Shown in pieces: positions 1 through 64,000 of a stretch of DNA of 64,000 nucleotides. A program made the position numbers and the translations under genes. Origin of the DNA: Nitrospirota bacterium (GTDB taxonomy: Bacteria; Nitrospirota; UBA9217); NCBI GenBank assembly GCA_963751455.1, contig CAVVUN010000002.1, positions 64,001 to 128,000 of the forward strand. The letters are read 5' to 3'. Below the pieces are notes generated by a model. The model worked only from the letters and a program-made list of their open reading frames with translations, had not been told where the DNA came from and searched no databases. How positions within the stretch are numbered: the first letter of the stretch is position 1; each line of letters starts with the position of its first letter.

Positions 1-2655
1 AACGAAACTACAGCAAGGCATACTGCCGTTTATCTCAAAGATTACCGACCCCCCGACTACCGTATCGATACGGTGATGCTTCAGATCGAACTCGACGAGA
101 CGAGGACAATTGTCAAGTCCGTCCTTTCAGTCGCGTGCAGCCATGAGCAATGCCAGGAGATACCCCCGCTTGTTCTCAACGGCAGGAATCTGGTGCTCAG
201 GTCGATCGTGCTCGACGGGCAGCGTTTGACCGAACGCGACTATAAGCGCGACGGCGAATCGCTCTCGATCCTTCCGGTGCCCCATCGGTTTGTTCTCGAG
301 ATCGAGACCGAGATCAATCCCCGGGACAATACGGAACTCTCGGGCCTCTACCTCTCGAAGGGCAATTTCTGCACGCAGTGCGAGGCCGAAGGTTTCCGCA
401 AGATAACCTATTACCCGGACCGGCCCGATGTCATGTCCATATTTTTCACGACGATCATTGCGGACAAATCCAAATATCCGGTCCTCCTCTCCAACGGCAA
501 CCTGATCGACTCGGGGGAGCTTAAGAACAACCGCCATTTCGCCAAATGGCACGACCCTTTCCCGAAACCCGCGTATCTGTTCGCTCTGGTTGCCGGTGAT
601 TTTGCACGTATCAGCGATACGTTTACGACAATGTCCGGGAGGAAGGTGGATGTTCATATTTACGTTCAGCATCACAACAGCGACAAATGCGAATATGCCG
701 TGGCATCGCTCAAACGCGCGATGAAGTGGGACGAGGAGAATTACGGCAGGGAATACGATCTGGATGTGTTCATGATCGTCGCCGTGGACGACTTCAACAT
801 GGGCGCAATGGAGAACAAGGGGCTGAACGTTTTCAACTCGAAATACGTCCTGGCCCGGCCGGATACGGCCACGGACGCGGATTTCCAGGGCATCATGGGC
901 GTTGTCGGGCATGAATATTTCCACAACTGGTCCGGAGACCGCGTAACCTGCAGGGACTGGTTCCAACTCTCGCTCAAGGAAGGTTTCACCGTCTTTCGGG
1001 ACCAGCAGTTCATGGAGGACATGACGTCGCGGGGAGTGAAGCGGATCAGCGACGTGAACATTCTTCGCACGCATCAGTTTCGCGAGGACGGCGGACCGAT
1101 GGCGCATCCCGTGAGACCGGAATCGTATATCGAGATCAATAATTTCTACACGCTTACGGTCTATAATAAAGGCGCCGAGGTGATACGCATGCTTCATACA
1201 ATCCTCGGACCCGAGCGGTTCCGCAAGGGCACGGACCTCTACTTTTCGCGCCACGATCACCAGGCTGTCACGACGGATGATTTCGTACAAGCGATGCAGG
1301 ATGCGAATCAGGCCGACCTCGCACAGTTCAAGCTCTGGTATTCACAGGCGGGGACTCCCTTACTGCGGTTGACCCGGACATACGATCGGAAGACGAAAAC
1401 ATATACCTTGACAATCAGGCAGAAATGCCCACCCACGCCGGGCCAGCCGGACAAGAAGCCGATGCATATACCGGTCGCGGTCGGACTGCTCGGGAAAGAC
1501 GGGAAGGACATGGCCTTAAAACTCGAGGGGGAGACGGAAGGACGCAGTGACGCGGGGACGAAAATACTTCAGTTGAGGGAACCGGAAGAAACGTTTGTGT
1601 TCACCGATATACCGGAAGAACCGGTCCCGTCAGTGCTGAGGCATTTTTCGGCTCCTGTAAAGGTCAGCCTTGACCTCTCGCGCGAAGAGCTGCTCTTTCT
1701 CATGGCAAACGACAGCGACGAATTCAATCGCTGGGACGCAGGACAGCAACTCGCGGTCAAAATCCTCCTGGAACTGATACGCGACCATCAACGAAAAAAG
1801 AAGCTTGAACTCGACCCTTCATTCATCAGCTCCTTCAACCGAATACTCGAGAGCAAACTGGCTGACAAGGCCTTCCAGGCGTACGCGCTGTCACTCCCGT
1901 CCGAGTCTTATCTGGCTGATTTCCTGGACGTGGTCGATCCGGCCTCGGTTCACGAGGCCCGGCGTTTCATGCAGCGAATGCTCGCTTCCGAGCTCAAGCA
2001 GACGTTCCTGGCCGTGTATTACACAAATCAGGAAAGCGGACCCTTCCGCCTGGACCAGGAAGCAATCGGACGACGAAGTCTCAAGAACATCTGTCTGGCC
2101 TATCTTATGGAACTCGACGAGCCCGGCATCAGGAAACTCTGCATCGAGCAATACCGGTCAACGATCAATATGACGGATGTGACGGCAAGCCTCGTGAACA
2201 TCGCAAACGTCGATTGCCCGGAGCGCAAAGAGCTGCTTGCGGAATTTTACCGGAAATGGGAAAACGATCCGCTTGTTCTCGACAAGTGGTTTTCCATCCA
2301 GGCCACATCGCGACTGCCCGATACCCTGAATACCGTGCAACAGCTGATGCACCATCCGGCCTTCAATTTAAAAAACCCGAACAAGGTCCGGGCGCTTATC
2401 GGCGCTTTTGCTCAGGGTAACCCCCTCCGCTTCCACGACCCCTCGGGCGCGGGATATTCCTTTCTCGCGGACCAGGTCCTTGCTCTGGATCCGTTAAACC
2501 CGCAGATCGCGGCCCGGCTCGTCACAGCCTTCATATTGTGGAAACGATACGACGAAAAAAGAAAAGCACTGATGAAGGCACAGCTCGAGCGAATTCTCCA
2601 CACACCGAAAATATCGAAGGACGTACATGAAATTGCTTTTAAAAGTCTGACGTAA
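1..2655 (+). CDS. pepN: Aminopeptidase N (M1 family), 5'-partial
   Basis: Frame is open from base 1 (NETTARHTAVYLKDYRPPDY). GAMENKG and HEYFHNW zinc motifs; typical PepN C-terminus (NPNKVRAL, NPQIAARL). Confidence 0.97.
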   Translation, partial: NETTARHTAVYLKDYRPPDYRIDTVMLQIELDETRTIVKSVLSVACSHEQCQEIPPLVLNGRNLVLRSIVLDGQRLTERDYKRDGESLSILPVPHRFVLEIETEINPRDNTELSGLYLSKGNFCTQCEAEGFRKITYYPDRPDVMSIFFTTIIADKSKYPVLLSNGNLIDSGELKNNRHFAKWHDPFPKPAYLFALVAGDFARISDTFTTMSGRKVDVHIYVQHHNSDKCEYAVASLKRAMKWDEENYGREYDLDVFMIVAVDDFNMGAMENKGLNVFNSKYVLARPDTATDADFQGIMGVVGHEYFHNWSGDRVTCRDWFQLSLKEGFTVFRDQQFMEDMTSRGVKRISDVNILRTHQFREDGGPMAHPVRPESYIEINNFYTLTVYNKGAEVIRMLHTILGPERFRKGTDLYFSRHDHQAVTTDDFVQAMQDANQADLAQFKLWYSQAGTPLLRLTRTYDRKTKTYTLTIRQKCPPTPGQPDKKPMHIPVAVGLLGKDGKDMALKLEGETEGRSDAGTKILQLREPEETFVFTDIPEEPVPSVLRHFSAPVKVSLDLSREELLFLMANDSDEFNRWDAGQQLAVKILLELIRDHQRKKKLELDPSFISSFNRILESKLADKAFQAYALSLPSESYLADFLDVVDPASVHEARRFMQRMLASELKQTFLAVYYTNQESGPFRLDQEAIGRRSLKNICLAYLMELDEPGIRKLCIEQYRSTINMTDVTASLVNIANVDCPERKELLAEFYRKWENDPLVLDKWFSIQATSRLPDTLNTVQQLMHHPAFNLKNPNKVRALIGAFAQGNPLRFHDPSGAGYSFLADQVLALDPLNPQIAARLVTAFILWKRYDEKRKALMKAQLERILHTPKISKDVHEIAFKSLT

Positions 2656-2832
2656 ATCCGCAGGTCTTGCAAGCATGAGGATGCAATACGCCGTATGCTC
2701 TTGCCAAATTGAGCGTTCCTTCCGTTCATTGCGCTTCAGTTCAACCATCATGCCGGTAAAGTGATCGTGATCACAGTTTTTTATCGTCCGGAGAGCTATT
2801 TTCGATCATCAAGATAGCTCGAGGATATAAAG

Positions 2833-3249
2833 ATGAAAACCATTCTCGCCGTCGATGACAATGCCTTTATTCTCCAGATGATCTCTCTGTATTTCGCCGA
2901 ATGCGTGCCGGATTGTACTGTCCTTACTGCCGGCAACGGCAAACAGGCGCTTGAAATAATCCAGTCGGTTCCGGTCGACTTTATCATGACCGATCTGGAT
3001 ATGCCGGTCATGAACGGATATCAGCTTATAGAGGTCATAAAAAGAAAGATGCCGAGCATGCCGATTTTCGCGATGACGGGATATCGTTCCACTGAGGTTG
3101 CAGAAAGGGTTCGCATGCTTGGCGCAGCTGTTTGCTTGCAAAAACCATTCAATTTTGAGGACGTTCTTCAGAAGATATCGTCCGTTATGGAGGAGGCGCG
3201 TTCCAAACCTGCATTGACGATGCCTCCCCTGCAGCCGATTGCTTCCTGA
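2833..3249 (+). CDS. Single-domain response regulator (CheY-like)
   Basis: VDD acidic pocket, TDLDMPVMNG phospho-Asp motif, KPF motif; RBS gagg upstream. Confidence 0.93.
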   Translation: MKTILAVDDNAFILQMISLYFAECVPDCTVLTAGNGKQALEIIQSVPVDFIMTDLDMPVMNGYQLIEVIKRKMPSMPIFAMTGYRSTEVAERVRMLGAAVCLQKPFNFEDVLQKISSVMEEARSKPALTMPPLQPIAS

Positions 3250-3362
3250 GTCTTCCGCCTGTCGAAACTGTTACCGCTCGCCTTGGGTCCGTTTTCCGGC
3301 CTTCGGTTTCCCTTTGAAATTTTTGTTGTAATGACCCGCATTTTGGAATAAAGTGTAAAACC

Positions 3363-4397
3363 ATGTCGGATCAGGGTATTGAATATAAGGTACGAGTACT
3401 TGCGCTGGCAGGGCTCATGCTTTTTGTGTGGCTCGTTCTTGCCATGGTCTATACCGGACGGTTCTTCCCGCCATTTGAGCAGCTGGAGTTCCGACTAATG
3501 CCCTGGAAGGCGTCCATCCCTGTAGAGGCCGGTCTCGGAGAACGCCTTTCCATCATGCAGTCTCAGCTCGAAGCGTCAAACAGGGTTTCCCATTACGCCT
3601 TCATCACAATGATCGTCTGCTTCACTGCTTTCGTTATATACCTTTCCGTAGTGTACCAGCAAAAACAGAGACGGGTGCGCGAGAACATTTTCCTTGTGCT
3701 GAAGAACCAGGAAATAGCGCGGAGAAATGAATTCATTCGCTATATATCGGCTACGATAGGGCATGAATTCAAAAACAACCTCGGAAGGATAAAGCGCAGG
3801 ATTGATCTTCTTCCCACTCTGCCGGAAGACGCCAGAGAGCGCATCGATGATAACCTGGATAAGCTGTTCGCCGACATAGAAATATTTAAAAAAATCTCGG
3901 ACAAGCGCGAAGCGGGACTGGTCGAGTTTAAGAATATCGACATAACTTCGCTGCTTGGCGATGTTACGGCCCAGTACGGGGACCTTGCCGAAATAGTATT
4001 CGAGGACAATGCCTCGGTGCCGATGATCTACGCCGCGCAGCCGCTGCTCAGGACCGTATTCGAAAATTTAATCGACAACTCGATCAAGTATAAGAAACCC
4101 GGTGCGGCCCGTGCGCGGGTATCGATTTCCTGCGCAATGGACCGGGACGCCGGGAGGCAGTATGTCACGGTTTCGCTGCGCGACCAGGGAGTCGGGATGG
4201 ATGAGCAGCAAGCTGACATCTGCTTTTATAAAGGGAGGACTACGGGCGAGGGGTGGGGACAGGGACTCTATTATGCCAAATATGTTATAGGGCTCCACGC
4301 CGGGAAAATCAGGATCGGCAAGGAATATACGGCGCCCGGAATCGGGACGGAAATAATCCTGAAATTTCCATTCGTGCAGGAGACGCCGGATGTTTAA
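3363..4397 (+). CDS. Membrane sensor histidine kinase
   Basis: Two TM segments, H-box GHEFKN, N-box ENLIDNSIKY, DQGVG and GWGQGLY G-boxes. Confidence 0.9.
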   Translation: MSDQGIEYKVRVLALAGLMLFVWLVLAMVYTGRFFPPFEQLEFRLMPWKASIPVEAGLGERLSIMQSQLEASNRVSHYAFITMIVCFTAFVIYLSVVYQQKQRRVRENIFLVLKNQEIARRNEFIRYISATIGHEFKNNLGRIKRRIDLLPTLPEDARERIDDNLDKLFADIEIFKKISDKREAGLVEFKNIDITSLLGDVTAQYGDLAEIVFEDNASVPMIYAAQPLLRTVFENLIDNSIKYKKPGAARARVSISCAMDRDAGRQYVTVSLRDQGVGMDEQQADICFYKGRTTGEGWGQGLYYAKYVIGLHAGKIRIGKEYTAPGIGTEIILKFPFVQETPDV

Positions 4398-5280
4398 GGT
4401 GCTGATTGCCGACGACGACTTCGAGGACCGGGAACTGCTGAAGCTCGAGATCCAGCGTGCATTGAACGGGAAAGACGATGACCTCCGTTTTTCCGAGGCG
4501 GTAAGCGTCAAGGAAGCGTTCAAAATCCTGACAAGCGGTGTTTTCGACCTGATGACCCTCGACATAGAATTCGACCGGCTGAATGAAGGGATCGACGCCC
4601 TCCCCGAACTGTTTGAAACGCATCCGACCTTAAACATCATCGTCATCAGCGGCAAGCTTGACAAACACGAAGTGTCCGAACGACTCTTCCGTTTTACGAA
4701 GGACAATGTTTTGAAGGGCAAGCGGTGGGCCAGGCATTTCGACGTGCTGGACAAAAAAGACAACAAGACCGACGCTATCCGGCGCGCCTTCGACTTCGCG
4801 AACACGCAGAGGGAGGGCGTGGACGGAGTGCGCGAGCTCTTTCTTCTCGCCGAATCGTACCTTGAAAAGAACATGCTGGATAAATGCCTCGAAGTCTATC
4901 AGAAGATACAGCGCCTGGCGCCCGGTGAGATCGAGTCCGGGGAGAACATCGGCATCGTCAGGGGCGACGTATCGGCAGAGCAGGCCCTGGAATACTACCG
5001 GACCGGAGAAAAGGTAGTGGCTTCGCTTCTTCTCGGTTATTATCTGGAAAAGCGGCTGAAGTCGTTCACGGCAACGGTGCTCGGCCGGACCTTTCCGCTG
5101 CTTTCCGAAAACCTGAAAGAGATGGAGCAGACCGGAGCGATCAGCCCATTTAAAAAAGGCCTGTTCAGCGACCTGCTCGGACTCCGGAACAAGGCCATTC
5201 ATCATCCGACCGGGTTATCAGAAGGTGATTTTAAAACCGCCATTAAAAAAAGCGGTCTTCTGGAGGAAAACACTCCATGA
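4390..5280 (+). CDS. Response regulator with TPR-like linker and C-terminal HEPN/DUF4145-like domain
   Basis: N-terminal receiver (IADDD, TLDI); C-terminal helical domain with RNKAIH (R-x4-H). Overlaps the kinase stop. Confidence 0.7.
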   Translation: MFKVLIADDDFEDRELLKLEIQRALNGKDDDLRFSEAVSVKEAFKILTSGVFDLMTLDIEFDRLNEGIDALPELFETHPTLNIIVISGKLDKHEVSERLFRFTKDNVLKGKRWARHFDVLDKKDNKTDAIRRAFDFANTQREGVDGVRELFLLAESYLEKNMLDKCLEVYQKIQRLAPGEIESGENIGIVRGDVSAEQALEYYRTGEKVVASLLLGYYLEKRLKSFTATVLGRTFPLLSENLKEMEQTGAISPFKKGLFSDLLGLRNKAIHHPTGLSEGDFKTAIKKSGLLEENTP

Positions 5281-5927
5281 ACGAGAGGTCAGTCTGGCAT
5301 TATCTTCCGCCGCCCGGTCCGCTCCTGAGTCTGCTGCTCATCGGCATGGTGCTCCTGAGCGGACTCCTTTATTACCGCGCGGTAAAGATCCAGCGGTTCC
5401 TCGAGCCGGCCCTTGCTCTCTCGCAGCCCCGGAACGAATTTACGAACAGCATCGGTAAGACCTTCGAAAAAGAGTTCGGCCCAAAAACACCCAGCGGCCT
5501 GAGGCTCAAATCAAGTTCGATCCTTGTGGAAAAATCGCTCCTGTATTCGGGAGGCCTCATACTGAACCTGTCGGCTCGGGACGAAATGCAGAAGCTTGCG
5601 CGTATTTTCCTGACGTTGATGAAAGACGAGAAAACGAGATCGGAAATCAGCCTCGTCCTGATCATCGCCCGTTTTCCTTCCTATGGCGGCGCAAGGGGCG
5701 GCCACAACATGGAGCGCATCGAAGCGCAGCGCATGATGGGGCTCATCCAGGACGCTCTCTTTCAAGAGCAGCCCGAACTCGGAGTGCGCTATCCTCATTA
5801 TTTTGCGGCTGTCGCTCAGGCCACGAGCCCGCACGAACCGAACAGGAACAGCGTCGAGTTCCGAATCGTTCCATCCGAATTTCTGCACATAGAGGTGCTT
5901 GAGAGGTTACAGAAGTACTCTTATTGA
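5277..5927 (+). CDS. Single-pass membrane protein, possibly degenerate MotB/OmpA-like
   Basis: ATGA overlap with upstream gene; one TM helix; C-terminal NRNSVEFRI resembles the OmpA/MotB NRRVEI motif. Confidence 0.55.
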   Translation: MNERSVWHYLPPPGPLLSLLLIGMVLLSGLLYYRAVKIQRFLEPALALSQPRNEFTNSIGKTFEKEFGPKTPSGLRLKSSSILVEKSLLYSGGLILNLSARDEMQKLARIFLTLMKDEKTRSEISLVLIIARFPSYGGARGGHNMERIEAQRMMGLIQDALFQEQPELGVRYPHYFAAVAQATSPHEPNRNSVEFRIVPSEFLHIEVLERLQKYSY

Positions 5928-6046
5928 CCCTTCGTTCCTTCTTTTTTTCTAATAATCCCACGACCCCGTTGTAAAAAATGAGTTCAATTCGTAATCTAAT
6001 ATCTTGTAATAATTATAAATATAAGGCAATTAAGCGGCGTTTTGTG

Positions 6047-6075
6047 TTGACAAAGAGCGCATCCGGAGATACATT
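6047..6075 (+). promoter_or_regulatory. Sigma70-type promoter of the rhodanese gene
   Basis: TTGACA (6047-6052), 17 nt spacer, TACATT (6070-6075) in an AT-rich intergenic region; palindrome ATACTTAAGTAT just downstream. Confidence 0.6.
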
Positions 6076-6196
6076 TATTGTGTTAGAATATACTTAAGTA
6101 TTAATATCTGCGTCGCGATGAGCTTCAAATAATAAACTAAGGGAAAGGGGGTATCGTAAGCGTCTGTGGATTCAAAATTAATCCAAGGAGGCAAAA

Positions 6197-7786
6197 ATGA
6201 ATTTTAGCAATCAGCAAAAGCAGTGGAAAAGCTTAGCATGGCGGTTCTTGACAGTTTCAATGCTTCTCATCCTCACCATCCTCTTTGTAAGCGGCTGTTC
6301 AGATAATGATGATAACGGCACGCCGGCCACTTCGCTAGTGTCAATCAGTATCACTCCTTTAAACCCGAGCATTGTCGGCGGAACAAAAAAGTTTACGGCA
6401 ACGGGTACTTATTCCGACAACACCACACAGGACCTGAGCGCAACTGCCACATGGAGTTCCTCGAATACGAGCGTTGCGACGATCAGCAAGGGATTTGCCA
6501 CAGTGATCTCCGCCGGAACAACAACCATTACTGCGACCAGTGGATCTATTTCGAACGCGACAAGTCTTACGGTTACTGCGGAGAGCTCTGGTCTGACTTC
6601 TTTGATTACGACCACCGCCCTGCATGACATGATAGTAAGCGGGGTCGTAAATACTACAGGAACGAACCGTGTAGTGATCCTTGACATCACGACTGCGACA
6701 ACATATTCTGCAGGCCATATCTCCGGCGCACTTTATTGTAGCGGCACCGGAAGCATTATGGAGACACGTAAGGAAGGGCCGGCTAAAGATATTAATATGG
6801 TTCCAACCGGCGCCACGGTGGATGCGTTCATTCAGAAATATGGAATAGACGGGAACACTACCATTGTCTTGACGAGCGGCGATACCACCGAGGTTCAAGC
6901 TAAAGCGGCATCAGCAATGCTCAATGTGACAAGGACGTACTTCACATTGAGATACTGGGGCTTCCCCAAGGAAAAGCTCAAGGTCGTTGATGGACTTAAT
7001 TTTGCTTACAAAGCGTATCATTCTGGATATTGGATAACAGGCCCGACGTCGCCCACAGTTACACCATCCACCTATAGCGTAAAAAATAACGCTTCGCTTC
7101 GGACAGATCTCAGATCTTCGTTCAGTGATATGATCGCGGCGGCAGAAGCGGGCACTGACGCAATTATTGACATGAGAAGCGCATCCACGGCCGGATCGTA
7201 CGCAGGCGTAAAGGGCTCAACGGCAGGAGCGTTTAGCCCGGGTTCAGACTATACCGTTTTCGAGGGCCGTGTAAAGGGCGCACAAGCCATGGATTACAAG
7301 ACCGAACTTCTCGATTCATCTCTGCACTATCGTTTCCTGGCTAGCAATACGCTTGCCACTAAGTTTGGTAATTTAGGCTCGTCTTCCACAAAGCGCACCC
7401 ATGTTTACTGAAGGACCGGAGTGATCGCCAGTTCGGCGTTCTTCGTTCTTGATGGTATATTGGGTTGGCCGGTTTCGGATTATGATGGATCGTGGAGCCA
7501 GTGGGGACAGATGTCGAATTCAAGTGGAAACGGCGGGAAACTCACTTCCAATACGTGGGCCACAGACATGTCGACCCGCAGTGAAAATATAATTTACACT
7601 TTTCCCACCTTTTCAGTGGAACTGCTTACAGTCGATGGCACGGCCTGTTCAGGCAGCCTGCTTCCTGACGGCAATTCAACATACACTCCAACAGGCTGTG
7701 AGACTTCATATCCGCCCGACTCAACTTCGGCTTCAGGAAACCAGATCGAAGAAGAGGATGCAGCCTACTGTAACACAAAGCTGTGA
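6197..7786 (+). CDS. Selenocysteine-containing rhodanese/sulfurtransferase lipoprotein with Ig-like (Big_2) domain, ExtH-like, 529 aa
   Basis: ORFs 6197-7411 and 7421-7786 are in one frame, separated by TGA 7409-7411 at the rhodanese catalytic position (HVY-U-RTG). YDGSWSQW signature follows; lipobox FVSGC; SECIS-like hairpin. Confidence 0.88.
7418..7444 (+). promoter_or_regulatory. Bacterial SECIS-like hairpin
   Basis: GGAG.GA.CGCC-[AGTTC]-GGCGTTCTTC; loop starts 18 nt after the TGA with G in position 2. Confidence 0.7.
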
Positions 7787-7806
7787 GATATTGTTCCAAG
7801 GATCGG

Positions 7807-7843
7807 AAAGGGCTTAGAGGAAAACCTCTAAGCCCTTTTTTTT
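7807..7843 (+). terminator. Rho-independent terminator
   Basis: AAAGGGCTTAGAGG-AAAA-CCTCTAAGCCCTTT followed by a T run. Confidence 0.93.
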
Positions 7844-8100
7844 GAGAGGCGTGCGCGTATATTTAAATAATATTCCCTTCCTTGTTGCGTCCTTTGCAGT
7901 ATATAAAGATACTCATCCTTTCTTCCCATTTACCTTTTATATTCGCAGTGCTACAGTTTTAATTATAAAAGGGGCAGAGAATTTCACAAGTTTTCAGATT
8001 CGGTAACAGTATGCCTTATTCGTGAGGAGAGAGAGCAAGCCTCAAGCTCAAGCTTTTTTGGAGCGGAGGTACCCACGGAGGAAAAGGAAGGAGGACAGAT

Positions 8101-8956
8101 ATGAGAAAAATTATCAGCAGCGTGGTCATGCTCACCTTTGCCGTAATGTTTATTTTCGGCGTCTGTCGCAGCATACGGACAGGAGACGTTATCAGGCGGA
8201 GGTTTCCGGCCTCTTCAGCATGATAGATGAACTATTGATACCACAGCCATAGGCGTTTCAGGGGAATATTTTTTCCAGCCCGTTAACACCCGAGACCATC
8301 CCTACAGAGAGGCGGCATTCCTGGAGCGTATCGGAAGCGGCATCCTGACCTTACAGAACATCGACATAGACACATGTAGGAGACGGGCCGCGGTTTGGCG
8401 TCGGCCTAAATTATGCAAAGCCCGGCTTTCCTTTTGTTTTCAGAGCCGATTATTCAGATCGGATATAGATCTTGATTCGGGAGGCAGCACGAAGGACAAC
8501 GACATTCGTCTCAGGGCCGGCAATTACTTTATGGACGGTCTTCTTGCCGGTGTAGAGTATAACAATGTGAAGACGGAAATAACCGGTTTATCGGATATAA
8601 CTGATACGGGTTACGGTGTCTTTGCAAAATATGTTGGAGACATGATGGGCAGAACCATCGGGTTGAATGGAAGCATTGGAACCGGCAAGCGCGATACCGG
8701 CAGCGCGACACTTGATAACATGAACGTTGCCGTGGCAGGCGACTACTTCTTTAACAGGGCGCTGAGCGCCGGACTCGGTCTTGCAGTCAGTACAGGGGAC
8801 GATAAAGCGAACGAAGGAACAACCTGGGCAGCGAGAGGCGATTACTTTTTTACACCACGCTATTCAGTCAGAGTAAGCTACTCCATGTTCAGCGCCGATA
8901 ATTCCGGTTTTGAAGATGAAAACGCGCTGGATGCGGTCTTGGCAGCACGGTTCTAA
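8101..8956 (+). pseudogene. Outer-membrane putative porin, several frameshifts (probably sequencing indels)
   Basis: RBS ggagg plus a signal peptide at 8101. Fragments in different frames read YQAEVSG, EYFFQPV..HPYREAAFLER and GDYFF; terminal ..AARF. Confidence 0.75.
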
Positions 8957-8980
8957 CCGGACTCTAGAGTACCGGAAATG

Positions 8981-9020
8981 AAAGCCGTTAGAGGTGCATC
9001 TCTAACGGCTTTTCTTTTTT
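8981..9020 (+). terminator. Rho-independent terminator
   Basis: AAAGCCGTTAGAG-GTGCAT-CTCTAACGGCTTT plus T-rich tail. Confidence 0.9.
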
Positions 9021-9318
9021 AAAACCGTTCTTCGGAAAATTGGGGTGTCTTCGCTCAACCTCGGATAGATTTGGAGAAATCATCGCGCAGCTCTTGGCAT
9101 TTAATAATTTTGCATTTTTCAATTTGCAATATGCATTTTGCAATAAGTTTTCCAAACAACCAGTTTGTCGCTCATATCCGCCCCACTTTTCTCCCCATTT
9201 TTTTGTTGCAATTATTTACAACATACTGTACAGTTGCCATGGTTTCTAATAAGGGCTCATCGAGCGAGATCGGCATCTTTGGATCCTGTCAGAATAAAAC
9301 ATATTCAGGAGGGATCGG

Positions 9319-9516
9319 ATGAACTGCTGGGAATTAAAAAAATGTTTGCAAGCTACATATGAAGCTTGCCCTGCGTATCCGGACCGCGGGCTGGACTGCT
9401 GGAAAGTTACCGGAACGAAATGCGAGAAGGGCACAATAGAAAAGGCTACGAGTCTTGAAAAAATCGCACACTGCCGCACCTGCGATTTTTACCAGCAGTA
9501 CGCGCACAAATTCTAA
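9319..9516 (+). CDS. Small Cys-rich two-CW-domain protein
   Basis: RBS ggagg; NCWE..C, CPAY, CWKVTGTKC and CRTCDFY pattern. Confidence 0.8.
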   Translation: MNCWELKKCLQATYEACPAYPDRGLDCWKVTGTKCEKGTIEKATSLEKIAHCRTCDFYQQYAHKF

Positions 9517-9956
9517 GAGCCCCATTAAAAAATATTCAACTGTTTTTGCGAATCCCGAGTTACTTCAGGATAAACTGCGCGAAGTAATCCAGTTTTCACA
9601 AAAATAGAAAATCAAAAACATGTTTCGCCTCTCGACGCATACCCCAAAAATTCTCCTCCAAATCTTCTCCGGACTTCTTGCTATTTAAAGAATCTTATAG
9701 TAGGCTCTGTTTGAACGGGGCCAATCACCCGGTAAAGATTAAACCTCTCTCATCTCCTCCCCGTGCATGTCCAGATTTGGTAATACCCGAAACTGGATAT
9801 TAGTGGTTTCCAAACAGCTATTCCATGAACTGCATATTAGTCAATTTGTAAAATTAAGAAATACATATACTTGCCTGATCTATAGGCTCGGTAGAAATAA
9901 ATTCGCATTACGTCGGGCCGTCCGTAGAATAACTTGTTAATATGTGGAGGCACTGA

Positions 9957-10448
9957 ATGTTCGGCCTATCAAAAAAAGAGCAAGCATCCGAAAAACTCCA
10001 ATGCGGTACCAAGTCCATTTTAAAAAGTGGGTTCTTCTCTGCTCAATATGCTGAAGACTATGGACTTAACGAGCAAGCATCGGCTTGGCTATACACAGAA
10101 GCATTAGCTCACCAGATATATGTTCTGATAGCTATTTTTAATAATACCTTCGGAAAGAAGTACGAATGGGCTACCCCTCAGTTCATGATAAAGGCGATTA
10201 ATGAAGCCATTGTAGATTATGAAATCCAGGAAGGTTCAACGCCAGGCTCTATAAGCTCATTCATCTTCCGACGTTGCGCAGAAATGGATGCCTTGTCACC
10301 GCAAGATCGGGTCGCCGGAGAGCACTTTCGGCAATCGGCCAGTAAAGTCGCTGAATTCGATTCGCAAGCAGACCGAGCCGCTATTGCAGATAGGCTTAGC
10401 ATCGTAGCCAAGCAATATTTCGATAATGCCATAAATATGTTCAAGTAA
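9957..10448 (+). CDS. Hypothetical protein (cassette region)
   Basis: RBS ggagg; 163 aa ORF in an AT-rich region. Confidence 0.7.
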   Translation: MFGLSKKEQASEKLQCGTKSILKSGFFSAQYAEDYGLNEQASAWLYTEALAHQIYVLIAIFNNTFGKKYEWATPQFMIKAINEAIVDYEIQEGSTPGSISSFIFRRCAEMDALSPQDRVAGEHFRQSASKVAEFDSQADRAAIADRLSIVAKQYFDNAINMFK

Positions 10449-10517
10449 AAAACAAGCGTAAGCCACTTCTTGTTGGTGACACACGATGTCACCTGTCCTC
10501 ATTATGAGGTTAATAAG

Positions 10518-11210
10518 ATGACATTACCTTTGACAGAGACCATCGACTGCCCTCTTTGTGGTGCAGCAATACCCTTTAGTTCATATCAGAGTGTCAATGT
10601 CACCAACGATCCGGAGCTGAAGGATAGGCTTCTCCAAAGACAGCTGAATCGTTACCGGTGCCGCAATTGCGGCCGTGAAGGTGAGGTCATCCATGACTGC
10701 CTCTACCACGATATGAAATCTAAAACACTGATCTGGCTTAAGCTACCGGACGATGGTATGAACTTGGCTATCGATTCCTCTGCTAACGTATTCATTGGGT
10801 TAACCGAAGACTATCGTTTTCGGCTGGTCGGGTCACTGGACGAATTAATAGAGAAAGTAAAAATTTTCGATGACGGCTACGATGATATTACTATGGCGAT
10901 CTTCACGTTCATGATAAGCGTTGGAAAGCATATCGACACCACTAAGCGTTTATTTTACTACCGTACGCGTAATCCATTTATAGGTAAAAAACAAATTGAA
11001 TTCGTCGAGGTCAACAGTGACGGCTTGCATTTTTACCGATATCCACTACAGCCAATATTCACAAATGCAGCCACCTTCGGACCACAGATTCGTCAATACA
11101 TCACGCGGCGTGGTCACTGGCTGCATGTTAATCCGAGCGTTATCACTAAAGCCTTGGAACAGGCTGGCTTAATACGTCGAGTACTTTTAGAAACAGATAG
11201 CTTAGAGTAG
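10518..11210 (+). CDS. CpXC-domain protein
   Basis: CPLCG..SVNVT.DPELK..CRNCG..LYHD pattern; RBS gagg. Confidence 0.85.
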   Translation: MTLPLTETIDCPLCGAAIPFSSYQSVNVTNDPELKDRLLQRQLNRYRCRNCGREGEVIHDCLYHDMKSKTLIWLKLPDDGMNLAIDSSANVFIGLTEDYRFRLVGSLDELIEKVKIFDDGYDDITMAIFTFMISVGKHIDTTKRLFYYRTRNPFIGKKQIEFVEVNSDGLHFYRYPLQPIFTNAATFGPQIRQYITRRGHWLHVNPSVITKALEQAGLIRRVLLETDSLE

Positions 11211-11212
11211 GG

Positions 11213-11242
11213 GTAGGTCGGGTAGAGCAAAGCGAAACCCGA
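11213..11242 (+). repeat. GTAG-type REP-like palindrome
   Basis: GTAGGTCGGGT..AGCAAAGCGAA..ACCCGA hairpin preceded by GTAG. Confidence 0.55.
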
Positions 11243-11250
11243 TGCTGTGA

Positions 11251-11310
11251 TTTCAACATGCGCGTCCACATCGACTCGCCAAAGATCGGCGAGTGACGCG
11301 CGTGTTTAGT
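11251..11310 (+). mobile_element. Integron attC site 1
   Basis: TTTCAAC-5nt-CGTCCAC-central hairpin-GTGACG-5nt-GTTTAGT (R'', L'', L', R' layout with an extrahelical base in L''). Confidence 0.8.
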
Positions 11311-11413
11311 CATCAAAAATAATAATGCCAATTCCCGAATCACAACAATTGAACGATGGGTTGGTTAGAGACAACCTCACTGGTCCTTTTGAGTTTGTCA
11401 CCAAGGATATCGA

Positions 11414-11881
11414 TTGCTGAATGTTTTCGTAGATGCTGACGCATGCCCTGTAAAACAAGAGGTCTACCGGGTTGCAGCCAGGTATCATATAGGTGTCACC
11501 TTGGTTGCCAACTCCTGGATGCGCGTGCCCACAGAGGATGGAATCGTACTTCAAGTTGTCGGCAATGGGTTAGATGAGGCCGATAACTGGGTTGCTGCCA
11601 ATGTCACTCCCCACGACATCGTGATCACGGCTGATATTCTTCTAGCGAGCCGATGCATCAAGGCTGGTGCGCACACAATCGGCCCAACGGGGAAGGCCTT
11701 CACCGAGGAAAACATCGGAGATGCTGTCGCAACTCGTAACCTGCTTGCAGAGCTGCGTGGGAACGGCGAGATCACGGGGGGGCCGGCTCCCTTCTCCAAG
11801 CGCGACAGGTCAAGTTTTTTGCAGAAACTGGACCAGGTGATTCAGATGGTTCGGCGCGAATATCCCAGCAAAGTCGGTTAG
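11414..11881 (+). CDS. YaiI/YqxD family protein (DUF188)
   Basis: VDADACPVK, ADNW, VITADILLA and GGPAPF motifs. Confidence 0.93.
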   Translation: MLNVFVDADACPVKQEVYRVAARYHIGVTLVANSWMRVPTEDGIVLQVVGNGLDEADNWVAANVTPHDIVITADILLASRCIKAGAHTIGPTGKAFTEENIGDAVATRNLLAELRGNGEITGGPAPFSKRDRSSFLQKLDQVIQMVRREYPSKVG

Positions 11882-11976
11882 CGGTGTGCCGGGGATCACG
11901 CTCAAATCCCTTTGCCAACTTTATTTTATGTTACCGTAAGTCGTTCCGATAATAACTTGTTGATCCAGACAAAGAC

Positions 11977-12981
11977 ATGCATAAAATACCAATAATGCAT
12001 AACCGCGAATCGGATGTTGACAGTATCCTTCGCAGGCAACTTTCCAAAGAAGGCTTCCGCATATTACCTAAGGTTCGCGTCGCAGACGTCATTGCAAAGG
12101 ATGCAAGCGATAAATTATCACAGAGGGAATTTGACTATTACACGAGATCGCACTTCGATTTTCTCGTAACGCGGAACAATATGCCCGTCTTTGCAGTCGA
12201 ATTTGATGGCGCACATCACTTTGTTGACGATCGCAGCATCGAGAACGACGTTATCAAAAACAGGCTCTGCAAAGAGGCTGGTTTACCTCTCCTACGTATC
12301 ACATCAACCGAGGTTGAGGAGAATGACAGAATTACTTTGCTAGATTATATGTTGATGCGCTACGTGTCTTGGGGAAAGGAATATCCCAAGATAATCGAAG
12401 AAATCAAAGAAATTGCTGGCTCTCTCTCGCCCGATAGTGACCCTGCAGATTTTGCAATCGATCTTGATCCTGCATTCCACTTCGACCTAAAACACCCGTT
12501 CCCACCCCGTGATCGGATATTGGAGCGTCTCTGGAGAAATCATAAAATCGCATGGACTATGACAAGATCTGACAGGCAACGCAATGCGGAATATCTGTGT
12601 GACATTGTATATGGTCGGTCGGGCCAACTGAAGAATGATCAATTTCACACCTGTACAAGATGCGCGATATTATGGCAGAGGTCTGGAAAGCCTGATGCTC
12701 CACTCCAATCTGAGGAAGTTACGGTAAGCTTACGTTCGTGGTTGCCTCTTCTTACTGAGGTGCCAGCCCCAGATGTTTGGAATTTCAAAGACAAGAACGG
12801 CAATGCCATAGATCCGACTAAATTACTTGAGCAGTTCAAGTCACGCATTGCATCCATGTGGTTTCCTGACCTGCCTGGACTTAGCGCGTGGGATATTACT
12901 GAAAATTACAGCGAGTATCTAGGATTTCGCGCGATAGAACGCTGGGCAAGAAAAAATAATATCAACGGTTGGCTTCAATAA
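11977..12981 (+). CDS. DUF2726-domain (nuclease-like fold) protein
   Basis: PKVRVADV, HFDFLV, AVEFDG.HH, D..KN.LC..AGLPLLRI. Confidence 0.85.
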   Translation: MHKIPIMHNRESDVDSILRRQLSKEGFRILPKVRVADVIAKDASDKLSQREFDYYTRSHFDFLVTRNNMPVFAVEFDGAHHFVDDRSIENDVIKNRLCKEAGLPLLRITSTEVEENDRITLLDYMLMRYVSWGKEYPKIIEEIKEIAGSLSPDSDPADFAIDLDPAFHFDLKHPFPPRDRILERLWRNHKIAWTMTRSDRQRNAEYLCDIVYGRSGQLKNDQFHTCTRCAILWQRSGKPDAPLQSEEVTVSLRSWLPLLTEVPAPDVWNFKDKNGNAIDPTKLLEQFKSRIASMWFPDLPGLSAWDITENYSEYLGFRAIERWARKNNINGWLQ

Positions 12982-13039
12982 GGCTCGAGCAACATTCGAT
13001 AAACATTTTGCTACGAGTAAGGGAATTTAAGGCTAACGC

Positions 13040-13729
13040 ATGGAGATTGACATTAAGAAACTTTTGGCTCCCCGGATAAAAAAGCATTGTTTATCATTAT
13101 ATCAGTCCGGGGAATACAAACATGCATCACGAGAAGCAATGGTTCAGGTCGAGCTGGCGCTGCGCGAAAGGGGCCGCTTGGGCTCAGAGTCTTTCGGTAA
13201 AGGTTTAATTCAGCGGCTATTCAAAGGTCATCAGGGTGTCCTTCTCAGGGTACCTTTAGGTGACGATTTGCAAGAAGTGGCGCAGAAATACTTTGAAGGT
13301 GTCTTCTCATACTACAGAAACTATACAGCACACGATGGTGCTCGTATTGATGAGCTGTCCTCGCTCAGAATCTTGGTTGTCGCGTCAGAACTTTTAGAAA
13401 TGCTGAATGCATCCGCACTCACTATTTCAGATCGAGGAGGAATCGAAGGGATAGTTCGGCTAGTGAATTGCGGAACCTCACAGAGGCTTTTGGAACTATT
13501 GCGCCTGCTTGACGGCTATTGGATGCCAGAACTTACTTATGATGGGTTATTCGAAGATCTTTATAAGAGTGGGTTCAACGATGATCATCTTGAATCAATT
13601 ATAGAAATCGGATTAATCGAAATGAGCAAATTTACCGGCGAGGACCCGTGGAACGAGAAACCCGAAACTATGGAACGTTTTAATCTAACTGAGCTTGGTC
13701 GTCAAGTCTTAAAAAATATGAGTTCATAA
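13040..13729 (+). CDS. TIGR02391-family (HEPN-like) protein
   Basis: Y..ASREAM..VE..LR, FGKGLI..LF and YRNYTAH motifs. Confidence 0.8.
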   Translation: MEIDIKKLLAPRIKKHCLSLYQSGEYKHASREAMVQVELALRERGRLGSESFGKGLIQRLFKGHQGVLLRVPLGDDLQEVAQKYFEGVFSYYRNYTAHDGARIDELSSLRILVVASELLEMLNASALTISDRGGIEGIVRLVNCGTSQRLLELLRLLDGYWMPELTYDGLFEDLYKSGFNDDHLESIIEIGLIEMSKFTGEDPWNEKPETMERFNLTELGRQVLKNMSS

Positions 13730-13740
13730 ACTCGAAGTGA

Positions 13741-13797
13741 TCTCAACCAGGCGGTCAACATCGACTCGCCTTGCGGCGAGTTACCGCCGCGTTAGAT
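13741..13797 (+). mobile_element. Integron attC site 2
   Basis: TCTCAAC-CAGGC-GGTCAAC-central hairpin-GTTACC-GCCGC-GTTAGAT; central ATCGACTCGCC shared with attC 1. Confidence 0.85.
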
Positions 13798-13802
13798 TGA
13801 AA

Positions 13803-15662
13803 ATGAAAAAACTACTCAGCGAAACGCATCCGGAACTCAAAAAAGAATGGCATCCTACCGTAAATAGTAATTTTCGGTATGAAGATGCTTTTACCAGGTC
13901 GCATCGTGTTGTTTGGTGGATTTGTAAGAAAAATCCTAGCCACACATGGCAAGCAAAAATCATAAACCGTTCTATAAAAGGATATGGCTGTCTTTATTGT
14001 GCTGGGCGATTAGTCTCTCCAGAAAGATCATTAGCTGCTTTGTATCCCGAAGTAGCTGCAGAATGGCACCCCGCAAAAAATGAAAATCTGTCACCTGATA
14101 AGGTTGCTCCATTCAGTAATAAAAAAGCCTGGTGGAAATGCAAGTCTGGCCATGAATGGCATTCTTCGATTCAACATAGAACTAAAGAGCATACGAGATG
14201 CAAGCAATGTCGTATTGCCGAACGCTCTCTCATAAATACCCATCCAGATATTGCAAACGAGTGGCATCCGACAAAAAACTTGTCTTTGACGGTAAATGAT
14301 GTTACCCACGGAATGAGCAAGACTGTTTGGTGGAAATGTCGAGAAGGTCATGTGTGGCAGGCTAAAGTTTCGAGTCGTGCTGATGATAAAACGGGGTGTC
14401 TGAAATGTAACATAGCATCACGCAAAAACAAAAGCCGATATGTACCAATAACTGAGGCAATGCCAGAGTTAGCCAAGCAATGGCATCCGACCAAGAATCT
14501 TCCTCTGATGCCAAATCAAGTATTGCCAGGTTCTTCTAAGATGATCTGGTGGATTTGCCCACGGAATGCTGTGCATGTCTGGCATGCCTCCGCAAATAAT
14601 AGAAGAAAAGGGCGTGGTTGTCCATACTGTAGCAGACGGCCAAGCTTTGCGGAAAGATTTCCTGATTTGGCGAAAGAATGGCACCCAACAAAGAACGGTG
14701 ATCTGAAGCCGACAGATGTTTTATCCGGAAGCGCTCGGCGGGTTTGGTGGCGCTGTTTAAAAGATCCAACATATGAGTGGCAATCTACGGTAACTAATAG
14801 AACTCATAGCAAAGGGCGTCAAAAAATATGCCCTCATTGTTCAGGATATGCTGTTACGGAAAAAACAAATCTCGCAATTAACCATCCGCTAATTGCAAAG
14901 GAATGGCACCCGACAAAAAATTCGGGGTTGACCCCTAGTCAAGTAACTAGAGCAAGCGCTAAAAAAGTGTGGTGGGTATGCAGTATAAACCCTGAACATG
15001 AATGGTTAGCCCAAATTAAAAACCGAACGATTCTGGGAACTGGCTGTCCAATCTGTGAGGGTGAAAACAAAATTAAAAGAGTTTATGAGGCTCTATATGC
15101 ATCTGCGCAAGACAATTATGATTTTTTAAAGACATTTACAAAAGAGCTTTCGAATATAAGGCGACTGTTGAAGCATAGGTTGCTAAATGACTTATACGTT
15201 AAGCAACCGGTATTAAGAATGATATATGCTGCTGCAATAACAGCGATGGAAACCTATTTATGCGATGCTTTCTTTCACAAGGTAACAACAAATGATCTCC
15301 TAATCGAAAAATTTCTAAAGTCAGTACCGGAATTTAAAGAGCGAAAATATGCAGTAACAGATATTCTTGATTGGAAAAATCAGATACACAAAAAAGTGAG
15401 TGAATATCTTTTAGATATTGTCTGGCATAACTTAGCGCGGGTTCAGATACTTTACGAAAATGTGCTTGAAATTAAATTTCCGGACAGGATTGATCATATT
15501 CATCGTGGGATTGCGATTCGTCATGATATTGTCCATCGAAATGGCAGGACAAAGACAGGCAAATTCCATGGCTTGAAAGTACTTGAAATCGAGATACTCC
15601 TTAAATCACTTGAAGACTTCATTACCGATATTGACAAGCAATTAAAATCTATCGCGCGATAA
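13803..15662 (+). CDS. Six tandem zinc-ribbon (treble-clef/DUF4379-like) repeats fused to a C-terminal HEPN-like domain
   Basis: Six (E/Q)WHP..N..WWxC..H.W..CxxC units; C-terminal RHDIVHRNG (R-x4-H). ATG lies 6 nt after attC 2. Confidence 0.85.
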   Translation: MKKLLSETHPELKKEWHPTVNSNFRYEDAFTRSHRVVWWICKKNPSHTWQAKIINRSIKGYGCLYCAGRLVSPERSLAALYPEVAAEWHPAKNENLSPDKVAPFSNKKAWWKCKSGHEWHSSIQHRTKEHTRCKQCRIAERSLINTHPDIANEWHPTKNLSLTVNDVTHGMSKTVWWKCREGHVWQAKVSSRADDKTGCLKCNIASRKNKSRYVPITEAMPELAKQWHPTKNLPLMPNQVLPGSSKMIWWICPRNAVHVWHASANNRRKGRGCPYCSRRPSFAERFPDLAKEWHPTKNGDLKPTDVLSGSARRVWWRCLKDPTYEWQSTVTNRTHSKGRQKICPHCSGYAVTEKTNLAINHPLIAKEWHPTKNSGLTPSQVTRASAKKVWWVCSINPEHEWLAQIKNRTILGTGCPICEGENKIKRVYEALYASAQDNYDFLKTFTKELSNIRRLLKHRLLNDLYVKQPVLRMIYAAAITAMETYLCDAFFHKVTTNDLLIEKFLKSVPEFKERKYAVTDILDWKNQIHKKVSEYLLDIVWHNLARVQILYENVLEIKFPDRIDHIHRGIAIRHDIVHRNGRTKTGKFHGLKVLEIEILLKSLEDFITDIDKQLKSIAR

Positions 15663-15702
15663 TCTAAATGACAATTCCAGAACAACTATACAAAAAGATC
15701 GG

Positions 15703-15761
15703 TTCTAACCTGCGCCTCGACAGCGACGCGCCAAAGGCGGCGCGTCAGGCGCGCGTTCAAA
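15703..15761 (+). mobile_element. Integron attC site 3
   Basis: TTCTAAC-CTGCG-CCTCGAC-central hairpin-GTCAGG-CGCGC-GTTCAAA; its TCTAAC complements the GTTAGA that opens this cassette. Confidence 0.85.
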
Positions 15762-15784
15762 CTGTAAAATTAAGGAAAAAAACC

Positions 15785-16243
15785 ATGAACTCGAGTCTGA
15801 TCGTTCATGCTGCGGTTTTCGCGCTCTTACTTGGGGGAACCGCCTGCGCCGGCGGTCTTCGCGACTTCTCGAGCGACGGGTGCAGCTTGTTTCCGGACGG
15901 CACTGTCAAAGACCGCAAGTTGTGGTGCGAGTGCTGCTTTGTCCACGATATCGCTTATTGGCAGGGCGGAACGAAGGACGAGAAAAAACAGGCTGACAGG
16001 ATCCTGCGCGACTGCGTTTACGAGAAGACCGGGAACAAGTCTCTTGCAGACACAATGTATGAAGCGGTCAGTTTGGGCGGCCAGCCGGTCTTCCCCACAT
16101 GGTATCGCTGGGGATACGGATGGAAATACGGGAGGGCATTTGAATCGCTGACGGAGCAGGAACAACAGCAGGTGCGGGAGAGGCTTGGTGCTTACTATCA
16201 GGCACATCCTTCAGAATACTGCGGACTGCCCATTAAAAAGTGA
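15785..16243 (+). CDS. Exported Cys-rich protein with phospholipase A2-like motif
   Basis: Signal peptide; SDGCSLFPDG, CCFVHDIAY, AD..LRDCV and RWGYGW motifs. Confidence 0.7.
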   Translation: MNSSLIVHAAVFALLLGGTACAGGLRDFSSDGCSLFPDGTVKDRKLWCECCFVHDIAYWQGGTKDEKKQADRILRDCVYEKTGNKSLADTMYEAVSLGGQPVFPTWYRWGYGWKYGRAFESLTEQEQQQVRERLGAYYQAHPSEYCGLPIKK

Positions 16244-16256
16244 CGAACAAAGAATA

Positions 16257-16393
16257 TTGATGCATTCGTAAGAAGTCAGAAAATACCCAATTTCGTCATA
16301 CCGGCGAACGCCGGTATCCAGTCTTTTCAATAAGTTCGATAACCACTGGACCCCGGTTTTCACCGGGGAGACGACTTTTTACGAGATCATCAA
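16257..16393. mobile_element. MITE-like element with internal REP-like hairpins
   Basis: Terminal IRs TTGATGCATTCGTAAGAAGTC / GACTTTTTACGAGATCATCAA flanked by TA; internal ATACCGGCG-AA-CGCCGGTAT and CCCCGG..CCGGGG hairpins. Confidence 0.7.
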
Positions 16394-16537
16394 TATTGCC
16401 GCAAAAATGCGCAAGAAGCGCAAGAAAACCGTAAGAGAGTTTTGATTTTGAATTCCTTTGCGTATTATGCGCATTTGTGGCAAAAAAGCGTTTACTGTTT
16501 GCTTGGGGTCAAAAACATTCTGCAGGAGGTTTATAGT

Positions 16538-17041
16538 ATGCAATTCAAGGAAATAAAACCGGAGCTTCTGACCGATAATCCGTTCAAGCTGATCGGGTCG
16601 GACTGGATGCTGATAACCGCGGGAACGCCGCAGTCCTTCAACACCATGACCGCCAGCTGGGGAGGGATGGGGATCCTGTGGGAGAGGAAGGTCTGTTTCT
16701 GCTTTATAAGGCCGACCCGGCATACCTACGAATTCATGGAGCGGTCCGCCGATTTCACGCTCTCGTTTTTCGAGGAGCGCTATCGCGATGCCCTGCTGTT
16801 TTGCGGCAGCCATTCCGGCAGGGACACTGATAAAGTAAAGGAATCAGGGCTGACGCCTATAAACGAAAACGGGTTTACATATTTCGAAGAGGCGAGAATC
16901 GTACTCGCCTCCAGAAAACTCTACTACCAGGACATTAGCCCTGCCCGGTTTCTGGATCCGGGCATCGAGCGTATGTATCCGCTGAAGGACTACCACAGAA
17001 TGTTTATCGGCGAGATCGTCAAGTGTATGATAAAACAATAA
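16538..17041 (+). CDS. Flavin reductase family protein
   Basis: RBS aggagg; WMLITAG, NTMTASWG, CGSHSGRD.DK and HRMFIGEI. Confidence 0.92.
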   Translation: MQFKEIKPELLTDNPFKLIGSDWMLITAGTPQSFNTMTASWGGMGILWERKVCFCFIRPTRHTYEFMERSADFTLSFFEERYRDALLFCGSHSGRDTDKVKESGLTPINENGFTYFEEARIVLASRKLYYQDISPARFLDPGIERMYPLKDYHRMFIGEIVKCMIKQ

Positions 17042-17124
17042 CCCTGTTGGAATTTCTCCAACAGGGTATTGCCAACAGTGCTCTTATAATTTTTCATTTT
17101 GCAATTTGCAATTATCTAGTTGCT

Positions 17125-17676
17125 CTACCCTTTATGTTTCCCGTTTCCGTGGCCTCTTCCACGGCCACGGTCATCGCCTCCCTGATCGCCTCTTCCGCGT
17201 TTCCCACCATGCCCATGATCGTCCCTGCCGTATTTCTCACTTTTCCCGCGTCCCGCGTTATCCCAGTACCGCTCTCTTTCCCAGCTCTGCCAGTTTTTCT
17301 TGACATGACCATACGGCATACGTTCGTGCCCAGGGGACATGCGGCGGTATCCGTGCGGTACATCCACTATTGCGCGGGGCACACTTCTCGGGCCCACTGT
17401 GCGCCATGGTCCGTTATAGCCGTTCGCGATGTACCAGCCGCCTCGGTGCGAGCGATACCATGATCCGCGGAAAAAGAAAACATCGATGCTTGCGTCAGGA
17501 GGGTAATAGACATAAGTGCCGGGTATTACAATAAGGCCGGGCGGCGCCGGAAAGACGAATCCCGGAAGGGGAATATTGATATTGACACTGACTTCGGCCT
17601 TGCCTGACCCTGGTAAGAGAAATCCGAACAGCACGAGCAACGCTAAACCGAGTTTTTTTAAAAATTGATTTTTCAT
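17125..17676 (-). CDS. Exported protein with Pro/aromatic-rich domain and Gly/His/Arg-rich tail
   Basis: RBS ggagg; signal peptide; VSVNINIP, YNGPW; low-complexity C-terminus. Confidence 0.75.
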   Translation of the reverse strand: MKNQFLKKLGLALLVLFGFLLPGSGKAEVSVNINIPLPGFVFPAPPGLIVIPGTYVYYPPDASIDVFFFRGSWYRSHRGGWYIANGYNGPWRTVGPRSVPRAIVDVPHGYRRMSPGHERMPYGHVKKNWQSWERERYWDNAGRGKSEKYGRDDHGHGGKRGRGDQGGDDRGRGRGHGNGKHKG

Positions 17677-17960
17677 GGCTATCTGCCTCCTCGCAAATCT
17701 TCTATATCTTCTGACACCGCTAATTGATTTTCGATTAAATCCCTACAAAATTATTACACGTTTTATGCTCAATTGCAAATCGATGCTGCGCTGAATCGAT
17801 TAGTCTTCCATTTTATCCTTCCAAAGTAGTATATTATAGGGAAAAAGACATAAAGAATGTGATTTGGCTCACTGAAACTAATGATTTACCCGGGTAATGT
17901 TACCAAGGTTTCATCAACCATGAAAGTACTCTCAATTAAATCAGAAGTGAGGTATTCACG

Positions 17961-18596
17961 ATGGTGAAAGGAATAATCGGTTTTATTCTCGTTATGATGA
18001 TCGGTGTGACTATATTCGCAGCTGAAGATAGAGTGAATATGGCGAGCATCGATAAAAATACGGGTCTTGAAATAATGAAGACCGTATTGCCTGAGGTAAT
18101 CGAAAAAATAGAGTACTATGAAATCAACGGACAGAGTGAAAGAGAATTGCGCCGCCAGATGAGAGAGAATGGGACCAAATGGGACGATGGGAAAACATAC
18201 GATTCCGTCACGAGCTGGCATATCAGGTGGGATTACGACTATAACTGCACGACTGAAGGCTGTACCCCGGATTCCTTCAAAGCAAGCGTATATGTAACAT
18301 TCCGTTATCCGAAATGGGTGAACACGGACGGCGCGCCTCAGCCCCTGGTGGCCAAATGGGATGGATACATCAAGAACCTGATTACTCACGAGAACGGACA
18401 TCGCGACATGGCGGTGGAAGCGACTGCGGATCTTCAGCGGTCGGTTGCTGAATTACGGCCTGCGCCCAGCCGCTATGCACTGGACCGCGAAATAGAGGCA
18501 TTGGCACGGCAGCGGACGGCCAAACTGAACGCTGATTCAAGGCATTACGATGCGGTTACCGTCCACGGTACGACACAGGGCGCGGTTTTTCCCTGA
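17961..18596 (+). CDS. DUF922-family putative Zn-dependent protease
   Basis: Signal peptide; HENGH; YD..T.HGTTQGA C-terminus. Confidence 0.85.
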   Translation: MVKGIIGFILVMMIGVTIFAAEDRVNMASIDKNTGLEIMKTVLPEVIEKIEYYEINGQSERELRRQMRENGTKWDDGKTYDSVTSWHIRWDYDYNCTTEGCTPDSFKASVYVTFRYPKWVNTDGAPQPLVAKWDGYIKNLITHENGHRDMAVEATADLQRSVAELRPAPSRYALDREIEALARQRTAKLNADSRHYDAVTVHGTTQGAVFP

Positions 18597-18626
18597 CCGC
18601 GTTATAATGAATTGACATTTTCAAGC

Positions 18627-18653
18627 AGGCCGTCGTTTACGACGGCCTTTTTT
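18627..18653 (+). terminator. Rho-independent terminator
   Basis: AGGCCGTCG-TTTA-CGACGGCCT plus T run between convergent genes. Confidence 0.85.
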
Positions 18654-18678
18654 GTTGCCGCTTTCTGGTCTATTTCTG

Positions 18679-19995
18679 TCAGGTAGTAATCCAGTTCAAT
18701 GGACGAGGAGCGCTTATTTCCGGGGTCCGGTTCCCCTCGCGGTCGTATCGCGGGATTGCCTCGCGGAGGGGCAGGCATATGACGAATGACACGCCGCCGG
18801 TCGCAATATTGTTCTCGGCCCTTATCGCGCCCCCGTGCTGTTCGACCAGCCCTTTTGAAATTGCGAGGCCCAAGCCGGTGCCGTGCGATTTTGTCGTAAA
18901 GAAGGGCTGGAAAACCTTGTCAAGAATATCCTCTTTGATTCCGGGACCTGTATCACTCAAGGTAATATTCAGACATCGCAGAGATTGATCGGCATCCGTA
19001 CGGAAGCGGATGACGCCCCCGGACGGCATTGCATCCGCAGAATTCAGGATCAGGTTCATGAATACCTGTTGAAGCTGAAGAGGGTCCGCCATGGTTGTCG
19101 GTACCTTGACGAAATCGCGAATAACTGATATCGAGGGACGCGCGGTCAAGAGCGGATGATGGAGCGCAAGGTTGATTGTCGAATCCAGCACCTCGTTTAT
19201 GTTCACCGGCATAAATTGCGGCTTCGGCGGCCGGGCGAAATTGAGTATGCTTTTCAAGAGCGTATCGATCCGCTTTATCTGTTCGCTTGCCTGGAGAAGG
19301 ATCTCGCGGCCTTCAGACGAAAGGGAAGAATCGCAGCACAGGAAATCGATCGATGCCTTGATCCCGGCAAGCGGATTTTTGATCTCGTGTGCCATTCCGC
19401 CGGCCATCTCTCCCAGAACCACCAGTTGTTCCGCCCATTGCATCTTGAGGTTGTCTTTCCCGAGGGACTCCACGACGGCGTTGAAGGATGACGCTACTTC
19501 GGCCAACTCGTCGCTCAGCCCGGTGATGCGGTGCCTCAGGTCTCCGCTCTTTATCCGACGGGCCCCCTTTACCAGCTTGTCGATCGGCCTGATGAATCCG
19601 TAAAGAAGGTACATTGACAGAGCAAGGGCCGCGACAGGCACGAGCCCCAATAGAATGTACACCTTCGTTTTTGTACGTCCCATCTCTGCAAGCGCATCCT
19701 GAGTGCTCTCCACCGGTTCTTTATTCCCGACAGCATACCGGTCCTTTTCAATTTCCGGTACAAGCGTCTGTGTGAGGACAAGTGTAGGCTCAAACGCGGC
19801 CTGGGCATCTCCGATAACCGGCTGAAGAGTGCGAATCCTGTTCACCAGATGCTCTTTCCAGGATTCAGGCTGCTGATTTCTCAACAAACTGCCCATTTTA
19901 TTTGTCGTGACTTCTATTGCAATTATCGCGAAGAAGGCGAGCAGAAACACCGTCACGGAAAACAGGGCCATGCTGAGTATTAATTTTTTTTTCAT
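18679..19995 (-). CDS. HAMP-domain sensor histidine kinase (NtrB-like)
   Basis: Two TM segments, HAMP, AHEIKNPL, NLILNS, DTGPG, PFFTTK..GTGLGL. Confidence 0.93.
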   Translation of the reverse strand: MKKKLILSMALFSVTVFLLAFFAIIAIEVTTNKMGSLLRNQQPESWKEHLVNRIRTLQPVIGDAQAAFEPTLVLTQTLVPEIEKDRYAVGNKEPVESTQDALAEMGRTKTKVYILLGLVPVAALALSMYLLYGFIRPIDKLVKGARRIKSGDLRHRITGLSDELAEVASSFNAVVESLGKDNLKMQWAEQLVVLGEMAGGMAHEIKNPLAGIKASIDFLCCDSSLSSEGREILLQASEQIKRIDTLLKSILNFARPPKPQFMPVNINEVLDSTINLALHHPLLTARPSISVIRDFVKVPTTMADPLQLQQVFMNLILNSADAMPSGGVIRFRTDADQSLRCLNITLSDTGPGIKEDILDKVFQPFFTTKSHGTGLGLAISKGLVEQHGGAIRAENNIATGGVSFVICLPLREAIPRYDREGNRTPEISAPRPLNWITT

Positions 19996-20261
19996 ACGCG
20001 GATTTCCCGGAATCAGTTTATCTCGAATGCATTAGTATTAAGAGTGGCAGGAGGGATATAAACAGCTTCTGATACTAAGATAGCTCGCTATAACACTGCT
20101 GTCAACAATCATAAGGATTAGTAATGATGGAAGCAATGCGTGCTTTTTATCCGAAGAACCGACGTTCCGCTCTTTTGTGCAAAAAAAAGTTTTTTGTTGT
20201 TTTCATCGCATATTGATGATAAAATAAACACAAAGTTGCAAGGCTTCAACCGGAGAGGTAA

Positions 20262-21110
20262 ATGTCTGCGACTATCTTAAAAATTACGATTCAATTCTGC
20301 TTTATCTCCTTCGCACTGTTTTCACTCGTCCTCTTCAGTCCGTTGTCAGCCGATTCTGCGGAGTATCTTACCGCGAGCGGCTGTTCAGTCAGCAATGTCG
20401 GATATTTGACCGAGCTCGCAAAAGAATATGAGCGGCGTGCCGGCGTTAAAGTGTTCATCAGAGGCGGCGGCAGCATCGTCGGGATCGAGGACCTGCACAG
20501 CGGTAAAGTCGACTTTGCGGCAGCGTGCAGACAAAAAAGTTCGGGAGACCCGGAGGATGTGATCTTCGTGCAGGTTGCATGGGACGCCCTCGTCTTCATC
20601 GTCCATCCCTCAAACCCGGTAAAAAATATTATGCTGGACAGTGTACGGGCAATATACCGCGGAGGAATAACCAACTGGAGCCAGCTGAACGGACCGGACA
20701 TCGCGATAAAAATTTATATTTCGCGCACCAAGAGCGGCCTCTCAGGAGTTGAAGCTTCTACGAAAGAGCTGGTTCTCCAGGGAAAGGACCCGGTCGAAAC
20801 AGAGAATATGCTGTTCCTGGCGTCGACAGGCATCGTTGAGCAGATGGTGGAGGAGACGGCGGACGGATTTGCCACATCAGGGTTTATCAGCGCACGCAAA
20901 CGCAAAGTAAAGATGTTAAAGGTAAACGGGGTTGCCCCGACAAATAGAGCCATTATCGATAACCGCTATCCGCTGAAACGTCCGTTGTTCATTGTTCTGC
21001 CGAAAAATGCCAAGCCCGAGGTTAAAAAATTCGTTGATTTTGTTTTGAGCAAGGAAGGCCAACGCTTCATTAAATCTCTCCAAGTCGTCGCGCTTGGGGA
21101 GGTACAATGA
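20262..21110 (+). CDS. PstS-like periplasmic binding protein
   Basis: GGGS..G, VAWDALVFIVHPSNPV and YPLKRPLF PBP motifs; signal peptide. Confidence 0.85.
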   Translation: MSATILKITIQFCFISFALFSLVLFSPLSADSAEYLTASGCSVSNVGYLTELAKEYERRAGVKVFIRGGGSIVGIEDLHSGKVDFAAACRQKSSGDPEDVIFVQVAWDALVFIVHPSNPVKNIMLDSVRAIYRGGITNWSQLNGPDIAIKIYISRTKSGLSGVEASTKELVLQGKDPVETENMLFLASTGIVEQMVEETADGFATSGFISARKRKVKMLKVNGVAPTNRAIIDNRYPLKRPLFIVLPKNAKPEVKKFVDFVLSKEGQRFIKSLQVVALGEVQ

Positions 21111-23329
21111 AGGGTTCTCTTCAGATGAGAGTTTCGGTTTTCATTACCCTCATTATCCTCTTGATCAGCACGATCAGCACCTACCTCTTTATCTCGGTAC
21201 ACAGCAAAAGCAAGGAGCAGGGCCTGGAGGTCCGCGGAACCGCTCTCGCGTATGCGCTTGCCAAGGCCGCAGAAGAAGGCCTCGTCAAGGAAGATCTTAA
21301 TCTCATCAAGAAATCATCATATATCGTTCAGGCGCCTGACGTCACGCTGGCCCAGGTCTATTCGAATATCTGGGCGGCCCTCGATGCATATCCCATTACC
21401 AATATAAAAGAGCCGCCGCATCCGGAGGCGGTCAAGCATTTTCAAAATCAGTATTCTTCGTTCAGGATCAGGACCCCTGGGTCTTCCGGTTATGATTTTT
21501 ATTATCCTATCTTCTTTAAGGCTTTTGAGGATTCTTCACCTGCCATTATCGGCTTCGTTCGCATTACCCTGTCGTCCGGATCGGTACAGAAAGAAATAAG
21601 AAAGATCGTCATTATCAATATTATTGTTTCGATCGCCATGACGTTTCTCGCAATTCTTGCGCTCAACATGCTGATGCATCGCCTTGTGATAAACCCGGTC
21701 ATGGCCCTCCATCGCTCGATTGCGCGGTTTAAGAGCGGCGCGGCCGATGGAACTGTGATTATCCCTGCACAATCGACCGGCGAGATACGCGAGCTTTCAC
21801 TGGAATTCGACCGGATGTGCAAAACAGTCCGGGAAGACGAAAAGAAATTGATCGAATCGGACAGGCGCATACGCTCGCTCTTCGACCGTGTCGAGCATGC
21901 TATTTTCAGGATCGATACGCACGGCACGATCGTCGAAGCCAACAGCAGGTTCAGTCTCATGTTCGGCAGTGTGAGCGGCCTTTGCGATATCATTATCGGT
22001 GATATCAGCGCGGATACCTGCCTCACAAAAGCTGCGTCGGGCAAGGCGCTGCATATTGAAGACAAAGCAGTCGCTCATGACGGAGAGGAAATGATCATTT
22101 CACTTTCCCTGTATCCGGAGTATGCCGCAGCCGGCGGAATAACCGGTTTTGACGGGTATATCATCGATATAACCGAAAAAAAGCGGATGGAAGAGCGGCT
22201 CATGAGGTCCCAAAAGCTCGAAGCAGTCGGCACCCTTGCCGCGGGCATGGCGCACGACTTCAACAACATCCTGACGGCAATTCTCGGTTATTCCGGCATC
22301 ATGATCAAGGCATTGAAAGACGACGACGCCTTTTACAAGCCGGTGAGTATCATTCACGATGCCGCAAAAAGAGGGGCGGAACTCGGAAAGAAGATCCTTA
22401 CCATCACCCGCAAGGAGAAAATATCTGCGAAGCAGGTAAATATCAACGAAATCATCCTGACCGCTGTCGACCTTCTCAGGAGAAGCATTCCGAAAAATAT
22501 TGAAATCGTGACGAAGCTGCGGGAAGCACTGCCGCTCACCGTCGCCGATCCGTCTCAATTGCAGCAGGTGATACTGAACCTGGTGGTTAATGCGCGGGAT
22601 GCGATGCCTGACGGCGGGAAGGTGACGCTGGAGACAACGGTCGTGGCTCCGGGAAACGGTTTTGCGAACAACCCGCACACGCCCGCGCAGGAATATATAA
22701 AGATGTCCGTGTCGGACACCGGCGAAGGAATTGACGCGGACACCCAGTCAAAAATATTCGATCCTTTCTTTACCACGAAGGAGGTCGGTAAAGGAACGGG
22801 GCTCGGTCTTTACATCGTTCATTCCGTCATCAGCAATCATGGAGGCTATATTAACGTCTACAGCGAACCGCGGAAGGGAACACAGTTCAATCTCTATCTG
22901 CCGCTGGCAAAGAGTACGGTTACAGAAGGGACCTTCGTGGAAGTCGACATCGCCGGAACCGAGACGATTCTCGTGATCGACGACGAACCCCATGTCAGGG
23001 ACCTCTGTAACGACATGCTGACATCGCTCGGATACAGAGTCCTCGTTGCAGGAAGCGGCAATGCCGGTATCAGTCTTTATCGCGAAAAGAAATCCGAAAT
23101 ATCGCTGGTTATTCTGGACATGATCATGCCGAGAAAGGGAGGAAACGAAGTGTTTGCCGCCCTCAAGACAATAAACAATCAAGTGAAGATCCTCCTTTAT
23201 TCGGGATACAGTCATAATAATTACGCAGGCATCAGCGAACTTCTTGAGCAGGGCGCATCCGGATTTATACAGAAGCCTTTCTCACTTCAGGACATCGGCA
23301 TAGCAATACGAAATGCTCTTGGACATTAG
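21107..23329 (+). CDS. Hybrid sensor kinase (HAMP-PAS-HisKA-HATPase-receiver)
   Basis: AHDFNNIL, NARDAM, GKGTGLGL and C-terminal IDDE..LDMIMP receiver; ATGA overlap with the PBP gene. Confidence 0.93.
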   Translation: MKGSLQMRVSVFITLIILLISTISTYLFISVHSKSKEQGLEVRGTALAYALAKAAEEGLVKEDLNLIKKSSYIVQAPDVTLAQVYSNIWAALDAYPITNIKEPPHPEAVKHFQNQYSSFRIRTPGSSGYDFYYPIFFKAFEDSSPAIIGFVRITLSSGSVQKEIRKIVIINIIVSIAMTFLAILALNMLMHRLVINPVMALHRSIARFKSGAADGTVIIPAQSTGEIRELSLEFDRMCKTVREDEKKLIESDRRIRSLFDRVEHAIFRIDTHGTIVEANSRFSLMFGSVSGLCDIIIGDISADTCLTKAASGKALHIEDKAVAHDGEEMIISLSLYPEYAAAGGITGFDGYIIDITEKKRMEERLMRSQKLEAVGTLAAGMAHDFNNILTAILGYSGIMIKALKDDDAFYKPVSIIHDAAKRGAELGKKILTITRKEKISAKQVNINEIILTAVDLLRRSIPKNIEIVTKLREALPLTVADPSQLQQVILNLVVNARDAMPDGGKVTLETTVVAPGNGFANNPHTPAQEYIKMSVSDTGEGIDADTQSKIFDPFFTTKEVGKGTGLGLYIVHSVISNHGGYINVYSEPRKGTQFNLYLPLAKSTVTEGTFVEVDIAGTETILVIDDEPHVRDLCNDMLTSLGYRVLVAGSGNAGISLYREKKSEISLVILDMIMPRKGGNEVFAALKTINNQVKILLYSGYSHNNYAGISELLEQGASGFIQKPFSLQDIGIAIRNALGH

Positions 23330-23554
23330 TGTTTAAAAATACCGCCGGACATTCCAATTCGATTCAGCGATTCAGAGCCCTTTCCCCATTCTCGATGGCT
23401 GTGCACCCCCGACTAATACTTTCTTCTAATTGACATTCATATTTTGTGTTGTTTAATTGAATCATATTGTTTAAGCGCGACTCTGACTATGTTAATCGGA
23501 GTCATAAGCCGTCCGACCGCCGGTGCGATGCCAAAGAAGGAGCCGGAGGATACC

Positions 23555-24364
23555 ATGCCGAAAATCGATGTAGGTAAAAACATACATGCTTTTGTTGAAG
23601 ATTGGGGCGCCGGCAAACAGATAGTGTTTGTCCATGGGTGGCCGTTCAACCACAGGATGTTCGAATATCAAATGACGGCGCTGGCTTTACGCGACTTTCG
23701 TGTAATCGGCATAGATTTGCCCGGTTTCGGCGCCTCAGATAAGCCGTGGGCCGGGAACGATTATGATACCTGGGCAAACGATGTGGGTAAGATTATGAAC
23801 GGGCTTGCACTGCGGGACGTGACGCTGGCCGGTTTCTCGATCGGCGGCGCAATAGTTGCGCACCGTCTGGCACGTTTCAGGGACACCCGCGTTTCGAAAC
23901 TTTCGCTGCTATCGGCCCCGCTGCCGACCGCATGGCTTGGGCAGGAGGACAAAAATATTGTCGACGGCTATATCGAAGGTCTTATCAGCGATAGATATAA
24001 GTTTATCCACGAGTTTATTCAGAAGATGCCGAACAAGACGGCGAGCCGGGAATTTATCGAGTCTCTTTTGTCGATGGGGAGGCAAGCTTCGCTTCGGGCC
24101 TGTTTGCGCGGTCTCGAGGAGATGCGGGACAGAAATCTTCAAGCGGAAATGGGAAATATTCGCATACCAACCAGGATTTTCCACGGAGTAAAAGATTCGA
24201 TTGTTCCTTTCGGGCTTGCAGAGCAGCAGAAACGCCTCATCCGGGAAGCAACGCTCGTGCCTTTTGAGAACAGCGGCCATGCGCTTTTCTGGGATGAAAA
24301 GGACAAGCTGGTGAACGAAATAGCAAAATTCGCCGATGAAAAACAGGCGAGGGTTGCTGCGTAA
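23555..24364 (+). CDS. Alpha/beta hydrolase (non-heme chloroperoxidase-like)
   Basis: RBS ggagg; VHGWP, GFSIGG nucleophile elbow, HG..D and SGH. Confidence 0.92.
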   Translation: MPKIDVGKNIHAFVEDWGAGKQIVFVHGWPFNHRMFEYQMTALALRDFRVIGIDLPGFGASDKPWAGNDYDTWANDVGKIMNGLALRDVTLAGFSIGGAIVAHRLARFRDTRVSKLSLLSAPLPTAWLGQEDKNIVDGYIEGLISDRYKFIHEFIQKMPNKTASREFIESLLSMGRQASLRACLRGLEEMRDRNLQAEMGNIRIPTRIFHGVKDSIVPFGLAEQQKRLIREATLVPFENSGHALFWDEKDKLVNEIAKFADEKQARVAA

Positions 24365-24402
24365 AGTGCGGTTCATACTCTTCAAAAAAGTGTGAAGCGC
24401 AC

Positions 24403-24581
24403 GTGGTGAGCACCGGCGTAACGATGGGCAATCCCGCGACTTGGCATCCCCCGGCTCCGCCGGGGGTGGAAAGCGCTTACTCGCACTTGCGAGTCGCGTA
24501 AGCGCGAGTAAGCAGTCCCGGGAGGTCGCGTTGTTCAAGGGAGCCTCCGGCTCCTGGCCGGAGGGGGGGCTCCACTATTTT
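24403..24581. ncRNA. Candidate structured RNA or non-autonomous element (unassigned)
   Basis: Multi-stem GC-rich fold: CGCGAC/GTCGCG encloses two long hairpins, followed by a GGAGCC/GGCTCC hairpin. Confidence 0.35.
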
Positions 24582-24916
24582 ATTCTATTCCCTCGATACC
24601 TCCCGCCGTTTTCAACCGGATGAAGGGCGGGTCCTCTTCGGAGAATTTCAAAAGCCTGTCGTCCCCGTCCTCGTTTTCTCCCATTAAAGACTGAATGAAT
24701 TGATGCGATTGAAGCAACGTTCACTGATGATAAATGATGACGGAGTGCCCCGCCTTGACACTCAAAAAAAAACCGGATACTCTTGAAATAGAAATAGTTC
24801 TTACAGGCAATGAGACTATATCGCCTTCCGAATCGCATCTGATTTGACGCATCCAATCCCGTGGCTAAGGCAAACATACCGGAATTGGATGTTATCATTT
24901 CTTCAAGGAGGAACCC

Positions 24917-25405
24917 ATGGTAAAAGATCCGGTATGCAAGGTTGATGTTGACGAGAGGAGCACCGCCTGGTCAAGCACCTATCGGAACAAAACCTATTAC
25001 TTCAGCTCGGAGCAATGCAAGGCCGATTTTGACAGAAACCCGGAAAACTACAGTACTATTACCGGGACGCGTATTGCAAGCAGGGCCCGGTCGCAAATAG
25101 GATCGATGATTACAGAGCGCAAGGACAAGACCGCTGAGCGGATAGTGGTCCTGTCCGATGCCCTGCACGGCGCTGCACAGCGTTTCCGCGAGCAGAACCA
25201 GGCCGCACCCGCGCGCTATGCGGACAGGGCGGCAGAAAAAGTGCAAATGCTTTCCGACTATTTGCGTCGCAAAGACGCGGAGCAGCTCATTAACGAGACG
25301 GAAGATTTTATCAGACAGCACCCGGGTCTTGTAATTGGAAGCGCATTGCTGGCGGGTTTTCTTACGGCGCGTTTCCTCAAAAGTTCGAGATCCGTATCGA
25401 CGTAA
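24917..25405 (+). CDS. YHS domain fused to an ElaB/YqjD-like membrane-anchored domain
   Basis: KDPVC..YYFSS..C..F..NPE.Y, then ..FIRQHPGL..G.ALLAGFL.ARFLK. Confidence 0.8.
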   Translation: MVKDPVCKVDVDERSTAWSSTYRNKTYYFSSEQCKADFDRNPENYSTITGTRIASRARSQIGSMITERKDKTAERIVVLSDALHGAAQRFREQNQAAPARYADRAAEKVQMLSDYLRRKDAEQLINETEDFIRQHPGLVIGSALLAGFLTARFLKSSRSVST

Positions 25406-25420
25406 AGAATGTGGAGGTAT

Positions 25421-25822
25421 ATGGTTATGAATCACGTACATCTAAAAGAAGATAGATCACTCCCTGAACTTTTCTCCGACCTTTCCGGCGAAATGCAAAG
25501 ATTGATCAGGGACGAACTGGCCCTGGTAAAAAGTGAGGTATCCCACAAGATATCCAAAGGGATTAAAGACATTTCCTTTCTTGTAATCGGCGGCGCGGTA
25601 ATATACGCGGGCCTGCTCGCAGTGATCGCAGCGGGTATATTTCTTCTCGGCACCGCGATAGCGTTGTGGCTTTCAGCGCTCATCATAGGCATACTCGTTC
25701 TCGGAATAGGGTATTTCATGGTGCAAAAGGGGCGGACCGAGCTTAAACAAACCGATTTTACTCCGGAAAGGACGGTTCGAAGTTTGAAGGAGGACAAAGA
25801 ATGGATGAAAAAAAGGACATAA
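25421..25822 (+). CDS. Phage holin family / YqjE-like membrane protein
   Basis: LIRDELALVKSE, two TM segments, PERTVRSLKED. Confidence 0.85.
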   Translation: MVMNHVHLKEDRSLPELFSDLSGEMQRLIRDELALVKSEVSHKISKGIKDISFLVIGGAVIYAGLLAVIAAGIFLLGTAIALWLSALIIGILVLGIGYFMVQKGRTELKQTDFTPERTVRSLKEDKEWMKKRT

Positions 25823-26541
25823 CGACAGACATTCCTCCCGAACAGATTGAGGCGGATATAGCGCGGACCAGAAGGGAGATAACCGGAACAGTCGGTGCAA
25901 TCAGGGAGCGAATTTCCCCCGGGCATTTGAAAGGTCAGGCGAAATATAAAGTCCGCGAATCCACAGTCGGGAGGGCGAAGGAAGCGGCGTCAAGAATAAG
26001 CCGGAGGGCAAAAGAAACCGGCACGCAGATTGCGGATACCGTAAGACGGGACCCGGTGCCGCTTGCACTCGTCGGTGTCGGCATGGCCTGGTGGATGATC
26101 AACCGGTCCCGGCACAACGGAAGCCGTATTTCTGAAAGAACGGCTGCGCTCAGGAATAAAACCGGAGAGCTATCCGGCAAAGTTCAGGAGAAGGCCGGCG
26201 AGTTCACGCGGCAGGCGAGAGAGCGAAGCGGGGCACTGGCTGAGAAGGCGAAGTACGCGGCTGGAAGATACCGCAGGGTCGCGCAGGACAAGGCGCTGGA
26301 CGCAAAGAACATTTTTCAGCAAACCGCCCACGATAACCCGTTCACGATTACCGCCGCAGCGTTTGCACTTGGCGCGGTGTTCGGCCTCATAATTCCGGAA
26401 ACCGGAAGAGAACAGGAAGTAATGGGCAGCGCAAGCGGAACCGTGCTCGGCAAGGCCAGGGAAACAGCGCAGGAGACGCTGCATAAGGCGCAACATGCAG
26501 CGGAAAAAGCAATTGAGACGGCAAAGGAAGAATTTAAATAA
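25801..26541 (+). CDS. DUF3618-domain protein
   Basis: PEQIEADIARTR.E...TV.AI.ERISP N-terminus; C-terminal NP..GL.IP.T..E. Confidence 0.85.
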   Translation: MDEKKDITTDIPPEQIEADIARTRREITGTVGAIRERISPGHLKGQAKYKVRESTVGRAKEAASRISRRAKETGTQIADTVRRDPVPLALVGVGMAWWMINRSRHNGSRISERTAALRNKTGELSGKVQEKAGEFTRQARERSGALAEKAKYAAGRYRRVAQDKALDAKNIFQQTAHDNPFTITAAAFALGAVFGLIIPETGREQEVMGSASGTVLGKARETAQETLHKAQHAAEKAIETAKEEFK

Positions 26542-26617
26542 AAGAATCCTGAACCCGGGAAGCGGCGCTGAGTTCGCATCAGCGCCGATTTTTCGATGGA
26601 GGATCCGAGGAGGTTAT

Positions 26618-27071
26618 ATGGATAACGCCGACATTGTCAAGAAATTAAGAGCTCTTTGCCAGCTCGATATCGACGCCATGCATGCGTACATGCAGGCAAA
26701 AAGACCATATCGAGCAGAACGACATAAAAAACACTATTCTGAACTTTCAGGCGGACCATGGAAGGCATGTGCAGGACCTGTCTGAAATGATCAAGGTCTA
26801 TGGAGAAAAACCGCCGGAGTTCTCAAGGGACTTCAAGGGGTTCCTGCTGGAGGCGTTTGCAAGCGTGAGGAGCCTGACCGGAACAAAGGGAGCTCTGAAG
26901 GCGCTGAAGAGCGGGGAAAAAATGACGAACAAGCAGTATGCGGAGGCGGTTCCGTCGGATTTCCCGGCTGACGTAATGACGCTGCTCAGCAGGAATTTCG
27001 AAGATGAAAAGCGCCACCTCGACTACATCGAACACGCGCTGAATGTGCGCGCATGGGAAAAAGCGGCGTAA
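26618..27071 (+). pseudogene. Ferritin-like (PA2169/DUF2383-like) protein, one frameshift near 26700
   Basis: RBS ggagg; LDIDA..AY.QA continues in another frame as DHGRH..GEK.T..Y..DEKRHL. The shift falls in an A5 run. Confidence 0.8.
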
Positions 27072-27524
27072 CTTTTTACGCCGCTTTACTTTTTGGCATC
27101 GGCTCGGCATGCGTACACTTGTGTAAAGCGGCTCCGAAAAACGTATCTGCGAGGAATGGTAAATCCATAGAAGAATGATGAATAAGCCTAAAAAAAGCAT
27201 TTGGGACGCAGAAAAATCGGATAAACGCAGATAAGGTCGGATAAAAAAACGTTCTTGTATCGTAAAAGCAGTCACCCTGCGGGTGAATTTTTTTCTCTAA
27301 AAATTCTTTTGTTTGATCTGCGGTTATCTGCGTTCATCTGCGCCCAACTGCCGTTTTCAGGATAAGAGATCCAGCGGCTCCGTAGGCGGACGTCCTCCCG
27401 GCTTCAAGGCTCCGTTCCTTTAGCAGATACAATATTTTTTCGGGCTCAGCAATATCTTCATGATCTTCCCTGGATGACAACAGGCACGGTTTCCGACCCG
27501 TTCCATGCCCCCCATGAATGTTTC

Positions 27525-28486
27525 TCACTGAATAGTTTCCTCGAATCCGGGAAGAATGGCACGAAAGAAAGCGTTCTCGAACAGGTTTCCGATCAGCTGC
27601 CATGTCCCGATCTGAGGATTCTCCAGCTTGCCTGATATTGTGGTCTCGGTTGCCGCCTCTTTTCTCAGGCGGTTTTCGAATAACTCGGCGATACCTCCGA
27701 CGATCCCTTCGCATACGGGTCCAGCAGAAAATCGGCACCCCCCCGTATTGTCAGTTTTCCCGATTCCAGGAAAACCGCCTCAATCAGAAGGTCCGAAGGA
27801 TACTCCCGGTCGCGAGACCGGATATTCTTGATATTCCGGGCAATGATTTTTATATCGCGTACCTTGAACGGTTTGGACAGCCCTTCGGGAACATAGGTCA
27901 ATTCACCGTCTGTGATCTTGAGTTGATTTATTGTCAGAGGGTATACCGCCTGGAGCGCATCCTGCCATGATTCCTTCTCAATCGGCGCTTCGGTCATTTG
28001 ACCTTTCAGGTGCTTAGGATCGATGTGGAGTACAGGCTTGACGATTTTGACATCACCTACGAGATGAAAAGTCAGAAGCTCCAGCCAGCGTATGCTTGCA
28101 TGCAGTCTGCGGACATCGGCTACCGGAGGATCCGGATGCGGTTTCTGAGATAGTACAAGATTTTCGAGATCAAGAGACATTCTAAGAGGGTGAAGCGACA
28201 GGCTGTTTATCCGGACGGTATATCCGGTCAAACGCCGGTTCATTTCCGCTTCAATATAGCTGCGCACCGGCTCCCTGGAGTAGTAGGCGGCTGCTTCAAT
28301 TCCGATAACAAGGGAGAGGAATATTGCCAGTATCCATACCAGATGTTTTTTTTCATATGCCGGTATCCAGAAAGAATTAAGCTGATCAGGAAGTCGTGCG
28401 TCTCCACCGGTTGTTACACGCGAAGCAAAATTAAAACAGAACATAAGTACCCTTTCTTCCAGATAGAGGCGATCCCTGAGCGCCAT
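27525..28486 (-). pseudogene. DUF748-family protein with internal deletion and frameshift
   Basis: N-terminal part ends at DFLLDPY and joins out of frame to the family-like C-terminus EGIVGGIAELFEN..ATETTISG..NAFFRAILPGFE. Confidence 0.7.
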
Positions 28487-28537
28487 CTCTGTCCTGAAAT
28501 AAAGGCGGCGATAATGATTAATTATATCACTCGTTGA

Positions 28538-29545
28538 TCAGGTCCCGTCCCGGGCAGCCGATGCTTCCACATAATCCTCCCTGTTTACGACCCCGACCAC
28601 CCGCTCTCCCTTCAGGAACCGTTTTACATTTTGCACTGCCAGACCGGTTGCCTCTTCCTTCATCCCGGGGACCATCCCCGAATTATGCGGGGATCCAAGA
28701 ACATTTGACAATGAAAAGAACGGGTAGTTCGTTCTGAACTCCCCGAACGTGTATGGCTCGATCCACCAGGTATCAATGCCTGCCCTGAAGTCGGGGTGGC
28801 CGGCCAAATGCGCGTACAGATCCGATTCGACGATGATATCTCCCCTGGCTACATTGATGAGTAGGGCTTCCGGCTTCATCCATTGGAGCTGCTGTTTTCC
28901 GATAAGCTGCCGCGTGGCCCGGGTGAGCGGTATACAAAGGACGACGATGTCGGACATGGACAGGACCTTTTGAAGATCATCAAGTTTTCCGATAAATTCC
29001 ACAGGCTCTTCAGTCCTGCCGCTCCTGTTTAAAGCGTGGATCCTGACACCAAGCGGCCGCATAAGACGCGCGACAGCTCGACCGATTCCGCCGAACCCGA
29101 TGATCCCGCACAGAGAGCCATGAAGCCGGCGGTTAAGCCGCGACGCGTCAAATTCTCCGCGGGCCATTTTATGGTGTTCAGGCAGGAGGTTTTTAGCAAG
29201 CGCAAGCGTCATGGCGAGGACATGCTCGGCAATCGGTTTCGCATATACACCGACGTTGCTTGCGATGACGATTTCCGCCGGAAGTCGGGCAAAGGGCATT
29301 TGGTCTGCGCCCGCGCTCAGGAGCTGAATAAGGCGCACGTTTCGGAGAAGATTGAATTCTTCAGGGTGGAGTTCCGCTGAAAGGTACCAGGACAAAAGAA
29401 CTTCGGCCTGAGCGAGGGTCTTTTCCCGCTGGCCGGAGGACATGCCCGCCAGAAACGAAACACTGATCCCTTCGAACAGGTGCCGGATATGTTCCTTCTG
29501 TTTCTCTCCCACGCTGAAGGTTATGAGTATGTGATTGTCATCCAT
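28538..29545 (-). CDS. D-isomer-specific 2-hydroxyacid dehydrogenase
   Basis: GFGGIG Rossmann motif, INVARG, SPH. Confidence 0.93.
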   Translation of the reverse strand: MDDNHILITFSVGEKQKEHIRHLFEGISVSFLAGMSSGQREKTLAQAEVLLSWYLSAELHPEEFNLLRNVRLIQLLSAGADQMPFARLPAEIVIASNVGVYAKPIAEHVLAMTLALAKNLLPEHHKMARGEFDASRLNRRLHGSLCGIIGFGGIGRAVARLMRPLGVRIHALNRSGRTEEPVEFIGKLDDLQKVLSMSDIVVLCIPLTRATRQLIGKQQLQWMKPEALLINVARGDIIVESDLYAHLAGHPDFRAGIDTWWIEPYTFGEFRTNYPFFSLSNVLGSPHNSGMVPGMKEEATGLAVQNVKRFLKGERVVGVVNREDYVEASAARDGT

Positions 29546-29750
29546 GCGCCCTTTACCGCGTCAGACAATTTTTCCACTGTAAAAACTTTTTTCCATGGAT
29601 TATTTTAATTATAATGGACAACCGATCGCCGGGAGGTGTTCAAACTTTGCCCTTGTGGAGGCATGCGGAAATACGGGAAAAAGCCGATGTCCTCGTATTA
29701 CTTTTGGTTTCTTTTCTTTACATTCGTTTGGTGATATGTTAAAAATTCTC

Positions 29751-32505
29751 ATGAATTTAAGAGGTTTTCTGGCCGTGGTCGTGTGCGTTTTCGTTTTTTC
29801 AGCACCGGCACGTTCCTATCCTTCCTCCTTCGGAGGTCTTCCCATAACCCGGATAGTAATCCAGGACGATTACGGCAAGGTCCTGGACGATCCGGAAGAG
29901 GTCACCTCTGTAATCGCGGTCATGCCGGGCGATGTATTTTCGCCGGCCGCCATCAGTGACAGCATCACCTACCTTTACCTCAAGCGCATCTTCAGTGATA
30001 TACGCGTGGACGGGATCCCCGATAACGACGGTGTCAAGCTCGTGTTTACGCTCACCCCGCTGAAGATAGTTGCGGGCATCGCGGTCAGAGGCAATCACGT
30101 CCTGTCAACATCCAGAATACATGGCGCACTTGCAGGCATAGAAGGCAAAGAAGTGCGGGACGATAAGTTCCCGGATTACCGCGCAGCGATCGTGATGCTG
30201 TACGAGTCCGAGGGATATTACGGCACAACGGTCGATTTCTCCACGGCAAAAACGGCCCTACCGCACAGAGTGGTTCTCCAGGTTGAAATCCGCGAGCCGG
30301 AACCGACCATGATCGCGGCCATTTCGTTTTCGGGCAATACCCGGTTCACCGACAGGCAACTGCGAAATGTAATGAAGAACAGGGTCGGGAAGCCCCTCAG
30401 GAGCGATCTGCTCCTTGATACGGACATGGCCTCGATCCTGGACGTGTACCGGGAGGCCGGGCACGCTGCAGCGAAACCGGGGCATGTGGATATCCGGTTC
30501 CAGGACGGGAAGGCGTATGTCAGCATTATCGGGAACGAAGGGCCAAGAGTGGATGTCCGGTTTTCGGGAAACCGCGCGTTCAGTGATACGGATCTTCGGA
30601 AACAGCTCCTTATCTGGTCGGAACACGATGTATCGGACGGCATACTTGAGAGCAGCGTGGACAGGATAAGAAACCTGTATAAGGATGATGGGTATGCCGA
30701 CGTGAAAGTTTCGGTAAAAAAGACGGATTCCGGGACCGGCACGCTCGATCTCTTTTTCGAAGTTCAGGAGGGGCCGCGGATCATAGTCAAAACAATAGAG
30801 ATACGGGGCAATGCTTTTTTTTCTGAAAAACAGGTCAGGGAACAGCTGTCTCTCAAAGAGTCGGGCTGGTTCCGATCGAGCCCTTACCGGGAGGATCTCC
30901 TGGATAAAGACATTGACTATATCGAAGACCGGTACGCAGAGGCGGGTTATGTCAATGCCGCCATCACGAAGAAGGTGGCTATCGCCGGCAGCGGTTCAAA
31001 AGCAACAGTTGTAATAGAGATCGCCGAGGGACCGCAGGCCAGAGTTGGTCAAGTAGGCTTCGACGGAAACACCGCTTTTACCGAACCGGAGCTGCTTGCC
31101 ATGGTCGCTTTGAAGCCCGGTGCGCCCTATAACGAACGGCTCCTGGAGGAGGACCGTTACCGGATTCTGTCAGCTTACTCCAACAAGGGTTTTCTGTACG
31201 CCCGGGTGGATGTTGAGAAGAAACAGCTTGAGGACACAGCGGACGTTAAATATAAAATAGCTGAAGACCGGCAGGTGAGGATCGGGAGGATCGTTCTTCG
31301 CGGCAACGAGCGCACAAAGGAAAAAGTGATCATGCGCGAAGTTCTCCTGCAATGCCGGCGACCCCTATGACTACGCGAAAATCCTCGGAAGCCAGCAGCG
31401 CATATACCGGCTTGGCTACTTCGGAGAGGCGAAATTTGAGCCGGTGCATGGCGCGGAAAAGGAATATGTAAAGGACATGCTCTTGTCGGTTGAGGAACGG
31501 CCCGCAGGTGCGGTGGAGCTCTCGTTCGGATACGGCGATTTCGACCGCGCCCGCGGCTCTCTTGAAGTATCCTACCGCAATCTCTGGCGCAGCGCGGAAT
31601 ACGCAAGCATCAGGGTCGAAGAAAGCAATATTTTAAAAAGGGGCTCGTTTAATTATCGCCAGCCCCGGGTTTTCGGCCATCGTACGGAAGGCAGGTTCGG
31701 TCTTGAATGGTCCGATTCAAAGCGGCTGAACCAGGAATCGCGCGAGATATACTATCATACGAGAAAGACGACGACCTCGTACGGGCTGGAGAAAACGTAC
31801 GACAGGCTCAAAGCTTCGTTGACGTATCAGTTCGAAAACGTCGAAAACTATAACATAGCCTGCACCGACTCAAAATTACTCCGGAGGACCAGGACCGTGT
31901 TCAGGGTAAGCAGTCTCACTCCGGCGCTCCTCTGGGACCTCAGGGACGACATTTTCAACCCCCGGAAGGGTTCGCTCCACGGCATTGCCCTGAAGGAAGC
32001 TCTGACAGCTATCGGTTCCCAAGCGGACTTCACCAAACTGACTGTTCAGAGCAGCTGGTATATCCCTGTCAGTACAGGCGTCATCGGGGCATGTCCGGGC
32101 GCGGCGGCATGGCATGGACGCATAGAGACACCAGGGATATCCCTCTTCATGAGCGGTTCTACGCGGGCGGCAGCACCACGGTCCGGGGATACACGCAGGA
32201 TTATGTGGGGCCGAACGCCGGAACGGTCAAAAATCCGGTCCCCCTTGGCGGAACAAGAATGGCCGTGTTCAATGCGGAATTGCGCCTGAACCCCGAGCGA
32301 AGGCTTCGGTTTTGTATTGTTCTCGGACGCCGGTAAAATCTGGACTGAAGAGAACACGAATGAAGATATGCGCGCTTCATTTGGCGCAGGTATCCGTTAC
32401 GGCACGCCTATAGGACCGTTACGCATTGACTACGGGCAGAAAATCCATCGCCGGCCGGACGAAAGCCCGGGAGAACTGCACTTTAATATCGGACATACTT
32501 TTTAA
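29751..32505 (+). pseudogene. BamA/Omp85-family POTRA-barrel protein, split by frameshifts
   Basis: Multiple POTRA repeats; ERFYAGGSTTVRGY; GIRYGTPIGPLRIDYG..FNIGHTF. Frame breaks near 31350, 31860-31890, 32090 and 32310. Confidence 0.85.
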
Positions 32506-32608
32506 TGCCGCCCTCTCTCTGGACGGCAGCACTCATCAGTGGTATTATTACTATGGTAGCAGGCGCCATTTCCAGTATCTGCACAAAAACCGGTCTGCAA
32601 AAAATCGC

Positions 32609-34543
32609 ATGAAAACACATAGAAGAATAATAGTCATGGTCTCATTAGGTCTGCTGCTTATCGTTGCGATCTCGATCCTGTCGCTGCGCATTATATCCGG
32701 CGCTTTCTCGCATACCGTCGTAGGCATGCAGCGGATATCGGTCGAATTTCAGAGAATATGGGACATTGAGCGGAAATCAACGACATGTCCTATTCAGTCC
32801 ACAATTTTTTAGAAAGCGGCAATCCGGTTTACAGAAAATCTTATGAAACGTCCCGCTCTGCCGTTCACCGGATTTTTGAGGAGATTTCGAGCGTTAACCT
32901 CTCCCCCTCCGAACAGAATCTCATCAATGCGATAAGCTCAGACCTTGCCCGGATGGAACAGATATCCGCGCCCTTGTTCTCCCTCCCTTTGGACAAATCT
33001 TTGAACCAAAAGAGAATAATGCCGCTCGACAAATTGACCGAGTTGGACACCATAATCACATCGATAGGAAATACAATCGAACAGCATCAGCGCGAGAATT
33101 CATCCCACATGAAAAGAGTGATCGATGAACTGCATATGAACAGGGTGCGAGTCAGGATTCTTTTTCTCATTACGCTGATAACCTCCGTCAGTTTTCTTAT
33201 TGCTTTCGGGCTGTACATCCACCGAAAAGTCTCCGTCCCGCTGAACGACCTCTGGAAAGGCGCGGAAGAAATAAGCCTGGGAAATCTCGATTACCGCATG
33301 CAAGTGCCCGACGATGGGAGATATCGCCCAGCTTGCCGGGCGGTTCAACGAGATGACGCAAAAACTGAAGCTCTCGCACGCGGATCTCGAGCAGAAACTT
33401 TTTGACCGGACCCGGGAGCTTGCGGCTCTGGATTCAGTGGCACTTACACTGAGTACGGCGGGCACGCTCAAAGATCTGCTGGACAAGTCCCTGAACAAGA
33501 TCATGGAAAGCCTGGCAGGCATTCAACCCAAGGGCGGCGTGTTTCTGTGCGAATTGGAAGGCGAAACGCTCCGGCTTGTCGCGCACAAAGGACTTTCTCC
33601 GGAATTCGTGCAGCGCGAGACCGTGATAAGAATGGGTGAGTGCCTGTGCGGCATGGTGGCCAAGAACGGTGAACTGCTGTATACCGAGAACAGCTGTGAC
33701 GATAGACGGCACAGGCGCATGCCGGAAGAAGAGGGGCATTCCCATATCATCATCCCGATAAAATCGAGGGGCATAGTCCTCGGAGTTATTTTCCTCTATC
33801 CGCAGGTCGATTTCAAACTGAAGCCTTCGGATGTCCAGATGCTGGACGCCGTCGGCGCGCAGCTCGGTATGGCAGTTGAAAACTTCAGGTTTTATGCCGA
33901 GGTCAAGGAGTCGAGCGAAAAATACTGGGACCTGTTCGAGAACTCTCGCGATATCCTTTTTACAATTGATCTCAACGGCGGACTTATCTCTGTCAACAAG
34001 GAAGCCGAAAAAGTGTCTGGTTATTCCAAGCTCGAACTTTCGGGCAAAACGATTTTCGACTTTCTGACCAGCGAGGGGGTCGAGCGTGCAGCGAAAATGC
34101 TGTCCGGCGATGCGGAAGGCGCAGGCTTTCAATGGATCGAGTTCGAAGTCGTCAGGCGCGACGGGACCAGGATCTTCGCGGAAGTGAGCGCACGAAAGAT
34201 CGTGAAGGATCGGAAGCCGACCGGCTACCAGGTTTCCGCCCGGGACATAACCGAACAGAAAAATCTTCGGGTTTTGCTGGTCAAGGCCGAGCGTTTGGGC
34301 GCCATAGGCCAGGTGGGCGTTGCCGTTCGACATGAGATAAACAACCCTCTCACGACCGTGATCGGCAACGTCGAACTGTTGCTGGAGCGGTACGAGTACA
34401 AGGACAAGGAATTGACCGCACGCCTTGAGACGATCCTTCACAATGCACTGAGGATTGCCGAGATCGTCAAGCGGATCCAGAGCATCAAACAGGAGAAAGT
34501 CGTGGATTATCTCAAGGGCGTCAAGATGACGGACTTGAAATAA
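32609..34543 (+). pseudogene. HAMP-GAF-PAS-HisKA sensor protein, frameshifts near 32775 and 33310
   Basis: Three consecutive ORFs make TM-periplasmic-TM-HAMP, GAF (GECLCG), PAS and RHEINNPL. No HATPase domain seen. Confidence 0.8.
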
Positions 34544-34616
34544 AGACGACAAGCTTGAGAGACGAAGGGCGAGGGACGATGGACGAACAATACCGCGAAT
34601 TATCGATCGACGATGG

Positions 34617-35321
34617 ATGTCCGCTCGATGCGCGCGAATTGGAAGGCATTATTACTTCCAACTCATCCACGGTTTTCTATTTGCGTCCCTCGTCCATTCG
34701 TCCTTCGCTTTTTCCCTGTTTTCCCTCGTGCTTCTCATGTTTTTCTCTCCCTTCGTGGTTCATGCGGAACTCATCGACCGCGTGGTTGCCTCGGTCAATA
34801 ACGAGGTTATCACGCTGAGGGAACTCAACCAGGCAGTCAGCTTCAATGCCGGTCTTTCTGCGAGCGCCCAAAACGAACAGAAACTCCGTGCGGAAACGCT
34901 GGAAGGTCTTATCAACCGGCGGCTGCTGCTCCAGGAGGCATTCCGGATCAGGTTCGTGGAAGTTTCGGATCAGGACATAAGCGCTGAGATCAAAAAACTG
35001 AAAGAGCGGCTCGGGTCGGACAGCGATTATACCCGTTTTCTTTCTTTACTGGATAGTACTGAAGAGCAACTCGGCCGCATGTTGAGCGAGAGGCTTCTCG
35101 TACAGCGGTTCGTGGAGAAAAAGATCGGATTGTTCGTCCGTGTCAGCAGTGAGGAGGCAGAGAACTATTTCGACGATAATCCCGACGCATTCAAGGGCAA
35201 GCGGTTCCTGGAAGTGCAAAAGGCGATTACCGCTGCAATTTCCGAGCGAAAGCTGGAGCAGCAGACGGCTCAGTATCTCGACGAACTGAAGACCAGAGCG
35301 GAGATCAGGATAAACCCGTGA
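34617..35321 (+). CDS. SurA N-terminal-domain chaperone
   Basis: AELIDRVVASVNNEVIT..LINRRLLLQEA; C-terminal LKTRAEIRI. Start codon uncertain. Confidence 0.82.
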   Translation: MSARCARIGRHYYFQLIHGFLFASLVHSSFAFSLFSLVLLMFFSPFVVHAELIDRVVASVNNEVITLRELNQAVSFNAGLSASAQNEQKLRAETLEGLINRRLLLQEAFRIRFVEVSDQDISAEIKKLKERLGSDSDYTRFLSLLDSTEEQLGRMLSERLLVQRFVEKKIGLFVRVSSEEAENYFDDNPDAFKGKRFLEVQKAITAAISERKLEQQTAQYLDELKTRAEIRINP

Positions 35322-35538
35322 ATGCAGAGACGGACTGGAAGGACGATGGATCGATGGGCAAAAAAAACGAGAAGATCGCCGGTAGTAGATTCTTTCTGAA
35401 GCTATAGCCGCTGTTTGTCCCTGTCGGGTTATATCAATGCATATCGATTAAACCTCGTCCCTATAGTGAATGACGTGAAAGTTCATCCCTCGTGCAGTTC
35501 AAGAGTGGTATTCCATCATATCAACAAGGAGGTTCACC

Positions 35539-36489
35539 ATGCAGAGAATCGTCATCATGATATGCACGGCTGTTCTTATCGCTGTTTTCAGCACCGGCTG
35601 CTTTGTTATCAAAGTAAACCTCGGCCCGGAGAGCGGACCGCTGGAGGAACAAACGATTACGGGCAAGGGCAAAGACAAGATAGTCCTGCTCGATATAACA
35701 GGAATTATAACGACTGAAGACTCGGGTTCGTTGCTGGGGGGGAAAAAGGACCTGGGTACCCTCGCTCTCATACGGGAACAGCTGGACAAGGCGCGGCGCG
35801 ACAAGAACGTAAAGGCAATTGTGGTCCGGATCGACAGCCCCGGCGGCGGGGTAACTGCCTCTGACATGCTGTATCATGAGCTGAAAAAATTCAAAGTCGA
35901 GACCGGGACGAAGATGGTAGCCCATTTCCTCGATACCGCAGCTTCCGGCGGATATTACGCGGCGCTCGCAGCGGACCGGATTACCGCTCAGCCGACCAGC
36001 ATCACGGGCAGCATCGGTGTTACCATGTTCAGGGTCGATGCGACAGGACTGATGCAGAAGATCGGGGTCCGGGCGATCGAGATATCGTCGGGCCCGCAGA
36101 AGGGGATGGGTTCTCCGTTCCGTGAAATGTCGAACGAGGAGAGAAAGATATTCGAGTCGATGATCGACTCGCTCTATGGAAGGTTTGTGAGCGTTGTGGC
36201 CGAGGAGAGAAAGATGAATACGGAACGGGTAAGAAAACTGGCTGACGGCCGGATCTATACGAGCCAGGAAGCGAAACAGGAGGGGCTCATCGACGATATC
36301 TGCTACCTTGAAGAAGCTTTCGGCCAGGCCAGAAAGCTCGCCAACCTGGAGCATGCCACCGTGGTCTCCTATGTCCGGCCGGGAGAATATCGCCCGAATA
36401 TCTATTCCATGAATATGAATTTGATCAATCTGAACCTGGGAGATATAGCGGGACCGGGGATCAGATTTACCTACCTATGGATGCCCTAG
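35539..36489 (+). CDS. sppA: Signal peptide peptidase SppA (S49), lipoprotein
   Basis: RIDSPGG, AASGGYY, TGSIGV and DGRIYT motifs. Confidence 0.93.
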   Translation: MQRIVIMICTAVLIAVFSTGCFVIKVNLGPESGPLEEQTITGKGKDKIVLLDITGIITTEDSGSLLGGKKDLGTLALIREQLDKARRDKNVKAIVVRIDSPGGGVTASDMLYHELKKFKVETGTKMVAHFLDTAASGGYYAALAADRITAQPTSITGSIGVTMFRVDATGLMQKIGVRAIEISSGPQKGMGSPFREMSNEERKIFESMIDSLYGRFVSVVAEERKMNTERVRKLADGRIYTSQEAKQEGLIDDICYLEEAFGQARKLANLEHATVVSYVRPGEYRPNIYSMNMNLINLNLGDIAGPGIRFTYLWMP

Positions 36490-36658
36490 AAGAAGCGAAA
36501 ACTTGCAGTGTCAAAGGGTCAGAGCGTGGAGAATCAGAGAAGAATCATAATCTGCTACACGTTGATGCGTTGACGCCGTGTCTCTTCTAAAAGATAGTCC
36601 TTGAACAACGCTCCTTTTTTGTGGTAAATTTGCTACAGTTTATAAGGAGAGGCCGCGT

Positions 36659-37228
36659 ATGGGAAAAAGACTTTTGATCTTGTCCCTCATGGTGGTTGTG
36701 GCGAACAGTGTCGCCCTGGCTTCTGCCGCCCCGTCCTCTCTTCAGGAATTCCGGGACGCGGAAAAAATGTTTGTTTCAGGTCGATTTCACGAAGCAATTC
36801 CCGTGTACCGTAAGCTTCTTGTTTCTCTGCCGACCGGTGTTGCCTCAAGCACTATAAAGACCAGGATCGCTGACAGCTATTTCGGCCTTGGCTTATTTAG
36901 AGACGCGCTTGAATCGTACCGGTCAGCCATCAAAGAACAGGCAGAGCCGGAACAGGCCCAGACTCAATACTGGATTGGTTTTTCCTGTTTTCTCCTGGGC
37001 AGACACTCCGAGGCCGTGGCTGAATTTTTAAAGATACCGGAACAGCACCCATCCTCCGGGATGTGGGTAGGGACTGCCTATTACTGGGCGGGCAAGGTCT
37101 CGGAGAGAATGGGAAAAAAAGGTGAAGCCGCGGCCTACTATCGAAAGGCCGGGAGCGGCGGAAAATCAGTCCAAGGCCGGTTTGCTCTCAAGAAGGCGGA
37201 AGCGGTAACAGGGGAAAAGACCAAATAA
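36659..37228 (+). CDS. Exported TPR protein
   Basis: Signal peptide and tandem TPR-like helices (AQYWIG, AYYWAG). Confidence 0.85.
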   Translation: MGKRLLILSLMVVVANSVALASAAPSSLQEFRDAEKMFVSGRFHEAIPVYRKLLVSLPTGVASSTIKTRIADSYFGLGLFRDALESYRSAIKEQAEPEQAQTQYWIGFSCFLLGRHSEAVAEFLKIPEQHPSSGMWVGTAYYWAGKVSERMGKKGEAAAYYRKAGSGGKSVQGRFALKKAEAVTGEKTK

Positions 37229-37310
37229 CGGTAAGCTTGCCCTGCACCCTTGTACTTCGGCGCACTCGTAAGCACCGGGGGCAAGACTCGCGGGCAAGCG
37301 CTCGTTACCG

Positions 37311-37353
37311 CACCCTGCATTCGCGGTCCACTCATAAACGCTGGGCGCAGGCT
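37311..37353 (-). repeat. About 43-45 bp REP-like repeat (other copies at 39492-39536 and 45393-45435)
   Basis: Reverse complement AGCCTGCGCCCAGCG..GAGTG..CCGCGAATGCAGGGTG matches the other two copies. Confidence 0.75.
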
Positions 37354-37473
37354 GAGTGAAAGCAAATCCCACAGAATTTCAAGCGCTTGAAAATTAATCG
37401 CCGATATGTTTTCAGTAATAGAGACTGCAGCTATTTGAGCTTGTGATGTGAGATTTGGAGCCTGCTGAAAAAG

Positions 37474-39174
37474 ATGCTGAAAGAGCTGAATATTAAGAAC
37501 TTTGCCATCATCGACCAGTTGCGCGTGGAGTTTGGCAGCGGGTTGAATGTACTGACCGGGGAGACCGGAGCCGGGAAATCGATTGTCGTGGACGCCCTGA
37601 ACCTTGCCCTCGGCGAGCGCGCGAGCGGCGACCTCATCCGGACCGGCTGTCAGGAGGCAGTGGTTGAGGCCGCGTTCGAGCTGAACGGGCGCGGCAGTGC
37701 TGATGCCGGGAAACTGCTCTCGGAACACGGCATTGAGTTCGACTCCGGAGAGGACCTTATCGTGCGGCGGGTGCTCGCGGTCTCCGGCAAGAACAAGGTG
37801 TATATCAACGGGAGCCTCGCAAATCTGGCGCTGCTCTCAGCGCTCGGAAGCAGTCTGGCTGACATACACGGTCAGCATGAACATCAGTCTCTGCTGTCGT
37901 TGGACCGACAGATGGAGCTGCTTGACTCCTTCGGCGGGCTCGGCAATCTCTGCCGCGGCATCGCCGATGCATATTACCGGCTGCAGGACGTCCGGAAAGA
38001 GCTGGCCGGGCTTGAAGCCGGCGAGCGTGATCGGGCCCAGAGGGAGGACATGCTTCGTTTTCAAAAGAATGAGCTCGAGGCAGCCATGCTCAAGCCTGGC
38101 GAGGACGCTGATCTTGCAGGGGAGCAGAAGATACTGGCCAACTCCGAAAAGCTTGCAGCCGCTTCCCGTGCAGTTGACGAGACGCTGTATTCATCGGACC
38201 ATTCCGTATTGTCAGGTCTTAAAAAGGCCATGACCGGGCTGCGCGAAATCACTGCCATAGACGACCGGCTCCAGCCGGTGTTCCAGCTTTGCGAGTCGGG
38301 GAGGGCCCAGATCGAAGAAGCGGCGCGTGAAGTTTCCGCCTACGCGGAGCGAGTCGAATTCGATCCGGGACGGCTTGAACAGATCGGCGACCGGCTCGAT
38401 CTTATCCAGAAGCTCAGGAAGAAGTATGGCGCCACGATCGAAGAGGTGCTCGAATTCGGCGCAAAAGCTTCCGCCGAACTGGAACGCATGGAGCGGAGCA
38501 CCGAGGAGATAGAGCGGCTGAAAAAGGAAATTGAGGCCGTCAAATCGGAGTTGACTTCGCTCTCCGGGGACTTGAGCGTAAAACGGGGCACGGCTGCGCG
38601 CGGCCTTGAAAAAAAGATTGAAGCCGAACTGTCACACCTCGGCATGAAGAAAACGGCTTTCACCGTACAGATCTCGCAGGAACCGGGCGACGATACGCTC
38701 GACGGCCGCAAACTCGGCCCGCGCGGCGCTGACAAGGTGGAATTTCTTATTTCGCCGAATCCGGGTGAGGACCCGAAGTCGCTTGCGAAGATCGCCTCCG
38801 GCGGCGAATTGTCGCGGATCATGCTTGCGCTCAAAACCGTTCTCCTGGAAGGCGACGGGATCCCGACTCTGGTGTTCGACGAAGTGGATGCCGGCATCGG
38901 AGGGGCGGTTGCGGAAGAAGTCGGGAAAAAACTCAAACGTGTGGCAGCCACAAGACAGGTTTTTTGCATAACGCATCTGCCTCAGATCGCGAGCATGGCG
39001 ACCAGACACTACGGAGTGGCAAAGTCCGTGAAAAAGGACCGGACCAGCACGGAGGTGCGTCTGCTGAACACCACGGAACGCGTCGATGAAATAGCCCGGA
39101 TGCTGGCCGGCAAGACAGTAACAGAGGCTACGATCAGACACGCCGAGGAAATGATTGAACGGGGGAGCCTTTAA
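37474..39174 (+). CDS. recN: DNA repair protein RecN
   Basis: GETGAGKS, IHGQHEHQ, ASGGELSR, FDEVDAGIGG and ITHLPQ. Confidence 0.98.
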   Translation: MLKELNIKNFAIIDQLRVEFGSGLNVLTGETGAGKSIVVDALNLALGERASGDLIRTGCQEAVVEAAFELNGRGSADAGKLLSEHGIEFDSGEDLIVRRVLAVSGKNKVYINGSLANLALLSALGSSLADIHGQHEHQSLLSLDRQMELLDSFGGLGNLCRGIADAYYRLQDVRKELAGLEAGERDRAQREDMLRFQKNELEAAMLKPGEDADLAGEQKILANSEKLAAASRAVDETLYSSDHSVLSGLKKAMTGLREITAIDDRLQPVFQLCESGRAQIEEAAREVSAYAERVEFDPGRLEQIGDRLDLIQKLRKKYGATIEEVLEFGAKASAELERMERSTEEIERLKKEIEAVKSELTSLSGDLSVKRGTAARGLEKKIEAELSHLGMKKTAFTVQISQEPGDDTLDGRKLGPRGADKVEFLISPNPGEDPKSLAKIASGGELSRIMLALKTVLLEGDGIPTLVFDEVDAGIGGAVAEEVGKKLKRVAATRQVFCITHLPQIASMATRHYGVAKSVKKDRTSTEVRLLNTTERVDEIARMLAGKTVTEATIRHAEEMIERGSL

Positions 39175-39266
39175 GAACAAACATGCAGAGAGCATGGCGC
39201 ATAGGGCATAGCTAAAACCTCATATGCTTTGCTCCATGCGCTTTGCGCTATGCAAACGGGGTGTTT

Positions 39267-39473
39267 ATGGGCAAGGTCGTCATCAATATCGAATATTGCA
39301 AAGGATGCCAGCTGTGCACGACGGCATGCGTGAAAAGGCTTCTGAAAATAAGCCCTGCGTTCAACAAGAGCGGCTATTATACGGTAGAATACCGCGGTGA
39401 AGAAGGAGCTTGCACAGGCTGCGCCTTGTGCGCCGAGATGTGTCCGGACGCGGCGATAGAAGTGTGGAAGTGA
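39267..39473 (+). CDS. 2x[4Fe-4S] ferredoxin (2-oxoacid:ferredoxin oxidoreductase delta-like)
   Basis: CKGCQLC..AC and CTGCALC..CPD. Confidence 0.92.
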   Translation: MGKVVINIEYCKGCQLCTTACVKRLLKISPAFNKSGYYTVEYRGEEGACTGCALCAEMCPDAAIEVWK

Positions 39474-39607
39474 ATCGATTGCGGAATGCGGAGCCTGCGC
39501 CCAGCGAATACGAGTGTAAACCGCGAGTGCAGGGTGTGCGGATTGCGGAATGAAAAATTGCAGCCGTATCGTCGTTTGGTCAATAAAAACCTTTCAGGGG
39601 CTTGTTA

Positions 39608-40726
39608 ATGGCAAAAATTCTCATATCCGGCAACGAAGCGCTGGCTGAAGCCGCAGTCCTTGCCGGCTGCAGGCGTTATTTCGGATACCCGATCACACCA
39701 CAGAACGAGATCCCTGAGTATCTTGCCCGCCGGTTGCCTGAAGCAGGCGGCACGTTCGTTCAGGCCGAGAGTGAGATTGCGGCCATCAACATGGTCTACG
39801 GTGCAGCAGCGGTGGGCGAGCGGGTCATGACGTCGTCATCGAGCCCGGGCATCAGCCTGATGCAGGAGGCGCTTTCGTTTATGACCGCATCGGAATTGCC
39901 CGCCGTCGTTGTCAATGTGCAGCGGGGCGGGCCGGGGCTCGGGAATATCTGGGCGTCCCAGGCTGATTACTTCCAGGCCGTGAAGGGCGGCGGACACGGC
40001 GATTACAAACTCCTTGTCTATGCGCCCTCAGGCATTCAGGAAATGGTCGATTTGACCATGCGTGCATTCGAGAAGGCGGACGAATACCGCAACCCCGTAA
40101 TGATCCTCGGAGACGCCGTGCTTGGACAGATGATGGAGCCGGTGGACCTTTCCGGCATCTCATGGCGAAAAATCGAAAAGCCGTGGGCATTGACCGGCGC
40201 CGGAACCGGCCCTGCAAAGGTCGTCCGGTCCCTGTTCATGCTGCCCGGCGAGGACGGAATGCTCGAGCGCCACAATTATGCGTTAAAGGCAAAATACGAC
40301 AGGATGGCCGAGCGTGAAGTGATGTACGAAGCATATATGACGGACGATGCGGAGCTCGTGCTCGTAGCTTTCGGCACAGCGGCACGCATTGTTAGAACGG
40401 CCGTCAAGACGGCCAGGAGCGAGGGCATCAAAGCCGGGCTGATCCGGCCCATTACGCTCTTTCCTTTCCCGGAGAAGATAATCGCGCAGACCGCCGAGCG
40501 GGTTGAACAACTGCTGGTTGTTGAAATGAACATGGGCCAGATGGTTGAAGATGTCCGGCTGGCGGTAAACGGCAGGGCCGATGTCTCTTTCTACGGCCGT
40601 CCGGGCGGCGCAATGCTGTCGGTTGAAGACATCATGCAGGCCATACGAAATATTCAATTCGACGTTCCAAGCTCCGAATTCGGAGTGATAAGTCCGGAAA
40701 CGGCACGGAACACGGAGAAAGGATAA
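39608..40726 (+). CDS. vorB: 2-oxoacid:ferredoxin oxidoreductase alpha subunit (VorB-like)
   Basis: GNEA, YPITPQ, QAESE, TSSSSPG, RGGPGLG and GGGHGD. Confidence 0.88.
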   Translation: MAKILISGNEALAEAAVLAGCRRYFGYPITPQNEIPEYLARRLPEAGGTFVQAESEIAAINMVYGAAAVGERVMTSSSSPGISLMQEALSFMTASELPAVVVNVQRGGPGLGNIWASQADYFQAVKGGGHGDYKLLVYAPSGIQEMVDLTMRAFEKADEYRNPVMILGDAVLGQMMEPVDLSGISWRKIEKPWALTGAGTGPAKVVRSLFMLPGEDGMLERHNYALKAKYDRMAEREVMYEAYMTDDAELVLVAFGTAARIVRTAVKTARSEGIKAGLIRPITLFPFPEKIIAQTAERVEQLLVVEMNMGQMVEDVRLAVNGRADVSFYGRPGGAMLSVEDIMQAIRNIQFDVPSSEFGVISPETARNTEKG

Positions 40727-40729
40727 GTT

Positions 40730-41662
40730 ATGTCTAAAATCAAAAATATTCTGGACCTCATCGGGAATACCCCGATGATAAGGCTGAACAGAGTCGCACA
40801 GGAAGGGCATGCGGAAGTCTGGGCAAAGCTGGAAGGGGCTAATCCAGGGCGAAGCGTGAAAGACCGGCCTGCCCTTGCGATGATCGAGGATGCGGAGAAA
40901 AAGGGCAAACTCAAAAAAGGTATGACGATCGTGGAACCGACAAGCGGCAACACCGGGATCGGTCTCGCCATGGTCGCCGCAGTCAAGGGGTACCGTATCA
41001 TTCTGACTATGCCGGAATCGATGACGATCGAGCGCCGCAGGCTGCTCGAGGCGTACGGGGCGGAACTGGTGCTGACGCCCTCTGAAAAGGGCATGAAAGG
41101 CGCAGCGGTGAAGGCCGACGAGATTGCCGCATCAAGCCGGGAATTTTTTAAGCCGGACCAATTCGGCAATCCCGCAAATCCGCAGGTCCACCGGAAGACC
41201 ACCGCAAAAGAGATCCTTGCCTTTACCGGCTCGAAAAGGATCGATGCCTTCGTGGCCGGGATCGGAACCGGCGGCACGATCACGGGTGTTGGTGAAGTCC
41301 TGAAAAAGAAATTCAAGAACATCAAAATTATTGCCGTGGAGCCGGCCTCATCACCTCTGCTTTCCGGTGGCCAGCCGGGACCGCACGCGATACAGGGGAT
41401 CGGCCCGAATTTCATACCCGCGATCCTGAATACGAAAATTTATGATGAGGTCATTCAAGTTACGAACAACGACGCCGCGGACATGACAGCGCGGCTTTCC
41501 CGGGAGGAGGGCCTTCTTGTCGGGATCTCTTCAGGAGCAGCGTGCTGGGCCGCTTTGCAGGTCGCAGCCCGCCTGGGCAGGGGAAAGAGGGTCGTGACGG
41601 TATTTCCCGACGTCGGGGACCGCTACCTTACAATGGGAATCTTCGATAAAAAGAGCGGTTGA
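40730..41662 (+). CDS. cysK: Cysteine synthase A
   Basis: NPGRSVKDR, EPTSGNTG, GTGGT and IQGIG. Confidence 0.96.
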   Translation: MSKIKNILDLIGNTPMIRLNRVAQEGHAEVWAKLEGANPGRSVKDRPALAMIEDAEKKGKLKKGMTIVEPTSGNTGIGLAMVAAVKGYRIILTMPESMTIERRRLLEAYGAELVLTPSEKGMKGAAVKADEIAASSREFFKPDQFGNPANPQVHRKTTAKEILAFTGSKRIDAFVAGIGTGGTITGVGEVLKKKFKNIKIIAVEPASSPLLSGGQPGPHAIQGIGPNFIPAILNTKIYDEVIQVTNNDAADMTARLSREEGLLVGISSGAACWAALQVAARLGRGKRVVTVFPDVGDRYLTMGIFDKKSG

Positions 41663-42255
41663 TGAAAAGTCTGCTGTTCCGCGTAAGGAATATCCTCATC
41701 CGGCCAGGACAAGAATGGCGAGTGATCAGAGACGAACCGGCGACCTACGGCGGCATTATCCTCCGTTATGTCTGCGTGCTCGCAGTGATTCCGCCGCTTG
41801 CGGCCGTCGCAGGCCGGATCATTTTTGATCGTGATATTCCGCACGCCGCCCTCAGTTTATCCGCTGCCTATCTCGTCATCTCCAATATCGTGTGGTACTT
41901 CATGTTCCTGTCGAATGTGGTGATTGCAGGAGCGATAATTACGCTGATTGTGACACCGTCTGATTCGCGCATGAACGGCCTCCAGGGCCTGAAGATTTCA
42001 GCATACTCGTTTACCCCTCTCTTTATCGCCGGCTCTATTGCGGTCTTCCCGAAAATGGGATGGGTTTTGAATGCTGCAATTGCGTATAGTCTCTATCTGC
42101 TGTATCTCGGCATCATTGCTGTAGCGTCAATGGGGAAAAGGCAGGCTCTCGGGTATGCTGTCGGCTCATTTCTTTCTGTTGCAGTGATTGTGGGTTTTAT
42201 GAACCTTTTCGAGTACTTTCTCGAATCATTTGTTATGTCCAGGATCATGTTTTAG
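41659..42255 (+). CDS. Yip1-family membrane protein
   Basis: P..EW..I..E, AYSFTP, YSLYLLYLG; about 5 TM segments. Confidence 0.85.
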   Translation: MMKSLLFRVRNILIRPGQEWRVIRDEPATYGGIILRYVCVLAVIPPLAAVAGRIIFDRDIPHAALSLSAAYLVISNIVWYFMFLSNVVIAGAIITLIVTPSDSRMNGLQGLKISAYSFTPLFIAGSIAVFPKMGWVLNAAIAYSLYLLYLGIIAVASMGKRQALGYAVGSFLSVAVIVGFMNLFEYFLESFVMSRIMF

Positions 42256-42264
42256 CGGAGCTCC

Positions 42265-43386
42265 ATGAAACCGATCTACCTCGATTATAATGCCAGCACA
42301 CCGATCGACCCGGCAGTCCTTGAGGAAATGCTGCCCTTTCTGAAGGAGCGCTACGGCAACCCTTCCAGCAACCACAGCTTCGGGGTCGTTTTGAGGGCGG
42401 CGATTGAGCAGGCACGAGAGCGTATGGCCCTGCTGCTGGGGTGCGAGGCAACAGAGCTCATCTTCACGAGCGGGGCCACGGAATCGAACAACATGGTTAT
42501 TAAAGGCATCGCGAAGGCGGCCGGAAAGGGAAAGCATTTCATAACGTCCCGAATAGAGCACCCGGCCGTCCTGGAACCCTGCCGGCATCTTGAACGCTAC
42601 GGATATACGGTTACCTATCTCCCGGTGGACCGCTTCGGCATGGTTGATCCGTCCGAGCTCGAAAAGGCGATAACGAAGGACACTGTGCTCGTATCGATCA
42701 TGCATTCCAATAATGAAGTCGGCACCATACAGGATATAGAGCATCTGTCCGGTATCGCATCGTCCCGGGGGGTGCTGTTTCACACCGATGCCGCCCAAAG
42801 CGTCGGGAAGGTGCCTGTGCAGGCACACCAGCTGGGAATCGACTTTCTTACAATCGCGGGCCATAAGTTTTACGCTCCGAAAGGCATCGGCGCATTGTAT
42901 ATCAAGAGCGGCCGAAAACTTCAGCCCCTTCTCCACGGGGCGGGACATGAGCGGGGACTCCGGCCCGGCACCGAGAACTCCGCATCAATAGCAGGCCTCG
43001 GCGCCGCAGCGATGGCTGCGGCGCCGATTTTGAAAGAAGAAGCAGCGCGCCAGTACCGGCTGGGCACCCGCTTGTTCGAGGGGCTCAAGGCAGCGGGCAT
43101 CGATGCGCACCTGAACGGCCATCCTGAAAAGAAACTGCCGAATACCTGGAACATCAGTTTCGCGGGATTTACGGCTACCGAGGTGATGGAGGCTTTACCG
43201 GAAGTAGCGGTATCGCCGGGCGCGGCGTGCCATGGCGACATTGTAGAGCCTTCGCACGTGCTGTCCGCAATGGGAGTCGATCCGTCACTCGCCCGGGGCG
43301 CTGTACGTTTCAGCCTCGGCAGGGAAACCACGGAAGCGGAAATAGATACGGTGATAGAGATGCTGAAGAGAGGACTGAGAAAATAA
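42265..43386 (+). CDS. Cysteine desulfurase (group I NifS/IscS-like)
   Basis: YLDYNASTP, FTSGATES, HTDAAQ, GHKFY.PKG and SPGAACH. Confidence 0.95.
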   Translation: MKPIYLDYNASTPIDPAVLEEMLPFLKERYGNPSSNHSFGVVLRAAIEQARERMALLLGCEATELIFTSGATESNNMVIKGIAKAAGKGKHFITSRIEHPAVLEPCRHLERYGYTVTYLPVDRFGMVDPSELEKAITKDTVLVSIMHSNNEVGTIQDIEHLSGIASSRGVLFHTDAAQSVGKVPVQAHQLGIDFLTIAGHKFYAPKGIGALYIKSGRKLQPLLHGAGHERGLRPGTENSASIAGLGAAAMAAAPILKEEAARQYRLGTRLFEGLKAAGIDAHLNGHPEKKLPNTWNISFAGFTATEVMEALPEVAVSPGAACHGDIVEPSHVLSAMGVDPSLARGAVRFSLGRETTEAEIDTVIEMLKRGLRK

Positions 43387-43424
43387 AGATCTCGAAGCAA
43401 GACGCGCGAATCCTAAACGAATTT

Positions 43425-43582
43425 GTAACTACTCAGGTCATTTCTTTATCCGCAGATTACGCAGATAAAAACAAAACCCGAATTCTGGTTTTAAAATCTG
43501 CGTCCATCTGCGAAATCTGCGGATAGAAGGCTTTTTCTCAGATTTGTCTTAATGCCGTTCTGAAAAGAAGCTGAATAGTTAC
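43425..43582. mobile_element. 158-bp MITE with terminal IRs and 8-bp target duplication
   Basis: TIR GTAACTACTCAG / CTGAATAGTTAC; ACGAATTT directly flanks both ends (43417-43424 and 43583-43590). Confidence 0.85.
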
Positions 43583-43824
43583 ACGAATTTTATAATTTAT
43601 AATTTGCATTAAAAACCTTTACTTCGCATTATCTTTAAATTCGAGTCAAGTTTTTGAGAAGCTAAAAAGCATTTACCGCGAAGGCGCGAGGAGCGCGAAG
43701 GAAACCATACGACAAAATCTTATTTCTGGTTTAAACCCGTTTCAATTCCTGCTTTCCTCGCGTCCTTCGCGCCTGGTTCCAAGGTATTTTTTCATCGGTC
43801 TGAGGCCTTGCCTCGTTAACCATT

Positions 43825-45210
43825 ATGTCAGACGAAACCATACTCATAATCGATGATGAAGAAAGCGTACGGAACAGCCTTGCCGGAGTAATGAAGGATG
43901 AAGGGTACGACGTTGTGCTTGCTGTTTCCGGCAGGGAGGCGCTCGACCTGCTTCATGAGGCACAGCCCTCGGTAGCTCTTCTCGATATCGCCATGCCGGG
44001 TATGGACGGCATTGAAACACTTCGGCGGCTGAAGGAGATAAGGCCTGAGTTGCCGGTGGTCATGATAACCGGCCACGGGACAATCGAAATCGCGGTTAAA
44101 ACTACAAAAATGGGGGCGTACGATTTCATCGTGAAACCTCCGGAACTGCAGCATCTCATTCTTGTTGTCAGGCATGCGATCGATGAGTCCCGGCTCCGGG
44201 AGGAGAACGAGTCTCTCAAAAAGAGAATCGAGCGGCGTTGCCAGATCGTGGGCGAGAGTGAAAAAATCCAGACGTTGAAGCGCCAGATTTCGGTTGCAGG
44301 GCCGACGAACGGGTGGGTGCTTGTCCACGGCGAGAGCGGCACAGGCAAGGAACTCGTCGCGCGCGCCATCCACGGAGCCAGCAAGCGTGCCGGCGGACCG
44401 TTCATTGAAGTAAACTGCGCAGCGATACCGCAGGACCTCATTGAAAGTGAACTCTTCGGCCACGAGAAAGGCTCGTTTACGGGCGCGACAGGCACGAAGC
44501 GGGGCAAGTTTGAACTGGCGCACAACGGGTCCATTTTCCTGGATGAAATAGGGGACATGAGCACTGCCACTCAGGCCAAGGTGCTTCGAGTGCTTGAAGG
44601 CCAGGATTTCCAGCGCGTCGGCGGCACAAAGACTCTGAAGTCCGATATGAGGGTCATCGCTGCGTCCAATAAAAACCTCGCGGATGAGATCAAAAAAGGC
44701 GCTTTTCGCGATGACCTTTACTATCGCCTGAACGTAATTCCCCTCGATGTGCCGCCGCTTCGAGAGCGGAGCGATGACGTCGGATTGCTCGTGCGGCACT
44801 TTCTGAACGAGTTCTCGGCCGAATACGGACAGAAACCAAAGAAGATCGAGGATGATGCGCTTGCCCTCTTTTCGCACTATTCCTGGCCGGGCAACGTTCG
44901 GGAACTCCGGAACATCATAGAACGTCTTATCATCATGGTCCCCGGTCCTGTGCTTACGGTCCGTGACATACCGCCTCCGCTCAACCCCGCTCTCCGGGAA
45001 AACGTAACGGAAAAGCCGAATGGCGGCCGGGCCGCAGGCCATCATCACGCAAGTCTCAAAGCGGCCAGGGCCGAATTCGAGCGGGAGTTCATTACGCGGA
45101 AGCTCAGAGAATATGACGGCAACGTGAGCAAAACAGCCGACGCTATCGGTGTGGAACGCAGCAACCTGCACAGGAAGATTAAAACACTCGGGATCGAGAT
45201 GGACGATTAA
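43825..45210 (+). CDS. Sigma54-dependent response regulator (NtrX/NtrC-like)
   Basis: Receiver domain, GESGTGKE, GSFTGA, WPGNVREL and Fis HTH (ERSNLHRK). Confidence 0.95.
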   Translation: MSDETILIIDDEESVRNSLAGVMKDEGYDVVLAVSGREALDLLHEAQPSVALLDIAMPGMDGIETLRRLKEIRPELPVVMITGHGTIEIAVKTTKMGAYDFIVKPPELQHLILVVRHAIDESRLREENESLKKRIERRCQIVGESEKIQTLKRQISVAGPTNGWVLVHGESGTGKELVARAIHGASKRAGGPFIEVNCAAIPQDLIESELFGHEKGSFTGATGTKRGKFELAHNGSIFLDEIGDMSTATQAKVLRVLEGQDFQRVGGTKTLKSDMRVIAASNKNLADEIKKGAFRDDLYYRLNVIPLDVPPLRERSDDVGLLVRHFLNEFSAEYGQKPKKIEDDALALFSHYSWPGNVRELRNIIERLIIMVPGPVLTVRDIPPPLNPALRENVTEKPNGGRAAGHHHASLKAARAEFEREFITRKLREYDGNVSKTADAIGVERSNLHRKIKTLGIEMDD

Positions 45211-45219
45211 CTCTTTTAT

Positions 45220-45680
45220 TTGGCACGGATAACGCGGATTAACACGGATAAAATCCAGGAAATAATTAACGAGGCAGCGCCTCAGACCAATAAACCAAAA
45301 TCAAGACCTTTGAATCTGCCTCACACGAAGCCGCGAAGACACGAAGAAATTCCAGATTCAAAATTAAGATTCATGTTTTCTTTGTGGGCTTTGCCTGCAC
45401 CCCGCGCTTACGAGTGCACGCGCGAGTGCAGGGTGTGACTTTGTGTGAAAATTGGGTTTTGGTTTTGATCCAAAAAACTTGACTCAAACTTTCAGATGTT
45501 GGTTCGTAAAGTACTTTAACCGCGAATAAACGCGAATGAACACGATAAAAACTTGATCCAGCCGCAAAAATGCGCAAGAAGCGCAAAAATTTTTTAAAGT
45601 CCTTTTTGTGACTTTTGAGCTTTCGTGGCAAAAAGAATTTAATCTTCTATCCGTGTCCATCAGTGTGCATCCGTGGCTAA
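45220..45680. repeat. Nest of palindromic repeat elements
   Basis: Outer arms GGCACGGAT..ACACGGAT / ATCCGTGT..ATCCGTGGC enclose other repeats. GCCGCAAAAATGCGCAAGAAGCGCAA at 45561 is identical to 16398. Confidence 0.7.
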
Positions 45681-45696
45681 GACTATCCTTGTGATC

Positions 45697-46589
<893 letters not shown>

Positions 46590-46668
46590 TATAAACCCTG
46601 AGAGCATCATGAACGAATAGCAGTATGGCCGTCTCCTGATTTCTGGCTTCTGTCTTCTAAGGTTGATA

Positions 46669-47400
46669 ATGAACTTCTACCCAATTTTCTGGAAAGAAAT
46701 GATGCTCATCCGCAAGAAACCGTGGCGCTTCCTTGCGTCGAGCCTCGTCATGCCGCTTCTTTACCTCGTTACGTTCGGCTGGGGTCTCGGGCGCAGCATG
46801 GGGGGGAGTGGACAACCGTATCTGGATTTCATCCTGCCCGGCATTCTAGCCCTGTCCGCAATGAACAACAGCTTTACCCCGGTCTCGGCGTCGATGAATA
46901 TCAGCAAGCTCTACACCAAAACTCTTGAGGAGGTGCTGGTTTCTCCGGTGACTGCATGGGAAATCGCCTTCGGAAGGAGCCTGGTTGGGCTTGTCCGGGG
47001 CTTGTTCTCGGCGCTGATGATGATGTTTGTCGGGCTCGCTTCCGGTATGCAGCTCCATCTTTCTTTTTTCTTTTTCGTTGTGCTTGCTCTTACCGCGTTT
47101 TGTTTCGGGGCGGCGGGGGTAGCAGCGGCCATGCTCGCCCGTACGCACGAGGATATGGCCAATTTCAACAGCTTTTTTATGGTGCCGATGTCGTTTCTCG
47201 CCGGAACTTTTTTTTCCCCGGAACGCCTGCCTGAACCGTTCCAAAGTCTCATTCTCGTGTATCCGCTTACGCACGCCAGCATTCTGCTGAGAGCGCTCAC
47301 GTCCGGTTTCGAGCCGTCTCCCTGGCCTGTTTTCGTACTTGCGGCATACACAGTCATGTTTTTCTCGCTTGCGGTAAGATTGATCAATATGCCTCAATAG
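46669..47400 (+). CDS. ABC-2 transporter permease
   Basis: YLDFILPGI, PMSFLAGTFF and PLTH; 6 TM segments. Confidence 0.93.
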   Translation: MNFYPIFWKEMMLIRKKPWRFLASSLVMPLLYLVTFGWGLGRSMGGSGQPYLDFILPGILALSAMNNSFTPVSASMNISKLYTKTLEEVLVSPVTAWEIAFGRSLVGLVRGLFSALMMMFVGLASGMQLHLSFFFFVVLALTAFCFGAAGVAAAMLARTHEDMANFNSFFMVPMSFLAGTFFSPERLPEPFQSLILVYPLTHASILLRALTSGFEPSPWPVFVLAAYTVMFFSLAVRLINMPQ

Positions 47401-47555
47401 TGGATGGGCATCATGGACTTTTCAAAAGATGCCGACTATTTTCTCATACAACTGAATGGCTGAGAGGTTTGTGTCAGCCCATTTTTGATTGACTTTTCAC
47501 GGTCTTAAGGCTAATATTTCACCTCGTATCGAATTTCACTATAAAGGTCCTGACA

Positions 47556-49739
47556 ATGCCTAAAGTTCAATTCATCTTTGCGATCCATAACCATCAGCCG
47601 GTCGGGAATTTCGATTTTGTAGCCGAAGAAGCCTATCAGAAATCCTATCTTCCGTTCGTCGAACTGCTTGAGCGGCATCCGCAGATCAGGATAACGCTGC
47701 ATTATACCGGCATTCTTTTTCATTTTTTCGAGAAGCAGCACCCGGAATTCATCGAAAAGCTGAAGAGGATCGTTACCCGGGGACAGGCTGAGCTCCTCTC
47801 CGGCGGTTTCTATGAGCCTGTTCTTGCGGTGCTGCCCGATGAGGACAAGATCGGCCAGGTCCGGGCCCTGACCGGTTATATCGAGAAGCTCTTCGCGTAC
47901 CGGCCTGAGGGAATGTGGCTTGCCGAACGCGTCTGGGAACCACAGCTTCCAAAATTCATTGCGGCTGCAGGGATTAACCATGTGGTGGTCGATGATTTTC
48001 ATTTCAAGATGGCGGGCCTGAGCGACAACGAACTGGACGGATATTATATTACGGAGGAGCAGGAGGGCGTGATACGGATCTTTCCGGGCAGCGAACTGCT
48101 GCGCTACCTGATCCCTTTTCGTCCTGTTGAGGAGACCATCAACCACCTGAAGACCTTTCGCTCCGCAGACCGGAACAGGCTTGTGGTCATGGCCGACGAC
48201 GGCGAGAAATTCGGGGTTTGGCCGGAGACGTATCATTCCGTATACGAAGAAGGCTGGCTTGACCGGTTTTACACAACGCTCGAGGAGAATTCCGACTGGC
48301 TCGAGACCACGACCTTTTCGGAGTACCTCAAAAAAGAACCCGCTCTCGGCATAACATACCTGCCTACGGCGTCCTATATGGAAATGGGTGAATGGTCCCT
48401 TCCGGCCGTTGCCATGAAAAAATATGAGGCGGTGCTTGCCAAGGTGAAGAACAACGGGGACCTTGATTTGTTCAGGCCCTTCATCAAGGGCGGCTTCTGG
48501 AGAAATTTTTTTGCAAAGTATCCCGAGAGCAATCATATGCACAAGCGCATGATGATGGTGAGCCGCAAGGTGCATGAGGTTCTTGCCTCGAACGGGGGCC
48601 GCAAGAGCGCAGAGGCATTGCGCATGGTTGACGATTTGTACCAGTCTCAGTGCAACGACTCCTACTGGCACGGAGTTTTCGGCGGGCTTTACCTTCCTCA
48701 TTTACGGTCCGCGGTATACGAACACCTGATCAAGGCGGAATACACGGCCGACAAGGCGTTGAAGGCAGGAGGGGCGAGGGACGAGGGGCGAGAGAAAAAG
48801 AAAAAAAATCAGGCAGCTTCCTGGATCGAGATTGAGCAGGGAGACTTCGATCGGAACGGCCGCGAAGAAGTCATGATCAACTCGGAGCTCCTGAATGTCT
48901 TCATTGACCCGGCCCACGGCGGGATGATAACGGAGCTTGACTGGAAACCGCGGTCCTTCAACCTCACCAACACGCTTACGCGAAGGCCGGAAGTTTATCA
49001 CGAGAAGATCCTTCAGATGGTCCGGGAAAAGGCGGGCGCGGGGGAAGCCGGACCCAAGACCATTCACGAGCGGGTTGCCGTAAAAGAGGAAGGGCTTCAC
49101 GATCATCTCGTTTACGATTGGTACGCCAGAAGTTCGCTGCTCGACCACTTCCTGGGTTCCGGCGCGGATGTTTTGAGTGTCATGAAATCCCGCTACGATG
49201 AGGCAGGTGATTTTTTGCTCGGTCAATATCGAGTGCAGTCGAAAAAAACGAAGACAAGCGCCACGGTAACTCTGGAACGCGACGGAAAAGTATCCGGGCT
49301 CGACGTGAAACTCGCGAAAGAGCTGACGCTGCACAGCGGCATTCCGGAACTTTCGATCAGATATTCCATAACAAATGCGAACAGCGAAGAACTAAACACC
49401 AGCTTCGGTGCAGAATTCAACTTTTCACTTCTTGCTGGAAATGCTCATGACCGGTACTATGAAATTCCCGGGCACATTCTTGACAGGAGAAACCTCGCTT
49501 CGATCGGGGAAACGAACAATGTTAGCCGGGTGAGCATCATTGACGAATGGCTAAAACTGAAACTTACGCTGGCCTTCTCCCAGCCGGCTGCCCTGTGGAG
49601 GGCGCCGATCGAGACGGTCTCGCAGTCTGAAGCGGGATTCGAGCGAGTATATCAGAGTTCCATGGTTATGCCGATCTGGCGTATTTCACTCAAGCCTGCT
49701 GCAACGTGGGAAACAAAGATCAAGCTGGACGTGGAATAG
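47556..49739 (+). CDS. GH57 alpha-amylase / 4-alpha-glucanotransferase
   Basis: HNHQP, WLAERVW, DDGEKFG, QCNDSYWHG and SQSEAGFE. Confidence 0.95.
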   Translation: MPKVQFIFAIHNHQPVGNFDFVAEEAYQKSYLPFVELLERHPQIRITLHYTGILFHFFEKQHPEFIEKLKRIVTRGQAELLSGGFYEPVLAVLPDEDKIGQVRALTGYIEKLFAYRPEGMWLAERVWEPQLPKFIAAAGINHVVVDDFHFKMAGLSDNELDGYYITEEQEGVIRIFPGSELLRYLIPFRPVEETINHLKTFRSADRNRLVVMADDGEKFGVWPETYHSVYEEGWLDRFYTTLEENSDWLETTTFSEYLKKEPALGITYLPTASYMEMGEWSLPAVAMKKYEAVLAKVKNNGDLDLFRPFIKGGFWRNFFAKYPESNHMHKRMMMVSRKVHEVLASNGGRKSAEALRMVDDLYQSQCNDSYWHGVFGGLYLPHLRSAVYEHLIKAEYTADKALKAGGARDEGREKKKKNQAASWIEIEQGDFDRNGREEVMINSELLNVFIDPAHGGMITELDWKPRSFNLTNTLTRRPEVYHEKILQMVREKAGAGEAGPKTIHERVAVKEEGLHDHLVYDWYARSSLLDHFLGSGADVLSVMKSRYDEAGDFLLGQYRVQSKKTKTSATVTLERDGKVSGLDVKLAKELTLHSGIPELSIRYSITNANSEELNTSFGAEFNFSLLAGNAHDRYYEIPGHILDRRNLASIGETNNVSRVSIIDEWLKLKLTLAFSQPAALWRAPIETVSQSEAGFERVYQSSMVMPIWRISLKPAATWETKIKLDVE

Positions 49740-49816
49740 AGCACGTAAACATTCGCAAAGTAATCCTTGAGCGGAACGACTAAACGCTCTTGCAGATCGA
49801 AAAGAGGCATTTCTTT

Positions 49817-51586
49817 ATGAAAAAAATAGCGGTACTGTCATGCGTCTTTATATTGCTTGCTTCCTCCTACGTGTTTGCGGAGCGGCCGATCGGCACACAG
49901 GAATTCACCTCCATCGATGAACTTGCCGGAGCGGTCGCCGCATACTTCCCGAAAGCACAGGGAGAAGTGAAAGCAGTTGACAACAGCAAGCTTACCATAA
50001 CGCTCGACAGGAAAGACGGATTGACGCCCGGGATGGAGCTTGGACTCTGGAGGGAGGGCAGGGAAATCCTCCACCCCGTTACCGGCGCCGTGATCGGAAG
50101 GCAGGAAGAACATCTGGGAACGATAGAAGTAATTTCCGTGGGCGATGCGTCTTCCGTGGCTATTGTCAGGAAGAGCCTCAAGGAGCCCAGGCAGGGCGAT
50201 ACCGTGAGGATTACCCCGCGGAAGATCAAGCTCGGGATTATACCGCTGCGGCCCGATCGCCCGGACATAGTCCAGGAACTTTCGGAGCGCCTGGTAGATT
50301 ACGGGAGGTTTACGATACCCGACCAGGTGAAGACTGCGGAGTACCTCAAAGACAGGAAACAGCTCGACACGGGCCTTGTCAAGGACATGGGCCGGCAGTT
50401 CAGTCTTGACGCCGTCATTGCGCTCGGCATATACCCCATGGAAGGCAAATATCTGATTACCGCGAGAATTTTCTACACCGACGAGGCCGCCAGCACGCTC
50501 GACACGATCATAGCAACGGTGGATCTGAAATCCCGGAAAGATGCGCTTGGCGAGATTCAGCCGTTTTTTGTTCCCTCAAAGGAAGAGAAGAGCATTGCTC
50601 CGGAGCTCCCGTTTCAGGCCCGCTTCGTGAGCTGCTCCGATTTCGAGGGAGACGGGAGCCTTGAATACGCCTTCTCGGACGGGGCGCTCATCCATATTTA
50701 CCGCGACGAACCGAGCGGATGGCGCGAGGTCTGGACTGAGACCGCCCGGACTGAACGGCAGGGGATCGTACACATCAATATCGATGCGGCGGACATTAAC
50801 GGCAACGGCAAGGCCGAACTGTTCGTGACTGCCATGCTGAACGGAAGCGTATTTTCCTATGTGCTCGAGTTCCGCGATGGAATGTACAAGCAGATCGCGG
50901 ATGTTACCGCGTTTCTGCGTGTTCTAGCCTATCCCGGAAAAGGCTTACAGCTGCTGGGACAGGCATACGATCCGGCGGCCTTTTACTCAGGAGAACCGGC
51001 GCTTTATACGTGGAGCGGCGGCAAATATACCGGCGGACGCGCGTTTCCCCTGCCGAAGGGGGTGACCTTGTATGGCTTTACCGTTGCCAGGTTCGCGGAG
51101 TCGCAGCCGCTTCTTGTCGGTTTTGATGAAGAAGATCATCTGCTTGTTTTCTCCGGGGGCACTCCTCTCTGGAGAAGCGAGGAACGATATTCCGCCGTTG
51201 ATACGTATATCTACAAACCGGTGACCGGCATCGGAGCAGTTCTCGCAAAAGAAGCGCGGGAAAACGAAAAAAGCCAACGGGTGCGGATCCCGGGCAGGGT
51301 CATGGCGATCGATGCCGATGCAGACGGTAAAGATGAAATCATTGTTCCGAAGAACTTAGCCGGGTCATACCTGGGAGAATACAAAGAGGCGGAATTGAAA
51401 AGTCTGACATGGACCGGTGCCAGGCTCGAACAGCGCTGGAGCGTGAACGATATCCCGGGTGCCGTGCTTGATTTTCAGGTAATGCATCAGGAGACGGCCG
51501 GATCAAGGATCATTGCGCTGGTGCGGAACAACGGTGGAATATTCAGCAAGGACCGTATCCGCACCATGAGCTATTCGGTAAAATAA
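49817..51586 (+). CDS. Exported FG-GAP/VCBS repeat protein
   Basis: Signal peptide; HPVTG motif; DINGNGKAE and DADGKDE repeats. Confidence 0.85.
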   Translation: MKKIAVLSCVFILLASSYVFAERPIGTQEFTSIDELAGAVAAYFPKAQGEVKAVDNSKLTITLDRKDGLTPGMELGLWREGREILHPVTGAVIGRQEEHLGTIEVISVGDASSVAIVRKSLKEPRQGDTVRITPRKIKLGIIPLRPDRPDIVQELSERLVDYGRFTIPDQVKTAEYLKDRKQLDTGLVKDMGRQFSLDAVIALGIYPMEGKYLITARIFYTDEAASTLDTIIATVDLKSRKDALGEIQPFFVPSKEEKSIAPELPFQARFVSCSDFEGDGSLEYAFSDGALIHIYRDEPSGWREVWTETARTERQGIVHINIDAADINGNGKAELFVTAMLNGSVFSYVLEFRDGMYKQIADVTAFLRVLAYPGKGLQLLGQAYDPAAFYSGEPALYTWSGGKYTGGRAFPLPKGVTLYGFTVARFAESQPLLVGFDEEDHLLVFSGGTPLWRSEERYSAVDTYIYKPVTGIGAVLAKEARENEKSQRVRIPGRVMAIDADADGKDEIIVPKNLAGSYLGEYKEAELKSLTWTGARLEQRWSVNDIPGAVLDFQVMHQETAGSRIIALVRNNGGIFSKDRIRTMSYSVK

Positions 51587-51612
51587 CGAAGAACAGGCGG
51601 ATTCGACAGAAC

Positions 51613-52371
51613 ATGAACAGTAAAAACCCAACGCTCAAGGATCTTCTTTCGAAAGTCGACATGCATTCGCTTCCGAAGCATATCGCGATTATCATGGACG
51701 GCAACGGCAGATGGGCGATCCGTCGGGGGCTGCCGAGGATAGCCGGCCATAAGAGGGGAGCCGAAACGGTGCGCCTGATTACGGACCAGTGCCGTCAACT
51801 GGGCGTCTCAGTACTGACCCTGTATGCTTTTTCCGACGAGAATTGGGGCAGACCCAAGGAAGAAGTAGGTTTTCTCATGGACATGCTGAGCTCTTTTTTA
51901 AAGGCTGAGATCGAAACGATGAAAAAGAAGGGAATTAAATTCCGCACCATCGGCAACATCGAGCGTCTTCCCCGATCGGTGCAGAACTGGATAAAAAAAG
52001 CGTCATCCGAGACCAGGGATAATAAGGACCTGATATTGAATCTTGCGCTCTCATACGGAGGACGGGGCGAGATCCTCGAGGCGATCAGGCGTATGCAGAA
52101 AGCAAACGGGAATGCCGATGCGCTGAGCGAGGAAATATTCTCTTCATTTCTGGATACTGCGGGACTCCCCGATCCGGACCTGATCATTCGGACAAGCGGT
52201 GAAAAACGAATCAGCAACTTCCTGCTCTGGCAGGCGGCGTATGCGGAACTGTATTTTACGGACACGCTCTGGCCGGATTTCCATGAAGAAGACCTCCTTG
52301 CCGCCATCGTGGACTATCAGGGGCGGCAGAGAAGGTTCGGACTTACCGAGGAACAGCTCGTACAAAAGTGA
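51613..52371 (+). CDS. uppS: Undecaprenyl diphosphate synthase
   Basis: HIAIIMDGNGRWA, FS.ENW.RP, YGGR and IRTSGE.RISNFLLWQ. Confidence 0.97.
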   Translation: MNSKNPTLKDLLSKVDMHSLPKHIAIIMDGNGRWAIRRGLPRIAGHKRGAETVRLITDQCRQLGVSVLTLYAFSDENWGRPKEEVGFLMDMLSSFLKAEIETMKKKGIKFRTIGNIERLPRSVQNWIKKASSETRDNKDLILNLALSYGGRGEILEAIRRMQKANGNADALSEEIFSSFLDTAGLPDPDLIIRTSGEKRISNFLLWQAAYAELYFTDTLWPDFHEEDLLAAIVDYQGRQRRFGLTEEQLVQK

Positions 52372-52434
52372 TCGTATGACGCTCGCCTTTGTCCTCTTCC
52401 GACACGGACAGGCTTGGGTGAGGCGGAGGGTCCA

Positions 52435-52602
52435 ATGAACTGCAAGATCTGCGGCAAACAAATAGAACTCAGGGCGGGTTGACGCGTCGTCACGTTGCGC
52501 TGCACGGGATGCAGCAAGGAATACCAGATCGCCGAGTACCTCAATGAAATAGATGCACACACTTGGGAGATTATTTCGCGACGAGCCTGCAACAGAGTGT
52601 AA
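52435..52602 (+). CDS. Small dual-CxxC selenoprotein, 55 aa (absent from ORF track)
   Basis: RBS ggagg; MNCKICGKQIELRAG-U-RVVTLRCTGCSKEY..RACNRV; TGA at 52480-52482; SECIS-like hairpin. Confidence 0.8.
52495..52517 (+). promoter_or_regulatory. Bacterial SECIS-like hairpin
   Basis: GCTGCA-[CGGGA]-TGCAGC; loop starts 22 nt after the TGA. Confidence 0.7.
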
Positions 52603-52704
52603 TTGTCCGCGCTTTTTCCTTTTTCAATGAAGCAGTCCACAACCAATTAGTAAAACTCCTTTTTTATCAATAGATTTAGACGATGCTCAAATTAGAATTT
52701 TACG

Positions 52705-52741
52705 TTGACATTTCCATAATAATATAATAATGTTTGCATAT
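52705..52741 (+). promoter_or_regulatory. Sigma70 promoter overlapped by a putative ArsR operator
   Basis: TTGACA-17nt-TAATGT; ATATAA-N8-GCATAT (52722-52741) covers the -10 and recurs inverted at 56969-56988. Confidence 0.65.
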
Positions 52742-52786
52742 AATAAGCAGCTAAAAACTTCTCCTGAAAGGAATGGACAGTTAGGA

Positions 52787-53038
52787 ATGAAACTTCACGA
52801 CCCGATAAACATCATGCTTGACTGCTGCATCCCGGACAAAAAGAGACTAATGCTCGAGTTGAGCAAATTATCTCCTGGTGAAACGCTCAAAATCGAGGTA
52901 GATAACTGCGTCATGTCCAAGGCAATGGTAGAGGATTTCGTAAAAAACAAATGGTACAGCATTGTTCAGACCGTTGAGCGGGATGATTTCACCGTTTTGC
53001 ACATACAAGCCAAGACTATAGACACGAGCACAGTTTGA
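52787..53038 (+). CDS. TusA/SirA-like sulfur carrier (atypical CCIP motif)
   Basis: 83 aa; DCCIP..L.KL.PGETLKIEVD..; TusA-like spacing and C-terminal strand. Confidence 0.7.
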   Translation: MKLHDPINIMLDCCIPDKKRLMLELSKLSPGETLKIEVDNCVMSKAMVEDFVKNKWYSIVQTVERDDFTVLHIQAKTIDTSTV

Positions 53039-53063
53039 AATCCGGGCAATTCAAGGGGCGACC

Positions 53064-53405
53064 ATGATTCCCATAGAAAAAAGAATCGAACTGTTGAAGA
53101 TAATAGCACACCCTGTGCGGGTAAAAATTCTCGAAGACCTGACGAAGAGCGTGAAGTGCGTAAGCGATTTCGAGGAGTCGCTCGACATCAGCCAGCCGAA
53201 TGTGTCCCAGCACCTTTCACTGCTTCGCTCTCACGGCGTCATAGATTTTTATATTGACGGAAGGCTGAAGTGCTATTTCCTCAGGGAGCCGCTCATTCCC
53301 GATCTGCTCGAACTATTGAAGAAAGAATATGAAGAAGATGTTCCGGCGCCGGCATGCTGCCCGGTGACAAAAAAGGGAACTTATCCAGGCGAAAGGAGAC
53401 ATTAA
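53064..53405 (+). CDS. ArsR/SmtB regulator with Cys-rich tail (TsoR-like)
   Basis: AHPVRVKIL, KCVSD, SQPNVSQHL..LR; tail PACCPVTK. Confidence 0.9.
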   Translation: MIPIEKRIELLKIIAHPVRVKILEDLTKSVKCVSDFEESLDISQPNVSQHLSLLRSHGVIDFYIDGRLKCYFLREPLIPDLLELLKKEYEEDVPAPACCPVTKKGTYPGERRH

Positions 53406-53410
53406 GAAGG

Positions 53411-53695
53411 ATGAAGAAACACATGATCACACTCTATGTTAACGACCCTATGGGGAAACGCTGATTATCCAATACGGAAGCCGCCGGTCGGGCGGAAACG
53501 GAATTCGGCGCACAAATCGTAGTGATCAAGAAGACATCGAATGAGTACAGCCAAGAGAAAGACCCGCCTCCGTGCCCGTCAGTAATGGTGAACGGCAGGT
53601 TCATCGCCAGGAACGACACTATCAAGTATCAGGCGCTCAAGACGGCGCTCCTGAGCGACAGCGACATAGAGGAGACGGCGTCATTATCGCCGTAA
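53411..53695 (+). CDS. Thioredoxin-like selenoprotein with NDPMGKRU (NEPxGxxU-type) motif, 94 aa (absent from ORF track)
   Basis: TGA 53462-53464 after YVNDPMGKR; frame continues to PPCPSVMVNG and TAA 53693-53695; fills the gap between ArsR and DsrE. Confidence 0.82.
53481..53495 (+). promoter_or_regulatory. Bacterial SECIS-like hairpin
   Basis: CCGCC-[GGTCG]-GGCGG; loop starts 21 nt after the TGA. Confidence 0.72.
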
Positions 53696-53776
53696 CCGGT
53701 CTAAAGATGTGGTCCCAAATCGTAAGTCAGTAGCATGTATTAATTGCAGTTAAGGAAGTCACGAAAGGAGGCTGAA

Positions 53777-54133
53777 ATGTCGAAAACCGTTACTCTGTAT
53801 TTATCAACATCGCCGTATTCCTACGAGAACACCTTAACAAGTGCCCGCATTGCTGAATCGGCCTTGAACAAGGGCCATACCGTCAATCTCATTGCGTCGG
53901 CTGACGGTATCTATTGTTTCCTGACAAAACAGAAGGCGAAGGGCATACTGAATGCCGAGGAGGAATTTTCCCGGCTTATTCAAAAGGGGCTGAAGGTGTA
54001 CCTTTGAGGCGGGTGTCTCAACTTTCGCCGTGCGGCGAAAGACGATTACCTTGCAGGTTCTGAGGTCGGCTCCCTCAAGGGTTTGTTTGCAACCATGGGC
54101 GAGAGCGACGTCTGGATCAACGTCGGAGCATGA
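53777..54133 (+). CDS. dsrE: DsrE/TusD-family selenoprotein (U77-G-G-C80), 118 aa
   Basis: RBS aggagg; SPYS, ADGIY; VYL-U-GGCLNFR with TGA 54005-54007. Read-through gives the DsrE C-terminus GSLKGL..ESD.WINVG. Confidence 0.88.
54022..54041 (+). promoter_or_regulatory. Bacterial SECIS-like hairpin
   Basis: Perfect 8-bp stem CTTTCGCC-[GTGC]-GGCGAAAG; loop starts 22 nt after the TGA. Confidence 0.78.
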
Positions 54134-54175
54134 TTCAAAATGCGGATTGCGGAATTAAAACACAAGGAGGATGAG

Positions 54176-54529
54176 ATGGCTGCCATAGCAATGATTCTGA
54201 AGCGGTCGCCTTATGGCGACATCAACGCGGCCGAGGCCGTGCGGCACGCTCTCGGAGCCGTGTCAGGCGAATTGAGCGTGGACCTGATCCTGATGGACGG
54301 CGGAGTACTGCTTGCGAAGAAAGGACAGGACGACACCGGAACCGGCTTCACCAATCTCGAAGGCGCTCTCAAGGACTGCATCGACATGGGTGTAAGTGTG
54401 TATGCGGATGACTACTCCTTGAAGACCCAACGCGTAGGGCTGAGCGATGTGGTAGAGGGCGTAAAACCAGTCAGCGCCAAAAATATTGCGCAACTGGTGA
54501 ATGAGGCAAAATCGACGATGATATTTTGA
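54176..54529 (+). CDS. dsrF: DsrF/TusC-like protein
   Basis: RSPYG..AEA.R, DGGVLL..KGQ, SL..R; directly follows dsrE. Confidence 0.8.
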   Translation: MAAIAMILKRSPYGDINAAEAVRHALGAVSGELSVDLILMDGGVLLAKKGQDDTGTGFTNLEGALKDCIDMGVSVYADDYSLKTQRVGLSDVVEGVKPVSAKNIAQLVNEAKSTMIF

Positions 54530-54541
54530 GAGGAGGCTGCT

Positions 54542-54823
54542 ATGCTCGTGATGATTAAAAGTGCACCCGACACGACGGATGGGGCGCTCGGCTTGACCCT
54601 TGCGAAGGAAGGCAGTGCTGATCTTGTCCTGCTGCAGAACGGAGTCTACTTTGCGCAAAAGGAACGACTCGGCGCTTTTTCCGGTGCGGTGTACGTCCTG
54701 GGTGACGACAAGAGGCTCCGAGGTCTCAAGGATTCAGAAATGGATGATCGCGCGAAGACCATTGACTACGACAAGCTGACGGACATTATTACCGGAGGAG
54801 AAAAGGTTGTGGGAATGTTTTAA
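54542..54823 (+). CDS. dsrH: DsrH/TusB-like protein
   Basis: LLQNGVY, VL.DD..LRGL and IDYD motifs. Confidence 0.85.
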   Translation: MLVMIKSAPDTTDGALGLTLAKEGSADLVLLQNGVYFAQKERLGAFSGAVYVLGDDKRLRGLKDSEMDDRAKTIDYDKLTDIITGGEKVVGMF

Positions 54824-54900
54824 AACAGTTAAGGCTAAGGTTAAGTTAAAAAACTCAACCTCAGTCTCGGCCTAAAACCGTTACACAAGGGGAGGATACT

Positions 54901-56091
54901 ATGGCAAGGATCGTTGTTTTAGGGGGATCGTTCGGGGGATTGACAGCGGCCTTTGAGCTGAAGCGGCTGCTCGGGAAGAAAGCGGATGTAACCGTAGTGA
55001 GCGACGATGACCGGTTCGTGTTCCTGCCGTCGCTGCCGTGGCTTATTATGGGGTGGAGAAGGCCGAAGGACATCACGCTCAAGGTCGGCGATATTTTGAA
55101 ACCGAAGGGGATCGCTTTCGTCCATGAAGCCGCGAAGCAGGTTGACGCCGACGCATCGAAGGTAATCACTTCTCAAGGCAAGGAGCTGCCTTACGATTTT
55201 CTCGTCATATCGACAGGTCCGCATCTCTCCTTCGATGAAATTCCGGGACTGGGCCCGGACAAAGGGCATACGGACTGTACCTTTACACTCGACCATGCGG
55301 TAAAGACGGGTGAAACATGGAAAAAAATTCTTGAGAACCCTGGTCCGATCGTCGTCGGATCATCGCAGATGGTGAGCTGCTTCGGCCCATCCTATGAACT
55401 TGCCTTTGAAATGGATGCCGAGCTTCGGCGTCGCAAGATGCGCCACAAGGTCCCCATCATCTATCTCACGTCGGAGCCTTACCTCGGCCATATGGGCGTC
55501 GGCGGTCTCGGCAAATCAAAAACGTTCATGGAAAACGAGTTTGCCGAACGTGATATCAAGCCGTTTATTAACCAGGCAATTCAGGAAGTGGCGCCCGGAG
55601 AGATACGGCTCAAGGACGGAAACAAAATTCCCTTCAAGCTCGCGATGATTGCCCCGCCGTTCAAGGGCGTGCCCGCCGTCATGCCGCTCGGAAATCCGCG
55701 CGGGTTCATCCCGGTTGATAAAAACTACCGTCACATGAAACACAAGAATATTTTTGCCATAGGCGTTGCAATGGCCATTGCACCGCCGGAAGCTACTCCG
55801 GTGCCGACCGGCGTGCCGAAGACCGGATTCATGACCGTAAAGATGGCAAAGATCGCTGCGGCGACTGTCGCCTCGGATATTACCGGCAAGCCAGCGCCTT
55901 TGGCTGATGAACTCGGCGTGGTCTGTCTCATGGACATGGGAAACACAGCCGCGTTCATGAAAGCGTATCCAGTACTGCCTCCCCGGCAGAGTTCGTATAT
56001 GAAAAAGACGATCTGGGCAAAATGGATGAAGGTCAGGTTCGAGAAATATTTCCTGTGGAAAATGAAGAGGGGGCTTACGAATCTGCCATGA
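54901..56091 (+). CDS. sqr: Sulfide:quinone oxidoreductase
   Basis: GGSFGG FAD fold, SCFGPSYE, VPKTGFM, VCLMDMG and FEKYFLWK. Confidence 0.88.
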   Translation: MARIVVLGGSFGGLTAAFELKRLLGKKADVTVVSDDDRFVFLPSLPWLIMGWRRPKDITLKVGDILKPKGIAFVHEAAKQVDADASKVITSQGKELPYDFLVISTGPHLSFDEIPGLGPDKGHTDCTFTLDHAVKTGETWKKILENPGPIVVGSSQMVSCFGPSYELAFEMDAELRRRKMRHKVPIIYLTSEPYLGHMGVGGLGKSKTFMENEFAERDIKPFINQAIQEVAPGEIRLKDGNKIPFKLAMIAPPFKGVPAVMPLGNPRGFIPVDKNYRHMKHKNIFAIGVAMAIAPPEATPVPTGVPKTGFMTVKMAKIAAATVASDITGKPAPLADELGVVCLMDMGNTAAFMKAYPVLPPRQSSYMKKTIWAKWMKVRFEKYFLWKMKRGLTNLP

Positions 56092-56492
56092 AAAAAGAGC
56101 TATTGAAGCTGCATGCTGATTTTTGCAAGATATTTTCAAATGCCATGCGGCTTGAAATACTCTGCCTGCTAAAGACAGGAGAGCTGACAGTCGGCGAGAT
56201 CACCGGGAAGCTTGAAATTTCAAAGGCGAATACGTCCCAGCATCTGGCCCTCATGCGCATGACGCGTATTCTGACAACGAGAAGAAAAGGCAATAATGTT
56301 TATTATGGAATCGCCAATAAAAAAATCTGCCGGGCATGCAGCCTGATGCAGGAAGGCCTGGAACAGCTTTATGGAGATGATACGACCCCACCCCGCAACT
56401 CCCCCCTTGCCAAGGGGGGATTAAGGGAGGTGTTAAAGGAGGGACAATATGACGAAGATAGTAAAAAATGTATCGATCATGTGCTTCCATGA
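56088..56492 (+). CDS. Second ArsR/SmtB regulator
   Basis: ADFCKIFSN..RLEIL, ANTSQHLA.MR, VYY; C-terminus extended by a palindromic insert. Confidence 0.85.
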   Translation: MKKELLKLHADFCKIFSNAMRLEILCLLKTGELTVGEITGKLEISKANTSQHLALMRMTRILTTRRKGNNVYYGIANKKICRACSLMQEGLEQLYGDDTTPPRNSPLAKGGLREVLKEGQYDEDSKKCIDHVLP

Positions 56493-56871
56493 CGAGCTCT
56501 GCCAGGTTTACAATGCGCTCATGACTGCATTGAGCATCCTCAGGGAAGGCTCAAAAGTCACGATGTTTTTCGGATCTCGCGGAATCAACGCGGTCCACAA
56601 GGATAAGGTGAAGGACCTCAAGTGTCTGCCGGACCAGCCCAAGGAAGAAGGCGATGCAGTGATGAAAAAAATGGAGGAAATGGAACTGCCGACAGTCGAG
56701 GACCTCTTCTTCATGCTAATCGCAGAAGGGGGGGCGGTCCTCGCCTGCCCGCTGAACGTCTCCCTGTTCAATATTACTGCGGGGCAGTTGATCGACGGCG
56801 TCAAGGTGGCGGATCCTGCGAAGTACTATAAAGAAATCATGATTCCTGCGGATATGAACCTGACTTTTTAG
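56449..56871 (+). CDS. DsrE2/DsrE3-like sulfur-binding protein
   Basis: RBS ggagg; VTMFFGSRG and VLACPLN motifs. Confidence 0.78.
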   Translation: MTKIVKNVSIMCFHDELCQVYNALMTALSILREGSKVTMFFGSRGINAVHKDKVKDLKCLPDQPKEEGDAVMKKMEEMELPTVEDLFFMLIAEGGAVLACPLNVSLFNITAGQLIDGVKVADPAKYYKEIMIPADMNLTF

Positions 56872-56876
56872 ATGGG

Positions 56877-56946
56877 CTCTTGCAAAAGTCCACGCGACCC
56901 GGACCTTACTCTTCTGCGGTATGATAAAAAGTGACTTTTGCAAGAG
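56877..56946. mobile_element. 70-bp element with 14-bp perfect terminal IR (IS scar or MITE)
   Basis: CTCTTGCAAAAGTC / GACTTTTGCAAGAG. Confidence 0.6.
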
Positions 56947-56968
56947 ACGCAATATTTTTTTCACCGAT

Positions 56969-56988
56969 ACATGCAAGTATTATTATAT
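56969..56988 (+). promoter_or_regulatory. Putative ArsR operator upstream of the MMPL gene
   Basis: ACATGCAAGTATTATTATAT matches the reverse complement of 52722-52741 at 17 of 20 positions. Confidence 0.6.
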
Positions 56989-57011
56989 TTCTATGTATAG
57001 AGGGGGAGTAC

Positions 57012-60000
57012 ATGCGTAAATTTTCTTTAGTCGAATTTTCAGTCGACCATCCCAAGCTCATTGTCGTCCTGTCGATCATTCTTACCGTCGTCTTCATGAC
57101 CCAGTTCCCAAAAGTGAGGACGGACACGAACCCCAAGAACATGCTGCCGCCTACGTCTGCCGTCCGGGTCGGGAACGATGAAATCGAAAAGACCTTCGGC
57201 CTGTATGAGGACATGATCGTCCTCGGAATCCAGAACGAAAAGGGCATCCTGAATACGGACACCCTCGGCAAAATTCAGCGGATCACCGATGAGACCCTGA
57301 AGATCAAAGGCGTTGCGGCCCGGGACGTATCGAGCTTCACGACCATTGATAACGTCACAGTTGAGGGTGAGACGTTAATGGTGAGCCCGCTCATGACCGC
57401 GGTGCCGAAGACGGATAAAGAGCTGTCCGTCATGAGGAAGGCCCTCTTCGAGAATCCGCTCTTCATCGACCGCATCATATCGAAAGACGGCAAAACCACG
57501 GCTATCTATGTCCCTCTCGAAAAGGGCTCAAACGGAAAAGAGGTCGCGGACAAAATTCGGGAGCTCGTCAGGAAAGAGAAGGGCGACGAAAAATACTATG
57601 TTGCCGGCGATCCCGTGGCAAGGGACACCTTCGGAGCGGACATGTTCAAGCTCATGGCCGTATTCGCGCCCATAGCCGGGATGGTCATGCTGATCGTTAG
57701 ATTTCTCATGTTCAAGGACCTGTTCCTCTCAATCACGCTGATGATGGACGCCATGATCAGCATCGTATGGAGCATGGGACTCCTGATCGCTCTCGGATTT
57801 CCCATCCACATCATGAGCTCCATGGCCCCCGTGTTCCTGATGGCAATCGCAACGGACAGCATGCACATTTTTAACGAGTTCTACTTCCGGTTCCGTGAGA
57901 AGAAAGACAAGCGGGCTGCGATCATCGCCACCATGCAGGCGGTCAGCCGTCCGGTCCGGAATACCGCCCTTGCAACCGCAGCTGGTTTCGCCGTGCTATT
58001 GTTCATGAACATCATCCCGGTCAAGGTTTTCGGCGGACTTGTCGCGTTCGGGACGATAGCCCTTCGTGTCCTGAGCTTCAGCTTCATTCCCGCGATGTTC
58101 ATGTTCGTGAAGGAGGAAAAGATCGAGAAAATAGCGCGATCAGAGGACGCTGAAGCAGGCGGTTCGGTCTTCCTGAAGAAACTGGCCGGGCTCGGTATCC
58201 GCAAACCCCTGACAACCGTTCTTGTCGGGATCGTGCTGATCGTAGCCGCCATCATCGGCATTTCAAAAACGATCGTAAACAACAATATGGTGGAGTGGTT
58301 CAAAAAGGGCAGCGAAGTGCGAGTCGCCGACACGGTCATGAACAAGGCCCTGGGCGGGACATCTCTGGGCTATATCGTGGCTATCTCCGACAAGGACGAC
58401 TACATTAAAACGCCGGAAGCCATGCGATTTATCGAAGGACTTCAACGCCGCCTGGAGAAACTGCCGGTTGTCGGAAAGACTACTTCGGTTGTTGACTATG
58501 TCAAGAGGATCAACCGAGTGCTCCATAACGACAACCCCAAATTCGACGCAGTCCCCGGGACAAAGGAGATGATCGGCCAGTATCTGTTCCTTTTCTCCAT
58601 GTCGGCGAAGCCGTCCGATCTCGACAACGTCGCTGACTATCCCTTCCGCAAAGCCAATATCTGGGTGCAGCTAAAGACCTGGGATGCAAAGGCCATGGAA
58701 TCGGTAATCGCAGAAGTCAATGCATTCAAAAAGGAGAACCCGACCCCGATGGAATTCAAGCCTGCCGGGATTGCCTACTTCAACCTGGTCTGGAACCATG
58801 AAGTTCTTTGGGACATGGTAAAAGGCCTTGTTTTGGCACTCATTGTCGTATTTGCTATCCTTGCATACGATTTCCGGTCCATCAAATGGGCTGTTATCGG
58901 GTATATCCCGCTCCTGTTCACGATCCTGCTCATTTATGGGGTCATCGGTTATATCGGCAAGGATTTTGACATGCCCATCTCGGTCATGAGCTGCCTCTCC
59001 CTCGGCATGGCCGTGGATTTTGCCATCCACTTTGTGAGCAGGTTCAGGCAGCGACTGAAAGAAATTCAGGGAACGGGCGACGCGAAACAACATATAACAG
59101 ATGCCTTACTCTGGACTGCAGCTCGTCCGGGGAAGGGTATCATGCGGAACGCCATCCTGTTCGCCGCGGCTTTCGCGGTAATGCTCTTTGCTCCGCTGAC
59201 GCCGTATGTCACGGTAGGCGCCTTCATCGTGAGCATGATGATGCTGAGCGCTCTTATGACGATACTCTATTTGCCCGCCCTCATAACATTGCTGCGGGGC
59301 TGGCTCTTCCAGGGAGGTACTGACGTGAAACGTGTTGCTGCAACAGCAATTGTTCTGGCATTTGCGATATTTACATCGGCAGCGGCTGCCGCGGACAGCG
59401 GAACGGATATCATGAAAAAATCCCAGGCTGCTTTTCTTTATTCAGGCAAGGACTTCAAGGCCCGCATTCAGATGAAGCTGATCACTCAGAGCGGGCAGGA
59501 GCGGCTTCGGGAGCTGACGATGCTCAGAAAGAATTTCGGCGAGCCGGGCGGCGAGCAGAAGTACTTCATGTATTTCTTTCTGCCGGCGGATGTCAAGGAC
59601 ATGACCTTCATGGTCCACAAGCACCCCGGCAGGGACGCGGACCGCTGGCTGTTCGTGCCGGCGATCAGCATGGTCAGGCGGATCGCGGCCAGGGACAAGA
59701 GCTCAAGCTTCGTAGGCTCAGATTTTTCCTATGAAGACGTTTCAGGGAGAAATATTGACGACGATACGCACGTCCTGGTGAAGGAAGAAAAGCTCGACAC
59801 CAAAGATTGTTATGTGGTCAAGAGCACGCCCAAAGCTGCAGATGTGGATTACTCGTACAAAATGTCCTGGATCGACAAAGGCACTCATCTGCCGCTCAAG
59901 GAAGAGTACTATGACAGAAAGGGCGATCTTTACAAAGTCTTTACAGCGAATGAGATCAAAACGATAAAGGGATTTCCTACTATTACGAAGCGTACTATGA

Positions 60001-60125
60001 AGAATGCTTTGAGCGGACACCGCACGGATGTTACTTTCCTTAAGGCTGATTATGACCTGGGGATCGACGACAATCTTTTCTCTGAACGTTTTCTGAAACA
60101 GCCTCCCAAGAGGTGGATTGAATGA
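57012..60125 (+). CDS. MMPL/RND-family exporter running in frame into a LolA-like lipoprotein-sorting domain
   Basis: Two MMPL halves (AIATDSMH, LGMAVDFAIH), then a signal-like segment and LolA-like domain (SFVGSDFSYED). Internal GGAGG plus GTG at 59313-59327. Confidence 0.85.
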   Translation: MRKFSLVEFSVDHPKLIVVLSIILTVVFMTQFPKVRTDTNPKNMLPPTSAVRVGNDEIEKTFGLYEDMIVLGIQNEKGILNTDTLGKIQRITDETLKIKGVAARDVSSFTTIDNVTVEGETLMVSPLMTAVPKTDKELSVMRKALFENPLFIDRIISKDGKTTAIYVPLEKGSNGKEVADKIRELVRKEKGDEKYYVAGDPVARDTFGADMFKLMAVFAPIAGMVMLIVRFLMFKDLFLSITLMMDAMISIVWSMGLLIALGFPIHIMSSMAPVFLMAIATDSMHIFNEFYFRFREKKDKRAAIIATMQAVSRPVRNTALATAAGFAVLLFMNIIPVKVFGGLVAFGTIALRVLSFSFIPAMFMFVKEEKIEKIARSEDAEAGGSVFLKKLAGLGIRKPLTTVLVGIVLIVAAIIGISKTIVNNNMVEWFKKGSEVRVADTVMNKALGGTSLGYIVAISDKDDYIKTPEAMRFIEGLQRRLEKLPVVGKTTSVVDYVKRINRVLHNDNPKFDAVPGTKEMIGQYLFLFSMSAKPSDLDNVADYPFRKANIWVQLKTWDAKAMESVIAEVNAFKKENPTPMEFKPAGIAYFNLVWNHEVLWDMVKGLVLALIVVFAILAYDFRSIKWAVIGYIPLLFTILLIYGVIGYIGKDFDMPISVMSCLSLGMAVDFAIHFVSRFRQRLKEIQGTGDAKQHITDALLWTAARPGKGIMRNAILFAAAFAVMLFAPLTPYVTVGAFIVSMMMLSALMTILYLPALITLLRGWLFQGGTDVKRVAATAIVLAFAIFTSAAAAADSGTDIMKKSQAAFLYSGKDFKARIQMKLITQSGQERLRELTMLRKNFGEPGGEQKYFMYFFLPADVKDMTFMVHKHPGRDADRWLFVPAISMVRRIAARDKSSSFVGSDFSYEDVSGRNIDDDTHVLVKEEKLDTKDCYVVKSTPKAADVDYSYKMSWIDKGTHLPLKEEYYDRKGDLYKVFTANEIKTIKGFPTITKRTMKNALSGHRTDVTFLKADYDLGIDDNLFSERFLKQPPKRWIE

Positions 60126-61414
60126 GGAAGTTCAAGACAGTAGGGCACAGATGTCAGATGACAGACTGGATCGGACTGTTTGTTTTTAGTCTGTGCTCTC
60201 TCTTCTGCGTCCTGATTTCTTCATCAGTGTTTGCAGCCGATTTTTCTTTTCACGGTTTCGCGCAGGGCAATTATTCGAGGGATACGGGTGCGGACAATCC
60301 TGACGGCAAGGAATTGAAATGGTCCGAGGAGCGGGTCCAGCTTAAGTTCGAAGCCTCGCAGGACCCGTTCCGGCTGTTTATCAAAGAAGACGTTTTTTAC
60401 GATCATCTCGATAGGGAAGCCCATGCCGAACTGCGCGAGGGTTATGCCGACTATGCCGCCGGGACGTGGGATGCTCGCGCCGGAAGGCAGATTATCACTT
60501 GGGGCCTTGGGGACCTCTTGTTCATCAACGATGTTTTTCCCAAGGACTACGAGGCGTTTTTTTCCGGCAGGCCGCTTGAATACCTCAAGAAGGGCGTTGA
60601 CGCAGTCAAAATCGGGGCCTATCCTGGCTTTGTATCTGCGGAATTTGTCCTGATTCCGATTTTCGAGCCCAACACGTTTCCTGATCCCAACCGCTTCTCA
60701 ATGTTCGATCCCTTGTCAGGCGTTACGAACAGGGCAGAGCAAAAACCGGCTTCGACCGCCGAAAACAGCGAAGTTGCGCTGCGGCTCTATCGCGACGTGA
60801 TGGGGCTCGACGGTTCCCTCTATTTCTATAAAGGATATTTCCGGCAGCCTTCAGTCCTGCCCGATAACCCAATGGCTCCGACAAAGCTCACGTTCTTTTA
60901 CCCGAAACTGAACGTCTATGGCGCAAGCCTGCAGGGAAGGGCCGTGGATGGCGTGGTGAGCCTGGAAGCCGGGTATTATGATTCAAGAGAGGACCAGTCC
61001 GGCAATAATCCCATGATCCCGAATTCCCAGACGCGGTATCTCCTGGGCTATCAAAGGCAGTTCTGGGAGGATTTCACGCTGGGCCTCCAGTACTACGGCG
61101 AGTACATGCAGGATTACGGAGAATACGGACAGAGCCTGCCTGCCGGGTTCCCTATGGACAAGCGCCTGCATCAGCTCGCAACGATCAGACTCATGCAATT
61201 TTTGAGGCACCAGACGTTGAGGCTTTCCTTCTTCGCGTTTTACGGGATTTCCGACAGGGATTACCTGATCAATCCCGAAATAAAATATAACTTCACGGAC
61301 TCTATCTGGTTTGCTCTCGGAGGCAATTTCTTCGGCGGGGAAAAACCCTGGACGCAGTTTGGACAACTGGCGAATAATGACAATGTCTATACTCAGGTAA
61401 GATATGAGTTCTAA
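60122..61414 (+). CDS. Outer-membrane beta-barrel protein (DUF1302-like)
   Basis: Signal peptide; LREGY.D, GRQIITWG.GD, FGQ..NDN.Y..RYEF with terminal Phe. Confidence 0.8.
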   Translation: MRKFKTVGHRCQMTDWIGLFVFSLCSLFCVLISSSVFAADFSFHGFAQGNYSRDTGADNPDGKELKWSEERVQLKFEASQDPFRLFIKEDVFYDHLDREAHAELREGYADYAAGTWDARAGRQIITWGLGDLLFINDVFPKDYEAFFSGRPLEYLKKGVDAVKIGAYPGFVSAEFVLIPIFEPNTFPDPNRFSMFDPLSGVTNRAEQKPASTAENSEVALRLYRDVMGLDGSLYFYKGYFRQPSVLPDNPMAPTKLTFFYPKLNVYGASLQGRAVDGVVSLEAGYYDSREDQSGNNPMIPNSQTRYLLGYQRQFWEDFTLGLQYYGEYMQDYGEYGQSLPAGFPMDKRLHQLATIRLMQFLRHQTLRLSFFAFYGISDRDYLINPEIKYNFTDSIWFALGGNFFGGEKPWTQFGQLANNDNVYTQVRYEF

Positions 61415-61456
61415 AAGTTCAGGATATTTCTCGGTACGGCTTATTTGGGAGCATTC

Positions 61457-62857
61457 ATGTCAGTAAAACTTACGATCATCGGCGCGGGGCCTGGCGGTTA
61501 TGTCGCCGCGATCCGCGCTGCGCAGAAAGGCGCGCACGTTACCGTTGTTGAAGACACGGAAGTGGGCGGAACCTGCCTGAACAGGGGATGCATCCCGACC
61601 AAGACGCTCATCGCCTCTGCTGAGGCGCTCAATCTGGTACGCCGGGCCGCTGACTACGGCGTCGATCTTCCAGGCGAAGCCGGATACAACCTCGCCAGGA
61701 TCCGGGAGCGAAAGGACAAGGTTGTCTCCCTGCAGGTGAAGGGCATTCGCGGGCTGTTCAAAAGCTGGGGAGTGACGGTCATCGAAGGCCGCGGCTCGCT
61801 CCTGTCTTCCGATACGGTAAGGGTCACCGGGAAAGACGGCGCGTCCGTGGACGTCAAGTCCGATAAGATAATCATTGCCACTGGTTCGAGCCCCGTAAAA
61901 TTTGCCGGTTTTCCTTTTGACGGAGAGAGCGTCATCACGAGCGACGAGGCAATCCAGCTCAAAAAAATCCCGAAGAGCCTGCTCATCGTCGGCGCAGGAG
62001 TCATCGGGTCCGAGTTCGCGTTCATCTACCGAAGCTTCGGAGCTGTGGTGTCGATCGTCGAAATGATGCCGCGCGCGCTTTCGACGGAAGACGAAGACAT
62101 GGCGGACATTATCGAGCGGGAATTCAAGAAGTCAGGAATCAAGCTTCAGACCAACGTGAAGATCGAGAACGTCGAGAAAGACCCGGAGGGCATGATCGTC
62201 GCAAAACTCTCGAACGGCCGCGAAATCCGTGCGGAGATGGTTCTTGTATCCATCGGCCGCGGCATGAACTCCGGGAACCTCGGTCTTGATGCCGTCGGAG
62301 TCGCGACGGGGAAGCGCGGGGAGATCATCGTGAATGACAGGATGGAAACTACGGCTCCGGGCGTCTACGCCGTCGGAGACGTTACCGGCAAGATCCTGCT
62401 TGCCCATGTCGCTTCGCAACAGGGACTTGTCGCCGTTGAGAACGCTCTCGGCAATGCAGAAACAATGGACTACACGGTTGTCCCGTCCGGCGTCTTCACC
62501 ATGCCCGAAATCGGCAGCGTCGGCTTACGGGAGCATGAGGCCCGAGAGAAAGGGATCAAGTACCATGTCGGCCGGTTCCCTTACCGTGCGCTCGGCAAGG
62601 CCCACGCCATGGGGGAGATCACCGGCATGGTTAAGGTGCTGTCCGATGCTGAATCGGACAAAGTCCTCGGGGTCCATATCTGCGGCGCTCACGCAACGGA
62701 CATGATCCATGAAGGCGCGCTTGCCATTCAAACGGGAACGACCGCTAAAAAGCTGGGGCAAATGATCCACGCCCATCCCACCCTTGCCGAGGCAGTCATG
62801 GAGGCGGCAGAGGACACGCATGGGTGCGCGATTCATATACCGAAGACGGCCAAGTGA
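61457..62857 (+). CDS. lpdA: Dihydrolipoamide dehydrogenase
   Basis: GAGPGG, GGTCLNRGCIPTK, LLAH and HAHPTLAE. Confidence 0.95.
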   Translation: MSVKLTIIGAGPGGYVAAIRAAQKGAHVTVVEDTEVGGTCLNRGCIPTKTLIASAEALNLVRRAADYGVDLPGEAGYNLARIRERKDKVVSLQVKGIRGLFKSWGVTVIEGRGSLLSSDTVRVTGKDGASVDVKSDKIIIATGSSPVKFAGFPFDGESVITSDEAIQLKKIPKSLLIVGAGVIGSEFAFIYRSFGAVVSIVEMMPRALSTEDEDMADIIEREFKKSGIKLQTNVKIENVEKDPEGMIVAKLSNGREIRAEMVLVSIGRGMNSGNLGLDAVGVATGKRGEIIVNDRMETTAPGVYAVGDVTGKILLAHVASQQGLVAVENALGNAETMDYTVVPSGVFTMPEIGSVGLREHEAREKGIKYHVGRFPYRALGKAHAMGEITGMVKVLSDAESDKVLGVHICGAHATDMIHEGALAIQTGTTAKKLGQMIHAHPTLAEAVMEAAEDTHGCAIHIPKTAK

Positions 62858-62928
62858 TTATCGATTGCGAATTTCGGATTGCAGATTTAGGTCAAGCTGA
62901 TTATTTTGTATTGATCTCAATAGAAGAT

Positions 62929-63420
62929 TCAAGCCCTGTAAGCATACAGCATACCGGTTAATAAGAGCACTGTAATGCCCATAAAAAAGTTGATTTTCAC
63001 CAGATTCAGGGATACTGTTTGCAGCTTCTGAACTTTTTCAGGATGGCCTCCTTCCGACGACAACCGTGCTATCCCTGGTGTCAGGACCAACCCTCGGTAA
63101 AAATGAATGCACGTCATTATTACTACGAACAGAATCTTTGCAACAAGCGATCTCACCCGCAGGGCGGAAAGTCCGGGGAAACCGGTAAAATCATGCGAAG
63201 CGACACTCATGAAGATTCCGCTTGCGATGATCAGAAAAATGCTGATATTTGCCAGCGGAACAAAGCGTTTGCTCAGAGGTCCCATGATTTTACCTGGTTG
63301 GTCAAGGGTCTTCCCCGCAACCGGGATGGCAACATACAAAATAAAAAAAATTCCGCCTATCCAGACAACTGCCGATAACAGATGCACCCACATAGTTACC
63401 GTCAACAATAATCGGTCCAT
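62929..63420 (-). CDS. CopD/DUF4149-like membrane protein
   Basis: HLLSAVVWIGG..F; 4 TM segments; RBS aggagg. Confidence 0.8.
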   Translation of the reverse strand: MDRLLLTVTMWVHLLSAVVWIGGIFFILYVAIPVAGKTLDQPGKIMGPLSKRFVPLANISIFLIIASGIFMSVASHDFTGFPGLSALRVRSLVAKILFVVIMTCIHFYRGLVLTPGIARLSSEGGHPEKVQKLQTVSLNLVKINFFMGITVLLLTGMLYAYRA

Positions 63421-63438
63421 TTCATAAACCTCCTGTAG

Positions 63439-63473
63439 AATTTCGTGGGGAGAATTCCTCCCCCCACGAAATT
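63439..63473. terminator. Intergenic hairpin (terminator or processing stem)
   Basis: AATTTCGTGGGG..CCCCACGAAATT. Confidence 0.55.
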
Positions 63474-63480
63474 TTGCCGC

Positions 63481-63594
63481 CTACTTCTTCTCCTTCATAG
63501 GTGGAACGCACCCGCAACCGCAGCCGCAGCTTGATGCCTTGGTCTCCTTTTCAACTTTCTCAGCGGTTGCGTTTTTTTCGGTCGTATCTGCCAT
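63481..63594 (-). CDS. 37-aa peptide with CGCGCGC motif (absent from ORF track)
   Basis: RBS AGGAGGTG; MADTTEKNATAEKVEKETKASSCGCGCGCVPPMKEKK. Confidence 0.7.
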   Translation of the reverse strand: MADTTEKNATAEKVEKETKASSCGCGCGCVPPMKEKK

Positions 63595-63793
63595 CACAGT
63601 CACCTCCTTCCGCGGCGATAGCCGTTGATTTCAGATTTTTGGTGTTCATTATAAGTTCGGATTCCAGGTCTTTTTTATATTCCCTTAATCGTATGAGCAG
63701 TTCTTTTTTACTAAAAGGTTTATCGTCAATTTTTGGTTCGCCTTTGCACGGATTTTTCAACTTAATGAATTCACTCCCCTGACACATACGCAA
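63560..63793 (-). CDS. Small coiled-coil protein (DUF5320-like), 3' end uncertain
   Basis: SKKE....LREYKKDLESEL resembles the neighbouring ORF; RBS aggag. Confidence 0.45.
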   Translation of the reverse strand: MRMCQGSEFIKLKNPCKGEPKIDDKPFSKKELLIRLREYKKDLESELIMNTKNLKSTAIAAEGGDCDGRYDRKKRNR

Positions 63794-63854
63794 CTGACTC
63801 CTTTATTAAGTTAATTAGCATCAACTTATATAATTAAGAAAAAAATATTTCTCT

Positions 63855-64000
63855 TCACTTTCTCTCAAGTTCTGAAATTCTCTTTTTAACCTGTTTCAGC
63901 TCGCTCTCAAGGCGTTTTCTATACTCAAGCAAAACTTCTTTTGGATCGGAGGCCCTTTTTTTCTTGCCGAGTTCACATCCGCACGTACAGATTTTTATCA
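63855..64000 (-). CDS. Small CTCGC plus coiled-coil protein (DUF5320-like), 5'-partial
   Basis: IKICTCGCELG..KEVLLEYRKRLESELKQVKKRISELERK*. Confidence 0.6.
   Translation of the reverse strand, partial: IKICTCGCELGKKKRASDPKEVLLEYRKRLESELKQVKKRISELERK

Follow-up and report, generated by a model that had tools for sequence, protein, structure and literature searches.

The 64,000-nucleotide stretch of Nitrospirota DNA analysed here (the window) carries a stand-alone gene for a tandem rhodanese of the ExtH family, with a TGA at the catalytic codon. We consider it probable, with some reserve, that its product is a selenocysteine (Sec) lipoprotein that binds polysulfide or sulfane sulfur in the envelope and passes it to reductases such as MccSep/ExtKL, and that the Porin_7 gene lying downstream is unrelated to it. 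The features of the locus are listed in Table 1.

Table 1. Features of the extH locus (window coordinates)
Feature	Position	Strand	Details and basis
Sigma-70-like promoter match	6047..6075	+	10/12 bases; consensus match only
Shine-Dalgarno sequence	6185..6191	+	Upstream of ATG 6197; read from sequence
Sec-ExtH gene (predicted)	6197..7786	+	529 aa with UGA read-through
Lipoprotein signal peptide with lipobox	6197..6298	+	V-S-G-C34, Ser at +2
Big_2 Ig-like domain	6341..6574	+	Residues 49-126; domain search, E 2e-8
Tandem rhodanese core	6596..7516	+	Boundaries approximate; domain search, fold match, AlphaFold model
In-frame TGA, catalytic position U405	7409..7411	+	Loop U-R-T-G-V-I; homolog alignments
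SECIS-like conserved block	7421..7441	+	Apical hairpin 7426-7438; nucleotide conservation
ExtH-specific C-terminal extension	7517..7783	+	Carries Cys484/Cys501; without Gly-rich -GC/-GY tail
Intrinsic terminator-like hairpin and T-run	7807..7843	+	z -3.6; between extH and porin
Porin_7-family porin gene	8101..8956	+	4-5 frameshifts in 5' part as assembled; not ExtI
Terminator after porin	8980..9022	+	Folding and consensus scan

Under genetic code table 11, the open reading frame starting at the ATG stops at the first in-frame TGA, so that standard gene callers split one extH gene in two; when that codon is read through, the frame continues to the TGA at 7784-7786. The original prediction had proposed a comparison with an ExtH profile. 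With read-through, the product scored 242.8 bits against NF040901 (ExtH; cut-off 200), whereas a product ending at the TGA would score 165.2 bits, under the cut-off. The window protein belongs to the ExtH family and has its features, i.e., a lipobox signal, a tandem rhodanese fold and a catalytic residue in the C-terminal domain. The lipobox, the Big_2-like domain and the tandem rhodanese domains that had been read from the letters were all recovered, the first in the sequence itself and the others by domain search, which detected two rhodanese stretches.

The Cys34 column is nearly invariant in the homolog alignment, and Cys34 is the predicted site of lipidation. By analogy with the E. coli +2 rule for lipoprotein sorting, the basis of this prediction, the serine at +2 would direct the protein to the outer membrane. 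The Big_2 domain would serve as a spacer; its closest counterparts, among the Big_2 repeats encoded by other genes of this genome, reach about 65% identity. No other Big_2-ExtH occurred among the matches listed; several tail-less Cys-type relatives bear a Big_5 domain instead. Within the rhodanese core the N-terminal domain lacks the catalytic cysteine and the C-terminal domain is the catalytic one. An AlphaFold model of the protein had a mean pLDDT of 86, with most of the core above 90 and the Ig domain poor; in it the active site opens a six-residue loop that links a strand and a helix. The best fold match was a Thermus rhodanese (1uar, E 3e-15); neither ExtH nor ExtI had a close sequence match to any solved structure. 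Eight sigma-70-like consensus matches were found in the region, against 5.0 expected. A perfect 12-bp palindrome at 6090-6101, unique in the genome, lies directly downstream of the promoter-like match in Table 1 and is possibly an operator.

The active site, noted earlier as Y-U-RTG, reads HVY-U-RTGVI and falls on the catalytic cysteine column; 22 database homologs aligned with the window protein have an invariant cysteine where its gene has the TGA. Across 90 genome rows, one of which is a different rhodanese (in L060), the catalytic codon was TGC in 58, TGT in 16 and TGA in 16, and never TAA or TAG. The 16 TGA rows correspond to 13 distinct genes, the window gene and those of L006/L028 and L007/L043 each being counted twice; 17 loci had no residue in the catalytic column, most of them being Ig-only matches. 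From metagenomes 76 loci were taken, and TGA occupied the catalytic codon in 29 of the 75 that cover it. We searched with the core preceding the TGA and examined the 119 nearest of the database proteins listed: 98 ended exactly before the catalytic residue and 21 continued with cysteine; the catalytic residue is thus missing from annotation because public copies, about a hundred of them, are cut at the TGA. The reading frame is conserved on both sides of the codon. The original prediction had named homologs ending at the TGA, or two halves occurring as separate genes, as grounds for abandoning it; the homologs instead alternate between cysteine and TGA, and their sequences run on beyond this residue. 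On a tree of 80 cores, four changes between Sec and Cys are required. Where a Sec row carries a taxon label, the label is Nitrospirota, except for one 2.7-kb contig labelled Betaproteobacteria. It is hardly credible that translation truly ends at the TGA, or that the codon arose by sequencing error, in a pseudogene or split gene: the assembly does contain errors and the window copy sits on a long branch (0.52 in the core tree), but the same TGA and the bases downstream of it recur in many independent assemblies, the 529 codons contain no further stop or frameshift, and in the AlphaFold model the part after the TGA would complete the rhodanese fold, packing into the core with pLDDT mostly above 90. 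A selenoprotein encoded in the window, with the UGA decoded as Sec, is therefore a well-supported prediction.

The nucleotides that follow the TGA are conserved in a manner confined to the Sec forms. In nine Sec genes, 5 of the 8 degenerate codons within ten codons after the TGA were invariant, compared with 2 of 64 elsewhere, and mean identity was 0.83 just after the TGA against 0.43 elsewhere. There was no such peak in 14 Cys genes (0.35 on the three scorable columns versus 0.39 on 48). A 21-base block was identical in 26 of 29 metagenome Sec genes, differed by one base in two and was cut off in one. Within it is a hairpin with a 4-bp stem and an AGUUC loop; the loop G-U lies at positions 23-24 from the UGA, the place of SelB contact in the E. 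coli fdhF element. The SECIS-like stem of the original prediction has therefore gained Sec-specific conservation and not a notable stability: its folding energy is ordinary (z -1.27 and +0.28) and no compensatory pairs or covariation were seen across homologs, so that the case for a SECIS element rests on conservation. An Rfam search of 5900-9600 returned nothing above the gathering score.

The genome encodes selA, selB, selD and two tRNA-Sec (selC). The selD gene (G000:C2:129959-130997), 2 kb past the end of the window, is split by a frameshift as assembled, and so is dsrA (C2:327037-328180); 3 of 72 conserved genes checked also carry a frameshift. Taken together these point to assembly indels, and the selD frameshift is likely to be an assembly error. 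A BamA-like gene at 29.6-32.3 kb of the window also appears split.

As to function, we propose that the window ExtH would bind polysulfide or sulfane sulfur in the envelope, that U405 would form a seleno-persulfide, as in the persulfide of rhodaneses, and hand the sulfur on by double displacement, and that the acceptors may be periplasmic reductases such as the MccSep/ExtKL selenocytochromes of this genome. The sulfur-accepting enzyme, and the face of the outer membrane on which ExtH resides, are the least certain parts of this model; because the protein lacks the tail of ExtI-adjacent ExtHs (see below), a periplasm-facing and ExtI-independent enzyme is the default prediction. PMC13510729 (2026) shows that S0 respiration requires ExtKL/MccSep, which reduces polysulfide in the periplasm; its Discussion leaves open the route by which polysulfide reaches this enzyme, and ExtH would be an obvious candidate for that supply. 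The neighbours of extH are YeeE/YedE sulfur transporters in Nitrospirota loci and extI, extKL, extMN or a PhsA-like gene in loci of the Desulfuromonadales type. It is these neighbours, together with the polysulfide reductase activity of MccSep, that lead us to favour the carrier role.

Matches to Sec-type MccSep/ExtKL were present in 46 of 64 family genomes, and three such genes occur here, all on contigs other than that of the window, so that the earlier statement that an exported selenoprotein is unusual was too strong. ExtKL was found in 15 of the 18 family genomes with extH and in 31 of the 46 without it (p 0.24), a co-occurrence that is not significant because ExtKL is common anyway. The three genes lie at G000:C15:1355435-1356709, C7:6495-7718 and C1:52374-53594, the C1 and C7 copies having near-identical flanks.

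Rather unlikely, in our estimation, is the view that ExtH handles selenium and not sulfur. On this view, which follows a suggestion made for Geobacter ExtH/ExtI, the protein would capture selenite or selenide at the outer membrane, to be reduced, detoxified or supplied to SelD. Published work does connect ExtH, together with ExtI, to the handling of selenite and not of polysulfide: according to PMC8981825, deletion of extI impairs both selenite uptake and the localisation of ExtH. Rhodanese can form a stable perselenide in vitro (PMC11957799), and the present genome is rich in selenoproteins. However, the reported role depends on ExtI, whose gene is not adjacent here and itself precedes another lipoprotein gene; an enzyme that already requires selenium for its own synthesis would be an awkward choice for primary uptake; and MccSep, of the same operon, is essential for sulfur respiration (PMC13510729).

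The original prediction had joined extH and the downstream porin gene in a minimal ExtH/ExtI-like envelope module. The porin does belong to a different family, as had been noted, and it is not an intact gene as assembled. ExtI is a Porin_O_P/NF040900 protein; the window porin has a Porin_7 domain and no NF040900 match, and the ExtI of this genome is on contig C15, so that the identification of the porin as ExtI was rejected. Only the 3' part of the gene is open, and a frameshift-aware alignment to three paralogs placed the frameshifts between about 8146 and 8457. Elsewhere in the assembly indels are far less frequent than the 4-5 in about 310 bp found here, so that the gene is a pseudogene or this patch was poorly polished. 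The strong terminator seen earlier was found again as a hairpin and T-run, although the consensus scanner did not list it, and a separate promoter-like match (7842-7871) lies upstream of the porin. It is improbable that Porin_7 has replaced ExtI, with the frameshifts being assembly errors and both proteins cooperating at the outer membrane. The two genes are on the same strand, 315 bp apart, a porin follows ExtH in most relatives, and the indels in selD, dsrA and three of the conserved genes mean that the porin may be intact; against this stand the terminator and separate promoter-like match, the difference in family and the local excess of indels. The distribution of the porin also argues against it. 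No match was present in the other ExtH loci compared, and none of the three intact paralogs elsewhere in this genome is beside extH. This porin occurs in 4 of 64 family genomes, including this one; of the other three, one has the porin and extH on different contigs and two gave no match to extH. A conserved pairing of ExtH with Porin_7 was thus not found, either in other ExtH loci or in the 64 genomes. Given the family of the porin, the terminator, the frameshifts and the lack of pairing elsewhere, a new two-gene envelope module is not supported, and the porin is probably unrelated to ExtH. As the original prediction stated, no cytochrome genes flank the locus; extKL and multiheme cytochrome genes do not adjoin extH.

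It had also been suggested that ExtH could be the extracytoplasmic partner of the cluster at 52-62 kb (ArsR/DsrEFH/SQR); in that role it would supply SQR with sulfane sulfur or take it away. The two share a contig, about 45 kb apart, and a sulfur theme, and the cluster has an SQR-like flavoprotein gene and DsrE-family genes, one with an in-frame TGA. Yet sqr was present in 13 of the 18 family genomes with extH and in 31 of the 46 without (p 0.77), none of the recurrent neighbours listed at ExtH loci is sqr, and no further copy of the palindrome upstream of extH was found near the cluster; the partnership is therefore highly doubtful. The TGA-bearing DsrE-family gene (53777-54130), the first of three dsrE/F/H-like genes before sqr, has its TGA in a UxxC context, a known selenoprotein type.

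In most relatives extI adjoins extH downstream, and ExtI was present in 16 of 18 family genomes with extH versus 9 of 46 without, these being related genomes that do not count as independent. The C-terminus of most ExtHs is a Gly-rich linker followed by -GC, or by -PGY in most Sec forms; the window protein ends in YCNTKL and has no Gly-rich tail. Among 80 genome loci, 58 had the tail with ExtI next to it, 2 the tail without ExtI, 1 ExtI without the tail and 7 neither, 12 being undecidable; these counts include four duplicate pairs, and three of the seven loci with neither come from this genome. Among 75 metagenome loci, 53 had the tail with ExtI next, 3 the tail without ExtI, and 17 were undecidable, two rows (L141 and L164) scored as ExtI without the tail having been dropped as misparsed. 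At the single exception in the genome set (L068), a Big_2 lipoprotein ending in -PGY directly follows ExtI. We also took 15 stretches around ExtI genes that are not next to extH, 12 of which had a complete co-directional next gene. Nine of these 12 encoded a product ending in Gly-X (five GH, two GE, one GC and one GN), two ended in VH and one did not fit; the background in this genome was 6 of 103 lipoprotein-like open reading frames.

The association between tail and ExtI did not pass a phylogenetic test, because there were too few contrasts (two independent ones, both in the same direction, p 0.5). The rule is also blurred by three short-ended ExtHs (L029, L066 and L089) that end in Gly-X without an adjacent extI. 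ExtI modelled alone is predicted to fold as an OprP/OprO-like barrel, which has no bearing on binding of the tail. From these sequence patterns, the Gly-rich -GC/-GY tail is possibly a signal for docking to ExtI, which would account for the report that ExtH requires ExtI for its localisation; alternatively, its terminal cysteine could be a sulfur-carrying arm. A wider scheme can be put forward only tentatively, and we would not expect it to hold in full: that ExtI-type porins dock or export lipoproteins ending in Gly-X (-GC, -GY, -GH, -GN) on a flexible linker, with ExtH and Big_2 lipoproteins as clients; that the selenoenzyme of the window has lost this signal, is no longer encoded beside extI and has acquired an Ig stalk, becoming an ExtI-independent polysulfide carrier; and that the Sec-ExtH branch is a widespread, unannotated family supplying an outer-membrane sulfur route for MccSep-dependent S0 respiration. 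The extI gene of this genome (G000:C15:149174-150289) has no adjacent extH. Its locus (L212, to 152070) continues with two lipoprotein genes, the first for a small product ending in -GN and the second for a larger one that has a single CxxCH, and similar loci with ExtI and an Ig-lipoprotein occur in several family genomes (L196, L199-L201, L204-L206 and L208).

Compared with Geobacter sulfurreducens ExtH (GSU2940, assessed through the NF040901 profile and Desulfuromonadales homologs, not its own sequence), the window protein shares a family score above the cut-off, the lipoprotein signal, the tandem rhodanese domains and the C-terminal extension. It differs in having a predicted Sec at the catalytic site and a Big_2 insert, and in lacking the Gly-rich -GC tail; its gene does not precede extI (GSU2939, NF040900 in G. 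sulfurreducens) and is not part of an extJKLMN operon. Sulfurtransferases of the TST/SseA/CysA type are mostly cytoplasmic or mitochondrial Cys enzymes. Their structures (PDB 1uar, 3aay and 1rhd) have the same two-domain fold and six-residue active loop, but no lipid anchor, Ig domain or equivalent of the C-terminal extension of about 90 residues. The Sud protein of Wolinella succinogenes is a small, single-domain Cys rhodanese that serves the molybdenum enzyme Psr. The proposed principle, an exported rhodanese concentrating polysulfide for a reductase, would be the same, whereas no PhsA/PsrA was found above the cut-off in this genome.

Predicted Sec rhodaneses are listed as forms 1-5 in Table 1 of PMC13188914, two of them with UxxG, and form 4 is of the SseA/COG2897 type (PMC9312934). 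The window protein has in common with them the replacement of the catalytic cysteine by Sec, with forms 2 and 4 the UxxG motif and with form 4 an SseA-like tandem fold; none of the five is named ExtH or NF040901, a separation that follows their descriptions only. A term search of the accessible text of PMC13188914 (2026), together with its table, found neither ExtH nor NF040901 among the 119 families, and ExtH is not named in the accessible text of PMC9312934. In the corresponding parts of PMC5877670 and PMC6148476, ExtH is a rhodanese-like protein, with no mention of Sec. The full-text literature searched and the supplement of PMC13510729 contained no Sec ExtH, most subscription papers and selenoproteome discovery supplements lying outside that scope. 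ExtH would thus join the families with a Sec form.

Three forms can be compared within this genome: the Ig-bearing Sec ExtH of the window, another Sec ExtH and one of the Cys type. The second Sec form (G000:C6:106200-107460; L002) has the motif S-T-U-A-G-G, no tail and no extI; the hairpin after its TGA differs from that in the window gene and is stronger, and it falls in a separate Sec group with L078 and L089. The Cys-type gene (G000:C12:238579-241353) encodes an ExtH-like protein without the lipobox cysteine; it is followed by another exported rhodanese-like gene, and a sigma-54-type activator gene lies upstream. Four distant ExtH-like proteins (P0140, P0230, P0238 and P0247) have twin-arginine lipoprotein signals and an acidic composition that would be typical of haloarchaea, and some of their C-terminal ends are Gly-rich. 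Two others (P0130 and P0286) have a DUF7151-type (PF23657) N-terminal insert, a further type of stalk besides Big_2 and Big_5, and P0130 ends at the Sec position. Finally, a second perfect Shine-Dalgarno-like stretch is found tens of bases upstream of the real one before the extH genes of L002, L007, L026, L027, L032, L033, L042, L044 and L078, and the same extra stretch precedes two extKL copies.

Follow-up and report, generated by a model that had tools for sequence, protein, structure and literature searches.

A CALIN headed by an attI platform remnant and divided by a second, truncated attI in a Nitrospirota genome

Composition of the array

The window, the whole 64 kb stretch of DNA that was analysed, contains a genuine integron gene-cassette array without an adjoining integrase gene (intI). 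The array is a CALIN by the IntegronFinder definition (a minimum of two attC sites, and no intI close by), as the preliminary description had proposed, although that description missed two attI sites and the lack of an attC behind yaiI. The array is thus not a bare cassette cluster, as it begins at an integron platform remnant with an attI (attI-1) and has a second, truncated attI (attI-2) after yaiI. The order is attI-1, a two-gene cassette, attC1, yaiI with attI-2 and without an attC, a second two-gene cassette, attC2, a cassette for a zinc-ribbon/HEPN-like protein, attC3 and host DNA.

9766..9938 (+): platform remnant without intI, with two operator-like direct repeats, a decayed Pc region and attI-1
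9917..9938 (+): attI-1 core, predicted crossover after G 9936; 21.9 bits on the 22-bp matrix
9957..10448 (+): cassette 1 gene 1, 163 aa; no Pfam, NCBIfam or PADLOC match
10518..11210 (+): cassette 1 gene 2, CpXC-domain protein (PF14353, E 5e-28)
11213..11242 (+): REP-like hairpin between this gene and attC1; 10 blast matches in the genome
11251-11310 (+): attC1, 60 bp, crossover after G 11304; bottom strand -18.9 kcal/mol, z -4.3
11305..11959 (+): yaiI unit, from the attC1 crossover to truncated attI-2
11414..11881 (+): yaiI/YqxD family gene (PF02639, E 1e-44; NF001095 above cut-off)
11918..11961 (+): truncated attI-2, about 41 bp before the crossover G 11959; 28.9 bits on the 22-bp matrix
11977..12981 (+): cassette 2 gene 1, DUF2726 protein (PF10881, E 7e-19)
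13040..13729 (+): cassette 2 gene 2, TIGR02391 (Hypoth_Ymh)
13741-13797 (+): attC2, 57 bp, crossover after G 13791; bottom strand -16.5 kcal/mol, z -3.4
13803..15662 (+): cassette 3 gene, six DUF4379 zinc-ribbon stretches (PF14311) and a C-terminal RiboL-PSP-HEPN-like domain
15703-15761 (+): attC3, 59 bp, crossover G 15755; bottom strand -19.2 kcal/mol, z -2.1
15785..16243 (+): probable host gene, weakly DUF1353-like; GC3 0.66
16258..16392 (strand not assigned): MITE, 135 bp, with terminal inverted repeats and a 5-bp target duplication (16253-16257, 16393-16397)

The three attC sites claimed earlier were confirmed by anatomy, spacing and bottom-strand folding. Each is built as R''-5-L''(8)-variable stem-L'(7)-5-R', with an extra C in L'' that gives an extrahelical G on the bottom strand, and the spacings on the same strand are 2490 and 1962 bp, within the 4 kb allowed for a CALIN. 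A scan by rules over the entire window, on either strand and with thresholds chosen when the three sites were already known, returned exactly these three, and Markov controls gave 0.0 and 0.017 sites per 6.5 kb (60 runs each). The attC HMM was seeded from the same three sites, and Rfam gave no matches in the window. Genome-wide, R' agreed at 2.4 of 4 variable bases with the R'' of the next cassette versus 1.4 of 4 with its own R'' (19 pairs). The complementarity of cassette ends held for cassettes 1-3, where the start matched the cassette's own R'' at 5/7, 5/7 and 6/7 positions, but not for the proposed GTTC/GAAC pair (4/7, no hairpin). The hairpin at 11213..11242 is one that we take to be of the GTAG-type, REP-like class.

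Every array gene lies on the forward strand, and the two-gene composition of two cassettes was borne out, since the rule-based scan found no hidden attC between the paired genes at 10445-10520, which folds as three small hairpins, or at 12970-13045, which folds weakly. The cassettes are AT-rich, as described before (gene GC 0.41-0.45 versus 0.514 for the genome), with the exception of yaiI (GC 0.55). The cassette genes are accessory: the three of five searched by protein (163-aa, DUF2726 and TIGR02391 genes, the latter two at E 1e-15) were each found in none of 63 relatives. By DNA, the zinc-ribbon gene alone matched among 40 relatives, once at full length. The TIGR02391 protein has a weak PD-Lambda-3_B match (PADLOC, E 9e-4). 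The cassette 3 protein has an Atlas match of 0.92, with PF18735 on 17% of the matched cluster, and carries an RxxxxH motif at residue 573; it is predicted to be a defence-type RNase, and its homologue in genome G005 (69% identical) is also followed by an attC.

At the right end, the array stops at the attC3 crossover, 15755, and not at 16260 as first delimited. The gene at 15785..16243 behaves as a host gene, being present in 33 of 63 relatives with an attC up- or downstream in none of 26 informative loci. The MITE is one of 19 genome copies longer than 100 bp, 17 of which have no attC within 8 kb, and no autonomous partner was found among paired ends less than 4 kb apart. Because the last gene occurs throughout the family and the MITE, unrelated to attC, is an unremarkable insertion with 19 copies in the genome, the suggestion that it had replaced a fourth, last attC is unsupported and was rejected. 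No same-genus genome or empty site was found, and in the homologous loci of the flanking genes (29 and 18) the two showed no linkage to one another.

The window holds none of the 15 PF00589 matches of the genome and no IntI tblastn match, in agreement with the earlier statement that it has no tyrosine recombinase. The genome-wide search for intI that had been recommended turned up broken copies only, the nearest on the contig about 367 kb away. Compared with a complete integron, the locus has an attI at the array head and lacks an intI adjoining it.

The platform remnant, attI-2 and the yaiI unit

The segment 9766..9938 aligns end to end with the intI-adjacent platforms of relatives, with both operator-like repeats of attI-1 kept in register and a platform HMM E value of 0.008; in the search of 64 genomes with this HMM, all 11 inspected loci were attI platforms. 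The 22-bp attI matrix was built from 13 intI-adjacent sites that were selected with a pattern derived from the window motif and that scored 11.2-30.2 bits in leave-one-out. In the ranking of the genome with a 32-bp matrix, for which the training sites all came from relatives and adjoined an integrase gene, attI-2 came first (37.5 bits) and attI-1 seventh. Of 20 informative loci in relatives, 13 have the motif 164-229 bp upstream of a divergent intI, with no opposite-strand matches and a background of 5.5e-6 per base; in six of the other seven, the best matrix match was a GTT-ending site at 140-259 bp. Pattern matches at two relative loci (L069, L071) fell inside a coding region and were counted as chance. 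A dif/Xer-like reading of the motif was dropped after the motif had been mapped next to intI.

The Pc boxes of attI-1 are degenerate, and attI-2 keeps an extended -10 with the -35 displaced by a few bases. Promoter predictions did not exceed chance (13 versus 13.7 expected), and terminator predictions likewise stayed at that level.

The yaiI unit is likely an unusual delta-attI-type cassette, judging from its layout, in which the ORF starts at an att crossover and the attC is replaced by part of an attI. The junction with attI-2 lies about 37 bp past the stop codon, at a microhomology. Both ends of the unit are now predicted IntI crossover points, whatever its origin.

Origin of the array

We consider it quite probable that this three-attC array with two copies of the family attI is a platform remnant from which intI was deleted, and that it would exchange cassettes if an IntI were supplied from elsewhere. 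IntI would have inserted the cassettes at attI-1 and attI-2 through attC x attI recombination, and a microhomology deletion likely joined the tail of yaiI to an attI at its Pc -35 region, which would have yielded a delta-attI-type cassette together with an internal entry point carrying a partial promoter. In this genome, the array is probably frozen at present.

Evidence for activity in trans comes from the relatives. In genus g11, five of ten cross-genome locus pairs stay colinear through the host DNA until 2-12 bp beyond the GTT, after which they are unrelated, and one pair has an identical internally deleted intI stub in both genomes; in the other five, colinearity breaks off upstream of the GTT or a defined GTT is missing. 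The divergence of orthologous integrase-less platforms at the crossover points to integrase action in trans, and as the cassettes at orphan docking sites in relatives differ between species, such sites were likely still served by an integrase encoded elsewhere. Neither G048 nor G065 has an IntI above cut-off at present. From these relatives, orphan platforms of this bacterial family would seem to stay active in trans.

Against a former intI at the locus stands that no remnant of one was detected there: upstream of attI-1, tblastn matches were at chance level only, and what may be a start codon lies at about the spacing that an intI would have. The lack of any trace would also fit an intI that was never present, with an integrase-less promoter-attI module copied in as a unit, for example on a circle excised by IntI, and then loaded in trans. 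A second-class promoter-attI module of 305 bp, likewise without intI, occurs at three other loci of the genome, where the copies share one 5' end and two of them are 97% identical, and past attC3 the DNA runs directly into the host gene. However, neither attI-1 nor attI-2 has a 5' end in common with another copy, and other platforms of their class carry intI stubs of graded length that fit deletion in place; graded decay of intI is seen at other platforms of this genome as well. We regard this origin as rather unlikely.

A similarly doubtful alternative is that two integrons stood in tandem, the first consisting of attI-1 and one cassette and the second with its intI deleted down to attI-2, with yaiI an ordinary, non-mobile flanking gene. 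The host-like GC of yaiI agrees with this, as do its homologous loci, where an attC lies within 200 bp downstream in none of 69 and before the gene in one of 69, and the native yaiI tail, whose homology extends to 11917 in L109 and stops there. Against it, close-clade yaiI is 86-94% identical in DNA across genera and in unrelated contexts (86-92% between this unit and the copies in six relatives of other genera), and it starts at an attC crossover in three cases: directly after an attC in L111 and L114, and in G004 with the first 20 bases of the unit identical, after a different attC.

Insertion at secondary attG sites (GWT consensus), with an attI-like look arising by chance, is very improbable. 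Such insertion was shown by Loot et al. and proposed there for small CALINs (bioRxiv 10.1101/2022.09.11.507474), and many attC loci of this genome consist of a single attC, yet both entry points agree with the family attI over far more than GWT, and platform homology lies upstream. The platform alignment largely refutes this origin, which may still apply to the right-hand junction at 15755. A reading of the hairpins as REP-like repeats or terminators, with core genes around them, can be dismissed, for although small repeats abound in the genome, the sites have full attC anatomy and the chimeric R'/R'' pattern, and the three genes searched by protein were missing from 63 relatives.

Relation to known systems and meaning for the family

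CALINs and truncated-attI cassettes are already known. Like the CALINs of Cury et al. 2016 (PMC4889954), the locus carries no fewer than two attC sites on a single strand, no intI close by, few cassettes and mostly genes of unknown function; the definition given there is silent on attI, which could not be searched for outside classes 1-3, whereas here two attI sites and part of a platform are present. Delta-attI cassettes, which are IntI1 substrates (PMC12901181), share the attC-ORF-truncated attI architecture of attC1-yaiI-attI-2. They are known from mobile clinical integrons with IntI1, in contrast to this chromosomal example from an environmental lineage without an integrase, and the junction here lies at a microhomology past the stop codon and not clearly at an R'' box.

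As in the SALIN/attG insertions described by Loot et al., cassettes are spread over many chromosomal loci away from intI; attG, as set out in that preprint, requires GWT alone, whereas the sites of entry here are genuine homologues of attI. Xanthomonas integrons (bioRxiv 10.1101/2025.06.18.660453) also have broken intI genes and CALINs at conserved positions, stated to be mobilisable in trans. They derive from a single ancestral platform at ilvD, the portion of the preprint considered here names no attI at those CALINs, and strains with a common intI lesion usually keep identical arrays, unlike the orthologous intI-less platforms of this family, which diverge once past the crossover. A search of article texts brought up no orphan arrays headed by an attI.

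The origin and activity of CALINs are debated, with intI loss (one origin proposed by Cury et al. 2016), rearrangement and attG insertion under discussion, partly because attI is not searchable outside integron classes 1-3. Here the family attI can be defined from sequence, and two copies head and split one CALIN. Since the platforms of relatives also change content at the crossover, the idea of CALINs as docking sites served in trans becomes directly testable. By itself the locus is a modest example, with a predicted HEPN-type defence gene among its cargo. Across the genome, 10 of the 26 attC loci have an attI-like site of at least 14 bits within 4.5 kb upstream (null 1.6%), and the other 16 have no strong attI there. 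We tentatively consider, as a reading that is plausible and still short of probable, that this Nitrospirota family runs a distributed integron, in which numerous promoter-attI platforms that lack an integrase, part of them unit copies and part nested in arrays as at this locus, are maintained at separate loci and are all loaded by one IntI in trans. If this were true, many CALINs would be live capture sites and not dead remnants.

Attachment sites and extent of the cassette array

The array runs from the docking site attI-1 (crossover G at 9936) through cassette 1, attC1, the yaiI unit with the truncated site attI-2 (crossover G at 11959), cassette 2, attC2, cassette 3 and attC3 into host DNA.

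attC sites and folding of their bottom strands
attC1, 11251-11310, bottom strand -18.9 kcal/mol, z -4.3
attC2, 13741-13797, bottom strand -16.5 kcal/mol, z -3.4
attC3, 15703-15761, bottom strand -19.2 kcal/mol, z -2.1

All three show the full anatomy, in the order of an R'' ending in AAC, a 5-bp spacer, an 8-base L'' with an extra C, a GC-rich stem, a 7-base L', a 5-bp spacer and an R' starting with GTT. A rule-based scan of both strands of the 64 kb, which uses no sequence profile, returned exactly these sites, with controls at or below 0.017 per 6.5 kb and with thresholds chosen when attC1-3 were already known. The three correctly spaced attC sites of the preliminary description were thereby confirmed. 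Its cassette-end complementarity held for cassettes 1-3, where the cassette start agrees with its own R'' at 5/7, 5/7 and 6/7 bases, but not for the GTTC/GAAC pair, which matches at 4/7 and lacks a hairpin. Genome-wide, over 19 adjacent pairs, R' agrees better with the next cassette (2.4/4) than with its own attC (1.4/4), which marks real shuffling.

The genome assembly comprises 5.72 Mb in 15 contigs, and the relatives compared belong to other genera. None of its 15 PF00589 matches falls in the window, in agreement with the earlier statement that no tyrosine recombinase is encoded there, and none of the three cassette proteins searched was found among 63 relatives, which speaks against their being core genes, the alternative raised at the outset. 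Given the attC anatomy, the scan, the R' shuffling, the lack of PF00589 in the window and the absence of the cassette proteins from relatives, the array is a CALIN (a cassette array without a nearby integrase gene), as originally proposed. Relative to the CALIN as defined by Cury et al. (PMC4889954), it is a variant in which two attI sites and a probable delta-attI cassette are retained.

The array's right end is attC3, and not 16260 with a MITE replacing the last attC, as had been suggested. The gene preceding the MITE (15785-16243) has host-like GC3 and occurs in 33 of 63 relatives; 29 of its loci were inspected, and none of the 26 informative ones has an attC next to it. The MITE is flanked by a 5-bp target duplication and is present in 19 copies, of which 17 lie more than 8 kb from any attC. 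Short dispersed repeats adjoin the MITE (16398-16482) and lie around the island (9104-9144/17086-17112). The hairpin beside attC1, which we take to be REP-like, is paired with an attC (11213-11310 in the window) in relatives as well, as matches in G016 and G004 span both.

The cassette proteins comprise CpXC, DUF2726 and TIGR02391 members and one of no family. The cassette 3 product, with zinc-ribbon repeats and a HEPN-like domain bearing an RxxxxH motif, is a predicted defence RNase.

attI docking sites and the yaiI unit

A 23-bp repeat, absent from the preliminary description, stands at the starts of both cassette 1 and cassette 2. The pattern derived from it gave 27 matches in 61 family genomes, 20 with the same spacing, versus 9 for a reversed control. 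At 13 of 20 informative IntI loci of relatives the motif lies 164-229 bp upstream of a divergent intI, with no match on the opposite strand; at six of the remaining seven the site is weaker, ends in GTT and lies at 140-259 bp. This fixed place identifies the motif as the family attI. When the 13 intI-adjacent sites were used to build a 32-bp matrix, site 11959 ranked first and site 9936 seventh genome-wide, and a 22-bp matrix scored attI-2 at 28.9 and attI-1 at 21.9, both inside the leave-one-out range of 11.2-30.2. Since the training sites were picked with the window-derived pattern, the independent evidence is the fixed position by intI and not the matrix score. At attI-1 some 170 bp of platform (attI plus upstream promoter/operator-like region) remain, with two operator-like repeats in register, degenerate promoter boxes and no intI trace; attI-2 keeps about 41 bp, including an extended -10.

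Beginning at the attC1 crossover, the yaiI unit lacks an attC of its own. Six other-genus relatives carry it at 86-92% DNA identity, against about 70% for their flanking host genes. In G004 a different attC precedes the identical first 20 bases, and at two further loci (L111, L114) yaiI begins about 20 bp past an attC. The distant yaiI genes speak against a cassette: an attC lies downstream at 0 of 69 loci and upstream at 1 of 69. A native yaiI tail (L109) matches the window as far as 11917, where the end hexamer resembles a Pc -35 box, and a microhomology deletion would have fused this tail to attI-2. The unit is probably a delta-attI cassette; its attC-ORF-truncated-attI form is shared with the delta-attI cassettes of clinical integrons, in which it is an IntI1 substrate (PMC12901181). 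The yaiI leader contains a 31-codon frame (11325-11417) that is conserved in leaders of relatives and has no Pfam match; it is possibly what is left of the start of another cassette.

Integron loci across the genome

Across 26 loci the genome holds 59 attC sites, of which a few are likely false. An attI score of at least 14 bits occurs within 4.5 kb upstream of 10 of the 26 loci, versus 1.6% of random places, and 3 of these 10 have intI remnants. All long intI copies in the assembly are broken, and shorter stubs lie at four further platforms; an intact intI could be absent from the assembly though present in the genome.

Long intI copies
One copy, stops before the C-terminal catalytic region; RAYT-like transposase adjoining
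One copy, 108-bp repeat insert carrying a stop
One copy, 147-bp repeat insert and frameshift
One copy, N-terminal part only

RAYT-like transposases are present in many copies in the genome. The small repeat families interrupting intI (G000:C2:448264-448370 and C3:357437-357575) have 13 and 6 other full-length matches. A GAAC-N4-GTTC palindrome, which we take to resemble a Gram-positive-type SOS box, lies upstream of intI at G000:C1:553896-553911 and before the C3 and C1:612827 copies.

An intI-less promoter-attI module of 305 bp, of a second attI class, occurs at three loci with a common 5' end; two of the three copies are 97% identical. At each locus the module starts after a GTT or an ATT triplet, which would fit insertion by IntI.

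Copies of the 305-bp module (L244-L246; 97% and 85% identical)
G000:C15:1070389-1070695
G000:C3:328439-328745
G000:C1:397385-397695

Apparently the same 332-aa cassette gene, with near-identical attC, is found in two arrays (G000:C1:395211-396209 and C12:75045-76043), which suggests that cassettes are copied from one locus to another.

Integrase-less platforms in relatives

Searched with attI-1, 8 of 63 relatives yielded platforms, and all 11 loci inspected were attI platforms, most without intI. A 115-aa gene without NCBIfam or PADLOC match (L079:1771-2118, minus strand; also L054, L062, L066, L076 and L101) separates intI from attI in L066 and L101; elsewhere it heads integrase-less arrays, where AT-rich repeats and attI come after it, and its product is possibly an accessory platform protein. 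The open frames of IntI in L080-L103 span about 460-560 aa and extend far on the N-terminal side of the TIGR02249 match. At L077/L088 (G070:C19) an intact intI starts about 170 bp downstream of attI, this being its own divergent attI seen from intI, so that assigned orientations call for caution.

In one related genus, g11, matches occurred in three of five genomes searched (G024, G048, G065), each with five to seven platforms (L280-L293), several of them orthologous. Ten cross-genome locus pairs have more than 400 bp in common. Five are common from host DNA through the platform to 2-12 bp past the GTT and then unrelated (identities 91.5%, 84.3%, 90.5%, 86.5% and a weaker 70%); in the other five, similarity ends earlier or the GTT is not defined. 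One pair carries the same internally deleted intI stub in both genomes. The simplest reading of these alignments, which is evidence for the family and not for the window locus, is that the common ancestor of the species would already have lost intI at these loci, and that cassette gain or loss followed, by way of an IntI acting in trans. An intact-looking IntI is encoded elsewhere in G024; in G048 and G065 none scored over the cut-off.

CALINs are attributed to intI loss, rearrangement or secondary-site insertion, and an attI search is said not to be possible outside classes 1-3 (Cury et al., PMC4889954); cassette insertion by the attG route is described by Loot et al. (bioRxiv 10.1101/2022.09.11.507474); attI is reported beside intI in an archaeal integron preprint; and CALINs are said to be mobilisable in trans in a Xanthomonas preprint (bioRxiv 10.1101/2025.06.18.660453). 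In a full-text literature search, which reached few subscription papers, CALINs headed by orphan attI sites present in several copies were not found described. Tentatively, and with slightly less than even confidence, we suggest that the family may possess a distributed integron, in which many integrase-less promoter-attI platforms would load cassettes through one IntI in trans.

What the first reader, a model, noticed from the sequence alone, without database searches (positions are those of the whole stretch)
52435..62857. Selenoprotein-rich sulfur-relay cluster coupling Sec-DsrEFH and SQR to an MMPL/LolA/outer-membrane export module
Seen: same-strand run of a dual-CxxC Sec protein, TusA-like, ArsR, Sec thioredoxin-like, Sec-DsrE, DsrF, DsrH, SQR, second ArsR, DsrE2-like, MMPL-LolA-like, OM barrel and LpdA. 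Three in-frame TGAs each have a SECIS-like hairpin, and no dsrAB/dsrC or mnmA is in the window. Known: SQR oxidises sulfide to sulfane sulfur, TusA and DsrE proteins carry persulfides, and Cys-containing ArsRs (SqrR/BigR type) sense persulfide. Inference: a persulfide-inducible system that oxidises sulfide (or selenide), relays it on selenyl-sulfide carriers and exports a hydrophobic sulfur or selenium species. Individual families are known; I do not recognise this combination as a described pathway. Standard gene callers would truncate or miss three of its genes.
Basis: partly seen in the sequence, partly recalled or inferred. Interest (0 to 1): 0.92.

Follow-up and report, generated by a model that had tools for sequence, protein, structure and literature searches.

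The report
Selenium sulfur-carrier operon with co-regulated exporter
A Nitrospirota bacterium carries a conserved gene cluster joining a likely sulfide-oxidising enzyme to a probable three-protein sulfur carrier that very likely uses selenocysteine. The same DNA motif, likely a repressor's binding site, sits in front of this cluster and of a neighbouring pump for greasy molecules, making the pump a testable candidate for moving elemental sulfur across the cell envelope.

Summary
The genes and all three in-frame TGAs are real. The genome has selA, selB, tRNA-Sec and a selD with a frame break 2 kb past the window.

The conserved unit is smaller than claimed: ArsR1-(TsoC-like, Sec)-DsrE(Sec)FH-SQR, often with a DsrE2-like gene and an MMPL/LolA-like/DUF1302 transporter. 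LpdA and the TusA-like ORF are local additions, and the dual-CxxC gene lies upstream of the predicted promoter. dsrAB, dsrC and mnmA are elsewhere in the genome, as are two other DsrEFH-like trios. ArsR1 lacks BigR's alpha-2 sensing cysteine.

A 30-base palindrome learned only from relatives' arsR1 promoters has its two best sites in 5.7 Mb at this operon's promoter and directly before MMPL. It recurs before MMPL in 10 of 35 relatives and 6 of 11 held-out loci, and before SQR in 0 of 86.

Best reading: an inducible sulfide/sulfane-sulfur regulon that likely oxidises sulfide, relays sulfur on Sec77 and moves hydrophobic sulfur through the envelope. Cargo, direction and inducer are untested. This scan found the operon before in other genomes; I did not find it in the papers searched.

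The parts
52435..52602 (+). Dual-CxxC small selenoprotein (55 aa, U16); a frequent neighbour but upstream of the predicted operon promoter
   Evidence: NF041197 58 bits > 40. Present in 31 of 36 same-family genomes, but within the loci of only 10 of 55 DsrE genes. Operator upstream in 0 of 10.
52705..52743 (+). Predicted sigma-70 promoter (TTGACA at 52705) overlapped by the predicted ArsR1 operator palindrome (52712-52743)
   Evidence: Conserved upstream of arsR1 orthologues. Best site in the 5.7-Mb genome, score 42.7, with a matrix trained without this genome.
52790..53038 (+). Degenerate TusA-like ORF (about 82 aa; CC instead of CPxP); local insertion
   Evidence: PF01206 19.1 bits < 28.6. 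Found in 1 of 55 related loci.
53064..53405 (+). ArsR1, ArsR/SmtB repressor with invariant C32, C70, C98, C99; likely the operon's autorepressor
   Evidence: NF033788 66.6 bits > 55. Four Cys in 53 of 53 orthologues. Upstream of DsrE in 47 of 50 loci.
53411..53695 (+). TsoC-like small selenoprotein (94 aa, NDPxGxRU18 and C55); accessory
   Evidence: NF045708 42.3 bits, just under 45. TGA in 31 of 33. Present in 27 of 55 loci. The two Cys forms are in genomes where no selA was found.
53777..54133 (+). DsrE-family subunit with Sec77 (UxxC) at the sulfur-carrying position; SECIS-like hairpin at about 54022-54041
   Evidence: PF02635. A natural Cys homologue aligns this position to Cys78 of A. vinosum DsrE (2hy5_A) and to TusD. 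Hairpin tests.
54176..54529 (+). DsrF/TusC-like subunit
   Evidence: TIGR03010 30.7 bits, below cut-off. Present in 51 of 55 loci.
54542..54823 (+). DsrH/TusB-like subunit
   Evidence: PF04077. Present in 49 of 55 loci.
54901..56091 (+). Sulfide:quinone oxidoreductase homologue, type-I-like (C126, C160, C342); the only close SQR in the genome
   Evidence: Best PDB match Aquifex SQR 3hyv, E 5.5e-98. Single copy. Follows DsrEFH in 44 of 46 loci.
56088..56492 (+). ArsR2, second ArsR; accessory
   Evidence: NF033788 74.5 bits. Present in 16 of 55 loci. Its alpha-2 Cys26 is kept in only 6 of 16 homologues.
56449..56871 (+). DsrE2-like protein with four conserved Cys (C12, C18, C59, C100); travels with the transporter
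   Evidence: PF13686 50.1 bits. Cys conservation. Present in 16 of 55 loci.
56967..56998 (.). Second copy of the predicted ArsR1 operator, directly before the MMPL gene
   Evidence: Second-best locus in the genome, score 38.6. 0 of 1000 column-shuffled matrices reach it, maximum 16.6.
57012..60125 (+). MMPL/HAE3-type RND transporter read in frame into a LolA-like periplasmic protein (separate genes in most relatives)
   Evidence: PF03176 and PF17131 209 bits. TIGR00921 177 bits, below cut-off. The in-frame join also occurs in L080 and L082.
60122..61414 (+). DUF1302-like outer-membrane beta-barrel
   Evidence: An 89%-identical homologue falls in DUF1302 clusters, score 0.99. A low-confidence model (pLDDT 51) matches porin barrels.
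61457..62857 (+). Dihydrolipoyl dehydrogenase; adjacent but probably not part of the system
   Evidence: TIGR01350 528 bits. No relative has it in this position; the only LpdA-like hit in 55 loci is 31% identical and upstream. GC 0.59 versus 0.51.

Best explanation
This is a conserved Nitrospirota operon, likely repressed by ArsR1, that is predicted to handle sulfide and sulfane sulfur: SQR would oxidise sulfide to polysulfide or S8, a DsrEFH-like complex would carry the sulfur on a likely selenocysteine, and a likely co-regulated MMPL/LolA-like/DUF1302 transporter would move hydrophobic sulfur out across the envelope. Shown: gene content, gene-order conservation, TGA/Cys interchange at the DsrE active-site position, Sec machinery, and a shared palindrome over the promoter and before MMPL. 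Inferred: ArsR1 binds that palindrome and lets go when its four cysteines react with polysulfide. Inferred: electrons pass through quinone to the genome's heme-copper oxidases. Inferred: Sec77 forms a selenenyl-sulfide that hands sulfur to DsrC or TusA encoded elsewhere. Inferred: surplus zero-valent sulfur is the transporter's cargo. The genome already has two cysteine-type DsrEFH-like trios, so this third one is probably the inducible, high-sulfide branch rather than the housekeeping feed.
For: SQR follows DsrEFH in 44 of 46 loci and ArsR1 precedes it in 47 of 50; SQR is in 14 of 15 held-out loci. The SQR homologue keeps Cys at or beside the three Aquifex positions. Sec aligns to DsrE Cys78 through a Cys homologue. 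All 28 relatives with this DsrE have a dsrB match, and 0 of 15 without dsrB have it (kin are not independent). MMPL lies in 17 of 40 and 9 of 15 informative loci. The operator precedes MMPL in 10 of 35 and 6 of 11 loci, against 0 of 52 and 0 of 34 for SQR and 0 of 58 for DsrF. In G119 the MMPL module keeps the operator 55 kb away from arsR1, and none of the 8 MMPL loci from families without an ArsR1 match scores 20. Genes inserted inside the transporter module are sulfur-handling: YeeE in L087, L105, L130, L131 and L140, rhodanese in L087 and L105 (L105's YeeE was judged by likeness, not scanned). An HAE3 pump with OM and periplasmic partners exports monoterpenes (PMC6394551, abstract). An sqr is highly transcribed in a sulfide-fed Nitrospirota MAG (PMC8906906, passages; not shown to be this operon).
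Against: No expression or biochemical data were obtained. MMPL is missing from 23 of 40 informative loci, and 11 of 26 MMPL-positive genomes had no match to the DsrE profile. 25 of 35 MMPL upstream regions lack the operator. ArsR1 lacks BigR's alpha-2 Cys; its alpha-3 Cys and C-terminal CC recall As(III) sensors (from memory). The SQR has Val at the position of Aquifex Glu318 in 41 of 45 homologues, so its quinone chemistry may differ. DUF1302/DUF1329/RND clusters are otherwise tied to organic hydrophobes or cell-wall export. The genome's only selD match over the cut-off has a frame break; other genes such as dsrA are split too, so it may be an assembly error, but this was not verified.
Confidence: 0.5

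Rival explanations
1. The ArsR1-DsrEFH-SQR core is a sulfide-stress system, but the transporter moves an organic or envelope cargo (a lipid, quinone or alkyl polysulfide) and is only co-induced.
For: The characterised or proposed cargoes of DUF1302/LolA-like/RND modules are monoterpenes, fatty esters or cell-wall components. The module is optional and occurs without DsrEFH in 11 of 26 genomes. A fatty-acid hydroxylase/desaturase gene sits next to it in L127.
Against: YeeE, rhodanese and DsrE2-like genes are repeatedly inserted in or beside the module. It has a dedicated operator at a near-fixed 44-46 bases from the start.
Confidence: 0.2
2. The transporter runs inward and delivers extracellular S8 to the Sec-DsrEFH relay for disproportionation, reduction or reverse-Dsr oxidation.
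For: The host has dsrAB, dsrC and dsrMKJOP-like genes and a YTD-like trio. YeeE, proposed as a sulfane-sulfur importer (PMC13293266), is inserted in the module in several relatives.
Against: The HAE3 precedent is export. SQR makes zero-valent sulfur, so co-regulation fits removal more simply.
Confidence: 0.12
3. The cluster handles selenium: it oxidises or traffics selenide and exports Se0, or feeds SelD.
For: selD lies in 9 of 55 loci, in several directly behind arsR1, and 2 kb past this window. A YedF-like gene neighbours it in L117. The cluster encodes up to three selenoproteins.
Against: Co-expressing selD is equally explained by the need to make Sec-DsrE on induction. selD is absent from 46 of 55 loci. 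Cys versions of DsrE exist next to an SQR-like gene.
Confidence: 0.1
4. ArsR1 senses a thiophilic metal(loid) such as As(III) or thioarsenate, and the operon detoxifies it through sulfur chemistry and efflux.
For: ArsR1 has invariant alpha-3 and C-terminal CC cysteines; the resemblance to arsenic sensors is recalled, not tested. An arsenite-methyltransferase-like gene lies in 6 loci.
Against: I recognised no recurrent arsenite pump or arsenate reductase among the neighbour clusters, apart from a possible ArsB/CitM-like transporter in 4 loci that was not scanned. The recognition helix has Q at i and i+5, as in SqrR and BigR.
Confidence: 0.08

Closest known systems
DsrEFH type I (Allochromatium vinosum, PDB 2HY5) / TusBCD (E. 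coli, 2D1P)
   Same: Three adjacent genes in E-F-H order; the active-site position aligns to Cys78.
   Different: Sec instead of Cys; all three subunits score below the TIGR03010/3011/3012 cut-offs; located beside SQR rather than in a dsr or mnmA cluster.
DsrEFH type II / YTD cluster (Plum-Jensen et al. 2026, PMC13293266)
   Same: Occurs in dsrAB-carrying Nitrospirota; the same SQR-to-DsrEFH-to-DsrC logic is proposed there.
   Different: That type has Cys67 and neighbours yeeE/tusA. This genome has such a trio separately on C15. The paper's main text never mentions selenium.
Persulfide-sensing SqrR/BigR (and cst-type) sulfide-stress operons
   Same: A Cys-rich repressor heads an operon with SQR, sulfur carriers and often TauE (15 of 55 loci).
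   Different: ArsR1 lacks the alpha-2 Cys; the carrier is Sec-DsrEFH; no persulfide dioxygenase was recognised; a three-part envelope transporter is attached.
AmeABCD of Castellaniella and DUF1302/DUF1329/RND modules
   Same: HAE3-type RND plus a LolA/DUF1329-like periplasmic protein plus a DUF1302 barrel.
   Different: No BNR-repeat subunit was seen; embedded among sulfur genes under a shared predicted operator.
tso selenoprotein loci (NCBIfam TsoA/B/C/X/R)
   Same: A TsoC-like small selenoprotein next to an ArsR.
   Different: TsoC score is just under cut-off, TsoR far under, and no TsoA or TsoX was found in this genome.

Membership tests
Bacterial selenoprotein (DsrE-like, UxxC) | In-frame TGA aligning to Cys in homologues | tested here: met
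Bacterial selenoprotein (DsrE-like, UxxC) | SECIS-type hairpin with a loop G just after the TGA | tested here: met
   45 of 50 versus 8% of recodings; lost in both Cys forms
Bacterial selenoprotein (DsrE-like, UxxC) | selA, selB, selC and selD in the genome | tested here: inconclusive
   All four found, but selD has a frame break in this assembly
Bacterial selenoprotein (DsrE-like, UxxC) | Selenium incorporation shown | not testable with these tools
   Needs 75Se labelling or mass spectrometry
DsrEFH type I / TusBCD | Scores above the TIGR03012/03010/03011 cut-offs | tested here: not met
   No hit, 30.7 < 94 and 38.8 < 49; the Cys homologue scores 35.5 < 89
DsrEFH type I / TusBCD | Sulfur-carrying residue at the Cys78 position | tested here: met
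   Through a natural Cys homologue
DsrEFH type I / TusBCD | Located in an oxidative dsr or mnmA gene cluster | tested here: not met
   dsrAB about 210 kb away on C2; mnmA on C8
DsrEFH type II (YTD) | Above 80 bits with the published type II HMMs | not testable with these tools
   The HMMs are not among the supplement files listed
DsrEFH type II (YTD) | Synteny with yeeE and tusA | tested here: not met
   No canonical tusA or yeeE in the window cluster; a separate YTD-like trio lies on C15
DsrEFH (any type) | Heterotrimer formation and sulfur transfer | not tested
   No complex prediction was obtained
Type I SQR | Closest to Aquifex/Acidithiobacillus SQR, with three catalytic Cys | tested here: met
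   E 5.5e-98; C160 and C342 aligned, C126 shifted by two residues
Type I SQR | Glu318-equivalent near the quinone site (role recalled) | tested here: not met
   Val in 41 of 45
SqrR/BigR persulfide sensor | Cys pair in helices alpha-2 and alpha-5 | tested here: not met
   ArsR1 has Glu at BigR's alpha-2 Cys; NF040642 46.5 < 155; ArsR2 keeps C26 in only 6 of 16
TusA sulfurtransferase | CPxP motif and PF01206 above cut-off | tested here: not met
tso locus | TsoA and TsoX beside TsoC, with TsoR | tested here: not met
   None found in G000; TsoB not searched; the defining paper is not held
HAE3/MMPL tripartite transporter (AmeABCD-like) | MMPL/HAE3 pump, LolA-like protein and DUF1302 barrel in one run | tested here: met
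   TIGR00921 itself is below cut-off
HAE3/MMPL tripartite transporter (AmeABCD-like) | Demonstrated export of a hydrophobic substrate | not testable with these tools
   Needs a transport assay

The most novel reading that the evidence does not exclude
This is a dedicated envelope-spanning export route for SQR-made elemental sulfur, wired by one operator to a third, selenocysteine-dependent class of DsrEFH and sensed by a new four-cysteine ArsR class. It would let 'sulfate-reducing' Nitrospirota oxidise sulfide, and it has stayed hidden because gene callers cut dsrE at its catalytic codon.
Probability: 0.25. Interest if true: 0.88.

Novelty: new variant of a known kind. Interest (0 to 1): 0.62.

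Why it matters
How zero-valent sulfur crosses the Gram-negative envelope, and whether bacteria with sulfate-reducer gene sets oxidise sulfide, are open questions (my knowledge; the second is framed in PMC13293266). This cluster supplies a named pump, an operator and a repressor to test. It also exposes an annotation blind spot: all 120 listed database homologues of this DsrE are truncated at the Sec codon, so censuses that need a full DsrE would likely miss it. That may contribute to the published remark that most Thermodesulfovibrionia have dsrFH but no dsrE (PMC11033732), although the divergent dsr-linked trio could explain that equally well.

Tried and rejected
Expression: no RNA holder was listed. 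The one small-share run gave six short contigs, none bridging genes, and is not used as evidence. Supplementary Table 2 of PMC8906906, which might show transcripts of this operon, was too large to read.

Structure: a single-sequence fold of the OM protein failed (pLDDT 31). The alignment-based model is only pLDDT 51, so its porin matches are weak support. No complex prediction was obtained, so trimer formation is open. No Atlas result was obtained for DsrE or ArsR1.

Operator: the first matrix was mis-registered (6 sites) and was replaced. The third genomic site (C6:187302, score 25.3) lies inside an ORF and is within what shuffled matrices reach, so it was rejected. The simple promoter and terminator scans were not informative.

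Other negatives: the plasmid search with DsrE2-like found nothing. The SelD_N query was in the wrong frame, so selD counts use the C-terminal query only. The idea that the MMPL-LolA join is an assembly artefact was rejected, because L080 and L082 share it. Distance correlations (SQR-MMPL 0.57) are not used as co-evolution evidence because kin share history.

Literature searches with no paper holding the combination: 0 papers each; 1 listed, on Hyphomicrobium. 'MMPL', 'RND' and 'DUF1302' had 0 occurrences in PMC13490349 and PMC13047784. Haft and Tolstoy 2025 is not held and could describe part of this neighbourhood.

Full report
Observation. Three ORFs cross an in-frame TGA: a dual-CxxC protein (U16, NF041197 above cut-off), a small protein nearest NCBIfam TsoC (U18, 42.3 versus 45 bits) and a DsrE-family protein (U77). 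Across distinct contexts, window included, the codon is TGA in 12 of 12, 31 of 33 and 50 of 52, and otherwise TGC or TGT. In 80 metagenome loci it is TGA in 3 of 3, 18 of 18 and 80 of 80 (these were selected as the best matches). A G-loop hairpin about 16-33 bases after the codon is far above synonymous-recoding background for DsrE (45 of 50 versus 8%, lost in both Cys forms), moderately so for TsoC-like, and barely so for dual-CxxC.

Sec machinery and annotation. The genome has selA, selB and two tRNA-Sec genes. selD lies 2 kb beyond the window's end, itself with a TGA and with a frame break; dsrA is split likewise, which suggests assembly errors but was not verified. All 120 listed database homologues of DsrE, of 409 found, end at the TGA, confirming the annotation blind spot.

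Host. Named relatives are Nitrospirota in 36 of 37 record titles. The genome carries dsrAB, dsrC, dsrMKJOP-like genes, mnmA and several heme-copper oxidases, one above the CtaD cut-off. The DsrAB type was not treed. It also has two other DsrEFH-like trios with Cys: one beside the dsr genes (C2:332-333 kb, 25-32% identical to the window's subunits) and a YTD-like one beside tusA, rhodanese and yeeE (C15:356-357 kb). Among 60 relatives, all 28 with this DsrE have a dsrB match and none of the 15 without dsrB has it; this is confounded by kinship.

What is conserved. In 55 non-redundant DsrE loci (14 duplicates dropped), SQR follows in 44 of 46 and ArsR1 precedes in 47 of 50 loci with enough flank. 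MMPL is present in 17 of 40 loci with at least 4.5 kb downstream; broken fragments in L070 and L086 were not counted. Accessory genes: TsoC-like 27, DsrE2-like 16, ArsR2 16, TauE 15, dual-CxxC 10, selD 9, TusA-like 1 and LpdA-like 1 of 55. Fifteen held-out metagenome loci give SQR 14 and MMPL 9. In a phylum sample of 120 genomes, 26 have this MMPL: 13 carry it on the same contig as the DsrE (in G018 only its 5' end), two more are linked across a contig break, and 11 have no DsrE match. So the core is ArsR1-DsrE(Sec)FH-SQR and the transporter is a frequent but separable module. LpdA and the TusA-like ORF are local. Two divergent Sec-DsrE types (about 40% identical) fill the same slot.

The parts. 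The SQR homologue is closest to Aquifex SQR (E 5.5e-98) with Cys126, Cys160 and Cys342, but Val replaces Glu318 in 41 of 45 homologues (the roles of these residues are recalled). The Sec position aligns, through a natural Cys homologue, to Cys78 of A. vinosum DsrE and to TusD. ArsR1 has no Cys at BigR's alpha-2 site but has C32, C70, C98 and C99 in 53 of 53 orthologues; its inducer is unknown. The transporter is MMPL/HAE3-like plus LolA-like plus a DUF1302 barrel. YeeE and rhodanese genes are inserted inside the module in several relatives.

Regulatory link. Upstream regions of arsR1 orthologues share TTGACA followed by a palindrome over the -10 region. A 30-column matrix was built from 49 sites in 59 regions, this genome excluded. 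Its two best loci in the 5.7-Mb genome are the operon promoter (52712-52743, score 42.7) and the gap directly before MMPL (56967-56998, score 38.6). Column-shuffled matrices reach at most 16.6 on that MMPL region (1000 shuffles) and at most 30.7 genome-wide (12 shuffles). The site scores 20 or more before MMPL in 10 of 35 relatives, against 0 of 52 SQR, 0 of 31 LolA, 0 of 25 OMP, 0 of 10 dual-CxxC, 1 of 32 TsoC-like and 3 of 61 DsrE regions. Held-out loci give ArsR1 28 of 37, MMPL 6 of 11, SQR 0 of 34, DsrF 0 of 58, DsrE 3 of 62 and dual-CxxC 1 of 3. G119 keeps the site on an MMPL module 55 kb from arsR1, while MMPL loci from families without ArsR1 lack it. That ArsR1 binds the site is inferred from ArsR autoregulation. 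The promoter position places the dual-CxxC gene outside the operon.

Mechanism. Most likely (0.5): sulfide-derived persulfide modifies ArsR1 and derepresses both blocks. SQR would oxidise sulfide to polysulfide or S8. Sec-DsrEFH would take up sulfane sulfur and pass it to DsrC or TusA in trans, by analogy with the in vitro cascade in PMC13293266 (parts 1-4 of 7 read). The pump would clear hydrophobic sulfur, by analogy with AmeABCD (abstract). Rivals are another cargo (0.2), S8 import (0.12), selenium handling (0.1) and a metal(loid) response (0.08).

Comparison and novelty. DsrE-like UxxC selenoproteins, dual-CxxC and TsoC are catalogued families (PMC13188914 and PMC1088965, passages). The trio fails the type I cut-offs and the type II synteny test, and the type II paper has no mention of selenium in its main text; the five hits in its supplement name other proteins. 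It is not a tso locus by TsoA/TsoX content, but the defining paper could not be read. Searches for the combination returned nothing relevant; the library omits most subscription journals. Earlier AI notes of this scan report the same operon in other genomes. They are not independent support; one pointed me to the 'dsrFH but no dsrE' remark (PMC11033732, passages). Other papers seen as passages only: 10.1101/2020.07.04.188060, 10.1101/072470, PMC8906906, 10.1101/2022.07.06.499078 and 10.64898/2026.05.15.721447.

Verdict. This is a real, widespread new variant of the repressor-SQR-sulfur-carrier operon kind, with a hidden Sec-DsrEFH and a probably co-regulated envelope transporter. Interest 0.62.

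Noticed in passing
G000:C2:127855-131900 (window 63855 onward and just beyond; L030, L115): The island continues past the window: a third ArsR with a C-terminal CxCxC, a second TsoC-like gene with in-frame TGA (44.5 bits), a SAM methyltransferase, Sec-containing selD with a frame break, and TauE. None carries the operator.
   Followed up: partly
window 62929-63420 (-): CopD/DUF4149-like membrane protein; recurs with ArsR3 next to the cluster in L049, L061 and L118.
   Followed up: no
L066, L069, L139, L140: A divergent Sec-DsrE/DsrF pair (about 40-48% identical, UTGC motif) replaces the usual one while SQR and MMPL stay 74-89% identical, which suggests module swapping with Sec retained.
   Followed up: partly
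L098/L039 (G001:C36:321-764): A TsoA-like TGA-containing gene (85 bits, below cut-off) lies about 1.7 kb upstream of arsR1-tsoC-like, the only link seen to the tso loci.
   Followed up: no
G000:C13:3947-4733: A second tRNA-Sec next to a YedF-like (TusA+DsrE) gene on a 9-kb contig; may be contamination (5.4% reported).
   Followed up: no
G000:C6 (L146:934-4311): A 1126-aa ORF fusing a molybdopterin oxidoreductase to a NifS-like cysteine desulfurase.
   Followed up: no
L079, L084, L085, L088 (between TauE and DsrE) and L050: A multiheme c554-like cytochrome gene is inserted upstream of dsrE in five loci.
   Followed up: no
L099, L104, L138, L197: selD sits directly behind arsR1, with an extra operator copy in front of dsrE.
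   Followed up: partly
G000:C2:332283-333502: A dsrH-dsrE-dsrF-like trio with Cys lies between dsrC and the dsrMKJOP-like genes, in H-E-F order.
   Followed up: partly

Follow-up and report, generated by a model that had tools for sequence, protein, structure and literature searches.

Comparative evidence for a hidden TsoC-like selenoprotein gene beside DsrEFH and SQR genes in a Nitrospirota genome

The 64,000-nucleotide stretch of a Nitrospirota genome analyzed here (the window) very likely carries a real selenoprotein gene at 53411..53695 on the + strand, where no + strand ORF of at least 60 aa is called (table 11). From the ATG at 53411 to the TAA ending at 53695, the frame contains a single internal stop, the TGA at 53462-53464 (codon 18), and read-through gives a 94-residue product carrying NDPMGKRU and PPCPSVMVNG. 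The original prediction had proposed such a hidden frame from the window alone, and both the read-through product and the lack of a called + strand ORF were confirmed. The core of the protein covers approximately residues 1-84; the end is variable and of low confidence. We infer that SelB decodes the UGA as Sec18; in alignments, MTH895/ArsE-type thioredoxins have the second cysteine of their CxxC at this position. Sequence comparison places the protein in a sister clade of TsoC, so that it is best described as TsoC-like but not TsoC.

A relative of the window protein was found in 51 of 301 genomes of the phylum (source genome counted) and in 35 of 63 sampled genomes of the source genome's family; Nitrospirota account for 37 of the 40 named loci with a relative. 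The 50 proteins extracted comprise 45 with the Cys-Pro-Ser motif (the Cys-Pro clade) and five more distant ones (clade B). At codon 18, 34 of the 45 Cys-Pro clade copies have TGA and the other 11 have TGC. Among 30 in-register TGA homologs, differences before the TGA fall on the three codon positions as 40/18/222 (synonymous:non-synonymous 174:5), and after it as 454/376/909 (514:230); no stops were seen in these 30 sequences. The bias toward the third codon position on both sides, without stops, gives a coding pattern across the TGA. Homologs spanning this codon, whose absence would have spoken against the original prediction, exist.

The SECIS hairpin is located at 53481..53495 on the + strand (CCGCC-GGTCG-GGCGG). 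It has a 5-bp stem, a GGUCG loop, a UGA-to-loop distance of 21 nt and a predicted energy of -10.4 kcal/mol. The published bSECIS limits, as given in PMC13188914, are a loop of 3-9 nt with a G at loop position 1 or 2, a stem of 4-16 bp, a spacing of 16-37 nt and an energy of -7.5 kcal/mol or lower; with its 5-nt loop, the window hairpin lies within them. Its energy is not unusual relative to shuffled sequences (z 0.27, -0.65, and -1.20), and the GGTCG-loop hairpin described in the original prediction is backed by covariation among relatives, not by its energy. Of the 34 TGA copies, 32 preserve all five pairs; none of the 11 TGC copies does. In 30 of the 34 TGA copies, 98.7% of the cells pair, compared with 26-51% in slid controls. 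One pair that joins two third-codon positions covaries (CG 21, UA 4, UG 3, and AU 2 in 30 sequences), and its covariation score was reached by 0 of 500 shuffles, a control inflated by the relatedness of the sequences. This comparative evidence indicates that the hairpin is more than chance. Taken together, the Sec/Cys exchange, the codon pattern and the covarying hairpin lead us to reject chance read-through.

The source genome carries intact selA and selB genes and two tRNA-Sec genes, and at least five other genes with a UGA and hairpin are intact. The selA gene was found in none of the 10 genomes from the TGC-using family vs. 34 of 37 others. Of the 50 matching genomes besides the source genome, the search covered 47 and excluded three whose matches were partial or weak; the three misses among the 37 are genomes that are 63-89% complete. 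The contrast counts as one lineage contrast, not as ten independent ones. Comparison of these genomes shows that the UGA is conserved and is swapped for a Cys codon where selA is missing.

The product is predicted to have a thioredoxin-fold core, as the original prediction had expected. The AlphaFold2 model (49 sequences) has a pLDDT of 85.3 and the order beta-alpha-beta-alpha-beta-beta-alpha, and its top structural matches (Foldseek, VIA-align) are thioredoxin-fold chains (best Z 10.1, rmsd 2.1, 82 aligned). A Pfam search with the window protein gave no match, and a PDB sequence search returned only borderline ones (best E 0.054). Strand 1 of the model starts at residue 5, which leaves no room for a signal peptide, so the protein is likely cytoplasmic. 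In profile alignments with MTH807/MTH895-type chains and genomic CxxC thioredoxins, Gly15 falls on the first CxxC Cys and Sec18 on the second; Cys55-Pro56 (53573..53578, + strand) align with the x-cis-Pro loop, which puts a Cys directly before the thioredoxin cis-Pro position. The window protein has no CxxC or CxxU/UxxC pair and shows GxxU instead. Pro56, the putative cis-proline, is invariant (49/49). Cys55 is present in 51 of the 53 clade rows of the tree described below, and all 11 TGC copies retain it; within the clade it is as conserved as the cis-Pro motif. In DsbA, the cis-Pro loop borders the active site and holds the substrate cysteine in place (PMC13269488). Because that loop flanks the active site, Cys55 probably lies close to the place of the lost CxxC Cys, and a role as resolving partner of Sec18 is plausible.

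The only NCBIfam match of the window protein is TsoC NF045708, with 42.3 bits vs. a cut-off of 45 (E 5.5e-11). Five canonical TsoC proteins score 115-143 and clade B proteins 54-80 (5/5 above the cut-off), whereas members of the window's clade score 31-50, with 5 of 20 at 45 or higher. Identity to the window protein is 36-85% within its own clade, 16-29% for clade B and 21-30% for canonical TsoC. An unrooted tree of 73 rows and 89 columns, whose bootstrap had not settled and from which two frameshifted rows were left out, separates 53 rows (51 with Cys-Pro-Ser) by a long branch with support of 100/96 from five canonical and 15 clade-B rows. A TsoC-like family had been suggested at the outset. 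The relationship stood; strict membership was rejected given the score below cut-off, the separate branch, the low identity to canonical TsoC and the lack of Tso operon context. Neither TsoA nor full-length TsoB was found in the source genome (G000). Among the 401 genomes from the phylum of G301, a Desulfobacterales genome, TsoC above cut-off occurs in 31 and a strong window-clade match in only 2. Most clade members fall just under the NCBIfam TsoC cut-off and many protein-database matches begin only past the UGA, which leaves an annotation gap.

TsoC and the window protein share N[DE]PxGxxU at the start of helix 1, a single Sec, a similar core length, the invariant Pro of the cis-Pro loop and similar neighborhoods (ArsR, an RND/outer-membrane pair, and DsrE2). 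The TsoC motif NEPxGxxU appears in the window as NDPMGKRU, with D for E, and D is also found in some high-scoring TsoC proteins. Unlike TsoC, the window's clade is found mainly in Nitrospirota, does not have the long C-terminal tail and carries Cys, not Ala, before the Pro; the residue is Ala in 27 of 27 canonical TsoC sequences extracted by pattern from 29 loci. Extra cysteines do occur in canonical TsoC, in two sequences one place earlier than the Ala, in four in the motif loop and in many in the last helix, and seven clade B sequences have a Cys past the last strand. Extra cysteines that recur near the site fit a resolving role, yet Cys55 is not universal. Canonical TsoC genes are often found as a pair of neighboring paralogs (L143, L144, L145, L154; L124), and in four loci one of the pair has N[DE]PCGLTU, with an additional Cys in the motif loop. 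The Cys-form clade-B proteins at L128, L129, and L130 have a Cys-rich insertion before the Pro loop and an adjoining TauE gene, and are possibly metal-binding.

The MTH895/ArsE-type thioredoxins (TIGR00412; PDB 1ilo and 1nho) resemble the window protein in their small thioredoxin fold and in a nearly gap-free alignment over the active-site helix and x-Pro loop. They have their own CxxC, whereas the window protein has Gly for the first Cys, Sec for the second and a Cys before the Pro; no TIGR00412 match was obtained for it. ArsD (PDB 3mwh) and Dim1 are also thioredoxin folds without a working CxxC. They differ in giving no sequence match and in not being selenoproteins, and Dim1 is a spliceosomal adaptor. 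Within the literature covered, TsoC-type selenoproteins are known from sequence alone. PMC13188914 lists TsoC in a table row as a selenoprotein with the NEPxGxxU motif, credited to Haft and Tolstoy 2025, and this row was the only mention of TsoC encountered; the primary Tso paper was outside the search and may mention the clade. The deep-Sep main text (PMC12013277) has no mention of TsoC or Nitrospirota, its supplements being outside the search.

Directly upstream lies an ArsR/SmtB repressor gene (53064..53405, + strand), which ends at 53405, 5 nt ahead of the selenoprotein start. The repressor contains Cys32, Cys70, and Cys98-Cys99 in an ACCP tail, and the CCP tail is seen in 43 of 45 homolog rows. 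The original prediction had pointed to this tail, which is present, and to a resemblance to TsoR, which did not hold. The protein scores 30.7 bits vs. a cut-off of 115 for TsoR (NF045707) and 66.6 vs. 55 for generic ArsR/SmtB (NF033788). TsoR is likewise an ArsR/SmtB repressor ahead of a TsoC-type gene, but the true TsoR of G301, at 153.8 bits, is without the CCP tail. A search for inverted repeats upstream of the window ArsR gene gave none, and promoter and terminator counts were not above those in shuffles. No RNA holder appeared among the listed sequencing runs, a result that has no bearing on expression.

A complete TsoR-TsoA-TsoB-TsoC operon is present in G301 (L126:3464-6898; TsoR 153.8, TsoA 222, TsoB 1014, and TsoC 143 bits). 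The gene immediately after TsoC belongs to the Cys-Pro clade, which indicates that the two paralogs are able to share an operon. The locus is preceded by an RND/outer-membrane pair resembling the one in the window; VTT-domain, desaturase-like and TusE-like genes come after it. Radical-SAM partners had been associated with the Tso operon in the original prediction; none is found among the eight genes scanned in this true Tso locus (13 kb). Nor does the source genome contain a TrsS radical SAM protein over the cut-off (best 71.5 bits vs. 490).

The predicted DsrEFH and SQR neighborhood was confirmed downstream of the selenoprotein gene. The next gene encodes a DsrE-like selenoprotein (53777..54133, + strand; PF02635, 54.1 bits vs. 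22.7) with YLUGGC, a TGA at 54005-54007 and a hairpin at 54022-54041 (z approximately -2), and is a second hidden selenoprotein of the same cluster, from a known family. The pattern used recovered the [YF]LUGGC motif from 16 of 24 homolog rows and did not resolve the remaining eight. Then follow, on the same strand, genes for a DsrF/TusC-like protein (54176..54529), a DsrH/TusB-like protein (54542..54823), and a sulfide:quinone oxidoreductase (SQR, 54901..56091; 331.7 bits to PDB 3hyv), in which the SCFGP and CxxD motif cysteines align. The + strand continues with a second ArsR (53.6 bits to BigR vs. 155) and a DsrE2-like protein at 56088..56871, and an MMPL/RND transporter-LolA-like domain fusion with an outer-membrane-type protein at 57012..61414, related genes of which precede the true Tso operon. 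Just upstream of the first ArsR lies a gene for a small TusA-like protein (52787..53038, + strand; PF01206, a weak 19.1 bits vs. 28.6) that has DCCIP for CPxP; such a gene adjoins the selenoprotein gene in 2 of 43 related loci. The order of a UxxC DsrE gene (PF02635) followed by DsrF- and DsrH-like genes resembles DsrEFH/TusBCD relays, but here the set is placed within an ArsR/SQR/TauE cluster, apart from dsrAB-dsrC. The dsrAB-dsrC cluster of the source genome has its own Cys-type dsrE and dsrF, so the module in the window is a separate one.

A synteny comparison, suggested in the original prediction as a check, identified ArsR, TauE, DsrE/F/H, and SQR-like genes as the recurrent neighbors in 43 TGA loci of relatives, many of them on short contigs. 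ArsR is directly upstream in 31 of the 43 and absent nearby in 8. Within 5 kb there are genes for DsrE in 25 loci, DsrF in 23, DsrH in 22, TauE in 20, a second ArsR in 14, DsrE2 in 12, SelD in 9, RND in 8, and Acr3-like and arsenite-methyltransferase-like proteins in 2 each; the SQR-like count of 23 was obtained at a permissive threshold (E 1e-5), and some of these genes may encode other flavoproteins. When only the 30 loci with 4 kb or more of downstream sequence are counted, DsrE, DsrF, and DsrH are each present in 17. In the 12 Cys-form loci, ArsR is found in five, TauE in four and a TlpA-like gene in seven, and no DsrE/F/H or SQR gene occurs within 5 kb. One Cys-form subgroup (L040-L046) is located ahead of a TlpA-like thioredoxin gene, behind cvpA in 6 of 7 cases, with ArsR nearby only in L041. 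The source genome carries a second clade copy just past the window (G000:C2:128645-128899; L008:4646-4900), 55% identical, with NDPMGKWU and the same hairpin; it is followed by methyltransferase, selD, and TauE genes, and its ArsR gene is on the other strand. Since the Cys-form loci do without DsrEFH/SQR and the second copy lies by methyltransferase and selD genes, the partner is not fixed. At L136:1715-2716 (P0020) a clade domain without Cys55 is fused to Cys-rich DUF5714, which in a few loci is also a separate neighbor. The usual neighbors suggest a relay for sulfane sulfur, or for selenium.

We hold with moderate confidence that the protein would be a small selenol/thiol oxidoreductase serving the ArsR-headed sulfur-relay cluster, with attack by Sec18 and resolution by Cys55. 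The target of Sec18 would be a persulfide or disulfide of a partner protein. The likeliest partner would be the Sec-DsrE/DsrF/DsrH carrier, charged with sulfane sulfur made by SQR, or else the ArsR cysteines. In DsrEFH, sulfur is carried on a DsrE cysteine, as described in PMC3397948. Cys55 would substitute for the lost CxxC cysteine and form a Se-S bond that resolves the mixed intermediate, after which the thiol system of the cell could re-reduce the protein. TauE might export the oxidized product, and the SQR, Sec-DsrEFH, and TauE module as a whole would handle sulfane sulfur under ArsR control. Counting against this mechanism, canonical TsoC and clade B do without Cys55 and two of the 53 clade rows have lost it; for the superfamily, Cys55 is not needed. 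Dim1, too, is a thioredoxin-fold protein with DxxC and a second Cys far from it, and it failed a redox assay (PMC6897961). A more specific version is tentative and on the doubtful side. It describes a rewired active site, with the Sec nucleophile at the second CxxC position and the Cys of the cis-Pro loop replacing the first, in a persulfide/perselenide reductase dedicated to a two-selenoprotein SQR-DsrEFH-TauE module of Nitrospirota that annotation has missed entirely. In thioredoxins, the second CxxC position is normally buried and the first CxxC cysteine is the attacking one. The clade offers the TsoC family a testable catalytic handle in Sec18 and Cys55. The natural Cys-only versions, such as the one at L048:3989-4243, can be expressed without Sec machinery, and the well-studied SQR, DsrEFH, and TauE neighbors point to a substrate class.

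An ArsD-like chaperone or sensor for metal(loid)s is an unlikely alternative to the oxidoreductase, in which Sec18 and Cys55 would bind As(III), Sb(III), Hg, or selenium species and pass them to an exporter, a methyltransferase or ArsR. The fold matches include ArsD (3mwh; TM 0.60, rank 25), but ordinary thioredoxins rank above it. ArsD binds As(III) through a cysteine triad; the window protein has just two candidate ligands, Sec18 and Cys55, and its likeness to ArsD is one of fold. The nearest CxxC relatives belong to the MTH895/ArsE family, the ArsR protein retains Cys32, Cys70, and the CC tail, and Cys-rich DUF5714 occurs as a neighbor or fusion partner, all in line with metal(loid) binding. 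The Acr3-like and arsenite-methyltransferase-like genes in 2 of 43 TGA loci each can be cited as well, although sulfur-relay neighbors exceed arsenic genes by roughly ten to one. A mono-selenol enzyme or a selenium carrier of the canonical TsoC type, with Cys55 only tuning the site and the relay moving selenium toward SelD instead of sulfur, is rather improbable. In its favor, all three TsoC-type clades share just one redox residue, Sec/Cys18; a selD gene is found within 5 kb at 9 of 43 TGA loci and also follows the second copy in the genome, and comparative work (PMC5322559) ties DsrE-like domains to selD. The Cys forms, however, persist without selA, which makes the job of the clade independent of Sec synthesis, and the conservation of Cys55 on a level with the cis-Pro motif also speaks for more than tuning.

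A non-catalytic Dim1- or KaiB-like adaptor, in which Sec18/Cys55 would form a redox switch and whose binding partner would be ArsR or some other protein, is improbable. The position directly behind ArsR in 31 of 43 TGA loci, the KaiB and SasA domains among the fold matches, the missing first CxxC cysteine and the precedent of Dim1 would agree with it. However, a costly Sec is retained at one site in many genomes, and ArsR is not nearby in 8 of 43 TGA and 7 of 12 Cys loci. Very improbable is a strain relic, in which a truly broken selD would prevent decoding of the UGA and leave the gene silent here even if active in relatives. The sole selD of the source genome, itself a Sec gene, does have a one-base frameshift vs. 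five homologs (G000:C2:129950-131000), and of 29 places checked it alone held a split gene. However, dsrA is split by a frameshift in the same way (G000:C2:327037-328180), so both splits read as likely assembly errors, and the one in selD is probably of this kind. The intact selA, selB, tRNA-Sec, and other UGA/hairpin genes also argue against a relic. Three further genes with an in-frame TGA and hairpin are located at G000:C15:1161999-1162720, C15:1669055-1669440, and C2:598612-599073; one of them is arsenite-methyltransferase-like and the other two encode rhodanese-like proteins.
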